Source of the DNA: Nitrosopumilus sp. | GTDB lineage: Archaea > Thermoproteota > Nitrososphaeria > Nitrososphaerales > Nitrosopumilaceae | DNA length: 64,000 nt | Direction of reading: 5' to 3' | NCBI GenBank assembly: GCA_965204345.1 | Contig: OZ241981.1 | Span: forward strand, 1,280,001 to 1,344,000 | Shown here: positions 1 through 64,000 of the stretch, piece after piece | How positions within the stretch are numbered: position 1 is the first letter of the stretch | Layout of the letters: each line of letters begins with the position of its first letter | Made by a program: the position numbers and the translations under genes | Notes under the pieces: generated by a model | The model's database searches: none | What the model saw: only the letters and a program-made list of their open reading frames with translations | What the model was told of the DNA's origin: nothing

Positions 1-743
1 ATGGCTGGACAATTAAGAGAAAACTAATGAGTAAAGTCGCTACAATAATTGCAAAGAAAGGACTAGATGTTAAAATAAAGGATCCAATGTCCGGATTTTT
101 TGCATTTAAAAAAAATATCATTAAAGAATTAAATTTTGATGCATTAGGTTACAAATTCCTGTTAGAAATCCTTGTAAAAACCAAGGGAATTGACGTCAAG
201 GAGATTCCATATACTTTTGAAAATAGAAAATACGGTTCAAGTAAATTAGACAGCTTGACCGTACTTGATTATTTTAAATCAGTATGGAAATTATACAAAA
301 ATGGCAAGACAAAAACATCAAATGAAAAACGTAAATCAGTCCGATTTATTTCAAAAGCTGCAAGGTTTTTTACTGTAGGCGCCACTGGAATTGGTGTAAA
401 CTTTATTGTCTCGACACTCTTTACATCTGGCTTAACTGAATTATGGTATATTCATGCAAATATTTTTGGAATTATTGCATCTGTATCTACCAATTTCATA
501 CTGAATAAAATTTGGACTTTTGAAGATAAGGATTTCTCACGTAGGAAAACACTATCTCAATATGGAAAATTCAGCATGTTTAGCTCATTAGGCGCACTAG
601 TCCAGATTGCCATGATGTTTTGGCTAATAGAATCTCATGACATTGAACATCATATTGCATTAATTCTAGCCATAGGAACTGGAGCATTTAGTAATTTCTT
701 GTTAAACAAGAAATTTACGTTTAAAGAAAAACTTTGGAATTAA
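1..743 (+). CDS. Polyprenol-phosphate mannosyltransferase-like GT2 with C-terminal GtrA domain (5'-truncated by window)
   Basis: Frame is open from the window edge (GWTIKRKLMSK...). DPMSGFF, EIPYTFENRKYGSSKL motifs of DPM1-like GT2; GtrA-like TM C-terminus (NFILNKIWTF). Confidence 0.85.
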   Translation, partial: GWTIKRKLMSKVATIIAKKGLDVKIKDPMSGFFAFKKNIIKELNFDALGYKFLLEILVKTKGIDVKEIPYTFENRKYGSSKLDSLTVLDYFKSVWKLYKNGKTKTSNEKRKSVRFISKAARFFTVGATGIGVNFIVSTLFTSGLTELWYIHANIFGIIASVSTNFILNKIWTFEDKDFSRRKTLSQYGKFSMFSSLGALVQIAMMFWLIESHDIEHHIALILAIGTGAFSNFLLNKKFTFKEKLWN

Positions 744-797
744 TGGAAAACTAAAAAAAATTAAAATAAAAAGAATGAACCGTTCGTACTAATCTTC

Positions 798-1451
798 TTA
801 CTCAAATGTAGTAGTAGAGGATTGTGACGAAAGTCCAGTTGAAGATGGTACAGATGGGAACTTGTCTCCTACCTGTTGCTCAGCTACTGCAGATGCTTCT
901 TGAAGAATCTTATCTGTTTCTTCACTTGAAACATCAGACTCCATATTAAACGAGTCTCCTGCAAGTGAATCCATCATTAGCCCATTAAGTGTCTGAGTCA
1001 TGGTATTCAATTCCGAATCAGCTTCTGGCATGAATCTTCCTAGCGATGACTTCAATCCCTTCATTGTAGACATTGCCGGTCCAATTGCTACCATAGCATC
1101 ACCAAGATCATGAATAGTTGTCAGTCTTAGTTGGACTTGTTCTAATGACATTCTTGCATTGCCGAGCATCTTTGTAACTTTACGAATTTCAGCTAATTCG
1201 TTGGACAAAACTCTACTTGTGCTAGTATCATGTTGTTGCATTGCAGTCACTACTCGTTGAAAGAGTTGCGCATCTCTTTCGTGCAGCTTACCTAACATAG
1301 AATCCATTTTTGAGATTTGGACCTGTAGTTTGTTCACCGCAGTCTGAATTCGTGGTTTTAATGCACCTTGAGGCTTTACTGCGTCTCGGAGTTTGCCAGT
1401 TACGCTTTGGGTCGTCTCTTGTCGAGCCCAAGTTTTATCGAAGTTTGGCAT
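798..1451 (-). CDS. cdvB: ESCRT-III/Snf7-family cell division protein (CdvB paralogue)
   Basis: Helical Snf7 core (SNELAEIRK...LEQVQLRLTT), acidic EETDKILQEA segment and Pro/Ser-rich tail. Confidence 0.85.
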   Translation of the reverse strand: MPNFDKTWARQETTQSVTGKLRDAVKPQGALKPRIQTAVNKLQVQISKMDSMLGKLHERDAQLFQRVVTAMQQHDTSTSRVLSNELAEIRKVTKMLGNARMSLEQVQLRLTTIHDLGDAMVAIGPAMSTMKGLKSSLGRFMPEADSELNTMTQTLNGLMMDSLAGDSFNMESDVSSEETDKILQEASAVAEQQVGDKFPSVPSSTGLSSQSSTTTFE

Positions 1452-1460
1452 GGTTAGTGG

Positions 1461-1557
1461 TTTAGAAATTTAGTCTTAATCAACAGTGTAAATTTAGATC
1501 AGCTTTAGATTAAATTTAACTAACAAAATCTAAAATTGTATATGCATTATATCTAAA
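1461..1557. promoter_or_regulatory. Cluster of TTTAGAT/ATCTAAA heptamers in the divergent cdvB/racemase intergenic region
   Basis: Exact copies at 1493-1499, 1504-1510 (forward) and 1528-1534, 1551-1557 (reverse); near copies at 1461 and 1469. Confidence 0.4.
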
Positions 1558-1561
1558 CATA

Positions 1562-2317
1562 ATGAAGATTGTGGTATTTGATTCCGGATTAGGCTCACTT
1601 TCCATAATAAAACCAATTCAAAAAGTTTGCAAATCAGAAATAATCTATTTTGCCGATCAAAAAAACTTCCCCTATGGGAAAAAAACAATTGCAGAATTAA
1701 GACGTATAACCAATCACAGTATAGCGAGGCTAGACAAGAAATTCTCTCCTGACTTGATAATAATCGGATCAAATACCCTCTCATTGCTCTTTGAATTTAA
1801 ACATCACAAGAACATACTTGGTGTCTTTCCACCCATATCTCAGGCAATTCAAAAATCAAAATCTAAAAATATTGCAATTCTTGCTACATATACAATAATT
1901 AAAAATAATTATTTAAAAAAGATAATTACTCAAAAAAACAACCTTAATGCTATTCCAATCAATATTTCACCATTAATAGATTTAGTAGAGGATGGTTCTT
2001 TTATTGCTAACAAAGACAAGTGTATTAACAAGATTAAGACATTATTAGAGCCAACTTTTCTCCAAAATAATATTGATGTTGCCACATTATCTAGTACGCA
2101 TCTACCCTTTCTTTTGCCATTATTTAAAAAAATATTTCCAAATGTAATATTTTTAGATCCTGGCAACTATGTTGCTAGTCTCGTACTTGAAAAAAATAAT
2201 TCCAACCTGGCGCGTAATAAAATTTCCATCTTTACCACAGGTGATGAAATACAATTCAAAAAAAAGTTACATCAGATCAAAATTTTTAATAAAGTTAGAT
2301 ACCTATCATTATACTGA
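1562..2317 (+). CDS. Glutamate racemase (MurI)-like Asp/Glu racemase family protein with both catalytic Cys replaced by Ser
   Basis: FDSGLGSLS and DQKNFPYGKK motifs; SNT in place of CNT and SSTH in place of GCTH. Confidence 0.8.
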   Translation: MKIVVFDSGLGSLSIIKPIQKVCKSEIIYFADQKNFPYGKKTIAELRRITNHSIARLDKKFSPDLIIIGSNTLSLLFEFKHHKNILGVFPPISQAIQKSKSKNIAILATYTIIKNNYLKKIITQKNNLNAIPINISPLIDLVEDGSFIANKDKCINKIKTLLEPTFLQNNIDVATLSSTHLPFLLPLFKKIFPNVIFLDPGNYVASLVLEKNNSNLARNKISIFTTGDEIQFKKKLHQIKIFNKVRYLSLY

Positions 2318-2339
2318 TAATTTTTTTTTCAAAACTGTT

Positions 2340-3797
2340 TTATGGATATGCAACTGACTCGATGATTTCTGAATCTAACTCAGAAATTCCAATTCTTTTT
2401 TGTTCCATGCTATCCCTACTTCTAATTGTAATTGTGCCGTCCTCCAATGTTTGATGATCTATTGTGATTGCAAAGGGAGAACCAATCTCGTCTAATCTCC
2501 TATATCTTCTTCCAATTCCTCCAGAGTGATCCAAAAATGCATCACATTTTCTTTTAAGCTGAAGATAAATCTCATCTGTTTTTTCTTTTAGTCCGTCTTT
2601 CTTTACCAGAGACAGTATTCCTACATGAACCGGTGACAAATATGGTTTTAGGGACAACACTATTCTCTCATGCTCTTTATCCTCTTTCAAACTGTGCTCC
2701 AAAATCGTGTACAGGCTTCTATCAATCCCCATTGAAATCTCAAACACATGAGGAAGAACCTTTTGGTCACCATCCATTATCTCAAACTTTTCCTTGCTCT
2801 TTTTTGCGTGACTGGACAAATCATAGTCTGATCTGTAGTTACATGCAACTAATTCAAGCCAGCCTATTGTGGTTTCCACTTCAAAATCAAATGCAACCTC
2901 AGCATAGAATGCCTTCTCTTTGTCTCCTAGTTTCCTAAATCTGCTTTTTGCCATATCAATCCCCGTTTTTTCGTAAAATTCAGTCAAAATTCCCAAGTAA
3001 TAGGCCACAAATTTGCTAGGAACAACGCCAGAATCTACTGCCTCTTTGCATGTCATTAAAACGGCTTTTACATCTGTCTGTACCCTGATTGTCACGTCTT
3101 GAATCTCTGAAAACCTATCCATTTCAGTCAGTTTCGCCGGATTACAAAATACCTCGATTTCTGCCTGATAAAACTCCCTTAGACGAAGTAGGCTTTGTCG
3201 GGGGGCTATCTCGTTTCTAAAACTCTTTCCCACCTGTGCAATCCCTAAAGGAAGCTTGCCTCTCATGGTTTTGTACAGTCTAGGAAAGTCCACAAAAATT
3301 GATTGGCATGTTTCAGGTCTTAGATATGCTTCTTCTTCCTGAGGACCAATACCGACTTTGAACATCATGTTGAAGTCTCTCGTATCATCAAAATCCCCCT
3401 TGCATTTTGGACACTTGATATTGTTTTGTGAAATGGCACTGTCAAACTCTTTCAAATCTGCGCTTTCGGGAATTTCAATATCTGCAATTTCAGAAATCGT
3501 TCTGTCTGCTCTAAACGTTGAATTACATTTTGTACATTTTATTATTGGATCAGCAAAGTTTCCTAAATGACCTGATGCCTCAAAAACTGATTTTGACATT
3601 ATTTGGGATCCATCAATCTCCAGCATTCCATCTCTTCTGATTAGCTCTCTTCTCCACAATTCGAGAAATTTATTTTTTAAACTAACCCCAGAGGGACCAT
3701 ATTCCCAAAACCCGGCCTGCGCATCAGAATAAACTTCACAGCTAGGAAAATAAAATCCACGCTCAAGTGCTAGTTTCATAACTGCTTCATAGTCCAT
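2340..3797 (-). CDS. glyS: Glycine--tRNA ligase (alpha2 type)
   Basis: YLRPETCQ, GKSFRNEIAPR, GIGRRYRRLDEIG; Zn insertion CTKC/CPKC. Confidence 0.97.
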   Translation of the reverse strand: MDYEAVMKLALERGFYFPSCEVYSDAQAGFWEYGPSGVSLKNKFLELWRRELIRRDGMLEIDGSQIMSKSVFEASGHLGNFADPIIKCTKCNSTFRADRTISEIADIEIPESADLKEFDSAISQNNIKCPKCKGDFDDTRDFNMMFKVGIGPQEEEAYLRPETCQSIFVDFPRLYKTMRGKLPLGIAQVGKSFRNEIAPRQSLLRLREFYQAEIEVFCNPAKLTEMDRFSEIQDVTIRVQTDVKAVLMTCKEAVDSGVVPSKFVAYYLGILTEFYEKTGIDMAKSRFRKLGDKEKAFYAEVAFDFEVETTIGWLELVACNYRSDYDLSSHAKKSKEKFEIMDGDQKVLPHVFEISMGIDRSLYTILEHSLKEDKEHERIVLSLKPYLSPVHVGILSLVKKDGLKEKTDEIYLQLKRKCDAFLDHSGGIGRRYRRLDEIGSPFAITIDHQTLEDGTITIRSRDSMEQKRIGISELDSEIIESVAYP

Positions 3798-3828
3798 TAT
3801 ATCATCACACTAGTTATCGCATAAATTT

Positions 3829-4668
3829 CTACGCAAATTCCTTTGCAATTCTAACATTCTCAAAATCATCCCTTTTATCGTCAATCGGAGTCTCTAAAAT
3901 AATTGGGATTTTTTTCTTGTTTGCAAACTTGATTGCAGCTGCAATGCCCTTTTTGCCTATTCCTCCTAGTCCTAGATGATAATGCCGATCCAAATTGCAA
4001 CCAACATCTCCTTTGGCATCATTAAGATGAAGAATTTTCAAGTTATCAATCCCAACATATTTGTCAAATTCATAGAACATTTTTTTTACATTATCTTCAG
4101 TCTTCAAGTCATATCCTGAAACAAACGCATGACACGTATCTAAACATACGCCAAATTTCTTTGTAGGCTTTAGCTGCTTGAATATTTCTCCCAGCTGTTT
4201 AAAATCAGAACCAACAGAATTTTTCTGTCCTGCTGTATTTTCTAATAGAATCATTACGTCATTTTTTGTTTTTCCAGCTTTGCTCAATCCCTCTACCAAT
4301 CTCTTAATCCCAGCTTCTTCACCTGTTCCTAGGTGACTGCCAAGATGTGTAACAAGATATGGAATCCCCAGCTGTGAACACCTTTCCATTTCATCAATCA
4401 AAGTTTTGACTGATTTTGCAAATCCGTCATCTTTGGGGGTTGCAAGATTTGGCAAATAAGGCATGTGTGCACAGGTTGCAAATCTGTCAATTTTGCTTTC
4501 TTTTAATTTTGATTTAAAATTATCAATATCTTCATTGGTTAGTGCTTTTACATTCCAGCCTCTTGGATTTCTTGTAAATATCTGAAATGCAGAGCATTTT
4601 CTTTCCACAGCGTTATCTACTGATTTATCAATTGATCCTGATATTGAGACATGGCAGCCGATCTGCAT
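3829..4668 (-). CDS. nfo: Endonuclease IV
   Basis: GCHVS, HMPYLPNLA, LENTAGQ, CLDTCH, HLNDAK, DRHYH, ILETP metal-binding motifs. Confidence 0.95.
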   Translation of the reverse strand: MQIGCHVSISGSIDKSVDNAVERKCSAFQIFTRNPRGWNVKALTNEDIDNFKSKLKESKIDRFATCAHMPYLPNLATPKDDGFAKSVKTLIDEMERCSQLGIPYLVTHLGSHLGTGEEAGIKRLVEGLSKAGKTKNDVMILLENTAGQKNSVGSDFKQLGEIFKQLKPTKKFGVCLDTCHAFVSGYDLKTEDNVKKMFYEFDKYVGIDNLKILHLNDAKGDVGCNLDRHYHLGLGGIGKKGIAAAIKFANKKKIPIILETPIDDKRDDFENVRIAKEFA

Positions 4669-4747
4669 ATGTCATATTTTTCATAAAACATAATTTAAAC
4701 CAGCATAAAAAAATCAGATTTTTAAGTAAACTAGGTCAACTATCCTT

Positions 4748-5773
4748 ATGCTTGCCCTTGGACAAGATGAGATTGCAAAGTATCCCTTCCTAGCAGATGC
4801 CGGTCAGTATCTAAAAGACATGGGATTTTCCCTTGAACAGTTTGGAACCGACCCTGACCTAAAACACCTAATTGAGAAGGCATTTGAACGAATCCAGGTT
4901 GCCGCAGATGGAAAAATCTACAAGTCAGACATTGATGGAGATCATGTTTCAAAAGAATCTACGCTTCCAAGAGAAGTTTTTTCATTTTTGCTCTCTATTG
5001 TACTTTTGAAACTAAGTGGAATGCATACTTTGATCAAAAGATTTGCATTAGCCGAGTCTAGACGTGCAGAAAAATATCTAGAAAAAGATCTTGGAAATAT
5101 CTCAGATGAATCAAAAAAAGATCTTGCAATCAGGGTCATAGATGACCTTTTTTCAGTCCAGATTGAAAAAATAGGTGACTTTTTTGTTATTCCAGTATCT
5201 GACTACCTAAAGCATTCCATTAACTTTCATGAAAGAGAATGGAAACTTATCAACAGACATGTAGAAAACGGCCAGGTTTTTCTTTCTCCACATGAGACAG
5301 TTAGATTAATCAGAAAAGAGTTAGGCATGTATATCAATTCAAAAATTATTAATGCAAAAACACCCACAATGATTCCCGGCTTTGAAGATTCAGTCAACAA
5401 ATTAGTTTTGTTATCAAAAAAGTTTGTGACGTATACTGTTACAACTGGAGAATATCCGCCATGCGTAAAACATGCAATTGACATGCTTGAAAAAGGCGAA
5501 AACCTTCCACATTCTGGAAGATTCATGCTAGCTACCTTTTTACTATCCAAGGGACAGTCAATTCAACAAATTGCACCGTTGTTCAAAAATGCACCTGATT
5601 ATAACGAGCGTGTAACATTATACCAGCTCAATCATCTGGCAGGAGCCTCAGGCAGTGGTACACAGTACTCATGTCCTTCATGCGAAAAATTAAAAACCCA
5701 AAGTTTGTGTTTTGCAACTTCAGAATGTGATAATATCATTAATCCCTTACAATTTGGAAGGAAGAAAAAATAA
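4748..5773 (+). CDS. priL: DNA primase large subunit
   Basis: YPPC...GENLPHSGRF, YSCPSCEKL...C...C Fe-S domain. Confidence 0.93.
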   Translation: MLALGQDEIAKYPFLADAGQYLKDMGFSLEQFGTDPDLKHLIEKAFERIQVAADGKIYKSDIDGDHVSKESTLPREVFSFLLSIVLLKLSGMHTLIKRFALAESRRAEKYLEKDLGNISDESKKDLAIRVIDDLFSVQIEKIGDFFVIPVSDYLKHSINFHEREWKLINRHVENGQVFLSPHETVRLIRKELGMYINSKIINAKTPTMIPGFEDSVNKLVLLSKKFVTYTVTTGEYPPCVKHAIDMLEKGENLPHSGRFMLATFLLSKGQSIQQIAPLFKNAPDYNERVTLYQLNHLAGASGSGTQYSCPSCEKLKTQSLCFATSECDNIINPLQFGRKKK

Positions 5774-6894
5774 TGCAAGAAGCTGATGCACAATTTTTAG
5801 AGAATTCATTTAAAAAATATTATTTTAACCACTTTGATCAAATCAACGTTCCGGAAAGAACATCTGAGAGAGAATTTGGTTATCAAAAATTCAATTCAGG
5901 TATGACTAGACATATCTCATTAAAAAATGACAAAGAATTGCATCTATTACTTATACAAAATGTCCCATCTGATGTCTACTGTTCAAATGCATACTATACA
6001 TTTCCAAATTTACCAATGAATGAAAAAGATTGGAAAGAAGCTGATCTGATTTTTGATATTGATGCAAAAGATCTCAATTTGTCTTGCAGAGAAAGTCACA
6101 GTGTATCAATCTGTAATGAATGTAACGGGGCCTCTAAAAATTCTAAACAATGTCCTAAATGTAGTTCATCTAAATTAGAAACAAAATCACTGCCATGTAA
6201 AAATTGCATTGATGCCTCAAAAACTGAAGTCTTAAAACTATCTGAAATCCTAATAAATGATCTTGCAGTTTCTAAAGATGACATTCACGTTTATTTCTCC
6301 GGCAATGAAGGATTTCATGTTTACGTATATAATTCACAATTTCAAGAAATAGGTTCTAAGGAAAGATCAGAACTAACTGATTATCTCTCTCTTAGAGGAA
6401 TTATTCCACAAACCCTCGGAATGAACAAATCCAAACCGGATCGAAATTCATTTCCAGTTCTTGACGAAAAAGGATGGAGGGGAAGATTCGCAAAATACAT
6501 TTTTGGCTCAAAGTCAAAACGCTCAAAAATTATTACGGAATTACTTGCAAATGGTTATGATTCTTTTCAAAAAACTCTGGATGACGTATCCCAAAATATC
6601 GGAGTAAAAATAGATCCTAATGTCACTATGGACATTCATAGAATTTTTAGATTGCCAGGATCTATCAATAGTAAAAGCGGTCTTGCAAAAACTCAATGCA
6701 ATGATGTTACAAAGTTTGATCCATATACTGAAGCATCTTTTCTTAGCGGTGATTCAATAGAGGTTTTGGCAAATTGTCCAATTGAATTTAGGTTAAAAAA
6801 TAAAAAATTCGGTCCATACAATAACGAAAAAATAACTGTTCCAACGTTTGCAGCAGTCTATATGATTTGTAAAAAATTAGCTAGAATAGCTTAA
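5773..6894 (+). CDS. priS: DNA primase small (catalytic) subunit
   Basis: REFG, DLIFDIDAKD, FSGNEGFHV, ID.NVTMDIHRIFRLPGS; 1-nt overlap (TAATG) with priL. Confidence 0.95.
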   Translation: MQEADAQFLENSFKKYYFNHFDQINVPERTSEREFGYQKFNSGMTRHISLKNDKELHLLLIQNVPSDVYCSNAYYTFPNLPMNEKDWKEADLIFDIDAKDLNLSCRESHSVSICNECNGASKNSKQCPKCSSSKLETKSLPCKNCIDASKTEVLKLSEILINDLAVSKDDIHVYFSGNEGFHVYVYNSQFQEIGSKERSELTDYLSLRGIIPQTLGMNKSKPDRNSFPVLDEKGWRGRFAKYIFGSKSKRSKIITELLANGYDSFQKTLDDVSQNIGVKIDPNVTMDIHRIFRLPGSINSKSGLAKTQCNDVTKFDPYTEASFLSGDSIEVLANCPIEFRLKNKKFGPYNNEKITVPTFAAVYMICKKLARIA

Positions 6895-6935
6895 TTTTGC
6901 TGGTAAGACATTAATTTACCGAATCACAAGAAAAT

Positions 6936-9800
6936 TTGGTTTTGTATAGCGCCACTACTGATAAACAAACTCCGCCTCCTGATGCTGGAAAATTCATCAA
7001 ATTAGCGATTATTGCAGTTATAGGAATCATAATTTTTACTCTTGCTGGCAATCAGGCAGTCATTTTATCAATGAATTTTACTGAATTTGGCGATCAATTC
7101 AGCAAGCCCCTGTATTACACACTTGTTTCGACAATAATTCTATCTGCAATTGCTCTTGTGCGCGTTAATATCGTTGGGCGCTCTTCAATTTTCTGGTATG
7201 CAATTAATACCGGAATTGGAGTTCTTGGAAGTGGCGGGAAACAACCTCTCTCAAACAACATTTTAAGTTTTAGGAATTACAAATTATCCCCCCCACAGTT
7301 TGTAATCTGGCAAATTACAAAGATCCTGCTTTTTGGCGCTTTCTTTGCAAATATTATGTTTGGATTTGCAGCAATGTCATTTATAGATGGAAATACTCTG
7401 GGAATAGAAAATCTCACATCACTCTTCTCCTTACCGTTTGTAACCCCTGATTCTAATCCAAACTATGCAGCTGAAAATGTTATACCAATGATTCCTGCAC
7501 TAGTAATACTAATTCCCCCATTACTTGCGGCAATTGGATTACGATTAATGCTGTATGTCGGAATACATAGAATAATTAATGTAATTACATCATTTTTACA
7601 AGACTCCAATGAAGGCAAGCCTAGATACCTAAATTATGTTTCAACTATTGAAGGCATAATAGGAATCGGTATTCTTTGGGCAGGATTTAACTTATTCTTT
7701 ACAGATCAAATTGACTATAATACGAGATATATAATTGGCGGTACACTTGTTATAGGCTTTGCACTGATTGCATTTTCAATCGTTGACAAAATTAGGGCAC
7801 GAGTTCTCACTCACATGTTCAAAAGAGATGTCTATATTCGTTTCTTAACAATTATTGCAATTGCAATTATTGTTGCTGGATTTGTTTCTGTTAACAATAG
7901 TATTGCTGATGCAAAAAAGATTGAATATCTGGGCCCGTATACTGCTCAACAAATTGGAGTCAATCGTTATCTCGGCGAATTAACTAATATTCAAGAAAAT
8001 ATTCATGATGTTCAACTGACTTCTGTTTCTCCAAATAATATCAATAACTATGTCAAACAAAATAATGATGTTTTAGATGTAATTAGAGTCTGGGATTGGG
8101 AGGCAGCTTTTGTCAAACTCCAGCCTCAGATAGGCCTTATTCCATATGTTGACTTTGAAGATAACGACATTCTACGATTTAACAATACATTGTATTGGAC
8201 TGCTTCAATGAAGCCAATTCTACCATCATCTGTTGCTGCTGATGATAAATGGTATAACGAACACCTTGTTTATACTCACGTTCCTAATGGCTTCCTAACT
8301 CTTGAAGCAACTGATGGACAAATTGTTGATAGCAGTGAGTTCTTCAAGCAACGAGAAATCTACTATGGTGAAGGGGGATTATTTAAAGAAACTTGGTCAG
8401 CCTATCCTAGCTCACTTGATGCCCAAGACAGTGCCGAACTCGGGGAGGTATCTTATTCTGGTCTAGGCGGATTGGATGTTTCACCTCCCCTAAGTTGGAT
8501 TTTTGAGCCAAACTTTTTGCTTTCATTTCCAACAGAATCTGTTCACATCATGAGATACAAAGATGTGCACGATAGAATGGAAATTCTATATCCATATTTT
8601 CTATATGACTTGTTTGGAAAAGAATTAGATTCACTACCCGTAACTGATGGAGAGAATTCCTATTGGCTAATTCCGCTTATTATTGGATTTGATACCGGTG
8701 ATGTTCCTTGGTCTATTGGCAATCCATACTTACGTTTAGTAGGCTATGCACTTGTTGATTCTTACAATGGAGACATCCAATTACTAAAGACTGGTGATGA
8801 TTTCTTCTCTGAGATGTTTGCTAGCCAATACTCTGAACAATTCCAACCAATGCCTGCCTGGTTAGAAGAACAAATTCGATACCCTGTTGAACTGTTTAAT
8901 TGGAAAACAGAGATGTATAACATCTACCATGTAACTGACGTAGTAACATTCATTCAAGCAAATGAATTTTATGAAATCCCACGTGGTCTTGACACTTATT
9001 ATGTTGAAGCAAAACCTCCCGGCTTTGATCAAACTGCATTTTTGGGATTACTTTCATTAGAACTAAAGGGCTCTCAGGGAAGAAACCTTGCCGGATATAT
9101 GGTGGTAGAAAATGATCTTGCTAGCTTAGGCGATTTGCAATTCTATGAAGTTCCATTAAACTCTACTACCAAATTGATTGGACCTACTGCAGTTAGAGAA
9201 GCACTTGATAGAGATCCTGAATTTGCTCAACTAAAGACCCTCTTAAGAAATCCAAGAATTGGTGATAATATTTTGTATCGTGTAGGTGATCATGATGTCT
9301 ACTTTATTCCGGTGTATACAGCAGGTGCCGGTGGCGTGGTTGCCCAACTAGGTACGATAGCCGCAGTAGGTGCAGCTTTCAATGGAGAATATTTCGTTGG
9401 TCTAGGTGAAACCCAAGAAGAAGCGTTTGAGGAATACTTGAAAAAAGTTTCCGGTGTGGCATCAACTACTACTATTGCTGATGATAATTATATCGAATTG
9501 GATCGGGTTGATAGAATTAATATCATAAGATCAGTATTTGAGGAAAATAACATCTCTGTATCTGAACCAACGTCTATTCAGATTCCATTGTCATTTAATG
9601 AAGGGGAACTGTTCTTCTTTACAGAAAGTGATCAAGATGATACTGAAAAATTCCTGTCTGAATTCATTGATGACTTTGTAGAACCACCTAACGACAGAGT
9701 ATTCATGTGGCAAGAAGAAACTAACCTCAATATTGGAACAGTATTTGTAAAAGATGGACTTCCTGAGATACATTATGTTTCAATAGAGGTAGGTAACTAG
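6936..9800 (+). CDS. UPF0182-family large membrane protein
   Basis: Multi-TM N-half; IRVWD, WYNEHLVYTH, IYYGE, QIRYP.ELF...YHVTD motifs of UPF0182. Confidence 0.8.
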   Translation: MVLYSATTDKQTPPPDAGKFIKLAIIAVIGIIIFTLAGNQAVILSMNFTEFGDQFSKPLYYTLVSTIILSAIALVRVNIVGRSSIFWYAINTGIGVLGSGGKQPLSNNILSFRNYKLSPPQFVIWQITKILLFGAFFANIMFGFAAMSFIDGNTLGIENLTSLFSLPFVTPDSNPNYAAENVIPMIPALVILIPPLLAAIGLRLMLYVGIHRIINVITSFLQDSNEGKPRYLNYVSTIEGIIGIGILWAGFNLFFTDQIDYNTRYIIGGTLVIGFALIAFSIVDKIRARVLTHMFKRDVYIRFLTIIAIAIIVAGFVSVNNSIADAKKIEYLGPYTAQQIGVNRYLGELTNIQENIHDVQLTSVSPNNINNYVKQNNDVLDVIRVWDWEAAFVKLQPQIGLIPYVDFEDNDILRFNNTLYWTASMKPILPSSVAADDKWYNEHLVYTHVPNGFLTLEATDGQIVDSSEFFKQREIYYGEGGLFKETWSAYPSSLDAQDSAELGEVSYSGLGGLDVSPPLSWIFEPNFLLSFPTESVHIMRYKDVHDRMEILYPYFLYDLFGKELDSLPVTDGENSYWLIPLIIGFDTGDVPWSIGNPYLRLVGYALVDSYNGDIQLLKTGDDFFSEMFASQYSEQFQPMPAWLEEQIRYPVELFNWKTEMYNIYHVTDVVTFIQANEFYEIPRGLDTYYVEAKPPGFDQTAFLGLLSLELKGSQGRNLAGYMVVENDLASLGDLQFYEVPLNSTTKLIGPTAVREALDRDPEFAQLKTLLRNPRIGDNILYRVGDHDVYFIPVYTAGAGGVVAQLGTIAAVGAAFNGEYFVGLGETQEEAFEEYLKKVSGVASTTTIADDNYIELDRVDRINIIRSVFEENNISVSEPTSIQIPLSFNEGELFFFTESDQDDTEKFLSEFIDDFVEPPNDRVFMWQEETNLNIGTVFVKDGLPEIHYVSIEVGN

Positions 9801-10343
9801 TTGCTTCTTGTTGTTGATAATGGTTCCATCTATACAAAACAACTGACTGATTTTTTGGACCAAAAAAATATTTTATTTGAAAAACAGGCCCCTCATCTAT
9901 TATGCATAAACTCTCTTGAGAATTATGACTCTTTCATTCTTTCTGGAAGAAAAAGAAATGACAGAAAAATTAATGAAATAAATTCCAAAATTATTCTACA
10001 TTCTGTTAAAAATAATAATAAATTACTTGGAATTTGCTATGGTGCAGAAATTTTAGCGTTGACACTGGGAGGTACAATAAAGCAGGCAACACCACCTCAA
10101 AAAGGAAATGAATCAATCCAAATTTTTAGAAATAATCCCATATGCAATAATTCATTAAATGTATTTGAAAGTCATGGATATGAAATTTCTAAATTACCTG
10201 ATGTTTTAATTCCTCTTGGCAAATCAAATAATTGCAAATATGAAATCATCCAATACGAAAAAAAGCCAATTTTTGGAACTCAATTTCATCCAGAAATGAG
10301 CGAGGATGGCAATAATTTAATTGAGAATTTTTGTTTACTCTGA
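9801..10343 (+). CDS. Stand-alone class I glutamine amidotransferase (GMP synthase A-like)
   Basis: VDNGS, LGICYG (nucleophile Cys), ESH, QFHPE triad. Confidence 0.88.
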   Translation: MLLVVDNGSIYTKQLTDFLDQKNILFEKQAPHLLCINSLENYDSFILSGRKRNDRKINEINSKIILHSVKNNNKLLGICYGAEILALTLGGTIKQATPPQKGNESIQIFRNNPICNNSLNVFESHGYEISKLPDVLIPLGKSNNCKYEIIQYEKKPIFGTQFHPEMSEDGNNLIENFCLL

Positions 10344-10377
10344 TTGATTTTAATAACTCCCAAAATTTGTTTATCTC

Positions 10378-11340
10378 ATGGAACAAGAAGACCATCAACT
10401 GTTTTTGCCTCTTGTTGAAGAAGAAAATATCTGTCTTCCATTACCTGTCAATGTTGTATCAAAGTATTGGAATATTGATTTGCCTATGGCCAAAGCCGCA
10501 GAGATGTCAAAAAAATATTCCGGTTTTGATGGCAGTGTTTTAATTGAAGGAATAGAACTTGCAGAAAGACACGGACTGACATGCAAAATAGTCAACTCAT
10601 CTTTAGATGAATTAAAGACAATTATTGATTCTGGGATCCCTCCAATTGTAATCTTGCCAGGAATTCCTGAAATAACCCAACATGCATCTGTACTTACCGG
10701 TTATAATGATGAGGAGCGAACAATTCTTCATTATATTCAAAAGGGAAACCAGGAAGGCAAGCAACAAGAGGGTGCAATACCTCAAGACATCTTTGAAAAA
10801 GAATGGTCTGAAGAAGGAAAACTCTTAATAATTTTAGGCCCTTCTGATATCTTATCTTCCATAACTCTCAAAAATAACTCAACTGATAAACCAAATCGCT
10901 TATGCTTTATTTCCGAAAAGCAAAATATCCTAAAAAATTCCTCAGATGCACTTGAATCACTAAAACAAGCAATAGAACTTGATGCTAACAATCCAACAGC
11001 TCTTAATCTATTGGGCGCAATGCTGAATTTGCAAAATTCTCCTGACTGTACAAAATATTATGAAAGATGCTTAAAAGTCAATAACAGATCATATCTGACA
11101 TATAACGGTCTAGGAAATTTTTATCTTAAAACAAACCAATTTGAAAAGGCTGAAAATTATTACAGCAAGGCCATAAAAATCAATCCAAAAAGATCTGCCA
11201 AAATCTACAAAAACCGTGCTTATCTTAGAGAAAAACAAAACAAAAACTCTGATGCAAAAGATGACCTAAAAAATTATCTGAAATATCATCCAAAAGCGCC
11301 TGATAGGGGAATCATAGAACAGGCCATTAGAGAATTGTAA
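10378..11340 (+). CDS. Peptidase C39-like domain plus TPR repeat protein
   Basis: N-terminal ENICLP (Cys), LDELKTIIDSGIPPIV and QHASVLTGY (His); C-terminal TPRs (YNGLGNFY...AENYYSKAIKINP). Confidence 0.7.
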   Translation: MEQEDHQLFLPLVEEENICLPLPVNVVSKYWNIDLPMAKAAEMSKKYSGFDGSVLIEGIELAERHGLTCKIVNSSLDELKTIIDSGIPPIVILPGIPEITQHASVLTGYNDEERTILHYIQKGNQEGKQQEGAIPQDIFEKEWSEEGKLLIILGPSDILSSITLKNNSTDKPNRLCFISEKQNILKNSSDALESLKQAIELDANNPTALNLLGAMLNLQNSPDCTKYYERCLKVNNRSYLTYNGLGNFYLKTNQFEKAENYYSKAIKINPKRSAKIYKNRAYLREKQNKNSDAKDDLKNYLKYHPKAPDRGIIEQAIREL

Positions 11341-11414
11341 TGCGGAGTACGGGATTTGAACCCGTGACCTTCAGCTTGGGAAGCTGACGTCATACCAGCC
11401 TAAACTAACTCCGC
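11341..11414 (-). tRNA. tRNA-Gly(CCC)
   Basis: Minus strand GCGGAGT...TCAGC-TTCCCAA-GCTGA...GGTTCAAATCC...ACTCCGC-A cloverleaf, no intron. Confidence 0.95.
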
Positions 11415-11466
11415 CTAAAGCATATTTGTTAACTATGATTAAATATCTTAATTATTTAATCAAGGT

Positions 11467-11640
11467 ATGGACGCACGATGCCCCGAATGTGAACAAGTTG
11501 CGATCTTAGATGATGAGGTTACAAATGTCAAATGCCCACACTGTAAATTTGAAGCCGATTATGATACCTATCTTCAAATCATGAAAGACCAAGCAATCAA
11601 CATGTCCTCTGATTACATTCCAGATAGGCCCGGAATTTAA
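11467..11640 (+). CDS. 57-aa zinc-ribbon microprotein (CPEC...CPHC)
   Basis: Manual translation MDARCPECEQVAILDDEVTNVKCPHCKFEADYDTYLQIMKDQAINMSSDYIPDRPGI; below ORF-track cutoff. Confidence 0.8.
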   Translation: MDARCPECEQVAILDDEVTNVKCPHCKFEADYDTYLQIMKDQAINMSSDYIPDRPGI

Positions 11641-11763
11641 TTACCAGTAATTACCCTTGTCTGAACAGTCTAAATGAGATCCACAATTGGGGCAGAACAT
11701 GTGACATGCTTGCATATCTACCATTTTATTATCACATCTAGGACATTTGATTTCTTCTGGCAT
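11641..11763 (-). CDS. 40-aa CPxC/CPxCG zinc-finger microprotein
   Basis: Manual translation MPEEIKCPRCDNKMVDMQACHMFCPNCGSHLDCSDKGNYW. Confidence 0.75.
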   Translation of the reverse strand: MPEEIKCPRCDNKMVDMQACHMFCPNCGSHLDCSDKGNYW

Positions 11764-11838
11764 ATGCCTTCTATTGCCAATCTTGATTTAAAAATAATGT
11801 CCAAAGGTTAATTAGTCATTCATTTTTCTTCGTAATAC

Positions 11839-12240
11839 TTGGCAAATTTCAAGATTACAATATCTGATATCAAGGGGAAATCTATTTCCAAAGAGCTAAA
11901 AGATAGCGATGCCAATCCCTTGCTGGGACTGCAATTGGGAAATGAAACTGATGCGTCCATTGTAGGCCTAAGCGGAAAACTAAGACTCACTGGCGGAAGT
12001 GACAAGTCTGGCGTACCAATGAGAAATGATGTCCATGGTGCTGCAAGAAAACAAGTCTTACTTTCTAGAGGAGTTGGTTTACAGGATGCAGAAACTGGAC
12101 AAAGAAAAAGAAAGTTAATGCGTGGTAACACCGTATCTGAAGAAATCTATCAAGTAAATTGTAAATTCGATGGGGAACTACCAGTTGAAGCTCCCGCTGA
12201 AGATACAACAGAGGAAAAAACTAAAGGCAAAAAAGAATAA
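11839..12240 (+). CDS. rps6e: 30S ribosomal protein S6e
   Basis: LTGGSDKSGVPMR, GQRKRKLMRGN. Confidence 0.95.
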   Translation: MANFKITISDIKGKSISKELKDSDANPLLGLQLGNETDASIVGLSGKLRLTGGSDKSGVPMRNDVHGAARKQVLLSRGVGLQDAETGQRKRKLMRGNTVSEEIYQVNCKFDGELPVEAPAEDTTEEKTKGKKE

Positions 12241-12271
12241 CTTAACATATACCGATTCTATTTTCTGACTC

Positions 12272-13534
12272 ATGCATTGGAGAGAAACGCTTCCTGATTG
12301 GTACATTAAAAAATATGGCTATCAGCCATGCGTTAACATTGGCACTGCTGGTCATGTAGATCATGGAAAAACTACCCTTATTCAGGCATTAACTGGCTCA
12401 TGGACAAGTGTACACAGTCAAGAACTCAAACGTGGGATTACAATTCGTGTAGGCTATTCGGATGCAGCATTTTACAAGTGTAAAAAATGTGAAGAACCTC
12501 TAGGCTATTCAACAACTCCAAAGTGTAATAATTGTGGAGAAGAAAGTGAATTATCTAGAGTTGTAAGTTTTGTAGATAGCCCAGGACACGAAAGTCTTAT
12601 GGCAAATATGCTTTCAGGCTCTGCATTAATGGATGGCGCATTATTATTGGCCGCAGCAAATGAACAAGTTCCCAAGCCGCAAACAAAAGAGCATCTTTTA
12701 GCCCTTCAAACTCTTGGCATTACGCAAATAGTTATAGTCCAGAACAAAGTTGATTTGCTTTCTTACAAAGAGGCGCTTGCAAATTATCAAGATATTACAA
12801 AATTTGTTAAAGGAACGCATGCTGAAAAATCACCAATAGTCCCAATCTCTGCACAGTCTGGACTAAACATTGATGCATTAATTGGAGCAATTGAATCAGC
12901 AATAAAGACACCAGAAAGAGACGAAAAGGCAGATACAATCATGCATGTTTTACGTTCGTTTGATGTAAACAAACCTGGAATAAAATTAAAAGATATCAAA
13001 GGAGGAGTTATTGGCGGCAGTCTCACTCAGGGAGTCTTTAATGTTGGCGATGAAATTGAAATTAAGCCTGGAATAATCAATGAGAAAAAAAAATCGTATG
13101 AGCCATTACTTACAGAAATTACTTCTCTGGGAACTGCTGCAGGCATTGTTGAATCAGTAAAACCTGGCGGTTTAGTAGCCATAGGTACAAAATTAGATCC
13201 TTCCATGACTAGGAGTGATTCCCTTATTGGTTCCGTTATTGGCAAACCCGGAACGCTTCCTGAAAACTCTAAGATTTTAAAATTGGATGTGAATCTATTT
13301 GATTCAGCAGTTGGCATCACCGAAGATATTAAAGTCAAACCAATCCAGTCTGGAGAAGCACTTCGACTAAACATTGGAACTGCTCCCGTATTGGGCAAAG
13401 TCATCAAAATTAAGTCTAATTCAATTGAAGTTGAGCTTATAAGACCAGCTTGTATCTTTGATGGCGGTAATGTTGCAATAAGCAGGCGAATTGCTGAAAG
13501 ATGGAGACTCATTGGTGCAGGAATAGTTGGTTGA
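12272..13534 (+). CDS. eif2g: Translation initiation factor 2 gamma subunit
   Basis: NIGTAGHVDHGKTT, RGITIRVGY, Zn knuckle, DSPGHE, QNKVD, RWRLIG. Confidence 0.97.
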   Translation: MHWRETLPDWYIKKYGYQPCVNIGTAGHVDHGKTTLIQALTGSWTSVHSQELKRGITIRVGYSDAAFYKCKKCEEPLGYSTTPKCNNCGEESELSRVVSFVDSPGHESLMANMLSGSALMDGALLLAAANEQVPKPQTKEHLLALQTLGITQIVIVQNKVDLLSYKEALANYQDITKFVKGTHAEKSPIVPISAQSGLNIDALIGAIESAIKTPERDEKADTIMHVLRSFDVNKPGIKLKDIKGGVIGGSLTQGVFNVGDEIEIKPGIINEKKKSYEPLLTEITSLGTAAGIVESVKPGGLVAIGTKLDPSMTRSDSLIGSVIGKPGTLPENSKILKLDVNLFDSAVGITEDIKVKPIQSGEALRLNIGTAPVLGKVIKIKSNSIEVELIRPACIFDGGNVAISRRIAERWRLIGAGIVG

Positions 13535-13895
13535 AGTAATCTGTGACACAAATTTCCTCATTCATCTAGCTACTAGAAGAATCAAAAACATTGATAATTT
13601 AGATGTCGAAATTGGTCCTGTCACTTTTGTTGTACCACAGGTAGTAATAACTGAATTATCCGAACTTGTAAAAATTCCTGAAAAAATAAAAGACGTTGAA
13701 TTGACTCAAAATTATATAAAACATTTTAAGACAATTCCAATAGCAGGCACCTTTGCGGATAAAGAGCTGATTGACTATGTCTCAAAAAATAGAGTTATTG
13801 TTGCTACAATGGATAAGGAACTGAAAAAACGGATTAAAAACACTGGCAGTTCAATAATGTCTTTTTCAAATAACAGAATAGTTTTGGAATCTTAG
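13527..13895 (+). CDS. PIN-domain protein (Fcf1/Utp24-like)
   Basis: VICDTNFL, VITEL, FADKEL, VATMDKEL; conserved position after aIF2 gamma. Confidence 0.85.
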   Translation: MVEVICDTNFLIHLATRRIKNIDNLDVEIGPVTFVVPQVVITELSELVKIPEKIKDVELTQNYIKHFKTIPIAGTFADKELIDYVSKNRVIVATMDKELKKRIKNTGSSIMSFSNNRIVLES

Positions 13896-13930
13896 AAATC
13901 TTTAATTTCAAGTAATCATTAATTTTTGTG

Positions 13931-14383
13931 ATGAGTTTAATTTTAAAAAGTGATGCGTTTGAAAATGGAAAAGTAATACCTAAAAAATTTAGTTACAAGC
14001 ATGGCAATGCCAGTCCCCCCTTGATCATTGGCGGCATTCCTGAAAATACATCTTCGCTTGTCTTAATTATGGATGATCCTGATGCCATGGGAGCTGTTGG
14101 CAAGGTTTGGACACATTGGGTTTTGTGGAATATTGATCCTAGTACCACGGAGATAAAGGAAAATTTTATTCCACATGGTTCAATTGAAGGGGAAAATGAT
14201 TTTGGTGAAATTGGCTATGGTGGACCTGCTCCTCCTGATAAAGAACATACGTATATCTTCAAACTGTATGCATTAGATCAAAAATTAGAGGCTAATGCAG
14301 GCTCATCAAAGAATGAGATTGAAAAAATAATGGCTGATCATATAATTGAAGAAGCTATTCTTAAAGGCAGATATTCCCCGTAA
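13931..14383 (+). CDS. YbhB/YbcL (PEBP) family protein
   Basis: MDDPDA, WTHWVLWNI, GYGGPAPP, HTYIFKLYALD. Confidence 0.93.
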   Translation: MSLILKSDAFENGKVIPKKFSYKHGNASPPLIIGGIPENTSSLVLIMDDPDAMGAVGKVWTHWVLWNIDPSTTEIKENFIPHGSIEGENDFGEIGYGGPAPPDKEHTYIFKLYALDQKLEANAGSSKNEIEKIMADHIIEEAILKGRYSP

Positions 14384-14448
14384 TTTAAAATCATTTTCTT
14401 GCATTTTATACAAAGAGTAATAAGCAAAGTTTTTTTGAAAAATAATGA

Positions 14449-16587
14449 TTGTTATCAAATACAAAACTCGTTACTATAGGCAATTTTGATTTAAAACTAA
14501 ACCATCTTCTAATAATCGGAATTCTTGGTCTTTCTTTTACAGTTTCACTTCTTCTTCGTTCTCAACCTGCCGATTTTGGTTTCGAACTGCATGAGTTTGA
14601 TCCTTTTTTTAATTACAGAGCCACACAATATATTGTAGATAACGGAATTGGTGCGTATTTTGAGTGGAATGATGATCTAAGCTGGTATCCATCTGGCAGA
14701 GATGTCTCTAAATCCTCTCAGGTTGTTCTTCACTTAACGGCTGCTGCAACATACTTTATTTTTGGTGGCGGAATGGATCTTTATGACTTTACTATTTTGT
14801 TTCCGGTAATATTTGGCTCATTATCTGCAATTGTAATATTTGCTTTAGTTAGAGTTCTTGGCGGTACTACTGCAGGACTGTTTTCTGCGTTATTATTTTC
14901 AATTTCCATACCCATTTTAATTCGTAGTCCTATAGGATGGTTCAAATCAGAACCGTTGGGGCTGTTTTTAGGTCTTTTAACCATCTATTTACTTCTAAGC
15001 GGACTAAATTCAAACAATAAAAGAATTGCACTTGCTAAGCTAATCGGATCCGGAATCTTTACTGCATTGTCAATTTCCGCATGGGGTGGAAATCAATTTT
15101 TTATAATTCCAATAGGCATCTTCTTTCTTGCGCTGCCATTCTTAAGAAACGATCACAAATTCATTAGATGGGCTGTTCCTCTTTATACCATAACTACAAT
15201 TCTGACTTCTCTGGGATTTGAAAGGGTAAGTTCCAGTTTTATTTTTGCGTTAGGCGGAATATCACTAATTGCGTCTACCGCATTTCTAGTAATCTGTATT
15301 CTAATACAAAATAAGAGCTCTGCACACAAACAAAGAAATGGACTATTGTTTTTATTGGCTCTCCTAGTAATTGCCCCCGGCTTCTTGATAATTAACTCTG
15401 AGGCAAATCTTGTTTCGTCTGGTTCTCATAGATATCTAAATGCCTTAAATCCATTTTTAACCACAACAGATCCATTAGTTGACTCTGTCTCTGAGCATGC
15501 AACCACAACATTAGATCAATCATTCCTATTTCATTCGGTTTTGATGATTTTTTCAGGCATGGGTATCTGGTTAATCATTAAAAATGTTCAGAACAAAGAT
15601 TCTCTTTTTATGAAAAATGACATGCTGTCATTTTCATTGATTCTAGGAATTATTGGAGTTTATGTTAGTTCTACATTTGTTCGATTAGAAGTTTTTGCAT
15701 CCATATCTGTAATCATTTTGGCATCTTTGGGATTAACTGCACTTACCAAAGAATTTTTCAACAAGCCTGTTGGCACAAAAAAACCCATTGGTAAATTAAT
15801 TAAATTTCCTTACGTTGCAGGCATTATCATTCTTTTAGCGATACCATTAGTTTATCCAACAGGATCTGCAGTAACTGATGTCACTAATGCACCTCCCACA
15901 ATCTTGAATGGAGGTTCAGCTTATCCCATTGCTACAAATGACTGGTTGGAAACACTAGACTGGATAAAACACAATACTCCAAAAGATGCTGTTGTTGCAT
16001 CATGGTGGGATTATGGTTACTGGATTTCTACTATGAGCCAAAGAGCTACCTTGGCAGATAATTCAACCATTAGTACTGTTATTATCCAAAATATAGCAAA
16101 GATGTTACTCAGCAACCCTGATTCAGCATGGCATTCTCTTAACGAAATGCAAGCAGATTATGTGCTTGTTTTTGTTGTTGGTGAAAGATTGAACGTAGAT
16201 TCTGCTGAATCATTTTATAGTTTGCGCGGGGGTGGTGATGAATCTAAAAAACAATGGTTTATGAGAATTGCAGAATATGATTTGTCAAAATACCTACACT
16301 CAGATAACATAAGTGGAACTGATTATTTTTGGAATGAAACCTTACTTGGTAAAACGTTCCCATTTTCTTTGGTAGGGTATGTTAATCCCCGTGATTCAAG
16401 TTTACGATCCGATAGTTACGTTCCTGGAATGATTGGCGTGTATCAAAAAGATATCAAATTCCCCCCTGATGGTGATGGCCCATTTAGACTAGTTTATGCT
16501 TCTTCTAGTTTTACCGAAGAAAAAATTGGACCGATGCTTGGAGTTTTTGTTTATGAAGTAAACAAAGACTATAAGCCTACGCCATAA
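14449..16587 (+). CDS. aglB: Oligosaccharyltransferase AglB (STT3 family)
   Basis: EFDPFFNYR, multi-TM core, SVSEH, WWDYG motif. Confidence 0.93.
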   Translation: MLSNTKLVTIGNFDLKLNHLLIIGILGLSFTVSLLLRSQPADFGFELHEFDPFFNYRATQYIVDNGIGAYFEWNDDLSWYPSGRDVSKSSQVVLHLTAAATYFIFGGGMDLYDFTILFPVIFGSLSAIVIFALVRVLGGTTAGLFSALLFSISIPILIRSPIGWFKSEPLGLFLGLLTIYLLLSGLNSNNKRIALAKLIGSGIFTALSISAWGGNQFFIIPIGIFFLALPFLRNDHKFIRWAVPLYTITTILTSLGFERVSSSFIFALGGISLIASTAFLVICILIQNKSSAHKQRNGLLFLLALLVIAPGFLIINSEANLVSSGSHRYLNALNPFLTTTDPLVDSVSEHATTTLDQSFLFHSVLMIFSGMGIWLIIKNVQNKDSLFMKNDMLSFSLILGIIGVYVSSTFVRLEVFASISVIILASLGLTALTKEFFNKPVGTKKPIGKLIKFPYVAGIIILLAIPLVYPTGSAVTDVTNAPPTILNGGSAYPIATNDWLETLDWIKHNTPKDAVVASWWDYGYWISTMSQRATLADNSTISTVIIQNIAKMLLSNPDSAWHSLNEMQADYVLVFVVGERLNVDSAESFYSLRGGGDESKKQWFMRIAEYDLSKYLHSDNISGTDYFWNETLLGKTFPFSLVGYVNPRDSSLRSDSYVPGMIGVYQKDIKFPPDGDGPFRLVYASSSFTEEKIGPMLGVFVYEVNKDYKPTP

Positions 16588-16593
16588 TTTTTT

Positions 16594-16749
16594 CTAAGAA
16601 TATCTCTCTGCTAATCTATATCTCATGTATTTGTCATCGGGTGAAAATTTTGCTGGATGAACAGAAACAGTTTTCTCGCCACATTTAGGACACTTTTCTT
16701 TTAATGTATAATGGTTACATTTGGGGCATTTTCTTAATAAAAATCTCAT
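16594..16749 (-). CDS. nop10: H/ACA RNP protein Nop10
   Basis: Manual translation MRFLLRKCPKCNHYTLKEKCPKCGEKTVSVHPAKFSPDDKYMRYRLAERYS; follows aIF2 alpha as usual in archaea. Confidence 0.95.
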   Translation of the reverse strand: MRFLLRKCPKCNHYTLKEKCPKCGEKTVSVHPAKFSPDDKYMRYRLAERYS

Positions 16750-16750
16750 T

Positions 16751-17548
16751 TTAATTTTCCCTAGTCTTCTTTGAATCTTCCCTAGTAAATTTGAATGATC
16801 CTTTTTTCTTTTCTATGTTATTTTTAATCTCCTCGATAATTGGTTTTAATAATTTTTCAGCAGATTTAAAATCTTCTGAAGTGATTGAAAGTCTATATTT
16901 TGGCGCTCCTAAATAAGTAATATCCATAGCAGACTCTTTTTTGATAACATCAAGTAATGTCTTTTTAATTATTTCAACACCGTCTGATTTGTTATTTGTA
17001 ATTTCCATAATTCCCCTAATCTCAACTGATGGCAGTTTGATTTTTGAACAAATATCTTCAATTACTGTCAAAGTTTTTTTGCCAACTTTTAGATCCTTGA
17101 TGGAATCTATTCCATTTCTGCCAATTGAAATAAACGCATCATATACTGAATCAAACTTCGAATAGATGCTATCCTCTAATTTTCCAATTTCTTCATCTGA
17201 TAACTTTGCCTTTTCTTGGACATTTTGTAGTAGTGTCTTGCCTTTTTCAAATTTTTTAACTTCTTTTAGTTTTTGTTTCTTCTGATCTTTAGAGACCTGT
17301 TTTAAAGATAGATCAATGTCTCCTCGCTGGGTATTTACTTTTTTTACAAGCAATACTTTTTTTTCACCGTCCTTGACAAATCTATTAACTGATCTTATCC
17401 AACCCGGTGCAATCTCTGAAATATGCAAAAATCCCTGAATATCATCATATTCATCTAATGTGACATATGCGCCATGGTCCATCACTTTAGTAACAGTTAC
17501 AAGAACAATCTCGCCCTGTTCAGGCATTTCTTGGATTTCAGCAGACAT
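16751..17548 (-). CDS. eif2a: Translation initiation factor 2 alpha subunit
   Basis: S1 domain (GFLHISEIAPGWI, RGDIDLSLK), YLGAPKYR. Confidence 0.95.
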   Translation of the reverse strand: MSAEIQEMPEQGEIVLVTVTKVMDHGAYVTLDEYDDIQGFLHISEIAPGWIRSVNRFVKDGEKKVLLVKKVNTQRGDIDLSLKQVSKDQKKQKLKEVKKFEKGKTLLQNVQEKAKLSDEEIGKLEDSIYSKFDSVYDAFISIGRNGIDSIKDLKVGKKTLTVIEDICSKIKLPSVEIRGIMEITNNKSDGVEIIKKTLLDVIKKESAMDITYLGAPKYRLSITSEDFKSAEKLLKPIIEEIKNNIEKKKGSFKFTREDSKKTREN

Positions 17549-17589
17549 TTCTTCTAAAACTCTGTTATGCGTAAATTAATGTTTGCTGG

Positions 17590-18132
17590 TCAGAAATCGA
17601 TCCCTTTCTTTGCCTTAATACCCTTCTGAAACGGATGTTTTATTTCTCTCATTTCAGTTACTAGATCTGCAATTTCAATAATCTCATCCTTGGCATAATT
17701 ACCTGTCAGTACTAAATCAACCTCTTTTGGTTTTGATTTGATTATACTTAGAACATCACTGACTGAAATCAAATTCAGATTTACTGCATAGTTTATCTCA
17801 TCTAAAATAACAATATCGTATCTTCCCGATTGAATTTTTTCATTACTAATCCTGATTGCCTCTTTAGCTACTTGTTTATGATCCTCCCTTGAACTTTTGT
17901 CATCAATTATTCCAACAAATCCCTTTCCAACTGCAACCATTTCAAACTCTGGTTTGAGTCTTTTAGATGAATCCATCTCACCATAATGCCATGAACCTTT
18001 GATAAATTGAATCATGCAGGTTTTCTTTTCATATCCTGTTGCACGTAACGCAATCCCCAAAGCTGCAGTTGTTTTACCTTTACCTTTACCGGTATAAACA
18101 ATGGTTAATCCTTCTTTTTCCACAAATAACAT
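17590..18132 (-). CDS. cobO: Cob(I)yrinic acid a,c-diamide adenosyltransferase (CobO/BtuR type)
   Basis: YTGKGKGKTTAALG, QFIKG, ILDEI, KHPFQKG. Confidence 0.93.
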   Translation of the reverse strand: MLFVEKEGLTIVYTGKGKGKTTAALGIALRATGYEKKTCMIQFIKGSWHYGEMDSSKRLKPEFEMVAVGKGFVGIIDDKSSREDHKQVAKEAIRISNEKIQSGRYDIVILDEINYAVNLNLISVSDVLSIIKSKPKEVDLVLTGNYAKDEIIEIADLVTEMREIKHPFQKGIKAKKGIDF

Positions 18133-18205
18133 CCAATGGTTCTCACTAAAAACATTGAGGATTTTTAAAAATCTATCAATTTAAATAAAAAAAACAGCTC
18201 TACTC

Positions 18206-19570
18206 ATGCAATTGAGAATTCCCAGAATTGTAATTGCAAGTGCTACTAGCGGAGCAGGAAAGACATCAATTACCTGCTCAATCATTTATGGCCTACAAAA
18301 AAAGGGTTTTACTGTCCAACCATTTAAGGTTGGACCTGATTATATAGATCCGGGCTACCTGTCAAGTATTTCAAAACATGAAACATACAACTTGGATGCC
18401 TGGCTAATGGGCGAGAGTCAGCTCTTCAATAGCTTCCTTTCAAGTTCAAAATCTAACATCTCTATTATAGAGGGCGTCATGGGATATTATGACGGATTTG
18501 GAGGGGATTCAAACTATGCAAGCACCCATCATGTGGCAACGCTAACCAAATCCCATGTGATTTTGGTTCTAGATGCAAGTAAGACTTCACGTTCTATTGC
18601 CGCAACTGCCTTGGGTTTTTTAAAATTTCATAGAAACTCTCGCATATCTGGAATAATTCTCAACAAAATAGCAAGTAAGAAACACGAACTTTTGTGCAGA
18701 GATGCTCTGAAAAGAACCAAAATCCCGATTGTCGGCGTCATTCCAAAAAATCCCTTGCTGAGTATGCCATCTAGGCATCTGGGATTGGTTTCAACCTTGG
18801 AGGGCAAAGTTCTTAAAAAACAAGTCAAAAAAATATCTAAAATTATTTCAGAAAATATTGATATCAGTCAAGTTATAAAAATTGCAAAAAATTCTTCTGA
18901 TCTTCCTCGACAGTCCAAACCTGTACGCAAGAAAGCAAAAAAAGTCACCATCGCTGTTGCACTTGATACTTCGTTTAATTTCTACTATCAGGATAATCTA
19001 AAAGCATTACGCCGTGAGGGCGCAAATTTAAAATTTTTTAGTCCAACAAGGGATAAAAAAATTCCAAAATGTGACGGTCTTTACATCGGTGGCGGATTTC
19101 CCGAAGTTTTAGGCGGTTCTCTTGAAAAAAACCAAGTCATGAAAAAATCAATAAAAAAATTATCTGAGAGCAGCCTTCCCATTTATGCTGAGTGTGGAGG
19201 ATTAATGTACTTGACAAAATCCATTTCATCTGAAAATAAAAAATACAAAATGACTGGGATCTTTGACGCTGAAACGAAAATGACCAAGAAAATGAAATTA
19301 AACTATACAAGGGGCAGGATTATCTCAAAAAATCCAATTGCAGAAAAATTACACAGCTTTCAGGGACACGAGTTTCATTATTCCCGTCTGGATTCTGTTT
19401 CGTCGGATTCAAAGTTTGCATATGACTTGGAAATAGGTCAGGGAATCAAGAAGTATCAGGACGGACTAATTCAAGATAATACTCTGGCATCCTATGGTCA
19501 TTTGTATTTTGATAGTTCAGACTATGCAGAAATTTTTGTCAAAAACTGTGCAAAATTCTCAAGGCGATGA
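18206..19570 (+). CDS. cbiA: Cobyrinate a,c-diamide synthase
   Basis: SGAGKT, FKVGPDYIDP, IEGVMG, YAECGG, GHEFHYS. Confidence 0.95.
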   Translation: MQLRIPRIVIASATSGAGKTSITCSIIYGLQKKGFTVQPFKVGPDYIDPGYLSSISKHETYNLDAWLMGESQLFNSFLSSSKSNISIIEGVMGYYDGFGGDSNYASTHHVATLTKSHVILVLDASKTSRSIAATALGFLKFHRNSRISGIILNKIASKKHELLCRDALKRTKIPIVGVIPKNPLLSMPSRHLGLVSTLEGKVLKKQVKKISKIISENIDISQVIKIAKNSSDLPRQSKPVRKKAKKVTIAVALDTSFNFYYQDNLKALRREGANLKFFSPTRDKKIPKCDGLYIGGGFPEVLGGSLEKNQVMKKSIKKLSESSLPIYAECGGLMYLTKSISSENKKYKMTGIFDAETKMTKKMKLNYTRGRIISKNPIAEKLHSFQGHEFHYSRLDSVSSDSKFAYDLEIGQGIKKYQDGLIQDNTLASYGHLYFDSSDYAEIFVKNCAKFSRR

Positions 19571-20200
19571 TTCTGCCCTGATAAGCTTGAAAATTGCATT
19601 AATTGCAGCAGAAACTGTAGAACTTCCTCCCTTTCTGCCAATATTTGTGATAAATGGGGTTTCTTTTAGACTTGCCAACTCTTCTTTTGATTCAGCAGCA
19701 CAAATGAATCCAACTGGGATTCCAATTATTAAGGCAGGTTTTACTATGCCTTCTTTGACCATCTGAACTACTTCCTGAAGAGCAGTAGGGGCATTACCTA
19801 TTGCCACAACACCTCCGTCAATATCTGAAACTGCCGCTCTCATAGATACTTGAGAGCGTGTCTTGCCTTCTTTTTTTGCCAATTCCATGACTTTTGGTTT
19901 TGAAATATTACAAATTACATCATTTCCAAAATCCTTTGGATTCTGCTTGTTCATTCCTCCAATTACTCCATTAACATCAACTACTATGCTACAACCGTTT
20001 TTCAAAGCTTCCATACCGCTCTTGATTGCATCTTTGTGAAAGATTAACTTATTTTTATTTGCAAAATCAAAATCTGCCGTTGAATGAATAATTCTCCTAA
20101 CGACAGGCCATTCTTTTTCATTGAACTGATGTAATCCTATCTCATCTTCAATCATCTGTATACTTGCGTCTTCAATTGATTGACCTTTCCTAGTTTGCAT
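19559..20200 (-). CDS. cbiC: Precorrin-8X/cobalt-precorrin-8 methylmutase
   Basis: RRIIHSTAD, IGNAPTAL, GIPVGF, GRKGGS. Confidence 0.95.
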   Translation of the reverse strand: MQTRKGQSIEDASIQMIEDEIGLHQFNEKEWPVVRRIIHSTADFDFANKNKLIFHKDAIKSGMEALKNGCSIVVDVNGVIGGMNKQNPKDFGNDVICNISKPKVMELAKKEGKTRSQVSMRAAVSDIDGGVVAIGNAPTALQEVVQMVKEGIVKPALIIGIPVGFICAAESKEELASLKETPFITNIGRKGGSSTVSAAINAIFKLIRAESSP

Positions 20201-20942
20201 CCTCTACCTCTTTTGCCCTCTCTAATATCAAATCAATCATCTTTTGATCAGTTCCTATATGCTTTGTGATGTATGTATTTTTAATGGTGGATTTTTCAAT
20301 TGCAGGAATCAAGTCATTATTAATGTCAGTTTTAACATGTGCACCTTCATGAAGAAAATAAAACACGATTATCAATATCTTGGGATTGTCTTTCTCACAT
20401 TTTTTAATTCCTTCAAAAATATCAGGCTGTTCTATTTCCAACCAACATCTACTAACATTTCTGTACGAGTCTGTCAGCTCATTTACAATGTAATCCAATG
20501 ATCTCTGTGCATTTGGATCCTTACTTCCATGTCCAATGATCATCACATCTATTTCATTATTTGAAAGCGTGATTCTATTCTCTTTTAGTGTCGTAGATAT
20601 TCTGTTTTCAACAACATCTACCAAAGTTTTATGCATGCTCATCTGCTTTGTAACTACAAATTTCACCTTGGTATCTTTTTGATATTTCATTACTTCTGTG
20701 ACTGCGTTTTTTACTTTTTTACCCGGATACAGAAAATAGGGAACTATAGTTAGGGAGTCGATATCCTGATTTAGACACTTGGGAATCCCATCTTCAATAT
20801 ATGGAGGTTCAACCTCTAGAAAACAAAAATCTGTAAAAACATAATCCCCCTTTGCCTGGATTCCTTGGCAAATTACGTCTAATTCCTCAGACGCTTCTCT
20901 TTCTCTACTTCCTCTGTCAATTAGCAGTAATCCTCGTTTCAA
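20190..20942 (-). CDS. cbiX: Two-domain CbiX/SirB-type sirohydrochlorin cobaltochelatase
   Basis: Duplicated CbiX fold; GHGSKD and HEGAHV in the C-terminal half; lies within the cbi operon. Confidence 0.85.
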   Translation of the reverse strand: MKRGLLLIDRGSREREASEELDVICQGIQAKGDYVFTDFCFLEVEPPYIEDGIPKCLNQDIDSLTIVPYFLYPGKKVKNAVTEVMKYQKDTKVKFVVTKQMSMHKTLVDVVENRISTTLKENRITLSNNEIDVMIIGHGSKDPNAQRSLDYIVNELTDSYRNVSRCWLEIEQPDIFEGIKKCEKDNPKILIIVFYFLHEGAHVKTDINNDLIPAIEKSTIKNTYITKHIGTDQKMIDLILERAKEVEDAN

Positions 20943-21991
20943 TTCACAATCCTCGCTATAGCTATGGTCAAATTTGGCGGGAATTTCTGCTTTTCTACTA
21001 TTAGTTGGCCTCCGGATATCTTGATGGCAGCAGCTTCTGAAACACTTGCAGTTCCTTCAAATGCCTTTACTGTTTCAGAAGGATTTGGAGCGGAAATCTC
21101 TGCCAGATCTTCTCTGTTTACATATTCTACTGGAATTTTCATTTCTTTTCCAAGATCTATTAGCCCTTGCACATCTTCAGGTTTTTTTATTGATACCAAC
21201 TTTGTAATTGACTTTGAACTTAGTCTGAATTTCTCTAGGCAAAATTCAATCCCTTCTCTAATGGTCTCTTTTGTAGTATCCCAATGCAATCCAATCCCAA
21301 TAACCAAACTTGGCGGACGGTAAATTACAGATTTCTTGCCTGTTTCATCATCAATCAGCTTGTCAGAAATTATAAGATGAGCTCTTGAATTTGATTTTTT
21401 TAATTCTTCCATGGTCTTATAATTTACAACGTTTTTTGGTAATTTTTTATACCAATTTTTTTCCCCCGCTTCTTGAAATATGCCTATTGGCTCTTCATTT
21501 ACCATGTGTGCACTAATTTCTGTTATAGTGGAGTCATCCTCAATTTTCCACCCAAATTCTCTTCCTACAAGGTCAACTGCAATTGTTTTATTTACATCAG
21601 CTGCTGTTGTAATTACCGATAAAGCTCCTATTTTTTCTGCAATTTCCTCAGCAAGTTCATTTGCTCCCCCTATATGTCCAGACAAGACACTAATTACAAA
21701 ATTTGATTTGTCATCAATAACGATTACTGCCGGATCTGTTTTTTTATCTTTTAGATATGGAGCAATCAGTCTAATTACTGCACCTAATGAAAAAATACAG
21801 ATTAATGCATTGTTATTTTTGAAAAGTTCAATAATCTTCTCTGTTGTAGGCTCAGAATACCACGTAATTCCTGCTACTTGAGTTGTTAATTTTGAGGGAG
21901 CAAACACCTTCCAATCCGGAAATAATTTTTTTAGATTTTTTCCAATATTTACCCCGTTTTTAGTAATAGCTAAAACTGAAATTTTTTCCAT
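20939..21991 (-). CDS. cbiG: Cobalt-precorrin-5A hydrolase
   Basis: KDKKTDPAV, LSGHIGGAN, ITTAAD, SVSEAAA; alternative TTG start at 21997. Confidence 0.92.
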   Translation of the reverse strand: MEKISVLAITKNGVNIGKNLKKLFPDWKVFAPSKLTTQVAGITWYSEPTTEKIIELFKNNNALICIFSLGAVIRLIAPYLKDKKTDPAVIVIDDKSNFVISVLSGHIGGANELAEEIAEKIGALSVITTAADVNKTIAVDLVGREFGWKIEDDSTITEISAHMVNEEPIGIFQEAGEKNWYKKLPKNVVNYKTMEELKKSNSRAHLIISDKLIDDETGKKSVIYRPPSLVIGIGLHWDTTKETIREGIEFCLEKFRLSSKSITKLVSIKKPEDVQGLIDLGKEMKIPVEYVNREDLAEISAPNPSETVKAFEGTASVSEAAAIKISGGQLIVEKQKFPPNLTIAIARIVN

Positions 21992-22022
21992 AATCAAAAT
22001 TTTCTAACTTTAATAAAATACC

Positions 22023-23126
22023 TTACTGTTCAGATTTTCTCGCCAAAATATTCCCTTTAAAATCAAACAATATTACATCAATTGAAACCTTTTCTTCAGA
22101 ATGTTTTCTCATATGTTTATATGTCTCACTAGAAATTAAATCAAAAAAACCCTCAATTCTATTCTCTTGAATAATTTCCAAAACATGCCTGGCCGTATTT
22201 GCTTTTTTAATACTTTTAATTACATCTTCATTAGCATTACATTTTCTTGCCAATTCTGCTAGAAAACCCATATCCACTTTAGATCCTTTAACATGAGTTT
22301 GTTTTACCCCTGCTGCCATCTTTGCCAGCTTTCCAATGAAACCAACAACATATGCGCCCCTGATATCTTTTCTGCCACATTGTTGAATTGCATATCCTGA
22401 AAAATCACCTATCTGTACAAAACAGTGCTCTGGCAAATCTATCATCTTTTTTGCAAAATCTTCACTTCTTCCACCGGTTGTAAGTACTACTGTATCATTA
22501 CCAGATGCAACTGATACATCCAAATTCTGCCTGATTGATGCTGCATATGCTGCCGTAGAAAATGGAATAACGATTCCACTAGTTCCTAAAATAGAAATCC
22601 CATTTACAATTCCCAACCTTGGATTGTCTGTTTTAGGTCCTAGCTCCTTGCCCTTGGGCACTGAAATGATTATTTTGATTCCTTTTTCTAAAAGAATTCT
22701 GCCCCCTACCTCTCTCAGATTTTCAATAATCATATTTTTAGGAACCGGATTTATGGCAGGTTTGTTGATTTCCAAACCTAATCCCGGCTTGGTTACTATT
22801 CCTACTCCCTTGCCTCCATCAATCTCAATCTCATTTATTTTTTCGGTAAATAACAATTCCACAATAACTTCCGCGCCATGAGTGACATCCGGATCGTCGC
22901 CTCCATCTTTAATCACCGAACATTTTGCTTTGTCCAGTTCAAATTTACACGAATAAATTGGAATTTGAATATAGGATCTTTTTGGTAATAAAATATCCAC
23001 ATTCTCTATTTTTTCCTGATTGATTATTGATAATAAAGCAGCTTTTGCAGCTGCTGTAGCAGAACTTCCTGTAGTGTATCCTGTCTTCAGTTTTGTTTCT
23101 TCTTCTTTCACATTAACTATGTTCAT
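22023..23126 (-). CDS. cbiD: Cobalt-precorrin-5B C1-methyltransferase
   Basis: GYTTGSSATAA, KDGGDDPDVTHG, NPRLGI.NGISILGTSG. Confidence 0.95.
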   Translation of the reverse strand: MNIVNVKEEETKLKTGYTTGSSATAAAKAALLSIINQEKIENVDILLPKRSYIQIPIYSCKFELDKAKCSVIKDGGDDPDVTHGAEVIVELLFTEKINEIEIDGGKGVGIVTKPGLGLEINKPAINPVPKNMIIENLREVGGRILLEKGIKIIISVPKGKELGPKTDNPRLGIVNGISILGTSGIVIPFSTAAYAASIRQNLDVSVASGNDTVVLTTGGRSEDFAKKMIDLPEHCFVQIGDFSGYAIQQCGRKDIRGAYVVGFIGKLAKMAAGVKQTHVKGSKVDMGFLAELARKCNANEDVIKSIKKANTARHVLEIIQENRIEGFFDLISSETYKHMRKHSEEKVSIDVILFDFKGNILARKSEQ

Positions 23127-23205
23127 TTTGCAGTATTAACTCTTATTTCATAATTTTTCAAAATAACTCAAATAGATTTAAAATTAAAACAAACTTGGTT
23201 ATATT

Positions 23206-24075
23206 ATGGCTAAATCCCCAAAGATTGTTGTTACTGGTGCTAGTGGTTTTATTGCAAGGAATCTTCGAAAATATCTATCAGAAAAAAATGTTGAGCTAGT
23301 TTCAATATCTAGAAAAGATTTTAAGAATTTTGAATATGAAACCAAAATTATCTCAAAAAATTATAAAGAAAAAATTATACCTAAAAAAATTCAAAACTCA
23401 GATGCCATAATCCATCTCATTGGAATAGGAAAACAATCTGTGGATACTGACTATGATATGATAAATACTAATTTAACAAAACATATTGTAAGCCTAAGTA
23501 AGAAAGCCAGAATAAAAAAAATCGTTTTTTTGAGCGGCTTGGGCGTATCTTCCAATACGTCTTTAGGGTATTTTATTTCAAAATATAATGCAGAAAAACA
23601 AATTATTAATTCTAGATTAGACTTTACAATTTTTAGACCGTCATACATTGTTGGAAATGATGATTTGTTGTCCAAAATTCTAAAAAAACAAATCAAGTCC
23701 GGGGAAATTATAATTCCGGGTTCTGGAAACTATTCCATTCAGCCAATTCACATATCTGACGTTGTAAAAATTCTCTTTGAATCTGTACTACAACACAGAT
23801 TTAAAAATAAAACTATTGATCTTGTTGGGCCTGATCATGTAACTTTTGAAAAATATGTCAAACTTTTTTCAAAGGGAAAAAAAATCAAAATTAAAAGAAT
23901 CAATCTTGAGGATGCATATCATAATGCAATAACAAGTCCAAAGTCTGATTTTGGAATTGACGATCTTAATATTCTAATTGGTAATTTTAAAGGAAATTAC
24001 AAAAGATTGTCTAAAATATCCAAAATTAATTTTCAATCTGTCTTAGAATTATTACAGTCCGACAGATTGCTTTAA
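23206..24075 (+). CDS. Atypical SDR / NAD-dependent epimerase (NDUFA9-like)
   Basis: TGASGFIA Rossmann motif, [20 protein letters not shown]. Confidence 0.8.
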
Positions 24076-25218
24076 TGTTTCAGATTTGTCTGTTTTTTCC
24101 CAAGTAAACTCGGGCTCATTTCTTCCAAAATGGCCATAGGCTGCCGTTTTTTTGTATATTGGCCTCTTTAAATCAAGTTGTGCAATAATTCCAGACGGTT
24201 TCATATCAAAGTTTTTCCTAACTAAATCTTCAATTTGGTTTTCTGGAATTTTGTTTGTTCCAAATGTATTAACATAAAGTGATACTGGTTCTGCCACTCC
24301 AATTGCATATGCAAGTTGTACCTCACATCTGTCAGCTAATTTTGCAGCAACCAAATTTTTCGCAATATATCTACACATGTAACAGGCTGATCTGTCTACT
24401 TTGGACGGATCTTTTCCTGAAAAGGCTCCTCCTCCATGTCTTCCGAATCCACCATAGCTATCAACAATGATCTTTCTTCCAGTCAACCCTGCATCTCCAT
24501 GCGGACCGCCAATCACAAATTTACCTGTGGGGTTTATGTGAATTTTAATATCCTCATTCCAATGGTTTCCTAAGATTGGCTTGATTACCTTATCGATAAT
24601 CTCCCTTGAAATTTCACCCTGAGAAATATTTGGAGCATGTTGTGTTGATATGACTATTGTTTCAATCCTGGTTGGCTTGTTATCTTCGTATCGTACGGAT
24701 ACCTGAGATTTTCCATCTGGTCTAACCCATGGCAAAGACTGGTCTCTTCTTACCTGAGATAATTTCTGAATCAATTTATGTGCAAATAAAATTGGCATTG
24801 GCATTAATTCTTCAGTTTCATTTGTTGCATAACCAAACATTAAGCCCTGATCACCTGCTCCTTGCTCCTTGCTTTCAGTAGCGGTAACCCCCTGACTGAT
24901 GTCTGGGCTTTGTGAATGAAGTTTTAAATCAACCTTACACGTATCGCCATCAAACATCAAATCTTTATTATTATACCCAATTTCTCTTATTGTTTTTCTC
25001 ACTAATTCTTCTTGAGCCGTTTGGTCAAAAGCTGCATTTGATGTGACTTCTCCTGATACTATTACATAATCTGTTGTAACCATTGTTTCAACTGCAACTC
25101 TGGAATTTGGATCCTGTCTAAGATATTCGTCTAAAAATGCATCAGAAATATTATCACATACTTTGTCTGGATGTCCTTCTGTTACTGACTCTGAAGTAAA
25201 TAGAAAATTATTGCCCAT
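24052..25218 (-). CDS. metK: Methionine adenosyltransferase, bacterial/eukaryal type
   Basis: [28 protein letters not shown] signatures. Confidence 0.97.
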
Positions 25219-25235
25219 AAAACCGCACCACTAAA

Positions 25236-25484
25236 CTAGAGTTCATTTTCTAGTTTGATAAATAATACATTATTTCCTCTTACGATAACCCTACCGTAAT
25301 TGGCAATTGTTTTACCATCATGAATCTCTTCGGCATCAGTCATAATCAAATTCATATAGGAATCGACATTATCCATCTTTCCTTTGTATTCAATTTCATT
25401 TTTCAGTCTTACAGTAACTTTCTTCTTGGTACTTTTTTGAAGAGTTGTTAGAGGTCTTTTTGCACTATTTGATTGGGACACCAA
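25236..25484 (-). CDS. Sm-like archaeal protein (SmAP/Lsm)
   Basis: Sm1 (YKGKMDNVDSYMNLIM) and Sm2 (IVRGNNV) motifs. Confidence 0.92.
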   Translation of the reverse strand: MVSQSNSAKRPLTTLQKSTKKKVTVRLKNEIEYKGKMDNVDSYMNLIMTDAEEIHDGKTIANYGRVIVRGNNVLFIKLENEL

Positions 25485-25588
25485 TTGTTCACTTGTTTTG
25501 CAACTTTGTTATCTAGCATAAAAGCCTTGCCTCTTTTCTAAATATTGAAATTCCTTAAATTTTTTCTTCTTTTTCTAATAATATACAA

Positions 25589-26251
25589 ATGATCTCTACT
25601 GGATTACAAAAATTAGACAAATTCTTGTCTGGGGGAATACCTCATAGTGTAATTGTAGATATTTTTGGTGGAAATGGAACTGGAAAGACGCTTCTCTTAC
25701 TGCAGTTGTTAATAAATTCAATAAAAGATGGTGGCGGAAATGTTTTGTATTTGGATACAACCGGAGGATTTAGACCAGAACGAATTTTAGAAATTCAAAA
25801 AGAATCTCAAATTGAAATTAACTTACTTGAAAAAATAACAGTATCTCGGATTACAAACACCTCAGAGCAAATCCAATCAATTAGCAATATAGAAGAAAAG
25901 AATTTTTCATTAATAGTAATTGATAATATCACTGATTTATTTTCATACGAGTATCAGAGAGACGAATTAGCTTTTGAAAAAAATTTAATATTTATGAAGT
26001 ATATGCATCGATTGGCAAATTTAGCAATCACAAAAAAAATTCCCATCATTATTACTAATATGATTCGGACAAGAGACGGTAATGAAGTTGAAAACATGCA
26101 AAATGCTATTGATCCCTTTACTCATATCAAAATTCATCTTTTTAGAAATTCATCCAAATTCCACGGTGAGATCTATTGGGCATTAGAAAAAGAATTTTTT
26201 AGTTATACTATTACCAAGCTTGGTCTTTCTGATAATCCTGAAGATTTTTAA
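25589..26251 (+). CDS. RadA/RadB-like recombinase paralogue lacking the N-terminal domain
   Basis: ISTGLQKLDKFLSGG, Walker A GGNGTGKT, YLDTTGGFRPERI, LIVID, ITN. Confidence 0.85.
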   Translation: MISTGLQKLDKFLSGGIPHSVIVDIFGGNGTGKTLLLLQLLINSIKDGGGNVLYLDTTGGFRPERILEIQKESQIEINLLEKITVSRITNTSEQIQSISNIEEKNFSLIVIDNITDLFSYEYQRDELAFEKNLIFMKYMHRLANLAITKKIPIIITNMIRTRDGNEVENMQNAIDPFTHIKIHLFRNSSKFHGEIYWALEKEFFSYTITKLGLSDNPEDF

Positions 26252-26273
26252 TGGTCTACTATTAGGTTAAACA

Positions 26274-26393
26274 ATGGCAGGAATTTTTGATTCAATACCA
26301 ATTATCACTGTTGTTTTGTTTGCATTAGGACTAGTCGGTGTAATTGTTTATGAAAGATCACGATCAAATAATTCAGTCAAATCAACGTCTTAG
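26274..26393 (+). CDS. 39-aa single-pass membrane microprotein
   Basis: Manual translation MAGIFDSIPIITVVLFALGLVGVIVYERSRSNNSVKSTS; hydrophobic span followed by basic residues. Confidence 0.55.
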   Translation: MAGIFDSIPIITVVLFALGLVGVIVYERSRSNNSVKSTS

Positions 26394-26415
26394 TTCTCTG
26401 GTTGGTAAGTTAATT

Positions 26416-26475
26416 GGATTTTCTAAACTAACTGAGATTCAGAAAAAAGCATCCCCGATAATTTTACAAAAAAAG
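26416..26475 (+). pseudogene. 5' remnant of Lhr-type DEAD/DEAH helicase (Q-motif region)
   Basis: Translates GFSKLTEIQKKASPIILQKK (GF..LT.IQ..A Q motif), then loses similarity before Walker A; no start codon. Confidence 0.65.
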
Positions 26476-26807
26476 ACGGTGTGGGTTGGCAAATTTTGGT
26501 GATCCATGCCACAAATCACAGATTAGGAAATCCCTGAATTGGGCTTTGATGAATCATGCTTGTAAATCCAATCCATTTTGTAAATCTGATCCTGCAGGGG
26601 ATTTTTGGTGATCAGATCATTGTTTTGCGCAGAATCTGGCGGTTCAACTCGAGAACAGGATTCCCAGTCATGTTCAATCCGCTCTTCCCGACAAACCTCG
26701 CATACAGAAAATGAAGAAAACACAGCTAAACTGGAACTGTTAGAACTGCAATTTCAAATAAAAAAAGAGGTGGCTTGTTGATTTCCAAGAAACAACTCTT
26801 TGCATCC

Positions 26808-28490
26808 CTACTGTGGATTTGTTATTCTTCCCATGAAGAGAATGTTGTCAGTTTTATCATCTGAAATTATAAAAATAAAGGGACGGTCTGCATGAAAAAC
26901 AGAGGTGTCTTTATTACTTGTATCCCGGTTTGAATTGCGTGAAGTAGCACCAGCTTCCGTGCCTTTTTCATTTACAACAACAAATGTTTTGTGTATTGCT
27001 TGACTGACATGCAGACCATCATTACTGGCAATGCCTGACAAATCAGCTTCTGTGAATTCAAATGCTTCATTTATTCCCAATTTTTGCAATGTCTCTTTTA
27101 GATCATATTCTGCATCAACTTCGAATTTTGGAATTTTTACATCAAGAAATGCGGGATAGAAAAGATTTTTCCACTTAAATAAACTCTCCACAGTCAATGA
27201 CTTTTCCAAAGAATCAAGGCCGTCTTTATCATCTGGAAGCAGAATCAGCATGGATATTCTGTCTCCCTTGTAAGGCATTTTGATAATGCTAAGATCATCT
27301 AGATGAGCAACAAATGCAAAATACATAGGATTGTGCATCATGGGAGTTTTGATTGATTCAGTAGGAGTTATCCAGAAATCATCATCTTGGGTAAGGTGAT
27401 CCTTAAACGGCGAAATCCACATTCCTTTAAAATATATGGCATTTGTAATAACTAGCTTCAAATATGGATCTGGATCCGACGAAAGAATCTCTGTAATCTT
27501 CTCGTTGGTCTTTTCCTTGACCCAGTCATTTACAATGCTGGGGCCATCTGTTTGAAAATCAACTGTGCGGGCCTCTGCATTATAATAGTCATTGACAGTC
27601 CTGGCATACTCTGGATAAGGCACAAAGGAGTTATCTAACCACAATGCGTTGGCTACAGACAACTGGTATTTCGAATCATCAGGATTTAGATCATCGATGA
27701 TATGTTTGAACTGGTCTGTCCTTTTGGTGTAATCTGCAGGAAAGTCAAACGTATTGCCTATCTCATCGGCTGTGTTGCCTGCTGCACCCTCATACAGTAT
27801 GGCAAAAGCATTGTATATGCTCCATGGGGAAAAGAAGATGTTGTCCTTGGATTCTTGTGATATGTCTGAATAGAAGTCCATTGCAAACTGGTTGCTGCCA
27901 TCAATGATTGGTATCTCGTGTATTGTATGGACGGCATCACCATGTATGATGCCAAAATCAACTGCCCATCCACGCTCAACTAATTTCTGGCTTGTGGATG
28001 GTTTTACGCATGCATGAGAGGAATCAGTTTGTTTGAGGATCATTGTCTTATCATCAGAACAGGGAAAGTCATCAAGATATGGTCCAGTGTAAGGAATACA
28101 TTTCTGTCTCCAGTTAGGTGGACATACACCTGGCGTAGCAAAGTCTTCTGTTGGTCCTCCGCTACACATTCCATAGTGAATATTTTGAACAACCAAAGGA
28201 ATGTGATTCTCAGAGTTCTGAAAGTCACGCAGATAATATTCAATGTATGGTATGTCCTCTTGTGGTACAGAACCTGAAACAGTCAATAACTTATCACCAT
28301 CTTCAAACAGACAATTAGTACGTGAATCAGTATATGAGAGATACCCAAGAGGATTCCGGGTTAGATAATTTCTTAAAACATCGTCATCAATTTGTGCATC
28401 TGCAAATGCAGTTGGGATTAATGAAAGTAAAAATGATACTGCAAATATCAGACCTATATCTCTATTCAAGTAACTCTTGAATTGCATCAA
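26808..28490 (-). CDS. Secreted serpin with N-terminal extension
   Basis: Signal peptide (LIPTAFA); serpin motifs NQFAMDFY, NIFFSPWSI, VNDWVKEKTNEKI, NAIYFKGMW, IPKF, EKGTEAGA, FHADRPFIF, ILFMGRI.NP. Confidence 0.93.
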   Translation of the reverse strand: MMQFKSYLNRDIGLIFAVSFLLSLIPTAFADAQIDDDVLRNYLTRNPLGYLSYTDSRTNCLFEDGDKLLTVSGSVPQEDIPYIEYYLRDFQNSENHIPLVVQNIHYGMCSGGPTEDFATPGVCPPNWRQKCIPYTGPYLDDFPCSDDKTMILKQTDSSHACVKPSTSQKLVERGWAVDFGIIHGDAVHTIHEIPIIDGSNQFAMDFYSDISQESKDNIFFSPWSIYNAFAILYEGAAGNTADEIGNTFDFPADYTKRTDQFKHIIDDLNPDDSKYQLSVANALWLDNSFVPYPEYARTVNDYYNAEARTVDFQTDGPSIVNDWVKEKTNEKITEILSSDPDPYLKLVITNAIYFKGMWISPFKDHLTQDDDFWITPTESIKTPMMHNPMYFAFVAHLDDLSIIKMPYKGDRISMLILLPDDKDGLDSLEKSLTVESLFKWKNLFYPAFLDVKIPKFEVDAEYDLKETLQKLGINEAFEFTEADLSGIASNDGLHVSQAIHKTFVVVNEKGTEAGATSRNSNRDTSNKDTSVFHADRPFIFIISDDKTDNILFMGRITNPQ

Positions 28491-28801
28491 TATCTCATCA
28501 TCCTATATAAAAAAAATTAGAGAGACAATTCTATTTATTTATGATCGTTATTATGATAATTTTCTTTTTCTTCTTCACACTTCTATAATTTATTTTGTTG
28601 TTCAATAATTAATACTGCTGCAAATTGAGCATGTTCTTCATGATGAATGTTCAAGATGAATTTAGTCAATGACTCGATATGTTCTTCTTAGGTCATGATC
28701 CACAAATTATTTCCATAAAGGGAGTTTTGATATGTCTAGTAATTTCTTTGAATTTTGATGGATCAGGGGACCTTTTCATGTACTATATTTTCCCCAAGTC
28801 T

Positions 28802-28993
28802 GATCGTGCCTGGAAAGTTGCATCTTTAGTTGAAAATTTTGGAAAAATAGCCATTCACTAGTGTCTGGATATGGCGTTGGTGCATACATGCAGCAAGAAT
28901 TCTAAGAGACATGTAGATACTGAGCACTCATTCAAACAAATCTATCAAGCAGAAAAGACAATATGTTATAACACAAGACTTTGAGATTCTTAA
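28802..28993 (+). pseudogene. 3' remnant of Lhr-type helicase, frameshifted
   Basis: Across several frameshifts reads DRAWKVASLVENFGKIA / SGYGVGA / AARILRDM / VDTEHSFKQIYQAE / RQYVITQDF..DS*, resembling the Lhr-like C-terminal G.GVG...A.RIL...AE..Y..TR.FW pattern (recalled, not searched). Confidence 0.65.
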
Positions 28994-30390
28994 TTCTTCT
29001 TTTTAACTTTGGAAAATGCCGTGACAAATAATTCTATTCTTCCTTCTAACCCTTCTTTTGCATTAACTCCTGTAATGGAAATGATTTCCCCTAGTTGACA
29101 TTTGTCAATTATTCTTGCTTGATTTCTCCAACCCTTGACCCAAATTTGTCCTGTATCATCCTCAACAAACATTTCTGAAAGTGCTATTGATTCTCCTGCT
29201 TTTGTTTGAATTTCTCGTCTTTGAGGTAGTTTTAACACAATAGCTTCGATACAATAACTTGCATCTGCTTTAACCTCATTAATTTTTGTTCTAATTTGTG
29301 ATAATGAAGGAATTGATGTATCATTATCTAACTTTCTTACAAAAGAATTTTCATCTAATGTAATTGAATTTCCATAAACTTTTGATGGCATACACTCTAT
29401 TACATCTCCCTCTCCACAGATGCTAGTTGAGTTTGATAAATCACTAATATTGAATAAATTCCTTTTATCATCAACAGCTAAAATCATATTTTTCCCATTT
29501 TCTGTTGTTGATATTGAAAGAACTCTGGTGATTACCGGTTCTGTTTCCTTGCCACCCTCAATTTCAATAATTGTTGCATCATTTCCATGAATTTCCAATC
29601 CCTGATTTCCGGATTTTACTCTAACACCTAGTAATCTCACTTTGGCTGATTTTGAAATCATATTTGGAATAGCAGATTCATCCTTACCCCATAACACTAC
29701 TCTCATACCACTTCCATCCTTGCCTTTTAATCTCATCCTCAATGCTTTTCCAGGCATACCGCGAGAGTTAGTAAACTCCATACCACTTATCATGCCGTCA
29801 ATTGTGCCTGAAATGACTAAATCTTTTTGTCCTTCTTGGGACTCACTTACATCTTTTGTAATTGTATCGATGGTTGGAATCTCACTTTTAGTATCTGTAC
29901 TTTCTATGTTTGATCCAGAGCCAACATTAATTGTTGTTGAGCCATCAAGATCTGATTTAGTATAAGCTTTAATGATTTTGATTAAATCTCCCGGTTTTAG
30001 ATCTTCAATCCCTGGAAGATTTGCTTTTTCATCCCATAGTTTGACACTAGCTGTAGAATTTGTATCATCATATACGGTCATTGTTCTAAGATAAAATGGA
30101 GAGCCGTCTTTTCTAGTAAACTGCTTTGCAGGTGAAAGATTCAAAACTCTTGTTTCTAATGAAATTTCTTTTGCCCCTGCATATAGTTCCTTTAAGCTAA
30201 CCTCAGTTTTTAGTGGTTCAGATAATGCAACTCCGTAATCAGAGGCAATCAAAAACAATGCGCCTTTATCCGTCAAGTATCCCGCACCAATCTTTTCTTT
30301 CTTTAGCTTAATCTGTTCTTCAATATCCTCTCTGGTTAGCTCTGGTTTTTGCTCAAGAAATATATCAATAAGATTTTCAAATTCTGACAT
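28990..30390 (-). CDS. Multi-OB-fold single-stranded DNA-binding protein (RPA-like)
   Basis: Repeated OB folds (FTRKDG...YDDT..VKLWD; EDDTGQIWVKGW). ATG at 30390 preferred over 30411 because a TATA-like TTTATTAAT lies about 25-30 nt upstream. Confidence 0.88.
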   Translation of the reverse strand: MSEFENLIDIFLEQKPELTREDIEEQIKLKKEKIGAGYLTDKGALFLIASDYGVALSEPLKTEVSLKELYAGAKEISLETRVLNLSPAKQFTRKDGSPFYLRTMTVYDDTNSTASVKLWDEKANLPGIEDLKPGDLIKIIKAYTKSDLDGSTTINVGSGSNIESTDTKSEIPTIDTITKDVSESQEGQKDLVISGTIDGMISGMEFTNSRGMPGKALRMRLKGKDGSGMRVVLWGKDESAIPNMISKSAKVRLLGVRVKSGNQGLEIHGNDATIIEIEGGKETEPVITRVLSISTTENGKNMILAVDDKRNLFNISDLSNSTSICGEGDVIECMPSKVYGNSITLDENSFVRKLDNDTSIPSLSQIRTKINEVKADASYCIEAIVLKLPQRREIQTKAGESIALSEMFVEDDTGQIWVKGWRNQARIIDKCQLGEIISITGVNAKEGLEGRIELFVTAFSKVKKKN

Positions 30391-30613
30391 TTCACTTTTT
30401 ACTAGATTCATTCTATTAATAAAAATTTCATTATTGGCGATCAGTTATCTTATCTTAAAATGATCGCTAAACTGTGTTTTTATTATATATTCAAAATACT
30501 AAGCCAATCTACAAAGAAATCTCTACATATTTTATCTAAATCATTTCAATTTTTCCAGAATTCATCATATTTTATCTCATTACCTAAATTAATAGGAAGA
30601 TCGCATCTTTATT

Positions 30614-31552
30614 ATGAATTGTATTGATGTCAACCATTTATCCAAATCATATGGCTCATTTAATGCTGTAGATGATCTCGTTTTATCAGTAAAATCAGGT
30701 CAGGTTTTTGGATTTTTAGGTCCTAACGGTGCTGGAAAATCAACTACCATCAAACTTCTCACCACGTTAATTCCTCCTTCTAGTGGTTCACTATCCATTT
30801 TAGGATTTGATGCTGTAGCAGATTCTCTTGAAATTCGTCACAGAATTGGTGTTGTTTTACAACAACCCAGCTATGAGCCTACACTATCAGTTGAAAAGTC
30901 TCTTGAGAAATATGGCATGATGTGGAATGTTCCAAAAATTGAACGCAAAAATAGAATGGAACAACTTTTAGAAGACTTTGATCTAGTTGAAATTCGTAAA
31001 AAGCGCAATGAAGATCTATCTGTTGGTCAAAGAAGAAGAGTACAGGTTGCACGTGAATTTATGCATGATATGGAGTTATTATTTTTAGACGAACCTACTG
31101 TCGGATTAGATCCAAATGCTCGAAGGAAATTATTAGATTATTTGAAAAATAAAGTCAAAACAGGCCTGACCATTTTTTATACCACTCATATCTTAACTGA
31201 AGCCGAATACCTGTGTGATCAAATAGCCATACTTGACAAAGGCAAAATTATTACCGTTGATTCCCCTGATGCATTAAAAAATAGGTTTGGAAAAGAAAAA
31301 ACTATCAAAATTCATTTACTAGAAAAAATACCTGAGATAAATTCCCTCTTGGCTGAAATTACAGATTGTAAAATTAATTTTGAAACCGGAACTAATATTA
31401 TAATTCATTCAGAGCAATCCGAATTGGCCTTGCTAAAAGTTTTAAAAATACTTAATGATAATAATATTGAAATACAAGATCTATCTGCCGTTCCGACAAA
31501 TCTTGAAGAAATCTTTTTGAATATGATAAGGGAAAATGCATCCGATAATTAG
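30614..31552 (+). CDS. ABC-2 type exporter ATP-binding subunit
   Basis: GPNGAGKS, LSVGQRRR, LFLDEPTVGLD, TTH. Confidence 0.93.
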   Translation: MNCIDVNHLSKSYGSFNAVDDLVLSVKSGQVFGFLGPNGAGKSTTIKLLTTLIPPSSGSLSILGFDAVADSLEIRHRIGVVLQQPSYEPTLSVEKSLEKYGMMWNVPKIERKNRMEQLLEDFDLVEIRKKRNEDLSVGQRRRVQVAREFMHDMELLFLDEPTVGLDPNARRKLLDYLKNKVKTGLTIFYTTHILTEAEYLCDQIAILDKGKIITVDSPDALKNRFGKEKTIKIHLLEKIPEINSLLAEITDCKINFETGTNIIIHSEQSELALLKVLKILNDNNIEIQDLSAVPTNLEEIFLNMIRENASDN

Positions 31553-32297
31553 ACTTGTAAATAGAAATCTTACAATTTCACTTAATCCTGGATTTTTAAT
31601 CTGGCAAATTATCTTTCCACTAATCTATATTTTTATTGCAGGCTTTGCATATGCACCATTAATCAATGATATTCCATTTGGTAACAAAGATCTTGATTAT
31701 CCTGCATTCTTAGCATCAGGAATGATTGGATTTAATATAATGAATAGTACGCTAATCTCTGGCATCATTATTTGGAATGATAGAAAACATGGAATGTTTG
31801 AGCAGATTATGTCAGGGCCATTTACTAGGAGTCACTATATTCTTAGTAACATTTGCACCATTGGCATTATTGGATTAATCAGTGCTACACTGATAGCCGT
31901 AGTTGGATATCCTGTATTCTTTGAATCTGTGGAATTTTCTCTTGTAACAATACCAGTTATTGCATTTGGAGCCATCACTGGTTCAGTATTGTTTGGCTCA
32001 TTGGCCTCAATTATTTCCACTAGGTTACATTCTAGTGAAGGCTTTAATGTGGTTATCAATACCGTTTTTCTTTTCTTTGCTTTTGTTAGTACTGCATTTT
32101 ATCCGGCTGATGGAGCGCCTGAACCATTAAGAACAGCCTTTTACCTTAATCCCCTAACATACCTTGCAGATGTAATTAGAGCAGGTATTTTTGGTACTAT
32201 TAACGACTTTGTAATTTTTGAAATGATTATTCTTGTCATTATAGCGTCATCATTATTTATTGTTGCTTCAAGACTACTTACAAAATTGGATTTTTAA
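31536..32297 (+). CDS. ABC-2 type exporter permease
   Basis: Six TM segments, DRKHG.FE, NPLTY..D.IR. Confidence 0.9.
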   Translation: MHPIIRLVNRNLTISLNPGFLIWQIIFPLIYIFIAGFAYAPLINDIPFGNKDLDYPAFLASGMIGFNIMNSTLISGIIIWNDRKHGMFEQIMSGPFTRSHYILSNICTIGIIGLISATLIAVVGYPVFFESVEFSLVTIPVIAFGAITGSVLFGSLASIISTRLHSSEGFNVVINTVFLFFAFVSTAFYPADGAPEPLRTAFYLNPLTYLADVIRAGIFGTINDFVIFEMIILVIIASSLFIVASRLLTKLDF

Positions 32298-32304
32298 TAA
32301 TTAA

Positions 32305-33042
32305 TCATTGCTTAACTTTTTCATATAATTTATTAATTTTTTTAATCATGTCCAAATTTTCATATTCTATTAAATTCAAATTTGGAATTACACAATGTCC
32401 TCCAATTACACCCGGATACATTTTTGGCCTATTTCCTAGATTTTCATGGATCTCATCGGCAAACTTCCACATTTCATCAAAGTCAACCCCCTCTTCTTCA
32501 CAAATCATTTTTGTAATTTGAGCATAGCTGATCAACCATCCATAGTATGTTGTGTCAACCAAAATTTTTGCCAATTCTGCAGTTTTTGTTGTAGACATCC
32601 AATCAACTTTTTCAAATCTTTTTTCTACGTCTATTTTTATTTCAGAATTTATCTCCTTTTGATCAGATGAAATAAATTTTGTATATCTTTTAACGTCATC
32701 TAGAAATCTCTTGTGCACTCCCCTTATCGGCGAAAATAAAATAGGAATTTCTGATTTTTCTTGAATTTTTTTTGTTGTACCAGGTTTTACCGTAGAGTGT
32801 ATCAAAACAGCTTTTAATCCTACAATATCATTAATCCAATTCATTACCGTATCTACAAATTTAGGCAGTTCTCCTGGCAGGCAAATATGTAAAAATTCCG
32901 GATTTTTAATATCATCTTTTCTAGCATAATTCTTACATTTTGAACTATCCAAATCAATTCCAATGCAATCGTAATTTCTTTCTTCAAGCAGATCAAATAA
33001 TGTTTCCCCCACTTCTCCCATTCCCAAGATAATATCTGCCAT
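32305..33042 (-). CDS. Short UDP-glucose/GDP-mannose dehydrogenase-family protein lacking the C-terminal domain
   Basis: Start re-assigned to ATG 33042 (track start lies inside tRNA-Gln); ILGMGEVG, HSTVKPGTT, AELAK, GGHC. Confidence 0.8.
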   Translation of the reverse strand: MADIILGMGEVGETLFDLLEERNYDCIGIDLDSSKCKNYARKDDIKNPEFLHICLPGELPKFVDTVMNWINDIVGLKAVLIHSTVKPGTTKKIQEKSEIPILFSPIRGVHKRFLDDVKRYTKFISSDQKEINSEIKIDVEKRFEKVDWMSTTKTAELAKILVDTTYYGWLISYAQITKMICEEEGVDFDEMWKFADEIHENLGNRPKMYPGVIGGHCVIPNLNLIEYENLDMIKKINKLYEKVKQ

Positions 33043-33111
33043 TATGCCTAATTTCAGAAAAACTATCCATGTTATATTCGTGTTACCGATTTTGTTTGTT
33101 TTGAAATAAAG

Positions 33112-33184
33112 TAGCCCGGCCCAGACTCGAACTGGGGTCAAAGGCTTCAAAGGCCTCTATGCTTGACCGCTACACTACCGGGCT
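33112..33184 (-). tRNA. tRNA-Gln(UUG)
   Basis: Minus strand AGCCCGG...GAGGC-CTTTGAA-GCCTT...GTTCGAGT...CCGGGCT-A; A1:U72 pair typical of archaeal tRNA-Gln. Confidence 0.95.
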
Positions 33185-33253
33185 GCTAAATCGAGGACTC
33201 TCATTCCCTTAATGAACTTTTTAGTTAAACCTGATTCTTAAAACCGTAATTAA

Positions 33254-34282
33254 CTATTCCTTAATTACTGTGATCAATTTTTGAATAGGATCTTCCATAT
33301 CCTCTCTAATTTTTTTAGCTCTTTTTTGATTTTCATTATTTGGTGATTCAAAAACCTTCTTGATATAATTAGAAATTTTATCTGCATCTGATATTCTTTT
33401 TATCAAACGCTTTTTTACCAAAAAATTTTCAATTATATTTGGTACCGCATTGTATGATATTGTTGGAACTCCCATCAGTGCTGATTCTGCAGTCATTGTA
33501 CCGCCGGATCCTATGAATGCATCTGTATTACTTAACAAATGTTTTCCATCAAATGACATCTTCAAAATTTTCACTTTTTTACCAATTACCTTTTGCAGAT
33601 TTTTGATTTGTTTATCATATCTTCCTAACACTATGATATTTTCATTTTCATACTGATTTGCAACTTTTTTAATTATTGGAATAGTCTTATTTGATTTTGA
33701 TATATATGCTGCGTCTTCCTCCTCCACTCGAATCAAAATATTTTTTTTATTATTGTTGTCAAACGGCAATCTCGCTTTTTGATCAATTTTCCTTTGTACA
33801 GTAACAGCTGCATCAATTGCCCTGTATTGAATAATGTTTTTTTTATCAATTCCATACTTGGAAAATTCATTTTTAGGTATAGCATATGGAATTAATAATT
33901 TTTGAATTAAAGGTATTGTTAACCGCATAGCTGCATTATGATGTGGGGAATCACAAAATGCTATATGCCTTATTCCTAATCCAAACGAAATTCTTGCCGC
34001 TTCTGGTGAACAGAAACTGATAGTAATATCTGGAGAAAATGCTTCGATTTTTTTTGATAGTTTTTCTATCCGACTTATGCTAGCATTTAGCTTGGCTTTC
34101 TTCTCCCCTCCCCCATGTTTTCCAACAAAAATGAGGTCAAAATGACGTATTTTTGCTATTTTTACAACTTCTCCATAATCCCTTGAAGTACACAAAATAT
34201 CGTGTTTTTTACCTAATTTTGCAATTATTGGTTCGGAAAACAATAATTGTTTTGGTGTAAGAATATCCATCCATATTTTCAA
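33254..34282 (-). CDS. DUF354-family GT-B fold protein
   Basis: MKIWMDILTPKQ, VGKHGG, SPEAARISFGLG, GSGGTMTAESALMGVPTIS. Confidence 0.8.
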   Translation of the reverse strand: MKIWMDILTPKQLLFSEPIIAKLGKKHDILCTSRDYGEVVKIAKIRHFDLIFVGKHGGGEKKAKLNASISRIEKLSKKIEAFSPDITISFCSPEAARISFGLGIRHIAFCDSPHHNAAMRLTIPLIQKLLIPYAIPKNEFSKYGIDKKNIIQYRAIDAAVTVQRKIDQKARLPFDNNNKKNILIRVEEEDAAYISKSNKTIPIIKKVANQYENENIIVLGRYDKQIKNLQKVIGKKVKILKMSFDGKHLLSNTDAFIGSGGTMTAESALMGVPTISYNAVPNIIENFLVKKRLIKRISDADKISNYIKKVFESPNNENQKRAKKIREDMEDPIQKLITVIKE

Positions 34283-34343
34283 GTAATTTTCTAATTATGG
34301 CAAGTCCAATAAGTTTTTCTTAGTCTATTCAGCTGTAAATGTA

Positions 34344-35483
34344 ATGGGGGGAGCAAAAGTTGTTGTTTATGGTCTTAGTACAGAAGGATATGCTATTGCA
34401 TCTCAAATGGCAATCAAGGGTGCTGATGTTTACATTATAGACGAATCTACCCCATCTGCAATATCCCTCAAGGCAGAAATCGCCAAAACTTATCCAAATG
34501 TATCTTCTCTAAAAGAGGATGAACCACTTTTAGCTATGGAACCTATTGATGTAGCTATTTCCAAAGCACAATATCTCTTCTTTACTCCTAGAATTAGAAA
34601 AACAGGGCAAGACATCAAAACTGAAATTCACTCTAAATTTAAGGATGCAGTAGCATCTATGAAAAAAAACAGTTCTGTCATCTTTACACTCCCGACTGGT
34701 TTTGGAGGCAACAACGAAAATATTTCATTGTTAGAGCATGTAACCGGTCTTCAAACTGGAAAGCATATCTCATATTTTTATTATCCCTTGGAAGACCTTA
34801 ATGAACAGCCAAAAATCATTGGCTCATTTAACGGAAAAGAAGATCCTACATTATCTGAGTTGCTTACAATAGGCAAAAAAGATAAAAAATTCGTGGCCAT
34901 TTCCTCATCTGAACACTTTCATGCAATTGATATGCTGTCTAGATTCTCTAGTTTGTGTAGCATTTTAGAAGTCTGTAAATATGCTCAAGATGAAGTTACT
35001 AAAAATGATCTTTCTTCAGATGATTTTCAAGAAATATTCCTTAATGATATGGTTAATGGATTGTTTGATTTAAAGTCATTAGGATCGTCTTTTGAAGGTG
35101 CAAACACCCTGATGTATCTGATTAATGGAAGTGTTAAGGGAATTGATGGATACATCAAACGATTAATCGATGAAATTCGTTCAACACTAAAGAAAAATGA
35201 TCTCAAAGCAAGTAGAACCAAGATTGCACTATCTTGGACACTTGATCAGCATGCAATGCGTGGAGATAAAATCGAAATGCTTCAAAACTTGACGTCAAAA
35301 TTACGTGATTATATCGGTGATGTTGAAGCTTATGAAGATCCAAACTTTGATTTATTCCATAGTGATAAAACCACTATTGTTGTAGCATGTTCCAAATCTG
35401 ATTTTGACAACATTAAAAAAACTAAACAAGATTCTGAATTAATAATTGTTAAGGCTAATCCTTTATGTGAAACAATTCAATAA
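34344..35483 (+). CDS. Degenerate nucleotide-sugar dehydrogenase-like protein (probable pseudoenzyme)
   Basis: VVVYGLSTEGY degenerate Rossmann motif, DEP, EAYEDP; overall UDPG/MGDP dehydrogenase layout but no GGHC/GGPC motif. Confidence 0.55.
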   Translation: MGGAKVVVYGLSTEGYAIASQMAIKGADVYIIDESTPSAISLKAEIAKTYPNVSSLKEDEPLLAMEPIDVAISKAQYLFFTPRIRKTGQDIKTEIHSKFKDAVASMKKNSSVIFTLPTGFGGNNENISLLEHVTGLQTGKHISYFYYPLEDLNEQPKIIGSFNGKEDPTLSELLTIGKKDKKFVAISSSEHFHAIDMLSRFSSLCSILEVCKYAQDEVTKNDLSSDDFQEIFLNDMVNGLFDLKSLGSSFEGANTLMYLINGSVKGIDGYIKRLIDEIRSTLKKNDLKASRTKIALSWTLDQHAMRGDKIEMLQNLTSKLRDYIGDVEAYEDPNFDLFHSDKTTIVVACSKSDFDNIKKTKQDSELIIVKANPLCETIQ

Positions 35484-35509
35484 TACTATAAATTAGCTAG
35501 CTTGCTATT

Positions 35510-36085
35510 TTGGTTAAATTGTCAGATGAAACTAATTCCGACGAAATTCCAGTTAATGTGGTGTCTGAAAATGAATCAAACGTTGATTCTTCCGTGGAGG
35601 ACTCACAACTTTCACAAACTAATAATGAAGAAGATTTATCAAAATTATTAGATTTAGAAAAACAAAAATCCTTTGAACACGAAGAAAAATTAAAACTTGT
35701 ATTAGCAGATTTTCAAAATCTTACAAGAAAAACCCAAACTGACATAGAAAATGGCGTTAATACAAAAATCAATGAGTTTGCATTGGATTTTCTAAAAATT
35801 TATGATGACTTTATTAGAGCAAAAGAAGTTTTTTCTGAAAATAAAATTGACACTGCCGGTTTAGATTCAATTTTAAAAAACATGGATTCTTTACTCAAGA
35901 AATATCATATTGAGCCTATTGATGCTTTAGGAGAAATTTTTGATCCAAATTTCCATGAGGCTATATCAATAATCAATGATCCTGAATTAGATGATGATAC
36001 TATAACTAAAGAGATCAGAAAGGGATATATTTCTCATAAGTCGGTTATAAGACCTACACTAGTAGAAATTTCAAAAAAAGGATGA
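35510..36085 (+). CDS. grpE: Nucleotide exchange factor GrpE
   Basis: LADFQN, FDPNFHEA, RKGY....VIRP.LV; operon with dnaK-dnaJ. Confidence 0.95.
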   Translation: MVKLSDETNSDEIPVNVVSENESNVDSSVEDSQLSQTNNEEDLSKLLDLEKQKSFEHEEKLKLVLADFQNLTRKTQTDIENGVNTKINEFALDFLKIYDDFIRAKEVFSENKIDTAGLDSILKNMDSLLKKYHIEPIDALGEIFDPNFHEAISIINDPELDDDTITKEIRKGYISHKSVIRPTLVEISKKG

Positions 36086-36097
36086 TGATAATAAAAT

Positions 36098-38023
36098 ATG
36101 ACTAAAGTTATTGGGATTGATTTAGGAACAAGTAACTCTGCTGCGGCAGTTGTTATGGGTGGAAAACCAACCATTATTCCTGCAGCTGAAGGTGCCACTG
36201 TAGGCGGGAAAGCGTTTCCGTCAGTTGTCGCATTTTCTAAAGATGGTGATTTACTAGTAGGCGAGCCTGCTAGAAGACAGGCCGTTACAAATCCTGATAA
36301 TACAATTGTTGCTGCAAAACGAAAAATGGGCTCTGATCACACTTTTAAAATCTTAGATAAAGAATACAAACCTCAACAGATTTCTGCGTTCATTCTGCAA
36401 AAAATCAAAAAAGATGCAGAAGCATTTGTTGGAGAAACTGTTGAAAAAGCAGTAATTACTGTCCCTGCATATTTTGATGATAATCAACGTCAAGCAACTA
36501 AAGATGCTGGAACAATTGCTGGACTGGATGTTGTTAGAATTATCAATGAACCCACTGCAGCATCTTTAGCATTTGGTTTAGATAAAGCAAAACAAGACAT
36601 GAAAATTCTTGTATTTGATTTTGGTGGCGGTACTTTAGATGTCACCATAATGGAAATGGGTGGAGGCGTTTTTGAAGTTCTTAGTACATCTGGTGACACT
36701 CAATTGGGTGGTACTGATATGGATAAAGTTTTGATTGATTATGTTATCGACGAATTTAAGAAAAAAGAAGGCATTGATCTTTCACAAGATTCCACTGCAA
36801 TGACTAGAATTAGAGAGGCATCAGAGAAAGCAAAGATTGAATTATCCACTGTTATGGAGACCGATGTTAATTTACCCTTTATTGCACACGATGCATCATC
36901 TGGTGCTAAAAATCTCGAATTAAGAATTACTAGAGCCAAATTAGATGAGTTGATTGGTCCTATTGTAGATCGATGCAAACCTTCAGTACTTAAAGCACTA
37001 GAAGATGCAAAACTCTCCAATTCCGGTATCAATAAAATTGTGATGGTGGGTGGACCAACTCGAATCCCACTAGTCAAAAAATTTGTCAGTGAATTAATTG
37101 GTCAAGAATCTGAATCTGGAGTAGATCCTATGGAAGCTGTAGCAATGGGGGCTGCAATTCAGGCGGGAATTATTGCTGGTGATGTTAGTAGTGATATTGT
37201 CTTACTAGATGTAACTCCATTAACTTTAGGTATCGAGACTTTAGGTGGTGTTAGAGAACCATTAATTGAAAGAAATACAACAATTCCAACTTCAAAAGGC
37301 AAAGTCTTTACAACTGCTGCTGATAATCAAACAGCAGTAACTATTCATGTTGTTCAGGGAGAAAGACCAATGGCAACTGATAATGTATCATTAGGAAGTT
37401 TTAATCTCACTGATTTACCACCAGCTCCAAGAGGCGTTCCTCAAATTGAAGTAAAATTTGAGATTGACGCTAACGGAATAATCAATGTTACAGCAAAAGA
37501 TCTTGGAACACAAAAAGAAGCAAGAATTACTATTGAATCTAACTCCAAATTATCCCCAGAAGAAATTGAAAAACTAAAAGAAGATGCAGAAAAATTCTCT
37601 GATGAAGACAAAAAGAAAAAAGAAAAAATTGATTTGAAGAATGACGCAGAAAGTTATATCTATACCACAGAAAAATTAATCAATCATGATCTTAAAGATA
37701 AAATTTCACAAGAACAAGGAATCAAAATTACTGATGCCGTAAAAGAAGTCAAAGAAGTACTAGACAAAGAAGCTGATGAATTAAAACCCAAACTTGAAGC
37801 ATTACAAACTTTAGTTAATGAAGTTACCACCGAACTTTACAAAAATGCATCACCACCTGGTACCGAAGGACAATCTGGTACCGAAGGACAATCTGGTACC
37901 GAAGGACAATCTGGTACCGAAGGACAATCTGGTACCGAAGGACAATCTGGTACCGAAGGACAATCTGGTACCGAAGGACAATCTGATGGTTCATCTTCAA
38001 CTAATGAAACAAAAACTAACTAG
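36098..38023 (+). CDS. dnaK: Chaperone DnaK (Hsp70)
   Basis: [41 protein letters not shown]. Confidence 0.98.
37859..37984 (+). repeat. Perfect tandem repeat 7 x GGTACCGAAGGACAATCT encoding (GTEGQS)7
   Basis: Seven identical 18-bp units in the dnaK 3' end. Confidence 0.97.
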
Positions 38024-38071
38024 ATTTACGATTTAATCATTTATACTGTAATTATGATTAAGGTATGATTC

Positions 38072-39142
38072 ATGGCTGCAAAACGTGACTATTATGAAGT
38101 ATTAGGCGTTAGTAAATCATCATCTTCTGATGAAATTAAACAGCAATACAGAAAGTTAGCCTTAAAATTCCACCCTGATCGTAACAAATCTTCAGAAGCA
38201 GCAGAGCATTTTAAAGAAATTTCTGAAGCTTATGCAGTAATTTCAGATCCTGAGAAAAAACAGGTCTATGATCAACACGGCCATGCTGGTGTTGATGGTA
38301 GATATTCAAGTGATGATATTTTTCAGGGAGCCCAGGGAGGAGGTTTTGATTCTATTTTTGAATCCATATTTGGTCGTGGAGGCGGAGGAGCAGGATTCGG
38401 ATTTAGTCAGCAGCAACAACATCGTGGTTCTGATCTTCTCTATCAAACTTCAATTACTTTGGAAGAAGTTTTACACGGAAAAAAAATGGAAATTAATTTA
38501 CAGAAACAAATTCAATGTAATGTTTGTGATGGATCTGGTGCCAAACCTGGAACAAATAAGAAAACATGTGGGGCATGTAACGGACAAGGACAGGTTCGAC
38601 AAACACGCAATATGGGATTTGCATCATTTGTAACTGCTGCGCCATGCTCCCCTTGTAGAGGACAAGGATCTATAATTGAAACCCCTTGTGATGAATGCCG
38701 AGGCCAAGGAAAGAAGAAAGGTTCCAAAACTGTAACGTTTGATATTCCTCCTGGTATTGATTCGGGTGATTACACCGTACCTGACGAAGGAGATGAGATT
38801 CCTGATGGCATTAATGGCGATTTGATTGTACGAGTCAGAGTGCAACCTCACTCAAAATTTAACAGAGATGGAAAAGATATTTTTTATGATCAAGATGTTT
38901 CTATGATTGATGCGGCATTAGGTTGTGAAATAGTTGTACCAACACTTGAGGGTACAGAAAAAATTAAAATTGATTCTGGAAGTCAACCAAATACTATAAT
39001 CAAATTAAAAGGAAAGGGCGTCACGCATATCAATTCTAGAGGAAAGGGCGATCAATTTGTTAGAATTGTGGTAAACGTTCCTAAAAAACTCAACAAACAT
39101 CAAAAAAATATCTTAGCTGAATTCAAAAAATCTATTGACTGA
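38072..39142 (+). CDS. dnaJ: Chaperone DnaJ
   Basis: J domain with HPD, G/F region, four CxxCxGxG repeats. Confidence 0.97.
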
Positions 39143-39150
39143 TTGATAAA

Positions 39151-39690
39151 ATGAAGATTGCATTAGATGTAGATGGTGTACTTGCCGATGTCATAGTATC
39201 TTGGTTAAGTTATAGTAATTCTATTAGACCCAAGATTTCCAAACATGAAATAACTGATTGGGAATTCTGGAAAAAATTTGAAATAAATCCGTTTGATTTT
39301 TATGCCGAACTTAGCTCATGTTGGAAAAATTGGAATATGATACCGCCTACTGAAAATAATTTGGCATCTACAACAAGATCCCTTTCTAATCTTGGTCAGG
39401 TAGATATTGTTACGGCAAGAGAAAAATCAACTGATTTCTTTGTAAAATCTTGGTTAACTCATCATGACATCATGTATGATGATTATGTATCAGTAATTGA
39501 CGGACCCATGAAGGCTGACTTGGACTATGATGTATTTATTGACGATTCTCCTCTTAATGCAGAAAAATTCCTGAAAAATAACAAAAAAGTAATCTTGTAT
39601 TCCCAGCCTTGGAACAAACATATTTCTAAAAATAACATTTACAGAATTTCTAATCTTTCTCAAGCAGTTGATAAAATAAAATCTACCTAA
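39151..39690 (+). CDS. HAD-family 5'(3')-nucleotidase-like phosphatase
   Basis: DVDGVLAD, IVTAR, FIDDSP, QPWN. Confidence 0.85.
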   Translation: MKIALDVDGVLADVIVSWLSYSNSIRPKISKHEITDWEFWKKFEINPFDFYAELSSCWKNWNMIPPTENNLASTTRSLSNLGQVDIVTAREKSTDFFVKSWLTHHDIMYDDYVSVIDGPMKADLDYDVFIDDSPLNAEKFLKNNKKVILYSQPWNKHISKNNIYRISNLSQAVDKIKST

Positions 39691-39851
39691 TTTTTTTCAA
39701 CCTTCCTAATAACAATCTCGTGTCCATTTTTGACATGTACAGAATGTGTTGTTTTTAATAATTCACTAATCTTATCCTCAGTATAGAACTTGATGTTGTA
39801 GCGTCCTAAGATTTTTTTACAGTTTGAACAATACACCTCTCTGAATTCCAT
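39687..39851 (-). CDS. 54-aa CxxC...HxxH...H metal-binding microprotein
   Basis: Manual translation MEFREVYCSNCKKILGRYNIKFYTEDKISELLKTTHSVHVKNGHEIVIRKVEKN. Confidence 0.7.
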   Translation of the reverse strand: MEFREVYCSNCKKILGRYNIKFYTEDKISELLKTTHSVHVKNGHEIVIRKVEKN

Positions 39852-39918
39852 TTTTATATTTTGCAATTATTTCAATGTATAATAAAGAAACTTATTCAGG
39901 ATTTCAAATTTTTATAAT

Positions 39919-40003
39919 GCGGGAGTCACCCAGCCTGGCCAACGGTGTAAGGTTCAGATCCTTATCTTTTAGGAGTTCGTGGGTTCAAATCCCACTTCCC
40001 GCA
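39919..40003 (+). tRNA. tRNA-Leu(CAG)
   Basis: GCGGGAG...TAAGG-TTCAGAT-CCTTA, long variable arm, GGTTCAAATCC, TTCCCGC-A. Confidence 0.93.
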
Positions 40004-40007
40004 CCTA

Positions 40008-41939
40008 CTAATTTTTCAAATTTTCTATTGTTTTTTTGATATTTTTTAAAAGAATGCCATTAATTGTCTCACCAGACGCTTTTCCTCTCAATTCTTTCAT
40101 AACAATTCCCATCAACGGTCCTGCAGCCCGTTCTTTTTGGTTTTTAATTATCTCTTGATTTTTATTTACAATATCTTCAATAATTTTCTCTAAATCACCT
40201 TCGCTTATCGATTCAATTGAAGCGTTTTTCATAGCCTCTTCTGGGGTTTTTGATTTTCCAGACATTATGTCCTGTAAAATTATTTCTATAGACTCTTTTG
40301 CAATTTTCCCTTCCTCTAACAATTGAAATATCTTCAAAATTTCCTCATTTTTTAATAAATTAGAATCTAATCCATTACGTTCTAGATTTGTAATTGAAGA
40401 ACAAAGAATTGATGCAACAAATGTTGGTTGGGTATTAGTATCTTCAATAATTTTTTCAAATAATCCAATATACCGCGAATCAAAAATTTGTTCAGCTAGT
40501 TGAAGATTAATCCTATACTTTGTTTCTAATTCTTTGATAGACTCATCCCATGATTTAGGTATATTTTTTTCTGCCTCTGATAACTCTTCTTTTGTGATTA
40601 TTATTGGCGGAATATCTGTCTCAGGATACATACGTGCAGCTCCTGGTCTTGGCCTGAGAAACTTGGTTTCTCCTGATTGAGTAGCTAATCTGGTGTCTAT
40701 TGGTATTCCATTGTATTTGATATGTTCAATCCTCAAGACAATCTGCTCTACAATAGTATGGATTTTTTCTTGAGGTGACGCTAAAATTAAAAATGCATCA
40801 TTTTCTCTGATTTCTGCAAATTCCTTTAATTTTTTTAGATCCGGTTCCTCTACCCCATAGTTAGGCAATTCGTCTGAATGAAATACTCCGCCTATTCCAA
40901 AAAATCTTACTAGCTCTGCGATTTCTTTTCCCAATCTAATGTTTTCATAGGGAGAATATCCAAACATTCCACCCATATTTCTAAAAGATATGGCAATAAT
41001 TTTCTGATTTTTCTTTATCGCATTTTGAATAACTTTTGATTTACATTTTGAAAATAATCCCGTAATGTCTTTTTTATCCTCTGTGCCAAATTTCCAATTT
41101 CTTTCTTGAATTTTTTTTGAGATTTTTAATAAACCGTGTTGTCTTTTAGCCTCATATTCTACAACCCCTTCTAATTGATCTAACTGCTGCACTCCCTTTA
41201 CCTCAATCACAACTCCTCCTCCATCCCTGATTGAAACATTAACATCCTGCCTAATTGTTCCTAATCCACGTTTCACTTGTTTTGTACTTCTCAAAATTCT
41301 TCCCAATGATAATGCAATTTCCTTGATCTCTGCTAATTTTACCTCAAAAGGCTCTGTTGCAATTTCAACCAGCGGTACTCCCAAGCGTTCCAATCCGAAT
41401 TTTCTTACAGATCCCTCTTCTCCTAATATCTTGGCAGCATCCTCTTCAAGACAAACTGACTGAATTCCTATCCTTGTCTCTCCTACATTATAAAATCCCC
41501 CCTGTGAAATTAACATTGTACGTTGAAATCCGGTTGTATTGGAGCCATCAATCACTGTTTTTCTCATGGGATAAATCTCACTAAAAATATTCGATTTTAA
41601 GGCAGAAGAAATGATTAATGCAATTTTTCTTGCATCTATGTCTAATTCATGTGGCGGCTCTTCATCCTGTTCTACTAGGCAGCTACTTTCAGGATTAGCA
41701 TAATACATTATTGTTTTTGATTTTGTGCTTTCAAATAATGCGGCAGGATCAAATTCCCCCAATTCACTCTTTGATGCTCGTAATCTCCTCTGGAATTTAA
41801 TCGAATATCCATCTGATTCAATATGGCTACAATTACAGAATAGTTTTTTATTAGTTGCAAGTTGTTGGTGTATTTCCAATCCTACCTTGACACCTGCATC
41901 ATTAATTGAAAATTCCTCCATACTACTTTCTCTCATCAT
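40008..41939 (-). CDS. gatE: Glu-tRNA(Gln) amidotransferase subunit E
   Basis: GLEIHQQL, DGSNTTGFQRT, RGLGTIRQDVN, RPRPGAARMYPETD; alternative ATG at 41921. Confidence 0.97.
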   Translation of the reverse strand: MMRESSMEEFSINDAGVKVGLEIHQQLATNKKLFCNCSHIESDGYSIKFQRRLRASKSELGEFDPAALFESTKSKTIMYYANPESSCLVEQDEEPPHELDIDARKIALIISSALKSNIFSEIYPMRKTVIDGSNTTGFQRTMLISQGGFYNVGETRIGIQSVCLEEDAAKILGEEGSVRKFGLERLGVPLVEIATEPFEVKLAEIKEIALSLGRILRSTKQVKRGLGTIRQDVNVSIRDGGGVVIEVKGVQQLDQLEGVVEYEAKRQHGLLKISKKIQERNWKFGTEDKKDITGLFSKCKSKVIQNAIKKNQKIIAISFRNMGGMFGYSPYENIRLGKEIAELVRFFGIGGVFHSDELPNYGVEEPDLKKLKEFAEIRENDAFLILASPQEKIHTIVEQIVLRIEHIKYNGIPIDTRLATQSGETKFLRPRPGAARMYPETDIPPIIITKEELSEAEKNIPKSWDESIKELETKYRINLQLAEQIFDSRYIGLFEKIIEDTNTQPTFVASILCSSITNLERNGLDSNLLKNEEILKIFQLLEEGKIAKESIEIILQDIMSGKSKTPEEAMKNASIESISEGDLEKIIEDIVNKNQEIIKNQKERAAGPLMGIVMKELRGKASGETINGILLKNIKKTIENLKN

Positions 41940-43225
41940 GTTGAAAATTCAGATGCAATTCTACTGAGCATCAATTCCTTGATTTCATCATAGTTTTCAG
42001 TGTTTCCAGTGACCCACATTGCTTTAACTAGTGCAACTTCTGGAATCATATTTTCTAGAGGAACTATCCCTAAATCAAGTAAATCTCTGCCACTTTCATA
42101 AACCGTCATTCTTATTCTGCCATCTATACATTGAGAAGTCATTCCCATAAAGATGCCCTTATCACCTGCCGCTTTTACCATCGGATACATGTTTTCCCCA
42201 ATATGTCCCAGACCAGTACCTTCAAAAATTATTGTCTTGTAGTTAGAATCTATCATATCTTTTAACAAGGATGGATCATATCCAGGATAATATTTAACTA
42301 GTGCAACTTTTTCATTTATTTTTATTTTTGGTTCAAACTCTTTTGTTGTAAAGAAATCTGTTTTCATATTGCTGTGTATCTCATTATTCACAATTAAAAA
42401 CGCGGGATCATTTCCAACTGTTTGAAATGCCCCTCTTTTACTTGTATGATTTTTCCTTACTCTTGTACCTATGTGGCATGCAATCGTCTCATCACTTTCA
42501 TCTTGATGCATTGCTATGTAGATGCCATTTATTTTACATTCGGTGAGAAATTTTGTAGCTCCAATCAGATTTAATGCGGCATCTGATGATGCACGATCTG
42601 AGGATCTTTGCGAACCTACCAATACTATTGGCATTGGAAATCCTGCCAATGAAAATGAAAGATATGATGACGTGTAATGCATAGTATCTGTACCATGTGC
42701 AATTATGATCCCCGAATAGTCTGATTTAGAGTATTTTTTGACTTCTTCAGCAATTTTTAACCAGTGCTTAGGCATAATGTTTTCTGAATATTCAGAAAAC
42801 AATACTTTGGCATCTATATTTGCAATTTTAGCAAGCTCTGGCACTGACGAATTCAGTTCTTCTGCTGTTAGAACTGGTGTAACTGCACCTGTTCTATAAT
42901 CAATTTTACTTGCAATTGTGCCCCCTGTTGATAACAATAAAATATTTGGCAAACTTTCATTTTTTGCTATTTTTTCATCTTTCTCAATAATTTTTTCTAC
43001 AGTCAGGTTTTTCTCAATATTTTGTATCTTGCTAATTTCCAAACCAACATTATATCCGTTTTTTAACTTCAAAACAATATGTCTATCGTCACCGTATTCG
43101 TATCTTGGCATAACTATTCCCGAATATGTAATATCTGCCAAGATTTTAACAGAATTTCCAATAATGATATTGTTTGTTTTGAGAAATTCTAATGATTTTC
43201 CATCATACCCGGTATATTCAGACAT
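41936..43225 (-). CDS. gatD: Glu-tRNA(Gln) amidotransferase subunit D
   Basis: KLKNGYNVG, STGGTIAS, HGTDTM, SQRSSDR asparaginase-like motifs. Confidence 0.97.
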   Translation of the reverse strand: MSEYTGYDGKSLEFLKTNNIIIGNSVKILADITYSGIVMPRYEYGDDRHIVLKLKNGYNVGLEISKIQNIEKNLTVEKIIEKDEKIAKNESLPNILLLSTGGTIASKIDYRTGAVTPVLTAEELNSSVPELAKIANIDAKVLFSEYSENIMPKHWLKIAEEVKKYSKSDYSGIIIAHGTDTMHYTSSYLSFSLAGFPMPIVLVGSQRSSDRASSDAALNLIGATKFLTECKINGIYIAMHQDESDETIACHIGTRVRKNHTSKRGAFQTVGNDPAFLIVNNEIHSNMKTDFFTTKEFEPKIKINEKVALVKYYPGYDPSLLKDMIDSNYKTIIFEGTGLGHIGENMYPMVKAAGDKGIFMGMTSQCIDGRIRMTVYESGRDLLDLGIVPLENMIPEVALVKAMWVTGNTENYDEIKELMLSRIASEFST

Positions 43226-43257
43226 TTATGAAGATTAGATCTGTTATTTAATTAAAA

Positions 43258-45444
43258 CTACCTGTAATAGGAGGCCACTAATTTTTCACCCATCTTGAGG
43301 TCTTTTTGTTCTCTTACCTTCTTCACTGCTTCCTCAAAGTGTTTCATAGTCACTTTGGCATCTACATCCTTTTTCTCAATATCTTTTACATCCGGATGTG
43401 AATCTAAGAATTCATGAATTACTAGGGATACCGCAGTATTTGCAATAGACGCTGTATCTGCCCCGCTAAGTCCGTCAGCCAATTCTGCAAGCTTATCAAA
43501 GTCGACATGTTTTGGATCATTTTCATCACTAACAGTTGGAATTTTATCAGCATTAATTTTCAATATACTCTTTCTACTTTCTTTGTCTGGAAGTGGAATC
43601 TGGATAATTTTATCAAATCTGCCCGGTCTTAGTAACGCTGGATCAATCATGTCTGCTCTATTTGTAGCGGCCAGTACTATGACCCCATGCATATTTTCCA
43701 TACCGTCTAATTCTGTTAGTAATTGACTGACTACCCTTTCAGTAACTGCAGTTTCTCCTCCGGCTCCTCTAACTGGTGCAATGGAATCTATTTCATCAAA
43801 GAAAACAACACATGGCGATGATTGACGTGCACGTTTGAAAATTTCTCTAATGCCTCTCTCTGACTCTCCTATCCATTTTGATAAGAGCTCAGGACCCCTA
43901 ACTGAAACAAAGTTTGCTTCACTCTGAGTAGCCACTGCTTTGGCAAGTAGTGTTTTACCAGTACCGCTTGGACCGTGTAACAGTATGCCTCTTGGCATAT
44001 TATGTCCTAATTTATCATAAAGACCGGGATATTTCATTGGCCATTCAACGGCTTCCTGTAGTTCCCTCTTGACTTCTTCCAGACCTCCAACATCTTCCCA
44101 TTTTACATCAGGATTCTCAATGAAGACTTCTCTCATTCCAGACGGAGTAACTTCGATCAGTGCCTTTTGGAAATCTTCATGATTTACAATCAATTTATCC
44201 AAAGTTTCAGGCGGGAGTTTCTCTTCCTCCAAATTCAAAACCGGTAATAGTCTTCGTAAGCATTTCATTGCAGCCTCTTTACAAAGATATTCTAAATCCG
44301 CACCAACATATCCATGACTGACTGATGAGATCTTATCCAGGTTAACATCTTCGCCTAATGGCATGTTTCTACTATGAATTGCAAGAATGTCTTTTCGCCC
44401 CTTTTTATCTGGAACCTTAATCTCAATTTCTCTATCAAATCTACCCGGTCTTCTAAGTGCAGGGTCTATTGCATTTGGTCTGTTTGTTGCAGAAATAACG
44501 ATTACTTTGCCGCGTGCCTCCAACCCATCCATTAATGACAACATTTGAGAAACAACTCTTCTTTCGACTTCTCCAGTAACTTCCTCTCTTTTTGGTGCAA
44601 TAGAATCAATTTCATCAACAAAGATAATCGAAGGAGCCTTTTCTCTTGCTTCTTTGAAAATTTCTCTTAGTCTTGCTTCACTTTCACCATAAAACTTGCT
44701 CATTATTTCTGGGCCCGATATGCTGATAAAATGCGCATTACTTTCATTTGCTACTGCTTTGGCAAGTAATGTTTTACCGGTACCGGGAGGACCATACAAC
44801 AATACGCCTTTAGGTGCTTCAATACCTAGCTTTTCAAAAATTTCTGGATGTCTTAATGGAAGCTCAATCATCTCTCTAACTTTTTTAATTTCATTATGAA
44901 TTCCACCAATGTCTTCATAGGTAACTTGTGGAACACCACGTAATGTTTCCCCTTTTTCTGCAATGTGAAATACAGTTTTTTGAGTTACCAAAACAGCATC
45001 AGCTGCAGGTGTTACTTCAATTACTTGAAAAGTTAAGCGTCCACCAAAATATGGAACCATTACATTATCACCTTTGATCAAAGGAACACTTTCTAAAGCA
45101 TCTGCAAGATATCTTTCATCAATTGGAGGAATAGCTTCTAATGGTACAACTGTCACTTTTTCTGCTGCCACTGCCTTTATTTTTCTCACCGAAATTGTAT
45201 CTCCAATTGCAATTCCTGAATTATTTCTCCCCAATCCATCAATTCTAATAATTCCCTTTCCCTCATCTGACGGATACAGAGGAAGGCATTTTGCAACCGT
45301 TCTTCTTTTACCCTTTATTTCTATTACATCTCCGGTGGACGCACTTAGCGTATCCATAGAGTCATAATCGATTCTTGCCACTCCTCTTCCTACGTCTCGC
45401 GTATATGCCTCAAGAACTTTAAGAGAAAGAGCGTTTTGACTCAT
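43258..45444 (-). CDS. cdc48: Cdc48/VAT AAA+ ATPase
   Basis: N-domain plus two AAA modules ([22 protein letters not shown] twice). Confidence 0.96.
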
Positions 45445-45547
45445 ACTCAATGGCCTCAATTCTAATTTTTATACCTTTGCGGCAATCTCCAAAGATAACA
45501 CACAATATCACAAGCTTAAAATTCTCTTTGGGTCAGAAACGATCAAC

Positions 45548-46282
45548 TTGGGTAAAAGACCGTTAGTTCGTAGACGTGGCCGTGGAGGCAATCAATTTAG
45601 ATCTACATCTACTGGCAAAGTAGGCACAAAAGCAAATTATCCCCGTTTTCCACTTTCAGAACAGCATGAGGGGGAGATCATTGATCTTGTTCATGAACGT
45701 GGTAGGGAAGCACCATTAGCTAAAGTTAGATTTGAAGATGGTTCTGTTTCATTCGTACCCGCTGTTCTTGGAACTACAGTAGGCACAACTTTACAATTTG
45801 GACTAAAATCAGAAATTGAGCAAGGAAATGTCATTAGTGTTCAAAACATTCCTGATGGTACAATTGTTTGTAATATTGAAAAACACTTTGGAGATGGCGG
45901 TGCTATTGTCAAGTCAGCTGGTACTAATGCAACTATCTTTTCTCATGGTGATGATGGCGTAACAATCAAACTACCTTCTGGAAAATTTGCCACTCTTAAT
46001 CCTAAAAACAGAGCTATGATTGGTACCCTTGCCGGGGGTGGTGCAACTGAACGTCACTTTATGAGTGCAGGTAACAAATGGCGCAGTTTTAAGGCTAAGG
46101 GAAAGAAATATCCAATTGTTAGGGGTGTTGCCCAAGCAGCTTACGTACATCCACACGGCGGTGGCCGTCATCAACACGTTGGACAAAGCTCAACTGTTTC
46201 AAGAGACGCTCCTCCCGGTGCAAAAGTGGGTAGTATTGCTGCAAGAAAGACTGGCAGAGCTAGAATTAAAGAAAGAAAGTAG
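45548..46282 (+). CDS. rpl2: 50S ribosomal protein L2
   Basis: RRRGRG, KLPSG, VRGVA...HPHGGG, PPGAKVG.IAARKTG. Confidence 0.96.
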   Translation: MGKRPLVRRRGRGGNQFRSTSTGKVGTKANYPRFPLSEQHEGEIIDLVHERGREAPLAKVRFEDGSVSFVPAVLGTTVGTTLQFGLKSEIEQGNVISVQNIPDGTIVCNIEKHFGDGGAIVKSAGTNATIFSHGDDGVTIKLPSGKFATLNPKNRAMIGTLAGGGATERHFMSAGNKWRSFKAKGKKYPIVRGVAQAAYVHPHGGGRHQHVGQSSTVSRDAPPGAKVGSIAARKTGRARIKERK

Positions 46283-46331
46283 CTTTCTTTTGGCCTAAAA
46301 TTGATTAATACCTCAATAGAATATTCTTTTG

Positions 46332-46610
46332 ATGTCCAATCAACGCGTTAGACTGTTTGTAACCGGAAAAGTACAGGGTGTTTTTTTCCGCCAAACACTA
46401 AAAGTTATGGCCAAAAAAAATAATATTTTTGGTTGGGTAAAAAATCTCAAAGATGGCAGGGTAGAAGCTGTTTTAGAAGGCGATGGAGAAAGAGTTAGCA
46501 GATTAATTCAATGGGCTCATGGCGGGCCTGCAAATGCTAGAGTTGAAGATGTGCAAATCCGTAATGAAAAATTCATTTCAGAATTTACAAAATTTGATGT
46601 TTTATACTAG
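46332..46610 (+). CDS. acyP: Acylphosphatase
   Basis: GKVQGVFFR, GWVKN..DGRVE. Confidence 0.93.
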   Translation: MSNQRVRLFVTGKVQGVFFRQTLKVMAKKNNIFGWVKNLKDGRVEAVLEGDGERVSRLIQWAHGGPANARVEDVQIRNEKFISEFTKFDVLY

Positions 46611-46939
46611 TGAATTTCTTCAAACGCCTCTCTGATAGTCTGGCTTATTGTTGAAATATCTTGCCCATTTTTTACCTGAACAATTCTAATTGGATCTTTT
46701 CTATTCTTTTGAATCTTGATGATTACTCCGTCTTTATCTGGTTCTACGTCTGCAAACCACCTAAATGTCATTGATTTGCAAAAAACTACTCTGTGCATTC
46801 TAACATCTTCTATCACTTTGTCACATAATGAGAAACAAAATTCTCTGATTGACTCAAATAATGGCAATACTGTAGATGGAATCTGTTTTTTAAAATCGTT
46901 ATAGTCCCTTTTATTTCCAAATGAGACTAGTCCGTTCAT
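46607..46939 (-). CDS. Hypothetical protein (possible DUF5655/YdhG-like fold)
   Basis: 110-aa ORF directly downstream of the SRP RNA on the same strand; fold guess only. Confidence 0.6.
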   Translation of the reverse strand: MNGLVSFGNKRDYNDFKKQIPSTVLPLFESIREFCFSLCDKVIEDVRMHRVVFCKSMTFRWFADVEPDKDGVIIKIQKNRKDPIRIVQVKNGQDISTISQTIREAFEEIH

Positions 46940-46968
46940 GAATTTGTAGATTAAAGTTTAATTATAAA

Positions 46969-47284
46969 GGTAGTAGATCTGCTGGCTCCAGTCTAGACGA
47001 ATAGCCCCATTTCAAGGCATACAAGATCCGCCACGTTGACGAGGAAGCGTGGATGCTCCACCTTAAGACTGCTCCCTCCCGGACCTCGTCTCTTTCGATG
47101 GTTCGGTCTTAGAAGTTATCCCTTCGGATATTTCTAGTCCTGCAACCACCCGCCTCGGCGTGATTTCATTTCCGCACACCAAGCGGGAATCACCCTTCTA
47201 GAGATTTACCCAACAGTTGCTGATCTCTGCATATAGCCGGTTTCAGAATAGGGCACGGCTGGCACCCTGATCCTACCTACTACC
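46969..47284 (-). ncRNA. ffs: Signal recognition particle (7S) RNA
   Basis: Terminal helix GGTAGTAGGT/ATCTACTACC; Alu loops AGCC/GGCT; helix 6 TATCC-GAAG-GGATA; helix 8 GAGG-TCC-GGGA-GGG-AGCA; GC-rich 316 nt. Confidence 0.92.
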
Positions 47285-47315
47285 GTTTTTCCTAGGAAGG
47301 TATGTTATATTTGCA

Positions 47316-48230
47316 TTAGGTTTGATTTTCTTTTAGTCTTAGAACCGTGTTACAGACTGAGCATACACTACCTGTGCAATCACTACCACATTTTTCACAT
47401 TTTGTTTTTTCTTTGGTATTTGAATTCCTTACCACCTGTGAAACTCTGAGAATTGACTGATACAAATTATTCTTAATTCCACTATGCTGATTTTCTAATG
47501 AATTTAAAAATTCACGAATCTCCGTCCTTATTCCCTCATTCATGTGCGGGCACGGTTCTGATTGGAATGGCATGTCATTTGTAAATGCATAAAAGACTAT
47601 TTCAGATTCATAAATCTCACAAAACGGTTTTATTTTTCTTAAATCATTGGCAGAGGTATCCGGATCCATCCATCCAATCTTGGTAGTATCCCCTGAAAGC
47701 ATGTTGATCACAAATGTCTGTAGGGTATCATCTAAGTTATGGCCTGTTGCAATTACATTTGCACCGACATCTTTGGCTGCATAATCAATAGCTCTTCTTC
47801 TCAGTGTCCCACATATAGAACATGACGAGGTTTTTTCATTATCACGCAAATCCAAAGCTTCATCCAATGTTAATTCAAAAAGATCCTTGTAAGAGTAAAC
47901 TTTGTGTTTTACATCTAGTTCTCCACAAAATTTCTCAACAATTTCCAAAGCTTCATTTCTATACCCTGGTATGCCTTCATCTATGGTAACTGCTATAATT
48001 TGGAAACTATGAGTCAATGCCATTTCATTGATAATTTTTAATAATGCTAGAGAGTCCTTACCTCCTGATACTGCAACAGCTACTAATTCGTTATGCTTGA
48101 TCATATTGTATTTTGAGATGGTTTTAGCTGTTTTTCTTATGATGGATTTTGAAAAACATTGCGAACAAAGACTTTCTCCCGAATATTTCCTAGTATATGC
48201 AGCAAGATTATCACATCTATCACATTTCAT
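47316..48230 (-). CDS. TtuA/Ncs6-like tRNA 2-thiolation protein (PP-loop ATPase)
   Basis: SGGKDS, CSICG.LRR, TGHNLDD, CP; N- and C-terminal Zn fingers. Confidence 0.9.
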   Translation of the reverse strand: MKCDRCDNLAAYTRKYSGESLCSQCFSKSIIRKTAKTISKYNMIKHNELVAVAVSGGKDSLALLKIINEMALTHSFQIIAVTIDEGIPGYRNEALEIVEKFCGELDVKHKVYSYKDLFELTLDEALDLRDNEKTSSCSICGTLRRRAIDYAAKDVGANVIATGHNLDDTLQTFVINMLSGDTTKIGWMDPDTSANDLRKIKPFCEIYESEIVFYAFTNDMPFQSEPCPHMNEGIRTEIREFLNSLENQHSGIKNNLYQSILRVSQVVRNSNTKEKTKCEKCGSDCTGSVCSVCNTVLRLKENQT

Positions 48231-48275
48231 AAAATTAGATAGTTTTTTTTCATTAATTATTCTTTAGATGCTTTT

Positions 48276-49472
48276 TTAGATTGTAAACCATCCGGATTTC
48301 CAATACGACAGCCCAATGTTGAGGCCAAATAGCACAAATGTAAATGCATAGATTCCCCACATTACAATATTTACTGACTTGTCTGAGGCTCTTTTATCAA
48401 TAATTGTATGAATGAATTTCCCTCCATCCAAGATTGGTAAAGGAAGCATGTTGATAATGCCAATAAAAAATGAAATCATCCAAAGCCACAACAAAAATAT
48501 TGATAGGTTTGGATCGTTCCATTCTATGAAATTCATTACAGGCTTGTATGCAAATGAGTTATCTCTCATAATTCCAATTAATCCTCTTTCAGGATCTTCT
48601 GGCGAAGGCGTTATTTCTACACCAAAGTTTAATGGCTGGCCATCTCTAATCACAGAGACACTTGCAGCATCTCCTGGATTTAGAGCAGGAAAATCAGCGG
48701 GACTGAATATCGGTTTGTCATTAATTGAAGTAATGATGTCATTTGCAAGTAATCCTGCTTGTTCAGCTCCGGAGTTTTCAATTATTGAAAGTATCAAGAC
48801 TCCTTCGGGAGATTCATAAAATATGCCAAGTAATGGCTCAGGCAGAATCATTGCAAAAAACGGATTTGTCAATAAAACAGCACCTAGCACAAATGCAAAT
48901 AACACGTTTGATGTGGCACCCGCGCCAATTACCCTTAGCTTTGAAATCTTTTTGGCCTTGTCAAATTCTTCCTCATCTGGTTCAACAAATCCTGCAAACA
49001 TTGCAATGAAAATTGCAAATCCGCCTGTTTTGATCTTTATTTTTTCAAGTGCAGCTACAATGCCATGTGCACCCTCATGAATAACCAAAACAATTGGTAT
49101 TGAAAGTAAAAAGTATGAAATTGACGATGCTGATGTTAATGTAACGCCTGGAATAAGTACAGTCAATGCTGCGAAATCGTCTTCTGCTACAAAAAAGTTT
49201 GAAATATTATTCAACAAAAACCAAAATGCAAACGCCATCATAATAAAGCCTGCAATTACGCTTGTATCTGCAAAAACCCTGATGCCTCTTTTGGTTCTAT
49301 TTAGAACTTTTATGAGAACTGAATTTACCCCCTTATTTTTATAAACAAGACTGTATGCTTTAATCTCAAAACCGTATCTTTCAAATTTAAGAGCTTTTGC
49401 AACTACAACAATGACTACCCAAGCCATTAGGACATAGATGATCGAATTTTGAGTAATAAAATCAAGTTCCAA
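48276..49472 (-). CDS. Site-2 protease (M50) with PDZ domain
   Basis: HEGAH, AGATSN, NMLP.PILDGG; PDZ-like SGAEQAGL..NDII. Confidence 0.92.
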   Translation of the reverse strand: MELDFITQNSIIYVLMAWVVIVVVAKALKFERYGFEIKAYSLVYKNKGVNSVLIKVLNRTKRGIRVFADTSVIAGFIMMAFAFWFLLNNISNFFVAEDDFAALTVLIPGVTLTSASSISYFLLSIPIVLVIHEGAHGIVAALEKIKIKTGGFAIFIAMFAGFVEPDEEEFDKAKKISKLRVIGAGATSNVLFAFVLGAVLLTNPFFAMILPEPLLGIFYESPEGVLILSIIENSGAEQAGLLANDIITSINDKPIFSPADFPALNPGDAASVSVIRDGQPLNFGVEITPSPEDPERGLIGIMRDNSFAYKPVMNFIEWNDPNLSIFLLWLWMISFFIGIINMLPLPILDGGKFIHTIIDKRASDKSVNIVMWGIYAFTFVLFGLNIGLSYWKSGWFTI

Positions 49473-49516
49473 ACTAACTGTTAATTTTTTTAAAGTACGG
49501 ACATTTATCGTTTACT

Positions 49517-49828
49517 ATGAAACCTGTAATAATTATTTCAACATATCCTAATAAAAAATCAATTTCCAAAATTGCAAATGAATTAGTACAACATAAAATC
49601 GTCGCATGTGTCAATATTTCTAAGATCTCATCAATTTACTCCTGGAAAGGAAAATTGGAAAATTCATCAGAATATATTGCCATTTTTAAGACGACAGCAA
49701 AAAACAAGCTTTTGTTAAAAAAAGAAATTAAAAAAACTCATCCATATGATGTTCCTGAAATTGCAGAAATAGACGTCGTTTCAATTGACAAATCTTATCT
49801 AAAATGGCTAATTGATTCTACCAACTAA
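49517..49828 (+). CDS. cutA: Divalent-cation tolerance protein CutA
   Basis: ACVNI, SIYSWKGK, HPYDVPEI. Confidence 0.93.
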   Translation: MKPVIIISTYPNKKSISKIANELVQHKIVACVNISKISSIYSWKGKLENSSEYIAIFKTTAKNKLLLKKEIKKTHPYDVPEIAEIDVVSIDKSYLKWLIDSTN

Positions 49829-50877
49829 GGTTCTATTGCATACCTTAACAAAGAAACAATCCCCCCCAAACCTGTAACTCTAAGACCTGTGTCTGTAGAT
49901 GAATCAACACTGTAAATTTTCACTCCCTTACTTTCTGCATCATTTAGAAAATCCATCACATCCTGTTCATCGTTTTCTTGTATTGCTTTGTCTGAAAATA
50001 CAAGTGATTCAACTGCCCCAATTTGATTGGCATTAAAAGTTTCTGTATATCCCATTGTGAATTTTCTACTTTTTTTGTTTGCCAGAACCATCACTTGATC
50101 TATAATAGACGATGCTTTAGCCAGCTTACTTTCTGACATTATTTCCTGCATTGCCTGAGATTTTGTAAATGTGTATATTCCGTCTTCACCCCCAGAATCA
50201 ATTCCTTCGACTAGTTTGATTTTGAATTTTTGTAGTTTTTGTGACTTTTCAACAAAGTTTGCAAATCTCTTTTTTGTTTGACCGGGCCCAAAAATCACTA
50301 TCATGTCGCCTTCCTTGAAAATAGTTGACACTGCTTGCTGTACCTGTTCAAAAAATTTATCAATATTGAAATTTGTTTTGTATCTTTTTCCACCGGATCC
50401 TGAATATATGTTTGGCATAAATTCTAAATGCGTACCCCGCAATCTTGCAATTCCACTGTCACTTGTATCAATTGCAATTAAGACAAAACCAATTTGACTA
50501 TTGCTTGATTCTAAAAGATTTTTTTCTACTGACAACCATCTCTTTTTTGTAATTGTAATTCCGTCATTAAGTTTTAAAATAAACGAATGGTGTGATCCAT
50601 GCGGTACTGATTCATTACTTGATTCAACAATTGTACCGCTAACTCGTAATCGATCCAAACCATCATCTAGTGAAATTTTTTCAACTGTTAATGCAATTCT
50701 AATCTTTATTCTCTCTCCTTTATCCGGCCTTGAATAATCTTTATCCTGTTTTAGAACTCTTGTTGTATCCCCAACCACCCTATCATTTTCCTTAATTATG
50801 CGACGTAAATTTAACAGGTCTTCAGAATCTTCTGATATGACAGATATTGAATTTTCATCTATCGTTTTTGTAATCAT
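49825..50877 (-). CDS. pelA: Ribosome rescue factor pelota
   Basis: EDSEDL, RLRVSG...GSHHS, GKRY, GPG.TK, GLGGIVSLLRY. Confidence 0.93.
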   Translation of the reverse strand: MITKTIDENSISVISEDSEDLLNLRRIIKENDRVVGDTTRVLKQDKDYSRPDKGERIKIRIALTVEKISLDDGLDRLRVSGTIVESSNESVPHGSHHSFILKLNDGITITKKRWLSVEKNLLESSNSQIGFVLIAIDTSDSGIARLRGTHLEFMPNIYSGSGGKRYKTNFNIDKFFEQVQQAVSTIFKEGDMIVIFGPGQTKKRFANFVEKSQKLQKFKIKLVEGIDSGGEDGIYTFTKSQAMQEIMSESKLAKASSIIDQVMVLANKKSRKFTMGYTETFNANQIGAVESLVFSDKAIQENDEQDVMDFLNDAESKGVKIYSVDSSTDTGLRVTGLGGIVSLLRYAIEP

Positions 50878-50909
50878 GATTCTATTCTAGTCTATAAAAA
50901 GAAGAGAGT

Positions 50910-51326
50910 TTAACTTGTACTTTCTTCGGCTTTTGTCTCTTCTGATTTCTTTTTTAGATAATTTTCGACCCATTCTAAAGTAAGAACACCTGATTCAGAC
51001 AGATTTGTAAGAGAATTTGCAGAAGCTTCTCCTGTAACCTTGCCGTTGTTTCTTCTTAACTGTCTCCATTTTAGGGACGTGTTCCCACTTTTTGAATTGT
51101 AAATAATTCCTAACACATCCTTTCCATTCACAAATGTAATGTCTCTAATTTTTTTCAAGGTAACTTTGTCAGCTGCCTCTACATATATTGCTCCAAGGCT
51201 ATCCTCCCTTTCTGCAAAAACTTCAAAATCTTCCAAATAGGCTCTTGGCGCATATGATTTGCATGTACTTGAAATGACGAATCTTCTAAAACTTTCCAAT
51301 GAAGCAGGAGTCTCTATTGTTACCAT
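50910..51326 (-). CDS. Conserved hypothetical protein
   Basis: Start re-assigned to ATG 51326 (MVTIETPASLES...); the track's longer version overlaps the sRNA and yjbQ antisense. Confidence 0.7.
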   Translation of the reverse strand: MVTIETPASLESFRRFVISSTCKSYAPRAYLEDFEVFAEREDSLGAIYVEAADKVTLKKIRDITFVNGKDVLGIIYNSKSGNTSLKWRQLRRNNGKVTGEASANSLTNLSESGVLTLEWVENYLKKKSEETKAEESTS

Positions 51327-51402
51327 TTTGAATGATCCAATTATTAGCCATTTATCAAGCTTCTTGAAAGACTCAATAGGAATCCACCTCAAATATCGCA
51401 TA

Positions 51403-51460
51403 CGGGCCATGATGTACCTATCCCTTTGATTGATGATGAGGATCTTGAGTTCTGAGCCTG
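51403..51460 (+). ncRNA. Box C/D guide sRNA, predicted to target tRNA-Leu(CAA) C34
   Basis: Terminal stem CGGGC/GCCTG; C box ATGATG(T) 51409-15; D' TTGA; C' ATGATGA 51433-39; D guide GGATCTTGAGTT 51440-51; D box CTGA 51452-55. Confidence 0.75.
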
Positions 51461-51498
51461 TTCCTAGGATTTTAATAAATGATTTTAAATAAAAAATC

Positions 51499-51918
51499 AT
51501 GAGGTCTCTTACCGAATATCTGACGTTTAAGGTAAAAACCAGAAGGGCATTTGTCAATATTACTTCTGATGTAGAAAAACTGGTATCAAAAAGCAAAATT
51601 CAAGAGGGATTATGTCTTGTCAATGCAATGCACATTACTGCTAGTGTGTTCATCAATGATAATGAAAGCGGATTATTACATGATTATGAAAAATGGTTAG
51701 AAGAATTGGCCCCGCACAAACCAACTATGCAATATGATCATAATAATACCGGAGAAGATAATGCAGATGCTCATTTAAAACGACAAGTAATGGGAAGAGA
51801 AGTTGTAATTGCTATCACTAAAGGCAAATTAGATTTTGGACCATGGGAAGAAATTTTCTATGGAGAATTTGATGGTAAGAGATCAAAAAGAGTCTTAGTT
51901 AAAATTATTGGTGAGTAA
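51499..51918 (+). CDS. yjbQ: YjbQ/UPF0047 family protein
   Basis: [37 protein letters not shown]. Confidence 0.92.
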
Positions 51919-52131
51919 TCATCCAAAGTCTGCATCACGTTTCTGACTTTGTGATTCATTTTTCCTTGCGGCATCTCTGAATTCATCACTATGATTTTGT
52001 GGTCCGTGTCCGCATTTTACACATGCAATTTTGAATCCATCGTCATTTTTTTCATACGTTTCACATCCGCAGAAACATGCCATATTTGAACATGTTTTAT
52101 GATACGATATATCTTTTGGGATAAGTTTCAC
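51919..52131 (-). CDS. 70-aa Cys/His-rich protein
   Basis: C-x4-C-x-C-x-C...CxxCxH-x4-H pattern; start overlaps the stop of the DtxR-family gene. Confidence 0.65.
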   Translation of the reverse strand: MKLIPKDISYHKTCSNMACFCGCETYEKNDDGFKIACVKCGHGPQNHSDEFRDAARKNESQSQKRDADFG

Positions 52132-52583
52132 TATGTTGATCTACAACATTCGCCCATTGGAATTTCATGGCCATGTGGACATTTTCTTGGATGTTTTAGC
52201 ATGACACAAAGGGCATCCGTAAATTGTTTATTCATGTGATGTTCAATTCCACATACCATCTCTTCATCAATTTCCACTTTGAGTGCACTATCCATAAGAA
52301 CTTCTAATAGCCTGCTATTTCTCATCATACTTGAACCTATTTTCTCACCCTCTTCTGTAAGTTTGACTCCTGCCTTGTTGTAATTTACAAGATTTTTACC
52401 GTTTAATTTTTTTAGCATTTGAACAACACTTGGCTGTCTAACGTTGAGCATTTTAGCAATAGTGCTGATTTTGACATCCTCTCCTCTTTCTTTAATATGC
52501 CAAATTGCTTTTAGATACATTTCCACATGCTCTGCTTCTGCAGTTCCTACAAATAGAATTTCATCATCATTTGTCATATCCAT
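52131..52583 (-). CDS. DtxR/MntR-family metal-dependent regulator
   Basis: EMYLKAI, HTH (QPSVVQMLKKL), RLLE, CGIEH, CPHGHEIP. Confidence 0.9.
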   Translation of the reverse strand: MDMTNDDEILFVGTAEAEHVEMYLKAIWHIKERGEDVKISTIAKMLNVRQPSVVQMLKKLNGKNLVNYNKAGVKLTEEGEKIGSSMMRNSRLLEVLMDSALKVEIDEEMVCGIEHHMNKQFTDALCVMLKHPRKCPHGHEIPMGECCRST

Positions 52584-52584
52584 A

Positions 52585-53352
52585 CTACATCTTTTTCGAA
52601 TCTTTTAATAAATATTCAAAATATTGACGTGCAAATCCTGCCAAACCCGCATGATCTGCCCAAATGGCAACGACCTCTGAGGAATTAATTCCTCCTAATT
52701 CCGGACCTAATAGGATCACAACATATCTTTTGTCTGATATTATACCCCCCCCAAACAGCCCTTTCTTGATTTTTACAGTTGAGACCCTCTTGATTGCCTT
52801 AATTGATTCTTTGTCCATTTTATCTGATGTCAATATTGTAATGTTGACTCCCTTATCATGAAGTGATCTTAATTTTGGCAGTGCCTGTTTGACTAATTCA
52901 ACTCCTGCTTCAGGTAATGCAATCATTACCTCATTTCTACAAGTATCAACCATCTCTAAAATTTTAGCTGCAATATTTACTGCCCCTGATAGTACCCAAA
53001 TATCAGGTCTTTCACTAGTGCCACTTTTTTCATATAATGGAACTAGTTCATTTAAAATTACATTTTGATTTTCTGAAAAATCTGATTCCATTTTCTGTTT
53101 TGTGGTTTCTATTCCCGTTGATGGCGATTTTGCAAAGTATTTTGTCGGCCTTGAATCATCAGAGCCTATCCATCCCTTGTCTTCTAGTGTCCCTAGCACT
53201 TCATAAATTTTTGAATATGGCACTCCTGATTTTTGGCTAAGATCCGATGCTGTTAATTCGCCTGATTTGAGCAATGATGAAAATGTCCTAATTTCATAAC
53301 TTGTAAGACCAATTTTTTCTAGAGCCTTTCTTGTTTTATCTGATATACTCAT
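52585..53352 (-). CDS. TrmB-family transcriptional regulator
   Basis: GLTSYE, SGVPYSKIYEVL..LEDKG, RPTKYFA; PLD-like effector domain. Confidence 0.9.
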   Translation of the reverse strand: MSISDKTRKALEKIGLTSYEIRTFSSLLKSGELTASDLSQKSGVPYSKIYEVLGTLEDKGWIGSDDSRPTKYFAKSPSTGIETTKQKMESDFSENQNVILNELVPLYEKSGTSERPDIWVLSGAVNIAAKILEMVDTCRNEVMIALPEAGVELVKQALPKLRSLHDKGVNITILTSDKMDKESIKAIKRVSTVKIKKGLFGGGIISDKRYVVILLGPELGGINSSEVVAIWADHAGLAGFARQYFEYLLKDSKKM

Positions 53353-53470
53353 ATGCGATCTTGTCGATCAGTTTTGGTATTTAAATCCAATATGCCTGCT
53401 TACTAAATTACCCCCGGTGGCAAGTATGAAATGGATTATATACTATCTCAGAAAAATTCACATTGTAGGC

Positions 53471-55135
53471 ATGGCATTAATCCAAATATCAAATCAATCA
53501 ACCAAAAATTTAGGCAAAAAATCCACAATTAGATTTACTCAAAGTATCTGTCCTGACTGTAACATGATTTTAGATGCAGAAGTCTTTGAGCGAGATAGCC
53601 AAGTTTTCATGTCAAAAGTCTGTCCGACTCATGGCGAATGTGAGGAATTATACTTTGGTTCTTATGAAATGTACAAGAAATTTAGTACATATTGGATGGA
53701 CGGAAAAGGTGCTCACTCTCCAAATGTAATGATTGACAAATGTTCATGTCCAAATAATTGCGGACTGTGTTCAAACCACTTGTCTCACAGTGGGTTAGCA
53801 AACATGATTGTAACTAACAGATGTGATCTGACATGCTGGTATTGTTTCTTCTATGTAAAGAAGGGTCTTGAAGGCGCCTACATGTATGAGCCGGATCATA
53901 CCCAAGTTAGAGCCATGATGAAGACTCTAAGAGCTGAAAGACCAATTCCAGGAAATTCCATGCAAATTACGGGCGGTGAGCCAATGCTTAGAGAAGATAT
54001 CTCTGATATTATCAAAATAATGAAAGAAGAAGGCGTTGATCATATCCAGATGAACACAAACGGTATTAGACACGCAATGGATCCAGAAGCTGCAAGAGAA
54101 GTAAGACTTGCCGGATGTAACAACCTGTATCTTTCTTTTGATGGTGTGACTGCAAGGACAAACCCAAAGAACCACTGGGAAATTCCATATGCACTTGATA
54201 GCTGCAGAAAAACTGGCACTACGGTTGTATTTGTTCCAACAGTAATCAAATCAATTAATGATCATGAATTAGGCGGAATTATCAGATATGCACAAAAGAA
54301 CATGGATGTGGTTCATGCTGTAAACTTCCAACCTGTATCACTAACTGGCAGAATGGGCAAATCTGAACGTGAAAAATACAGAATTACGGTGCCTGATTGC
54401 GTTCAAAGAATTGAGGAACAGACAAACGGTGAGGTAACTGTTGATGATTGGTTCCCAGTACCAAGCTGTATGCCACTGACAAATGTAATTGAAGCATTTT
54501 CAAGCAAGCCAAAATATGAATTATCAATTCACTTTGCATGTGGTGCAGGAACGTACATCTTTGAGGATGCAGATACCAAAAAGTTTGTACCATTAACCAA
54601 GTTCTGTGACATTCAAGGAATGTTGGAATTATTTGAAGATAAGGCAGAGGAGATTCGTTCTGGTAAAAACAAGTACTTTACAATGCTTGAGGTCGTTAGA
54701 AAACTCAAAGGCTTTGTTGATACAAAGAAGCAACCAGCAGGATTAGATTTGGCAAAAATGTTCGGTAACATCTTGATGAAGAGATCATTTGATTCGGTTG
54801 GTTCATGGCATGTCAAAGGACTATTCCTTGGCATGATGCACTTTCAAGACAAATACAATGAAGACCTTGAAAGATTGCAGAGATGTGATATCCATTATGT
54901 AACTCCTGATCTCAGGATAGTCCCATTTTGTGCATTTAATGTGATTCCCGAATGGTACAGAGACAGAATACAAAAGAAATATTCTATCACTGTGGAGGAA
55001 TGGGAGGAAAGAGAGGGTGTCAAATTAGAAGACGGTCTTTACAGAGGTCTTATGAGACGCGGAGCAGGTGACGAACTTGCTGCTGGCTGTGCAAAGAGTC
55101 AGATGTTCCATGATGCAGCACAGGCAACAATGTAA
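53471..55135 (+). CDS. tes: Radical SAM tetraether (GDGT) lipid synthase Tes (MJ0619-like)
   Basis: N-terminal CPDC/CPTHG, CPNNCGLCSNH, VTNRCDLTCWYC, HFACG, RCDIHY...PFC; ATG at 53471. Confidence 0.88.
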   Translation: MALIQISNQSTKNLGKKSTIRFTQSICPDCNMILDAEVFERDSQVFMSKVCPTHGECEELYFGSYEMYKKFSTYWMDGKGAHSPNVMIDKCSCPNNCGLCSNHLSHSGLANMIVTNRCDLTCWYCFFYVKKGLEGAYMYEPDHTQVRAMMKTLRAERPIPGNSMQITGGEPMLREDISDIIKIMKEEGVDHIQMNTNGIRHAMDPEAAREVRLAGCNNLYLSFDGVTARTNPKNHWEIPYALDSCRKTGTTVVFVPTVIKSINDHELGGIIRYAQKNMDVVHAVNFQPVSLTGRMGKSEREKYRITVPDCVQRIEEQTNGEVTVDDWFPVPSCMPLTNVIEAFSSKPKYELSIHFACGAGTYIFEDADTKKFVPLTKFCDIQGMLELFEDKAEEIRSGKNKYFTMLEVVRKLKGFVDTKKQPAGLDLAKMFGNILMKRSFDSVGSWHVKGLFLGMMHFQDKYNEDLERLQRCDIHYVTPDLRIVPFCAFNVIPEWYRDRIQKKYSITVEEWEEREGVKLEDGLYRGLMRRGAGDELAAGCAKSQMFHDAAQATM

Positions 55136-55148
55136 AAGGAAATATTTT

Positions 55149-55261
55149 CTAGTTTTTCACCTTTTTCAATAGATTTTAAAAATTTTCCAAGACCATCAAC
55201 TTCTTTTGAAGATGCCCTTACGAAAATCATACCATTGTCGTCTAAACCAAGTATCATTCAT
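55149..55261 (-). pseudogene. Internally deleted remnant of a small membrane-protein gene
   Basis: MNDTWFRRQWYDFRK joined out of frame to RASSKEVDGLGKFLKSIEKGE; resembles the two ends of a recalled Nitrosopumilaceae hypothetical family. Confidence 0.4.
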
Positions 55262-55332
55262 GTTTGCTAGTAAACTAAAACAGAATTAAGAACTGCCTAG
55301 TTTGTTTTTTTAATTTTTAGATGATGTAGAAT

Positions 55333-56373
55333 CTATTTTTCCCCATTAACGCTATATCCACTCTCAATTTCGTTAAAATGAATGATTTTTAATTTAATGT
55401 CTTTAAACCATCTTCTGACTTCTTCTTCTGAGTGTCTATATGCAAATTTTGGAAAATACCAATCATAATTTGTTGCAACACTTTGATCAAAAGGCACATC
55501 TGGAGACCACCAACATTTTAAAAAATTCCAATACAAAAATCGTTGAACATCATATGTGCCCGCTTTTATTTTTAATAATGGAATATCATCCGTTATTGTA
55601 ATTTTCTTTTTTAATTGAGATAAATTTTTTCCTAATAATGCCATGCTTTTTGAAAATTCCATGCATTGTTTTTCAGTCATAGTTACTGTCGACTCTCTTA
55701 TGTGATCATCTGCAAATTCACGTAATGGCCCTTTTTTCCTGTATACGTAGATTGAAATCAAACCCTTTTTCACTAATAGCTTTGCAAGCATTTTGAATGA
55801 AGATTCTGTATCCTTGGTATGATGCAATACTTGATCAGAACAAATAAAATCAAAGAAATTTTTTCTGAATGGCAATTTTCTAATATCTGCTTGTAAAAAG
55901 TGAATATTTTTTATTTTGTGATATTTTTTATAGGCATATTCTACACTTTCACTTGCATCAATTGCAAATACTTGAGCGTTTGGATTTGATGAAAATAATC
56001 TTGCACTATTTCCAACGCCGGTACCTGCATCAAGAATTTTTGAGCGGGTTTTCAAAAAACTATCCAATTTTGAAATGGTGTTCCAACCAAATCTCTCCAA
56101 AAACCATTTTTTCTGACCTTCAACCCATTTTTTATTATGATATGTTTTGTTAAAATATCTCCATTTGGATGAAAATGCATCTTCTGTTTTTACAAAATCT
56201 TGCTGCTTATCTGAAACTAAACGTGGAATGCCCCCAATTATTAAAAAACTGTGTTTTTTAGTACAAGTGAGGCTGCCTTCGATGATCTCTTCTTTTTCTT
56301 TTTTCTTAATTTTAAGAGAAAAATCAGTGCGGCATTCCGGACAAATTATCTGTTCTATTAATTTTATCTTCAT
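55333..56373 (-). CDS. Trm112-like domain fused to class I SAM methyltransferase
   Basis: ICPEC...IIEGSLTC..H.F.I.GGIPRL; ILDAGTGVG, QADI..LPF, VLHH. Confidence 0.85.
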   Translation of the reverse strand: MKIKLIEQIICPECRTDFSLKIKKKEKEEIIEGSLTCTKKHSFLIIGGIPRLVSDKQQDFVKTEDAFSSKWRYFNKTYHNKKWVEGQKKWFLERFGWNTISKLDSFLKTRSKILDAGTGVGNSARLFSSNPNAQVFAIDASESVEYAYKKYHKIKNIHFLQADIRKLPFRKNFFDFICSDQVLHHTKDTESSFKMLAKLLVKKGLISIYVYRKKGPLREFADDHIRESTVTMTEKQCMEFSKSMALLGKNLSQLKKKITITDDIPLLKIKAGTYDVQRFLYWNFLKCWWSPDVPFDQSVATNYDWYFPKFAYRHSEEEVRRWFKDIKLKIIHFNEIESGYSVNGEK

Positions 56374-56443
56374 TTAACAGCCTAAAAATTGCAGATAAAT
56401 AAAAATTAGCTGAAGTTAATTTTGAGTCAGTAACAAAAATATT

Positions 56444-57664
56444 TTAAACTGAAAGTTTTGTTTCAGAATTCATTTCATTTGTTACAAAAATTCTAAACCA
56501 TACTTCAAAAGCAAGTAATCCTAGAAATTTATTGACATATCTGACATCATCCAAATTTTCTTTAAGGTGTGTTTCAACCCATTTTTTGCTGATCCAATCA
56601 TTCTCAGATATATTGCCATGCACAACATATTTTTCACATAATTTGAATCCGTATTTTCTCCATAGATTGACAGTATTTACAGAAAAACCTTGTTTTTTAG
56701 GATTTATCAAATCTAGTTTGACATACTTTGACAAAATTTCCCTCAATGGAATTTTTCCAACACCACTATCTGGATTGTATTTTAATCTTGACTCTAAATG
56801 AGAAGCAAAAGTAATGATGTCGTTATTCAATAATGGCGTTACGGATTTTATTTTAAAATAATCATAAAAAGCGGAATTAATCGGCTTGAAATTAAATAAT
56901 AGTTTACCGTTGTAATCTGCCAACAACACTTTTTCTAAATCTCCAAGCGAATTTTCAAAATATGGTCTTAAAATTTGATAAATTTTTTCCCAAGAAAATC
57001 CAATTTTTGAACCAAACAATTTCTCTTGATCCGGGACCCAGTCTCTTTCATGACAGTTCAGATATGCTATGGTCTTTTCTTTCCAATTCCATTTTTCAGA
57101 AATTAATGAAAAATACTTTTGATATCTGAACACATAGCCTCCAAAAAGTTCATCTCCTCCATCACCAGAAACTAAATAATCAGAAATTGATTTTGCTTTT
57201 TTAACTATGTGATACCAGTGTAAATCCCAAAATGGCTGTTTTGTTATGTATATTGATTTAGGTAATTCAACTAGAAAATTATCTAGACTTATTATTTCAT
57301 GAGATACTCCAAAATGCTTGGCAATATTTGCAGCATAGCTAGTTTCATCCATACTGTCTGAAAATCTCATAGAAATGGCATTGATTTCTAGTTGAGGAAA
57401 ACTTTTTTGAAATAAAGCAAGCATCAGGGTTGAATCAATACCTGCACTCAAAGCAATTGATATCTTTTTGACATCTTCTTGAAGACTTTTTTTAATCGAT
57501 TTGACTAGGTTTTCTTCTACTGAATCTGCCGAATAGTTCTTTTTTATAGGTTGAAAATCCTTCCACGTTAATTTTGGAAGCTGTGGTTTAGAGTCATAGT
57601 TGTACCTTAAAGTTAGGATGCTTGAAATAGATTCTGAAGATAATTTTAAATTAGATTTTTCCAC
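56444..57664 (-). CDS. Asparagine synthase-like amidotransferase, synthetase domain only
   Basis: ALSAGIDS, SGDGGDELFGGY, KKQGF; no N-terminal Cys1 Ntn glutaminase domain. Confidence 0.8.
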   Translation of the reverse strand: MEKSNLKLSSESISSILTLRYNYDSKPQLPKLTWKDFQPIKKNYSADSVEENLVKSIKKSLQEDVKKISIALSAGIDSTLMLALFQKSFPQLEINAISMRFSDSMDETSYAANIAKHFGVSHEIISLDNFLVELPKSIYITKQPFWDLHWYHIVKKAKSISDYLVSGDGGDELFGGYVFRYQKYFSLISEKWNWKEKTIAYLNCHERDWVPDQEKLFGSKIGFSWEKIYQILRPYFENSLGDLEKVLLADYNGKLLFNFKPINSAFYDYFKIKSVTPLLNNDIITFASHLESRLKYNPDSGVGKIPLREILSKYVKLDLINPKKQGFSVNTVNLWRKYGFKLCEKYVVHGNISENDWISKKWVETHLKENLDDVRYVNKFLGLLAFEVWFRIFVTNEMNSETKLSV

Positions 57665-59030
57665 GTCCCAATCCTCTGAAAATCAATCCTGCTTTTTTAG
57701 CAACATGATCATCGATTATTCCTCTAGAATCAATAAGAATTGGCGTATTCATCTTTTTTCTTAAATTTTCAAGATCTAACTCAAAAAATTCTTTATGTGC
57801 AGTGACTAATATTATTGCATCTACGCTTGATATTGCATCATCTAAGTTGGTTTCAGTCTGAATACCGTAGATATTCATAGATTTGAAATATGGGTCATAA
57901 ATTTTAACATCTGCTTCTAACTCTTGAAGTTTTGAAACTATCATTTCTGCTGGAGCTAATTGAATATCCTTGACATTTGGCTTGTATGATATTCCTAAAA
58001 CAAGAATTTTTGATAAGCTCAATTTCTTCCCCATCTCCTTAAATGTATCTTGTAAAAGTTCAACCACATGAAATGGCATAAATTCGTTAATTTCACGGGC
58101 AACTTTTACTATTTTCAATAGTCCATCTTGAACTCCTTTTGCTGAATTTAGCATTTGGTATGAATTTACTGGCAAACACGGTCCACCAACACCAGCACCA
58201 GGATGATGTATTTGAAAATTATATTTTTTATCTGCAGCATCAAGAACAGTTAAAATATCTATTCCTAACTTTTCATAAAGTAAAGCAAGTTCATTTACAA
58301 ATGCGATATTAACATCTCGAAAAACATTTGTAGTTAGTTTTACAGCATTAGCAGTCTTACAATTAGGCATTTGAATTAAATCTACTGGAAATACATGTTT
58401 GTATATCTCCATAATTATGTCTCTAGTTTTTTTATCTGTTGCACCAACCAGACGGGGCAAATTTTCAAAATCCCGCATAATCTCTCCTGGGTTTGCTGTT
58501 TCAGGACAGACTCCCAAACCAAAATTTGTACCTGCTTTTAATTTTTTTGAACCTCCTTCCAATATGTTGATAAAATCTTTTTCAATAAAACCTGGTTCTA
58601 TAGTACTTTCCACGATTAAAATTGTTCCGGGATTCATCAAGTCTTTGAGTTGATTGCCAACATTTCTTATGGCAGTATAATCTGGAACATTTTGCTTATT
58701 CATTGGGGTAGGTAAAGACAGTACAAGAATATCTGATTTTAAAATCCCCTCCTCTATTTTTGTTGTAGCAATAAATTTTTTATTATTAATCACATCGGAA
58801 AAAACCTCATTATATCCTGGTTCGTCTTTTAATGGATAATCTTTTTGATTTATTCTATCAACTAGTTTTTCATTAATATCCATCCCAATTGTATCCAAGC
58901 CAGATTTTGCAAAGGATAATGCAGTGGGTAATCCTATTCTACCTATCCCTATTACGCCCACAATGACTTGATTATTGGCTATCTCATTCTGAATCTTTTC
59001 AAAATCTATGGAAAAAATATTCTTATTCAT
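57651..59030 (-). CDS. UDP-HexNAc 6-dehydrogenase (WecC/WbpA-like)
   Basis: GIGRIGLP, ESTIEPG, CPE..NPG, KLTTNVFRDVNIA, GVGGPC, YKPNVKD. Confidence 0.9.
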   Translation of the reverse strand: MNKNIFSIDFEKIQNEIANNQVIVGVIGIGRIGLPTALSFAKSGLDTIGMDINEKLVDRINQKDYPLKDEPGYNEVFSDVINNKKFIATTKIEEGILKSDILVLSLPTPMNKQNVPDYTAIRNVGNQLKDLMNPGTILIVESTIEPGFIEKDFINILEGGSKKLKAGTNFGLGVCPETANPGEIMRDFENLPRLVGATDKKTRDIIMEIYKHVFPVDLIQMPNCKTANAVKLTTNVFRDVNIAFVNELALLYEKLGIDILTVLDAADKKYNFQIHHPGAGVGGPCLPVNSYQMLNSAKGVQDGLLKIVKVAREINEFMPFHVVELLQDTFKEMGKKLSLSKILVLGISYKPNVKDIQLAPAEMIVSKLQELEADVKIYDPYFKSMNIYGIQTETNLDDAISSVDAIILVTAHKEFFELDLENLRKKMNTPILIDSRGIIDDHVAKKAGLIFRGLGRGKI

Positions 59031-59130
59031 TACTATTCCTTATTTTTTTGCATTAATGCTTTTATTTAATTCATCAATAATTAGTATAATCATATGAAAA
59101 CTTAAAGAACAAATAATTTTCATCAAATCT

Positions 59131-60027
59131 ATGCGTTTTGTAGTAACAGGCGGTGCAGGTTTTATTGGAAGTCATCTATCAAAACTTCTTGTTTCACAAG
59201 GACATTCAGTTACTGTCATTGACAATCTATTTCGTGGACGTATGGAAAATCTTGAAACTATTCTAGATAAGATCAAGTTTCTGAATTTGGATATACTTGA
59301 TTATGAGAATCTACAAAAAAATCTTAAAAACATTGATGGTGTTTTCCATCAAGCTGCACTTACATCAGTCCCAGAATCATATGTTAGGGAAGATGAATAC
59401 AAGTCAATTAATGTAACGGGAACAGAAAATATTTTCAAAATAGCACATAAAAATAATTTCAAAGTTGTTTATGCTAGCAGTTCAAGCGTGTATGGAGACG
59501 CATCTATACTTCCAATTAAAGAAAATTCTGAAAAAAAACCAATTAATCCTTATGGCTTTACAAAACTTGAGGATGAATTTTTATCTGACAAGTATTCAAA
59601 AATAGGAACACAAATTATTGGATTAAGATATTTTAATGTTTTTGGTAAAGGTCAAACTTTGGATTATGCTGGCGTAATTACAAAATTTTTGGAAAATATT
59701 GCAAATGACAAATCCCCCGTAATTTTTGGTACCGGTTCACAGTCTCGCGATTTTATTTTTGTTAAAGATGTAGCAAATGCTAATCTTGCAGCAATGCTTA
59801 GTTCTATAGAACATGGATTTTTTAATGTTGGCACAGGCAAAGTTGCTTCCATTGAAGAGCTTGCAAATCTGATGATAAAAATTTCTGGCAAATCATTGGA
59901 TCCTGTATTTGATAAACTACCTAAAGGAGATATAAAATCAAGCCAATCTGATATATCACTTGCAAAAAAATATCTTTCTTGGGAGCCTGAAACAAGTTTA
60001 GAAGATGGTCTTTCCACATTATTTTAA
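59131..60027 (+). CDS. NAD-dependent UDP-sugar 4-epimerase (GalE/WbpP-like)
   Basis: TGGAGFIG, ASSSSVYG, YGFTK, LRYFNVFG, RDFIFV. Confidence 0.9.
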   Translation: MRFVVTGGAGFIGSHLSKLLVSQGHSVTVIDNLFRGRMENLETILDKIKFLNLDILDYENLQKNLKNIDGVFHQAALTSVPESYVREDEYKSINVTGTENIFKIAHKNNFKVVYASSSSVYGDASILPIKENSEKKPINPYGFTKLEDEFLSDKYSKIGTQIIGLRYFNVFGKGQTLDYAGVITKFLENIANDKSPVIFGTGSQSRDFIFVKDVANANLAAMLSSIEHGFFNVGTGKVASIEELANLMIKISGKSLDPVFDKLPKGDIKSSQSDISLAKKYLSWEPETSLEDGLSTLF

Positions 60028-60037
60028 GAATTTGCTC

Positions 60038-60991
60038 TCAAGATTTCATTAAATCTTCATAAAATTGTACATATTTTTGTAATAGTGTATCCCAAGTCAG
60101 ATTTTTCATCACAAAATCATATCCATTCTGAGTAAATTTTTCTACAGTTTCTTTATCAGTTAACAAATGATTTATCGCATCTATTAATTCTCCATTGTTA
60201 TTTGATGAAACTAAAATACCATTTCCCCCATCTGTTATTAATTCTGGAATGCCGCCTACTCTAGTAGCTATTATGGGTACTTTAAGATAGAATGCCTCTT
60301 TGATTACTTGTGGAATGCTTTCCATTCGTGATGGAATTACTATCAATGACGATTCTTTTAATTTAATCATGGCATCTTCCCAACTTTCATTTGTACAATA
60401 AACAACATTTCCATTAAGATTTGATTCAATTTGCTTTAAGACATCTATTCCTTTTTCATAACTATCCCTACCAATGTATATGATCTGTTTTTCTTTTTTA
60501 ACAACTTTGGGCAAATTTTTGAATTTTTGAACATCTAATGGCGCATAAATGCATTCAAAATCAACATCTAATTTTTCTTTATATTGTTTCTGCACTGTTT
60601 TTGAATCTGTAGTTAATTTGTCTGCCCAAGTAAGAACTTTTGATTCCACAACTTTAGCTACTGATCCTATTGTTTTTGAATGTAATATGCCTACTTGCTC
60701 TGAGTACATTCCATGTACAGAAAGAACTTTTTTCTTTGATTTGGCGTATTTCATGGCAAAAGCTGACGGTATGTTAAATGCATGTACGACATCATATTCT
60801 TCTTTCCCAAAAATTGCTTTTAATGTACTAAATAGAGCAAAGCTAGGATTCTTCAGTTTTTTAATTGGGATTGACGAGATGTGCATTAAGTTTATCTCAA
60901 ATCCATAATCTCTAAGCTTTTCAGCAACTCTTGCTGCATGCCCTCCAATCCCTCCTTCATATCTTGGTGCAATAAATAAAATTTTCAACAT
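60038..60991 (-). CDS. Glycosyltransferase family 4
   Basis: GGIG, KGID, PSRMES.P.V.KEA...P.IATRVGGIPE. Confidence 0.9.
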   Translation of the reverse strand: MLKILFIAPRYEGGIGGHAARVAEKLRDYGFEINLMHISSIPIKKLKNPSFALFSTLKAIFGKEEYDVVHAFNIPSAFAMKYAKSKKKVLSVHGMYSEQVGILHSKTIGSVAKVVESKVLTWADKLTTDSKTVQKQYKEKLDVDFECIYAPLDVQKFKNLPKVVKKEKQIIYIGRDSYEKGIDVLKQIESNLNGNVVYCTNESWEDAMIKLKESSLIVIPSRMESIPQVIKEAFYLKVPIIATRVGGIPELITDGGNGILVSSNNNGELIDAINHLLTDKETVEKFTQNGYDFVMKNLTWDTLLQKYVQFYEDLMKS

Positions 60992-61092
60992 ATAATCACG
61001 TGGGCTTCTAATTCTAAGAATATTTACTTGTATATGATAAATTTTCTCTACAATAATTAATAATAAGTTCCAAATTCAAATATTTTCATATA

Positions 61093-62163
61093 ATGAAAAC
61101 TGCTATTGTGATGGGAACTAGACCTGAAATCATAAAACTAGCCCCAGTTATCTCTCTTTTACCTAAAGGAAAAACTTCAATTATTTTCACAGGGCAACAT
61201 TTTGACTATGATATGGGTTTAAAATTCATAGATCAGTTGGGAATAAGAAGGCCGGATTATGCATTAAAAATAGCAAGAAATAATCCAAGTATTCAGATGG
61301 GTCAAATTATTATAAAATTATCGAAAATTCTTGCAGATCTAAAACCTGATTCTGTTATAGTTCAAGGAGATACTAATACTGTATTGGCGTCTGCAATTTG
61401 TTCTTTAAAATCAGGAATACCTGTTAGTCATGTTGAATCTGGATTAAGAAGTTTTGATTGGAGAATGCCTGAAGAACATAACAGAATCGCAACAGATCAC
61501 ATTTCTGAATTACTCTTTGCTCCAACTGACATGGCAAAAAATAATTTGATTTCAGAAAAAGTTCATGGAAAAAGTTTTGTTACGGGGAACACTGTTATTG
61601 ATGCTGTAAACAAATTCTCTAAAATTTCATCAATCAAATCTGATCTTCCTGTTGCATTAGATGATTTCATTCTATTTACATTACATAGAGCAGAAAATGT
61701 AGATAACAAAAAAATAATATCTTCTATAATTAAGGGTATAATTAATTCAAATGAGAATATTGTTTTTCCAATACATCCTAGAACAAAAAAACGTCTTCAT
61801 GAATTTGGCTTATACGATAAATTGTCTCAAAATAAAAATATTCAAATTCTTGACTCTATAGGATATTTTGATATCCTTGAACTAATGAAAAACTGTAGTT
61901 TTATTATAACTGATTCAGGTGGAATTCAAGAAGAGGCTACTTCACATGTAATTAGAAAGAAGGTATTGGTTGTAAGAAAAACAACTGATAGGCCTGAAGC
62001 CGTTGAGACTAAAATGGCTGAAATTATTAGATTAAATGAAAAAAATATCTCAAAATTGATTAAAAAAACCATGAAAAATCCTAAACTTTCTTCTAGAAAA
62101 GCACCCTATGGAAGAGGTGATGCAAGTAATAAAATTTTGAAGATTTTACAAAAGAATTTTTAG
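61093..62163 (+). CDS. wecB: UDP-N-acetylglucosamine 2-epimerase (non-hydrolysing)
   Basis: GTRPEIIKLAP, TGQH, QGDT, HVESGLRS, PEEHNR, TDSGGIQEE. Confidence 0.95.
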   Translation: MKTAIVMGTRPEIIKLAPVISLLPKGKTSIIFTGQHFDYDMGLKFIDQLGIRRPDYALKIARNNPSIQMGQIIIKLSKILADLKPDSVIVQGDTNTVLASAICSLKSGIPVSHVESGLRSFDWRMPEEHNRIATDHISELLFAPTDMAKNNLISEKVHGKSFVTGNTVIDAVNKFSKISSIKSDLPVALDDFILFTLHRAENVDNKKIISSIIKGIINSNENIVFPIHPRTKKRLHEFGLYDKLSQNKNIQILDSIGYFDILELMKNCSFIITDSGGIQEEATSHVIRKKVLVVRKTTDRPEAVETKMAEIIRLNEKNISKLIKKTMKNPKLSSRKAPYGRGDASNKILKILQKNF

Positions 62164-63302
62164 AGTGTCTTGGCCTCTTCTATAATGGATTTTACTACAT
62201 TATTCCACGAAAATTTTTGAACCATTTCTGATGACTGAATTCCCATACTCTCAACTTTGTTTGGCTGATCAAGTAACAAAATAATTTTTTCTGCTAATTC
62301 ACTTGCATTTTCAATGAAATATCCATTTTTTCCATTTTCTAAAACATCTTTGGGAAGTGTTCCTTTTTGAGCTATTATGGGAAGTGAGACTGCCATATAT
62401 TCTAGAACTTTTATTGGAAGAGCTCTTGATGTCACATCTGTTAATCTTAGCGGTCCTATGCCAATTGAAGCGTCTGAAATGTTTTCAGGAATTTGTTCTC
62501 TTTTAATCCATCCCTTAAATTCAACTGATTTATCTAATTTATTCTCCAAAGCAATTTCCTTTAATTTATCCATCTCTGCACCGCTTCCTAACAAAACAAA
62601 TTTTGCATCAGGGATTTTTTTAATTACTGATGGAATTGCTTCAAGTAAAATATCTAATCCTCTATGATAATACATTGCTCCGGCAAAAACTATCTTCTTT
62701 GGATTTTTTTCAGCTACAATATCAAATAAAGATAAATCCACACCGTTTGGAATTATTAAAATTTTTTCTGATTTTACACCATATTCATCGATAACAATTT
62801 TTTTTGTGTCATTATTTGAAACAAGAATTTTAGTTCCAGATCTAAGAGTCTTTCCATTAATCATTTTTTCAATCTTTCGTTGTAATGATTTGATTCCTGA
62901 TGCTTTTTCATAAATAGCATCGTCTATTTTTATAATTGATGGAATGCCTAATTCCTTTGCAGCTTCTACAGCAGATTTTGGAACTAGATGAAATGGATGA
63001 AATATTGTAAAAACAAAATCAAACTGATTTGATTTTCCTATTTTTATGGCCATCTTTTTAATATTAGATTGGCATCGTCTTGCAGCTATCTTGATTTTAG
63101 TTCTTGAGGGTGTTTCTGTTCGTATGATTTTGATTTTTGAGTTTATCTTAGGATTAAACTGTTCTCCATTCCAGTCAAGCTCCGGTGTGATTACTGTTAC
63201 ATCATTTCCCAACTCAGCAAATTTGTTAATAATATCAGTAATCACTACAACTCCTCCTCCACTAATTGGTGGAAAATGAAATACTAGGACTAGAATTTTC
63301 AC
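62160..63302 (-). CDS. Glycosyltransferase family 4
   Basis: FPPISGGG, IPNGVD, RGLD.LLEA, PIKVLEYMA. Confidence 0.9.
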   Translation of the reverse strand: MKILVLVFHFPPISGGGVVVITDIINKFAELGNDVTVITPELDWNGEQFNPKINSKIKIIRTETPSRTKIKIAARRCQSNIKKMAIKIGKSNQFDFVFTIFHPFHLVPKSAVEAAKELGIPSIIKIDDAIYEKASGIKSLQRKIEKMINGKTLRSGTKILVSNNDTKKIVIDEYGVKSEKILIIPNGVDLSLFDIVAEKNPKKIVFAGAMYYHRGLDILLEAIPSVIKKIPDAKFVLLGSGAEMDKLKEIALENKLDKSVEFKGWIKREQIPENISDASIGIGPLRLTDVTSRALPIKVLEYMAVSLPIIAQKGTLPKDVLENGKNGYFIENASELAEKIILLLDQPNKVESMGIQSSEMVQKFSWNNVVKSIIEEAKTL

Positions 63303-63345
63303 TATCTTTAGACTTTTTAAGGAATAAAAAAAATGTTACCTGGAA

Positions 63346-64000
63346 TTGAACTCTTCATTTGAAATGACAAAAAATTGGCTGCTAGATTCAGGGATTTTTG
63401 TATCTGAACCATCAGATCCTAACTTTGGCGGAGTTTATTCTTCTTACGATGAAAAAAACAAAGAATTTGCATTTTTGTATCCTGAAATTACTGGATACTA
63501 TGCAAGTACAATGAGATTTCTGTACGAACATGAAAAAAATGAAAAATACCTTCGTTTTGCAAAAGCGTCATGTGATTGGCTGATTGGTTTATATGAAAAA
63601 TTTGGCGGAATAATTCAAGGGATTTCACCTCAGGGAATCCCCAAAAAATTTGTTTATTCTTTTGATACTGCAATTTGCTCAAAGGGATTGTTGGACTGCT
63701 ACTTGATTTCAAAAGAAAAAAAATTTCTAGAATATGCACAAAAATTAAACAGCTGGATTTTGTCTGATACAATGGAAAATGACGGTATCATAAAACCAGT
63801 AAAAAATTTAGAAACTAACAAATTTGAAATTGATGATAAAGTATGGTATAAAAAATCTGGATGTTTGCATATCAAGCTGGCAATTCCACTATTGCAACTT
63901 TATAAAATTACAAATGATCAAACCTCATTAAACGCTGCCAAGAAAATCGCAAATTCAGTGATACACTTTCAGCAATCTGATGGAAGTATATTGCTTCACA
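63346..64000 (+). CDS. (alpha/alpha)6-barrel protein of a glycan cluster (six-hairpin glycosidase/prenyltransferase-like); 3'-truncated by window
   Basis: Open frame to window end, absent from the ORF track: WLLDSGI...YPEITGY...CDWL...YSFDTAIC.KGL...QQSDGS; start TTG 63346 or ATG 63364. Confidence 0.7.
   Translation, partial: MNSSFEMTKNWLLDSGIFVSEPSDPNFGGVYSSYDEKNKEFAFLYPEITGYYASTMRFLYEHEKNEKYLRFAKASCDWLIGLYEKFGGIIQGISPQGIPKKFVYSFDTAICSKGLLDCYLISKEKKFLEYAQKLNSWILSDTMENDGIIKPVKNLETNKFEIDDKVWYKKSGCLHIKLAIPLLQLYKITNDQTSLNAAKKIANSVIHFQQSDGSILLH

Follow-up and report, generated by a model that had tools for sequence, protein, structure and literature searches.

The window analysed here, a 64,000-nt stretch of contig C1 (G000:C1:1280001-1344000), belongs to an ammonia-oxidising archaeon, given that its genome carries archaeal amoA. 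Two divergent genes in this window are separated by a 172-nt gap that is occupied by an element with the architecture of a box C/D sRNA (Table 1). The neighbour on the plus strand (51499-51918) encodes a UPF0047 protein and starts at ATG 51499, and the neighbour on the minus strand is an open reading frame without a Pfam match, for which ATG 51326 is the most likely start. An ATAAAT box on the minus strand at 51355-50, about 25 nt ahead of ATG 51326, agrees with a leaderless minus-strand mRNA from 51326, as do RNA contigs ending at 51307-16, and we infer such a leaderless start for this gene. Judged by its spacing, the A/T-rich box ahead of ATG 51499, of which GGATTTTAAT is kept in most same-genus loci, is likely to be the TATA box of the UPF0047 gene, which would place the sRNA outside the 5' UTR of that gene. 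No promoter of the sRNA itself could be assigned.

The metatranscriptome contigs of four sets cover the flanking genes only, stopping at 51307-51316 and resuming at 51511-51519, with none over 51318-51506, which says nothing either way about an RNA of 58 nt. In two studies the contig ends lie no more than 20 nt from both proposed start codons, which is weakly consistent with leaderless mRNAs. A 37-nt block of the gap, GCCATTTATCAAGCTTCTTGAAAGACTCAATAGGAAT (window about 51343-51384), is near-invariant in 28 of 30 same-genus loci, far above the rest of the gap; it probably comprises the minus-strand TATA box, with about 25 nt besides.

Table 1 Features of the sRNA element and of the adjoining gap, in window positions.
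Feature	Sequence	Positions	Strand	Remarks
Box C/D sRNA element		51402-51461	+	contig C1:1331402-1331461
Terminal stem, 5' strand	ACGGGC	51402-51407	+	pairs with 51456-51461
Box C	AUGAUGU	51409-51415	+	6 of 7 positions of consensus RUGAUGA; final base is U
D' spacer	ACCUAUCCCU (10 nt)	51416-51425	+	3 variable nt, then conserved core UAUCCCU
Box D'	UUGA	51426-51429	+	CUGA in some relatives; YTGA in same-genus loci
D'-C' loop (K-loop)	UUG	51430-51432	+	length and sequence vary among relatives, with indels of 1, 3 and 6 nt
Box C'	AUGAUGA	51433-51439	+	UGA invariant in alignment A1
D guide	GGAUCUUGAGUU (12 nt)	51440-51451	+	antisense to tRNA-Leu(CAA) nt 30-41
Box D	CUGA	51452-51455	+	degenerate (NNGA) in some families
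Terminal stem, 3' strand	GCCUGU	51456-51461	+	6-bp stem with 51402-51407
A/T-rich box	UUUUAAUAAA	51470-51479	+	about 25 nt upstream of ATG 51499

A preliminary description of this DNA had recognised an intergenic sRNA in the order stem, C, guide, D', C', guide, D and stem, and this is confirmed. A single nucleotide, C51408, is unpaired and sits between the 5' stem strand and box C. Against an expected spacer length of about 12 nt, the D spacer has 12 nt; the D' spacer is shorter, at 10 nt in this genome and 11 nt in two relatives. A strict regular expression for stem-C-D'-C'-D matches the 2.12-Mb genome once, at this element, and the reversed genome not at all, which puts the arrangement beyond chance; when the spacers are relaxed and a stem of 4 bp or more is required, three loci are found in the genome against none in the reversed control. 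The best match to Rfam RF00095 (snoPyro_CD) in the whole genome is again this element. Its score of 32.6 bits is below the gathering cut-off of 45, so that Rfam-based annotation would miss the sRNA; the alignment spans all 58 model positions with the boxes in register, and the sub-threshold score reflects the training of the model on Pyrococcus and no defect of structure. In stability, the predicted fold does not exceed that of shuffled sequences (z -0.33); low fold stability is expected for K-turn RNAs, and it gives no support either. Genes for the partner proteins fibrillarin (295 bits), Nop5 (225 bits) and L7Ae (96 bits) are present in the genome. Apart from the Rfam threshold and the short D' spacer, the element has the structure by which archaeal C/D sRNAs are defined.

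Two further C/D sRNA candidates stand in tandem outside the window, at C1:262831-262890 and about C1:263020-263085, both on the minus strand. These candidates (near C1:262886 and 263078) have canonical boxes and an identical terminal stem, GAGGGC/GCCCUC, and one of them is the second-best RF00095 match in the genome (28.2 bits). The spacers of the 262886 copy find best complements of just 7-8 nt, in 16S, 23S and tRNA-His.

Conservation across the genus and the class

A 76-nt query matches 31 of the 36 same-genus genomes at E <= 3.6e-9; the remaining five are G001, G013, G011, G031 and G028, of which G028 has a diverged copy. Boxes C, D', C' and D are all kept in the same-genus loci, bearing out the conservation in relatives that the preliminary description had set as a condition. 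Box C reads RTGATG followed by A or T in 30 of 30 loci, and the 22-nt block from box C' through the guide to box D is identical in 29 of 30. In an alignment of 35 homologues (A1), the 10-nt core of the D guide is invariant, and the stem columns (11-16/71-76) are about 89.5-89.8% paired, a value that falls to 31-51% when the partner is slid as a control. Changes on both sides occur in five of the six terminal stem pairs, and the covariation score of the stem was reached by 0 of 500 shuffles.

At the level of the class, the guide core plus D box (GATCTTGAGTKCYGA) is present in 191 of 301 sampled genomes, and the backward control gives 0; with three unpublished genomes (G271, G182 and G315) set aside, it is present in 188 of 298 genomes in all and in 158 of the 177 of family f1. 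These figures are too low, as the exact pattern misses cases: in family f15 it occurs in 1 of 39 genomes, whereas the guide with a degenerate D box is found in 5 of 5 examined, and the C box, D' box and stems of the f15 forms are recognisable. With a looser pattern, the guide is recovered in 18 of 20 genomes of families f26, f22 and f24 and genus g33. Homologues in many other families differ in stems, loops and D' spacers. Sixteen of 20 further regions examined hold an sRNA homologue; L098 and L107 lack a clear C/D' half, and no homologue was found in L111 and L112.

The D guide and tRNA-Leu(CAA)

ARAGORN, run on the whole genome, places the gene for tRNA-Leu(CAA) at C1:1787263-1787366, outside the window and 456 kb from the sRNA. 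Its anticodon arm reads AGGGA / CUCAAGA / UCCCU, and a canonical intron of about 16 nt interrupts it at 37/38. The preliminary description had held that the second guide is complementary to this arm, and the gene bears this out: the guide pairs with G000:C1:1787295-1787306 through 11 Watson-Crick pairs and one G:U pair, with a duplex energy of -18.9 kcal/mol. The register begins with U51451:G30, the G:U pair, and continues with Watson-Crick pairs from A31 to C41. The fifth base upstream of box D (N+5) is G51447, which faces C34 as a G:C pair, and the D+5 rule does select C34, as had been stated. Shuffled guides reach 11 Watson-Crick pairs against the tRNA set in 10 of 20,000 cases. The runner-up tRNA match has 8 Watson-Crick and 2 G:U pairs, and the best rRNA match has 7 contiguous Watson-Crick pairs. 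The guide 11-mer occurs three times in the genome: in the tRNA, in the antisense of the sRNA itself and at one other site, the last being about the chance expectation. A C/D guide is expected to pair with a stable RNA over at least 9-10 bp and to have a Watson-Crick pair at N+5; the D guide does so and the D' spacer does not. Judged by this complementarity and register, the D guide very probably directs 2'-O-methylation (Cm34) of the wobble base of tRNA-Leu(CAA).

The guide has G at N+5 in every homologue examined. Guide-target covariation, which had been suggested as a check, is seen as one compensatory change for the D guide and is absent for the D' spacer. In the sRNAs of family f26, C replaces U at N+2 in 7 of 7, and the tRNA-Leu(CAA) of the same family has G31 (in a G31-C39 pair) in place of A31 in 4 of 4 genes read, which by sequence reads as a compensatory change, the single such case. 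The tRNA of family f22 likewise has G31 and the guide there keeps U, giving a G:U pair. Covariation is rare because the tRNA arm is as conserved as the guide. Pairing is not kept at every position, given that the guides of f22 and f26 have A at N+10 in 14 of 14, facing C39 of the mature tRNA. Pattern searches recovered tRNA-Leu(CAA) in just a few genomes of other families.

The form of the tRNA on which the sRNA would act can be approached through the intron. In family f1 the tRNA-Leu(CAA) intron starts AUC in 39 of 39 genes read, repeating the start of exon 2, so that precursor and spliced forms alike contain the 10 nt (31-40) of the duplex core and the f1 data cannot discriminate between them. 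Two f22 genomes (G087 and G071) have an exon 2 that starts ACC and a 37/38 intron that starts AUCC. In their precursor the AUCC intron start restores pairing with guide N+10 to N+12, and in their spliced tRNA an A x C mismatch stands at nt 39. This hints, without demonstrating it, that the precursor is the substrate, and there are counter-cases: the introns of G062 and G067 start GUUG, and f26 is without any 37/38 intron. The hint agrees with the precursor substrate reported for the pre-tRNA-Met guide of Haloferax (PMC4033218) and with the frequency of intron-containing tRNAs among archaeal sRNA targets (PMC7668247). A stricter version, in which the sRNA acts only on pre-tRNA and the AUC or AUCC intron start is kept to complete the guide duplex, is a tentative idea that we rather doubt. 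If true, wobble methylation would be one reason why the short tRNA-Leu(CAA) intron persists across the class, and in the genomes whose exon 2 now starts ACC (G087 and G071) full guide pairing would be possible only before splicing.

Transcription, RNP assembly, the methylation itself and its timing relative to splicing are steps that we infer. The sRNA would assemble with L7Ae, Nop5 and fibrillarin, and the D guide would pair with the anticodon arm of tRNA-Leu(CAA) over nt 31-40/41 plus G30:U. C34, which faces the fifth nucleotide before box D, would then enter the fibrillarin active site, and the product would be 2'-O-methylcytidine at the wobble position (Cm34). The substrate would probably be the intron-containing pre-tRNA.

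Several other tRNA features of these genomes were seen along the way. Extra or displaced short introns lie in the 5' strand of the tRNA-Leu(CAA) anticodon stem, at about nt 30/31, in L067 (G060), L118 (G052), L195/L196 (G078 and G098) and L200 (G095), and the tRNA-Leu(CAA) of f26 has such an intron without one at 37/38. In G000, a tRNA-Leu(UAA) at C1 about 957290-957410 (minus strand) was missed by ARAGORN and seems to be interrupted twice, by an intron in the D-arm region and by another at 37/38 that starts AUC. ARAGORN lists no tRNA-Trp for the whole genome, and that tRNA may carry an unusual intron; it also reports at C1:346471-347494 an implausible 'tRNA-Gly' of 1 kb that contains a 930-nt intron. 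The T-loop reads AUCGAAG, with A in place of the usual U54, in tRNA-Arg(TCT) (C1:1006123-1006198), tRNA-Arg(TCG) (C1:1363405-1363479) and a tRNA-Met (C1:1515795-1515868).

The D' spacer and alternative readings

The D' spacer appears to be an orphan with no convincing target. Among 30 same-genus loci, 28 keep its core UAUCCCU and two read UAUCCUU, and the 5' triplet is ACC in 17 loci and one of 9-10 other variants in the rest. The longest complements of the spacer are 8 nt in tRNAs and 7 nt in rRNA, which is typical of shuffles; among the ARAGORN tRNAs, both precursor and spliced, the best is an 8-nt match in tRNA-Ala(GGC) that relies on variable spacer nucleotides. Genome-wide, AGGGATAGG occurs at 14 sites against about 16 expected from genome size. 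Other lineages have other D' spacers, namely (C)U(C)UAGCCCU in most families, UCUGGCC in f22 and further forms in f26 and f24, with the D guide unchanged, and no rRNA site shared by these spacers was found in the aligned operons. The CCU adjoining box D' can pair with the box C' A and with the first two G of the D guide (three pairs, 90.5% paired), and a C'/D' stem extended in this way could explain part of the constraint on the core. The spacer was also considered as a mimic of the tRNA 3' strand, AUCCCUU being common to both, and this was rejected for want of covariation.

The preliminary description had gone further and read the two guides as tiling one contiguous stretch of tRNA-Leu(CAA), with the D' guide either opening the anticodon stem or directing a second, adjacent methylation at A26 or A22. 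The D' core can indeed pair with AGGGA (nt 27-31), which adjoins the D-guide target on its 5' side, RNAduplex returns a bipartite pairing with the tRNA at -8.2 kcal/mol, and the predicted fold contains an ATCC:GGAT helix. However, AGGGA is the only complementarity of the spacer to this tRNA, a 5-nt match is at chance level, and it overlaps the D-guide target, nt 30-31 being claimed by both guides; in the RNP geometry of published structures, a zero-length linker between two guide sites is implausible. The contiguous sequence predicted by tiling is missing from the tRNA. The concatenated 24-nt string matches the real tRNA-Leu(CAA) at 18 of 24 positions, the tRNA differing upstream of the 11-nt match, and the tiling fails in one half: the D half agrees at 11 of 11 and the D' half at 7 of 13, four of these being letters of box D'. 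Nor does the string align without gaps to the tRNA-Leu(CAG) of the window, where the best ungapped identity is 12 of 24. A methylation at A26 or A22 finds no support, with position 26 being G and the match to AGGGA lacking covariation. By eye, the spacer does not covary with the anticodon stem, intron or variable arm of the tRNA: G126 and G206 combine the tRNA 3' strand AUCCUU with the spacer AUCCCG, G022, G016 and G025 combine the spacer UAUCCUU with the tRNA strand AUCCCU, and spacer variants are independent of those of the intron (AUAGG/AUUGG/AUAAG) and the variable arm (UUAGG/UCAGG). Given that other orders moreover pair the same D guide with unrelated D' spacers, joint action of both guides on this tRNA is very improbable. 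A D' spacer that works as a guide for another RNA, most likely rRNA, would make the sRNA dual, with one tRNA and one rRNA target. This would suit a 7-nt core that is constrained while three 5' nucleotides drift, and candidate sites exist in the LSU, one near position 2542 and one at GGGAAUAGG. The exact core complement AGGGAUA occurs in no tRNA and once in rRNA, at LSU position 2542 within the universally conserved GGGAUAACAGG stretch, but 17,114 of 20,000 shuffles (86%) also reach 7 bp against rRNA. The LSU site UUGGGAAUAGGGG of G000 pairs with the spacer at 8 of 10 positions, and there the f1-specific spacer U (G in others) faces A (C or U in others), compatible in the 4 lineages compared; against it stands a C x A mismatch at N+4, which in other lineages falls at N+5, the methylation position. 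The spacer of G213 has an 11-bp match (10 Watson-Crick and one G:U) in its own LSU, yet no site with long complementarity is common to six aligned rRNA operons. Searched in the 16S and 23S of G000 itself at 9 or more of 10 pairs, the spacer gives just G:U-rich matches, and an LSU site near position 1256 (GGGGCUAAAG) gives complement runs of 5-8 in four other families. The pattern RGGGCTAGAS was searched in five genomes; in G066, which is complete, it matches only the antisense of the sRNA itself. Depending on the lineage, the conserved core lies 2 to 4 nt from box D', so that no single N+5 site is kept, and the spacer has 10 nt. We regard a working rRNA guide as unlikely.

Two other readings concern the D guide and the element as a whole. 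The D guide might also, or instead, serve tRNA-Leu(UAA) and give Um34: the arm of that tRNA is identical but for U34, which leaves 10 Watson-Crick pairs and a G:U pair at N+5, no separate guide with GATCTTAAGT was found in the genome, and in Pyrococcus each of the two isoacceptors has a guide (PMC7994747). However, a Watson-Crick pair is reported as essential at N+5 (PMC6009581), and with the G kept there in all homologues examined we find the Um34 reading distinctly unlikely. That the locus is no RNA gene, being instead a conserved DNA or promoter element or a minus-strand coding region, is extremely unlikely. The near-invariant block just upstream, with its likely minus-strand promoter, and an open minus-strand frame through the element would be in line with it, but indels of 1, 3 and 6 nt within the element break that frame in relatives, which is therefore not coding there, and the paired changes in the stem and the class-wide antisense match to a tRNA are RNA-level signals. 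The reading that we favour, and consider likely, is a stand-alone C/D sRNA of about 58-60 nt whose D guide would direct Cm34 of tRNA-Leu(CAA) and whose D' spacer is an orphan; that spacer would not guide on tRNA-Leu(CAA), and the nucleotides adjoining box D' may partly form an extended C'/D' stem.

Relation to known systems

The C/D guide encoded in the intron of pre-tRNA-Trp directs Cm34 and Um39 and is a true dual guide for one tRNA. The chemistry and the wobble position would be the same here, but the sRNA (C1:1331402-1331461) is not of this intron-encoded type: it lies 456 kb from its target (C1:1787263-1787366), the target intron has about 16 nt, and one guide matches. It resembles the Cm34 sRNAs predicted in Pyrococcus, and by its sequence is a single-guide sRNA of known kind in a new instance. 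As the preliminary description had stated, Pyrococcus sRNAs have been assigned to position 34 of tRNA-Leu(CAA), as predictions (PMC7994747; PMC7668247, quoting a prediction of the Lowe snoRNAdb); the predicted Cm34 was not detected by Wolff et al. in the P. furiosus tRNAs analysed, according to PMC7668247. Likened by description, both are stand-alone C/D guides with an antisense stretch across the anticodon loop and N+5 on C34 of tRNA-Leu(CAA), whereas the present sRNA belongs to a mesophilic ammonia oxidiser with about three C/D sRNAs and that of Pyrococcus to a hyperthermophile with dozens. An orphan second guide is common in Pyrobaculum, where 115 of 144 tRNA-targeting sRNAs have one by the count given in PMC6009581.

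In the mesophile Haloferax volcanii, sR-tMet (Joardar et al. 2011) is a trans-acting C/D sRNA for pre-tRNA-Met, as listed in PMC4033218. It shares with the present case a trans-acting C/D sRNA, Cm34 (predicted here) and an intron-containing pre-tRNA; it differs in its tRNA, and the pairing with the intron is just hinted at here, in two f22 genomes. Bacterial TrmL (YibK) is a protein-only Cm34/cmnm5Um34 methyltransferase of tRNA-Leu(CAA/UAA), as described in PMC4615657 and PMC4033218. The tRNA, position and modification are those predicted here, but TrmL is a SPOUT protein enzyme that works without a guide RNA and is hence an analogue, not a relative. For ammonia-oxidising archaea, full-text literature searches, which covered few subscription journals, turned up no work on either C/D sRNAs or the ribose methylation of tRNA.

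Hyperthermophiles and haloarchaea have so far supplied most descriptions and predictions of RNA-guided ribose methylation of the tRNA wobble base. For annotators, the locus adds a conserved small RNA gene that lies below Rfam thresholds, and the differences between lineages, A31 or G31 and intron present or absent, form a natural series for guide-target co-evolution and intron-dependent modification. A genome with about three recognisable C/D sRNAs would devote one of them to a single leucine tRNA. Throughout a class made up of ammonia-oxidising archaea and relatives of these, the guide is near-unchanged, also in lineages with decayed boxes, which argues that the predicted Cm34 of tRNA-Leu(CAA) matters for UUG decoding in these abundant organisms.
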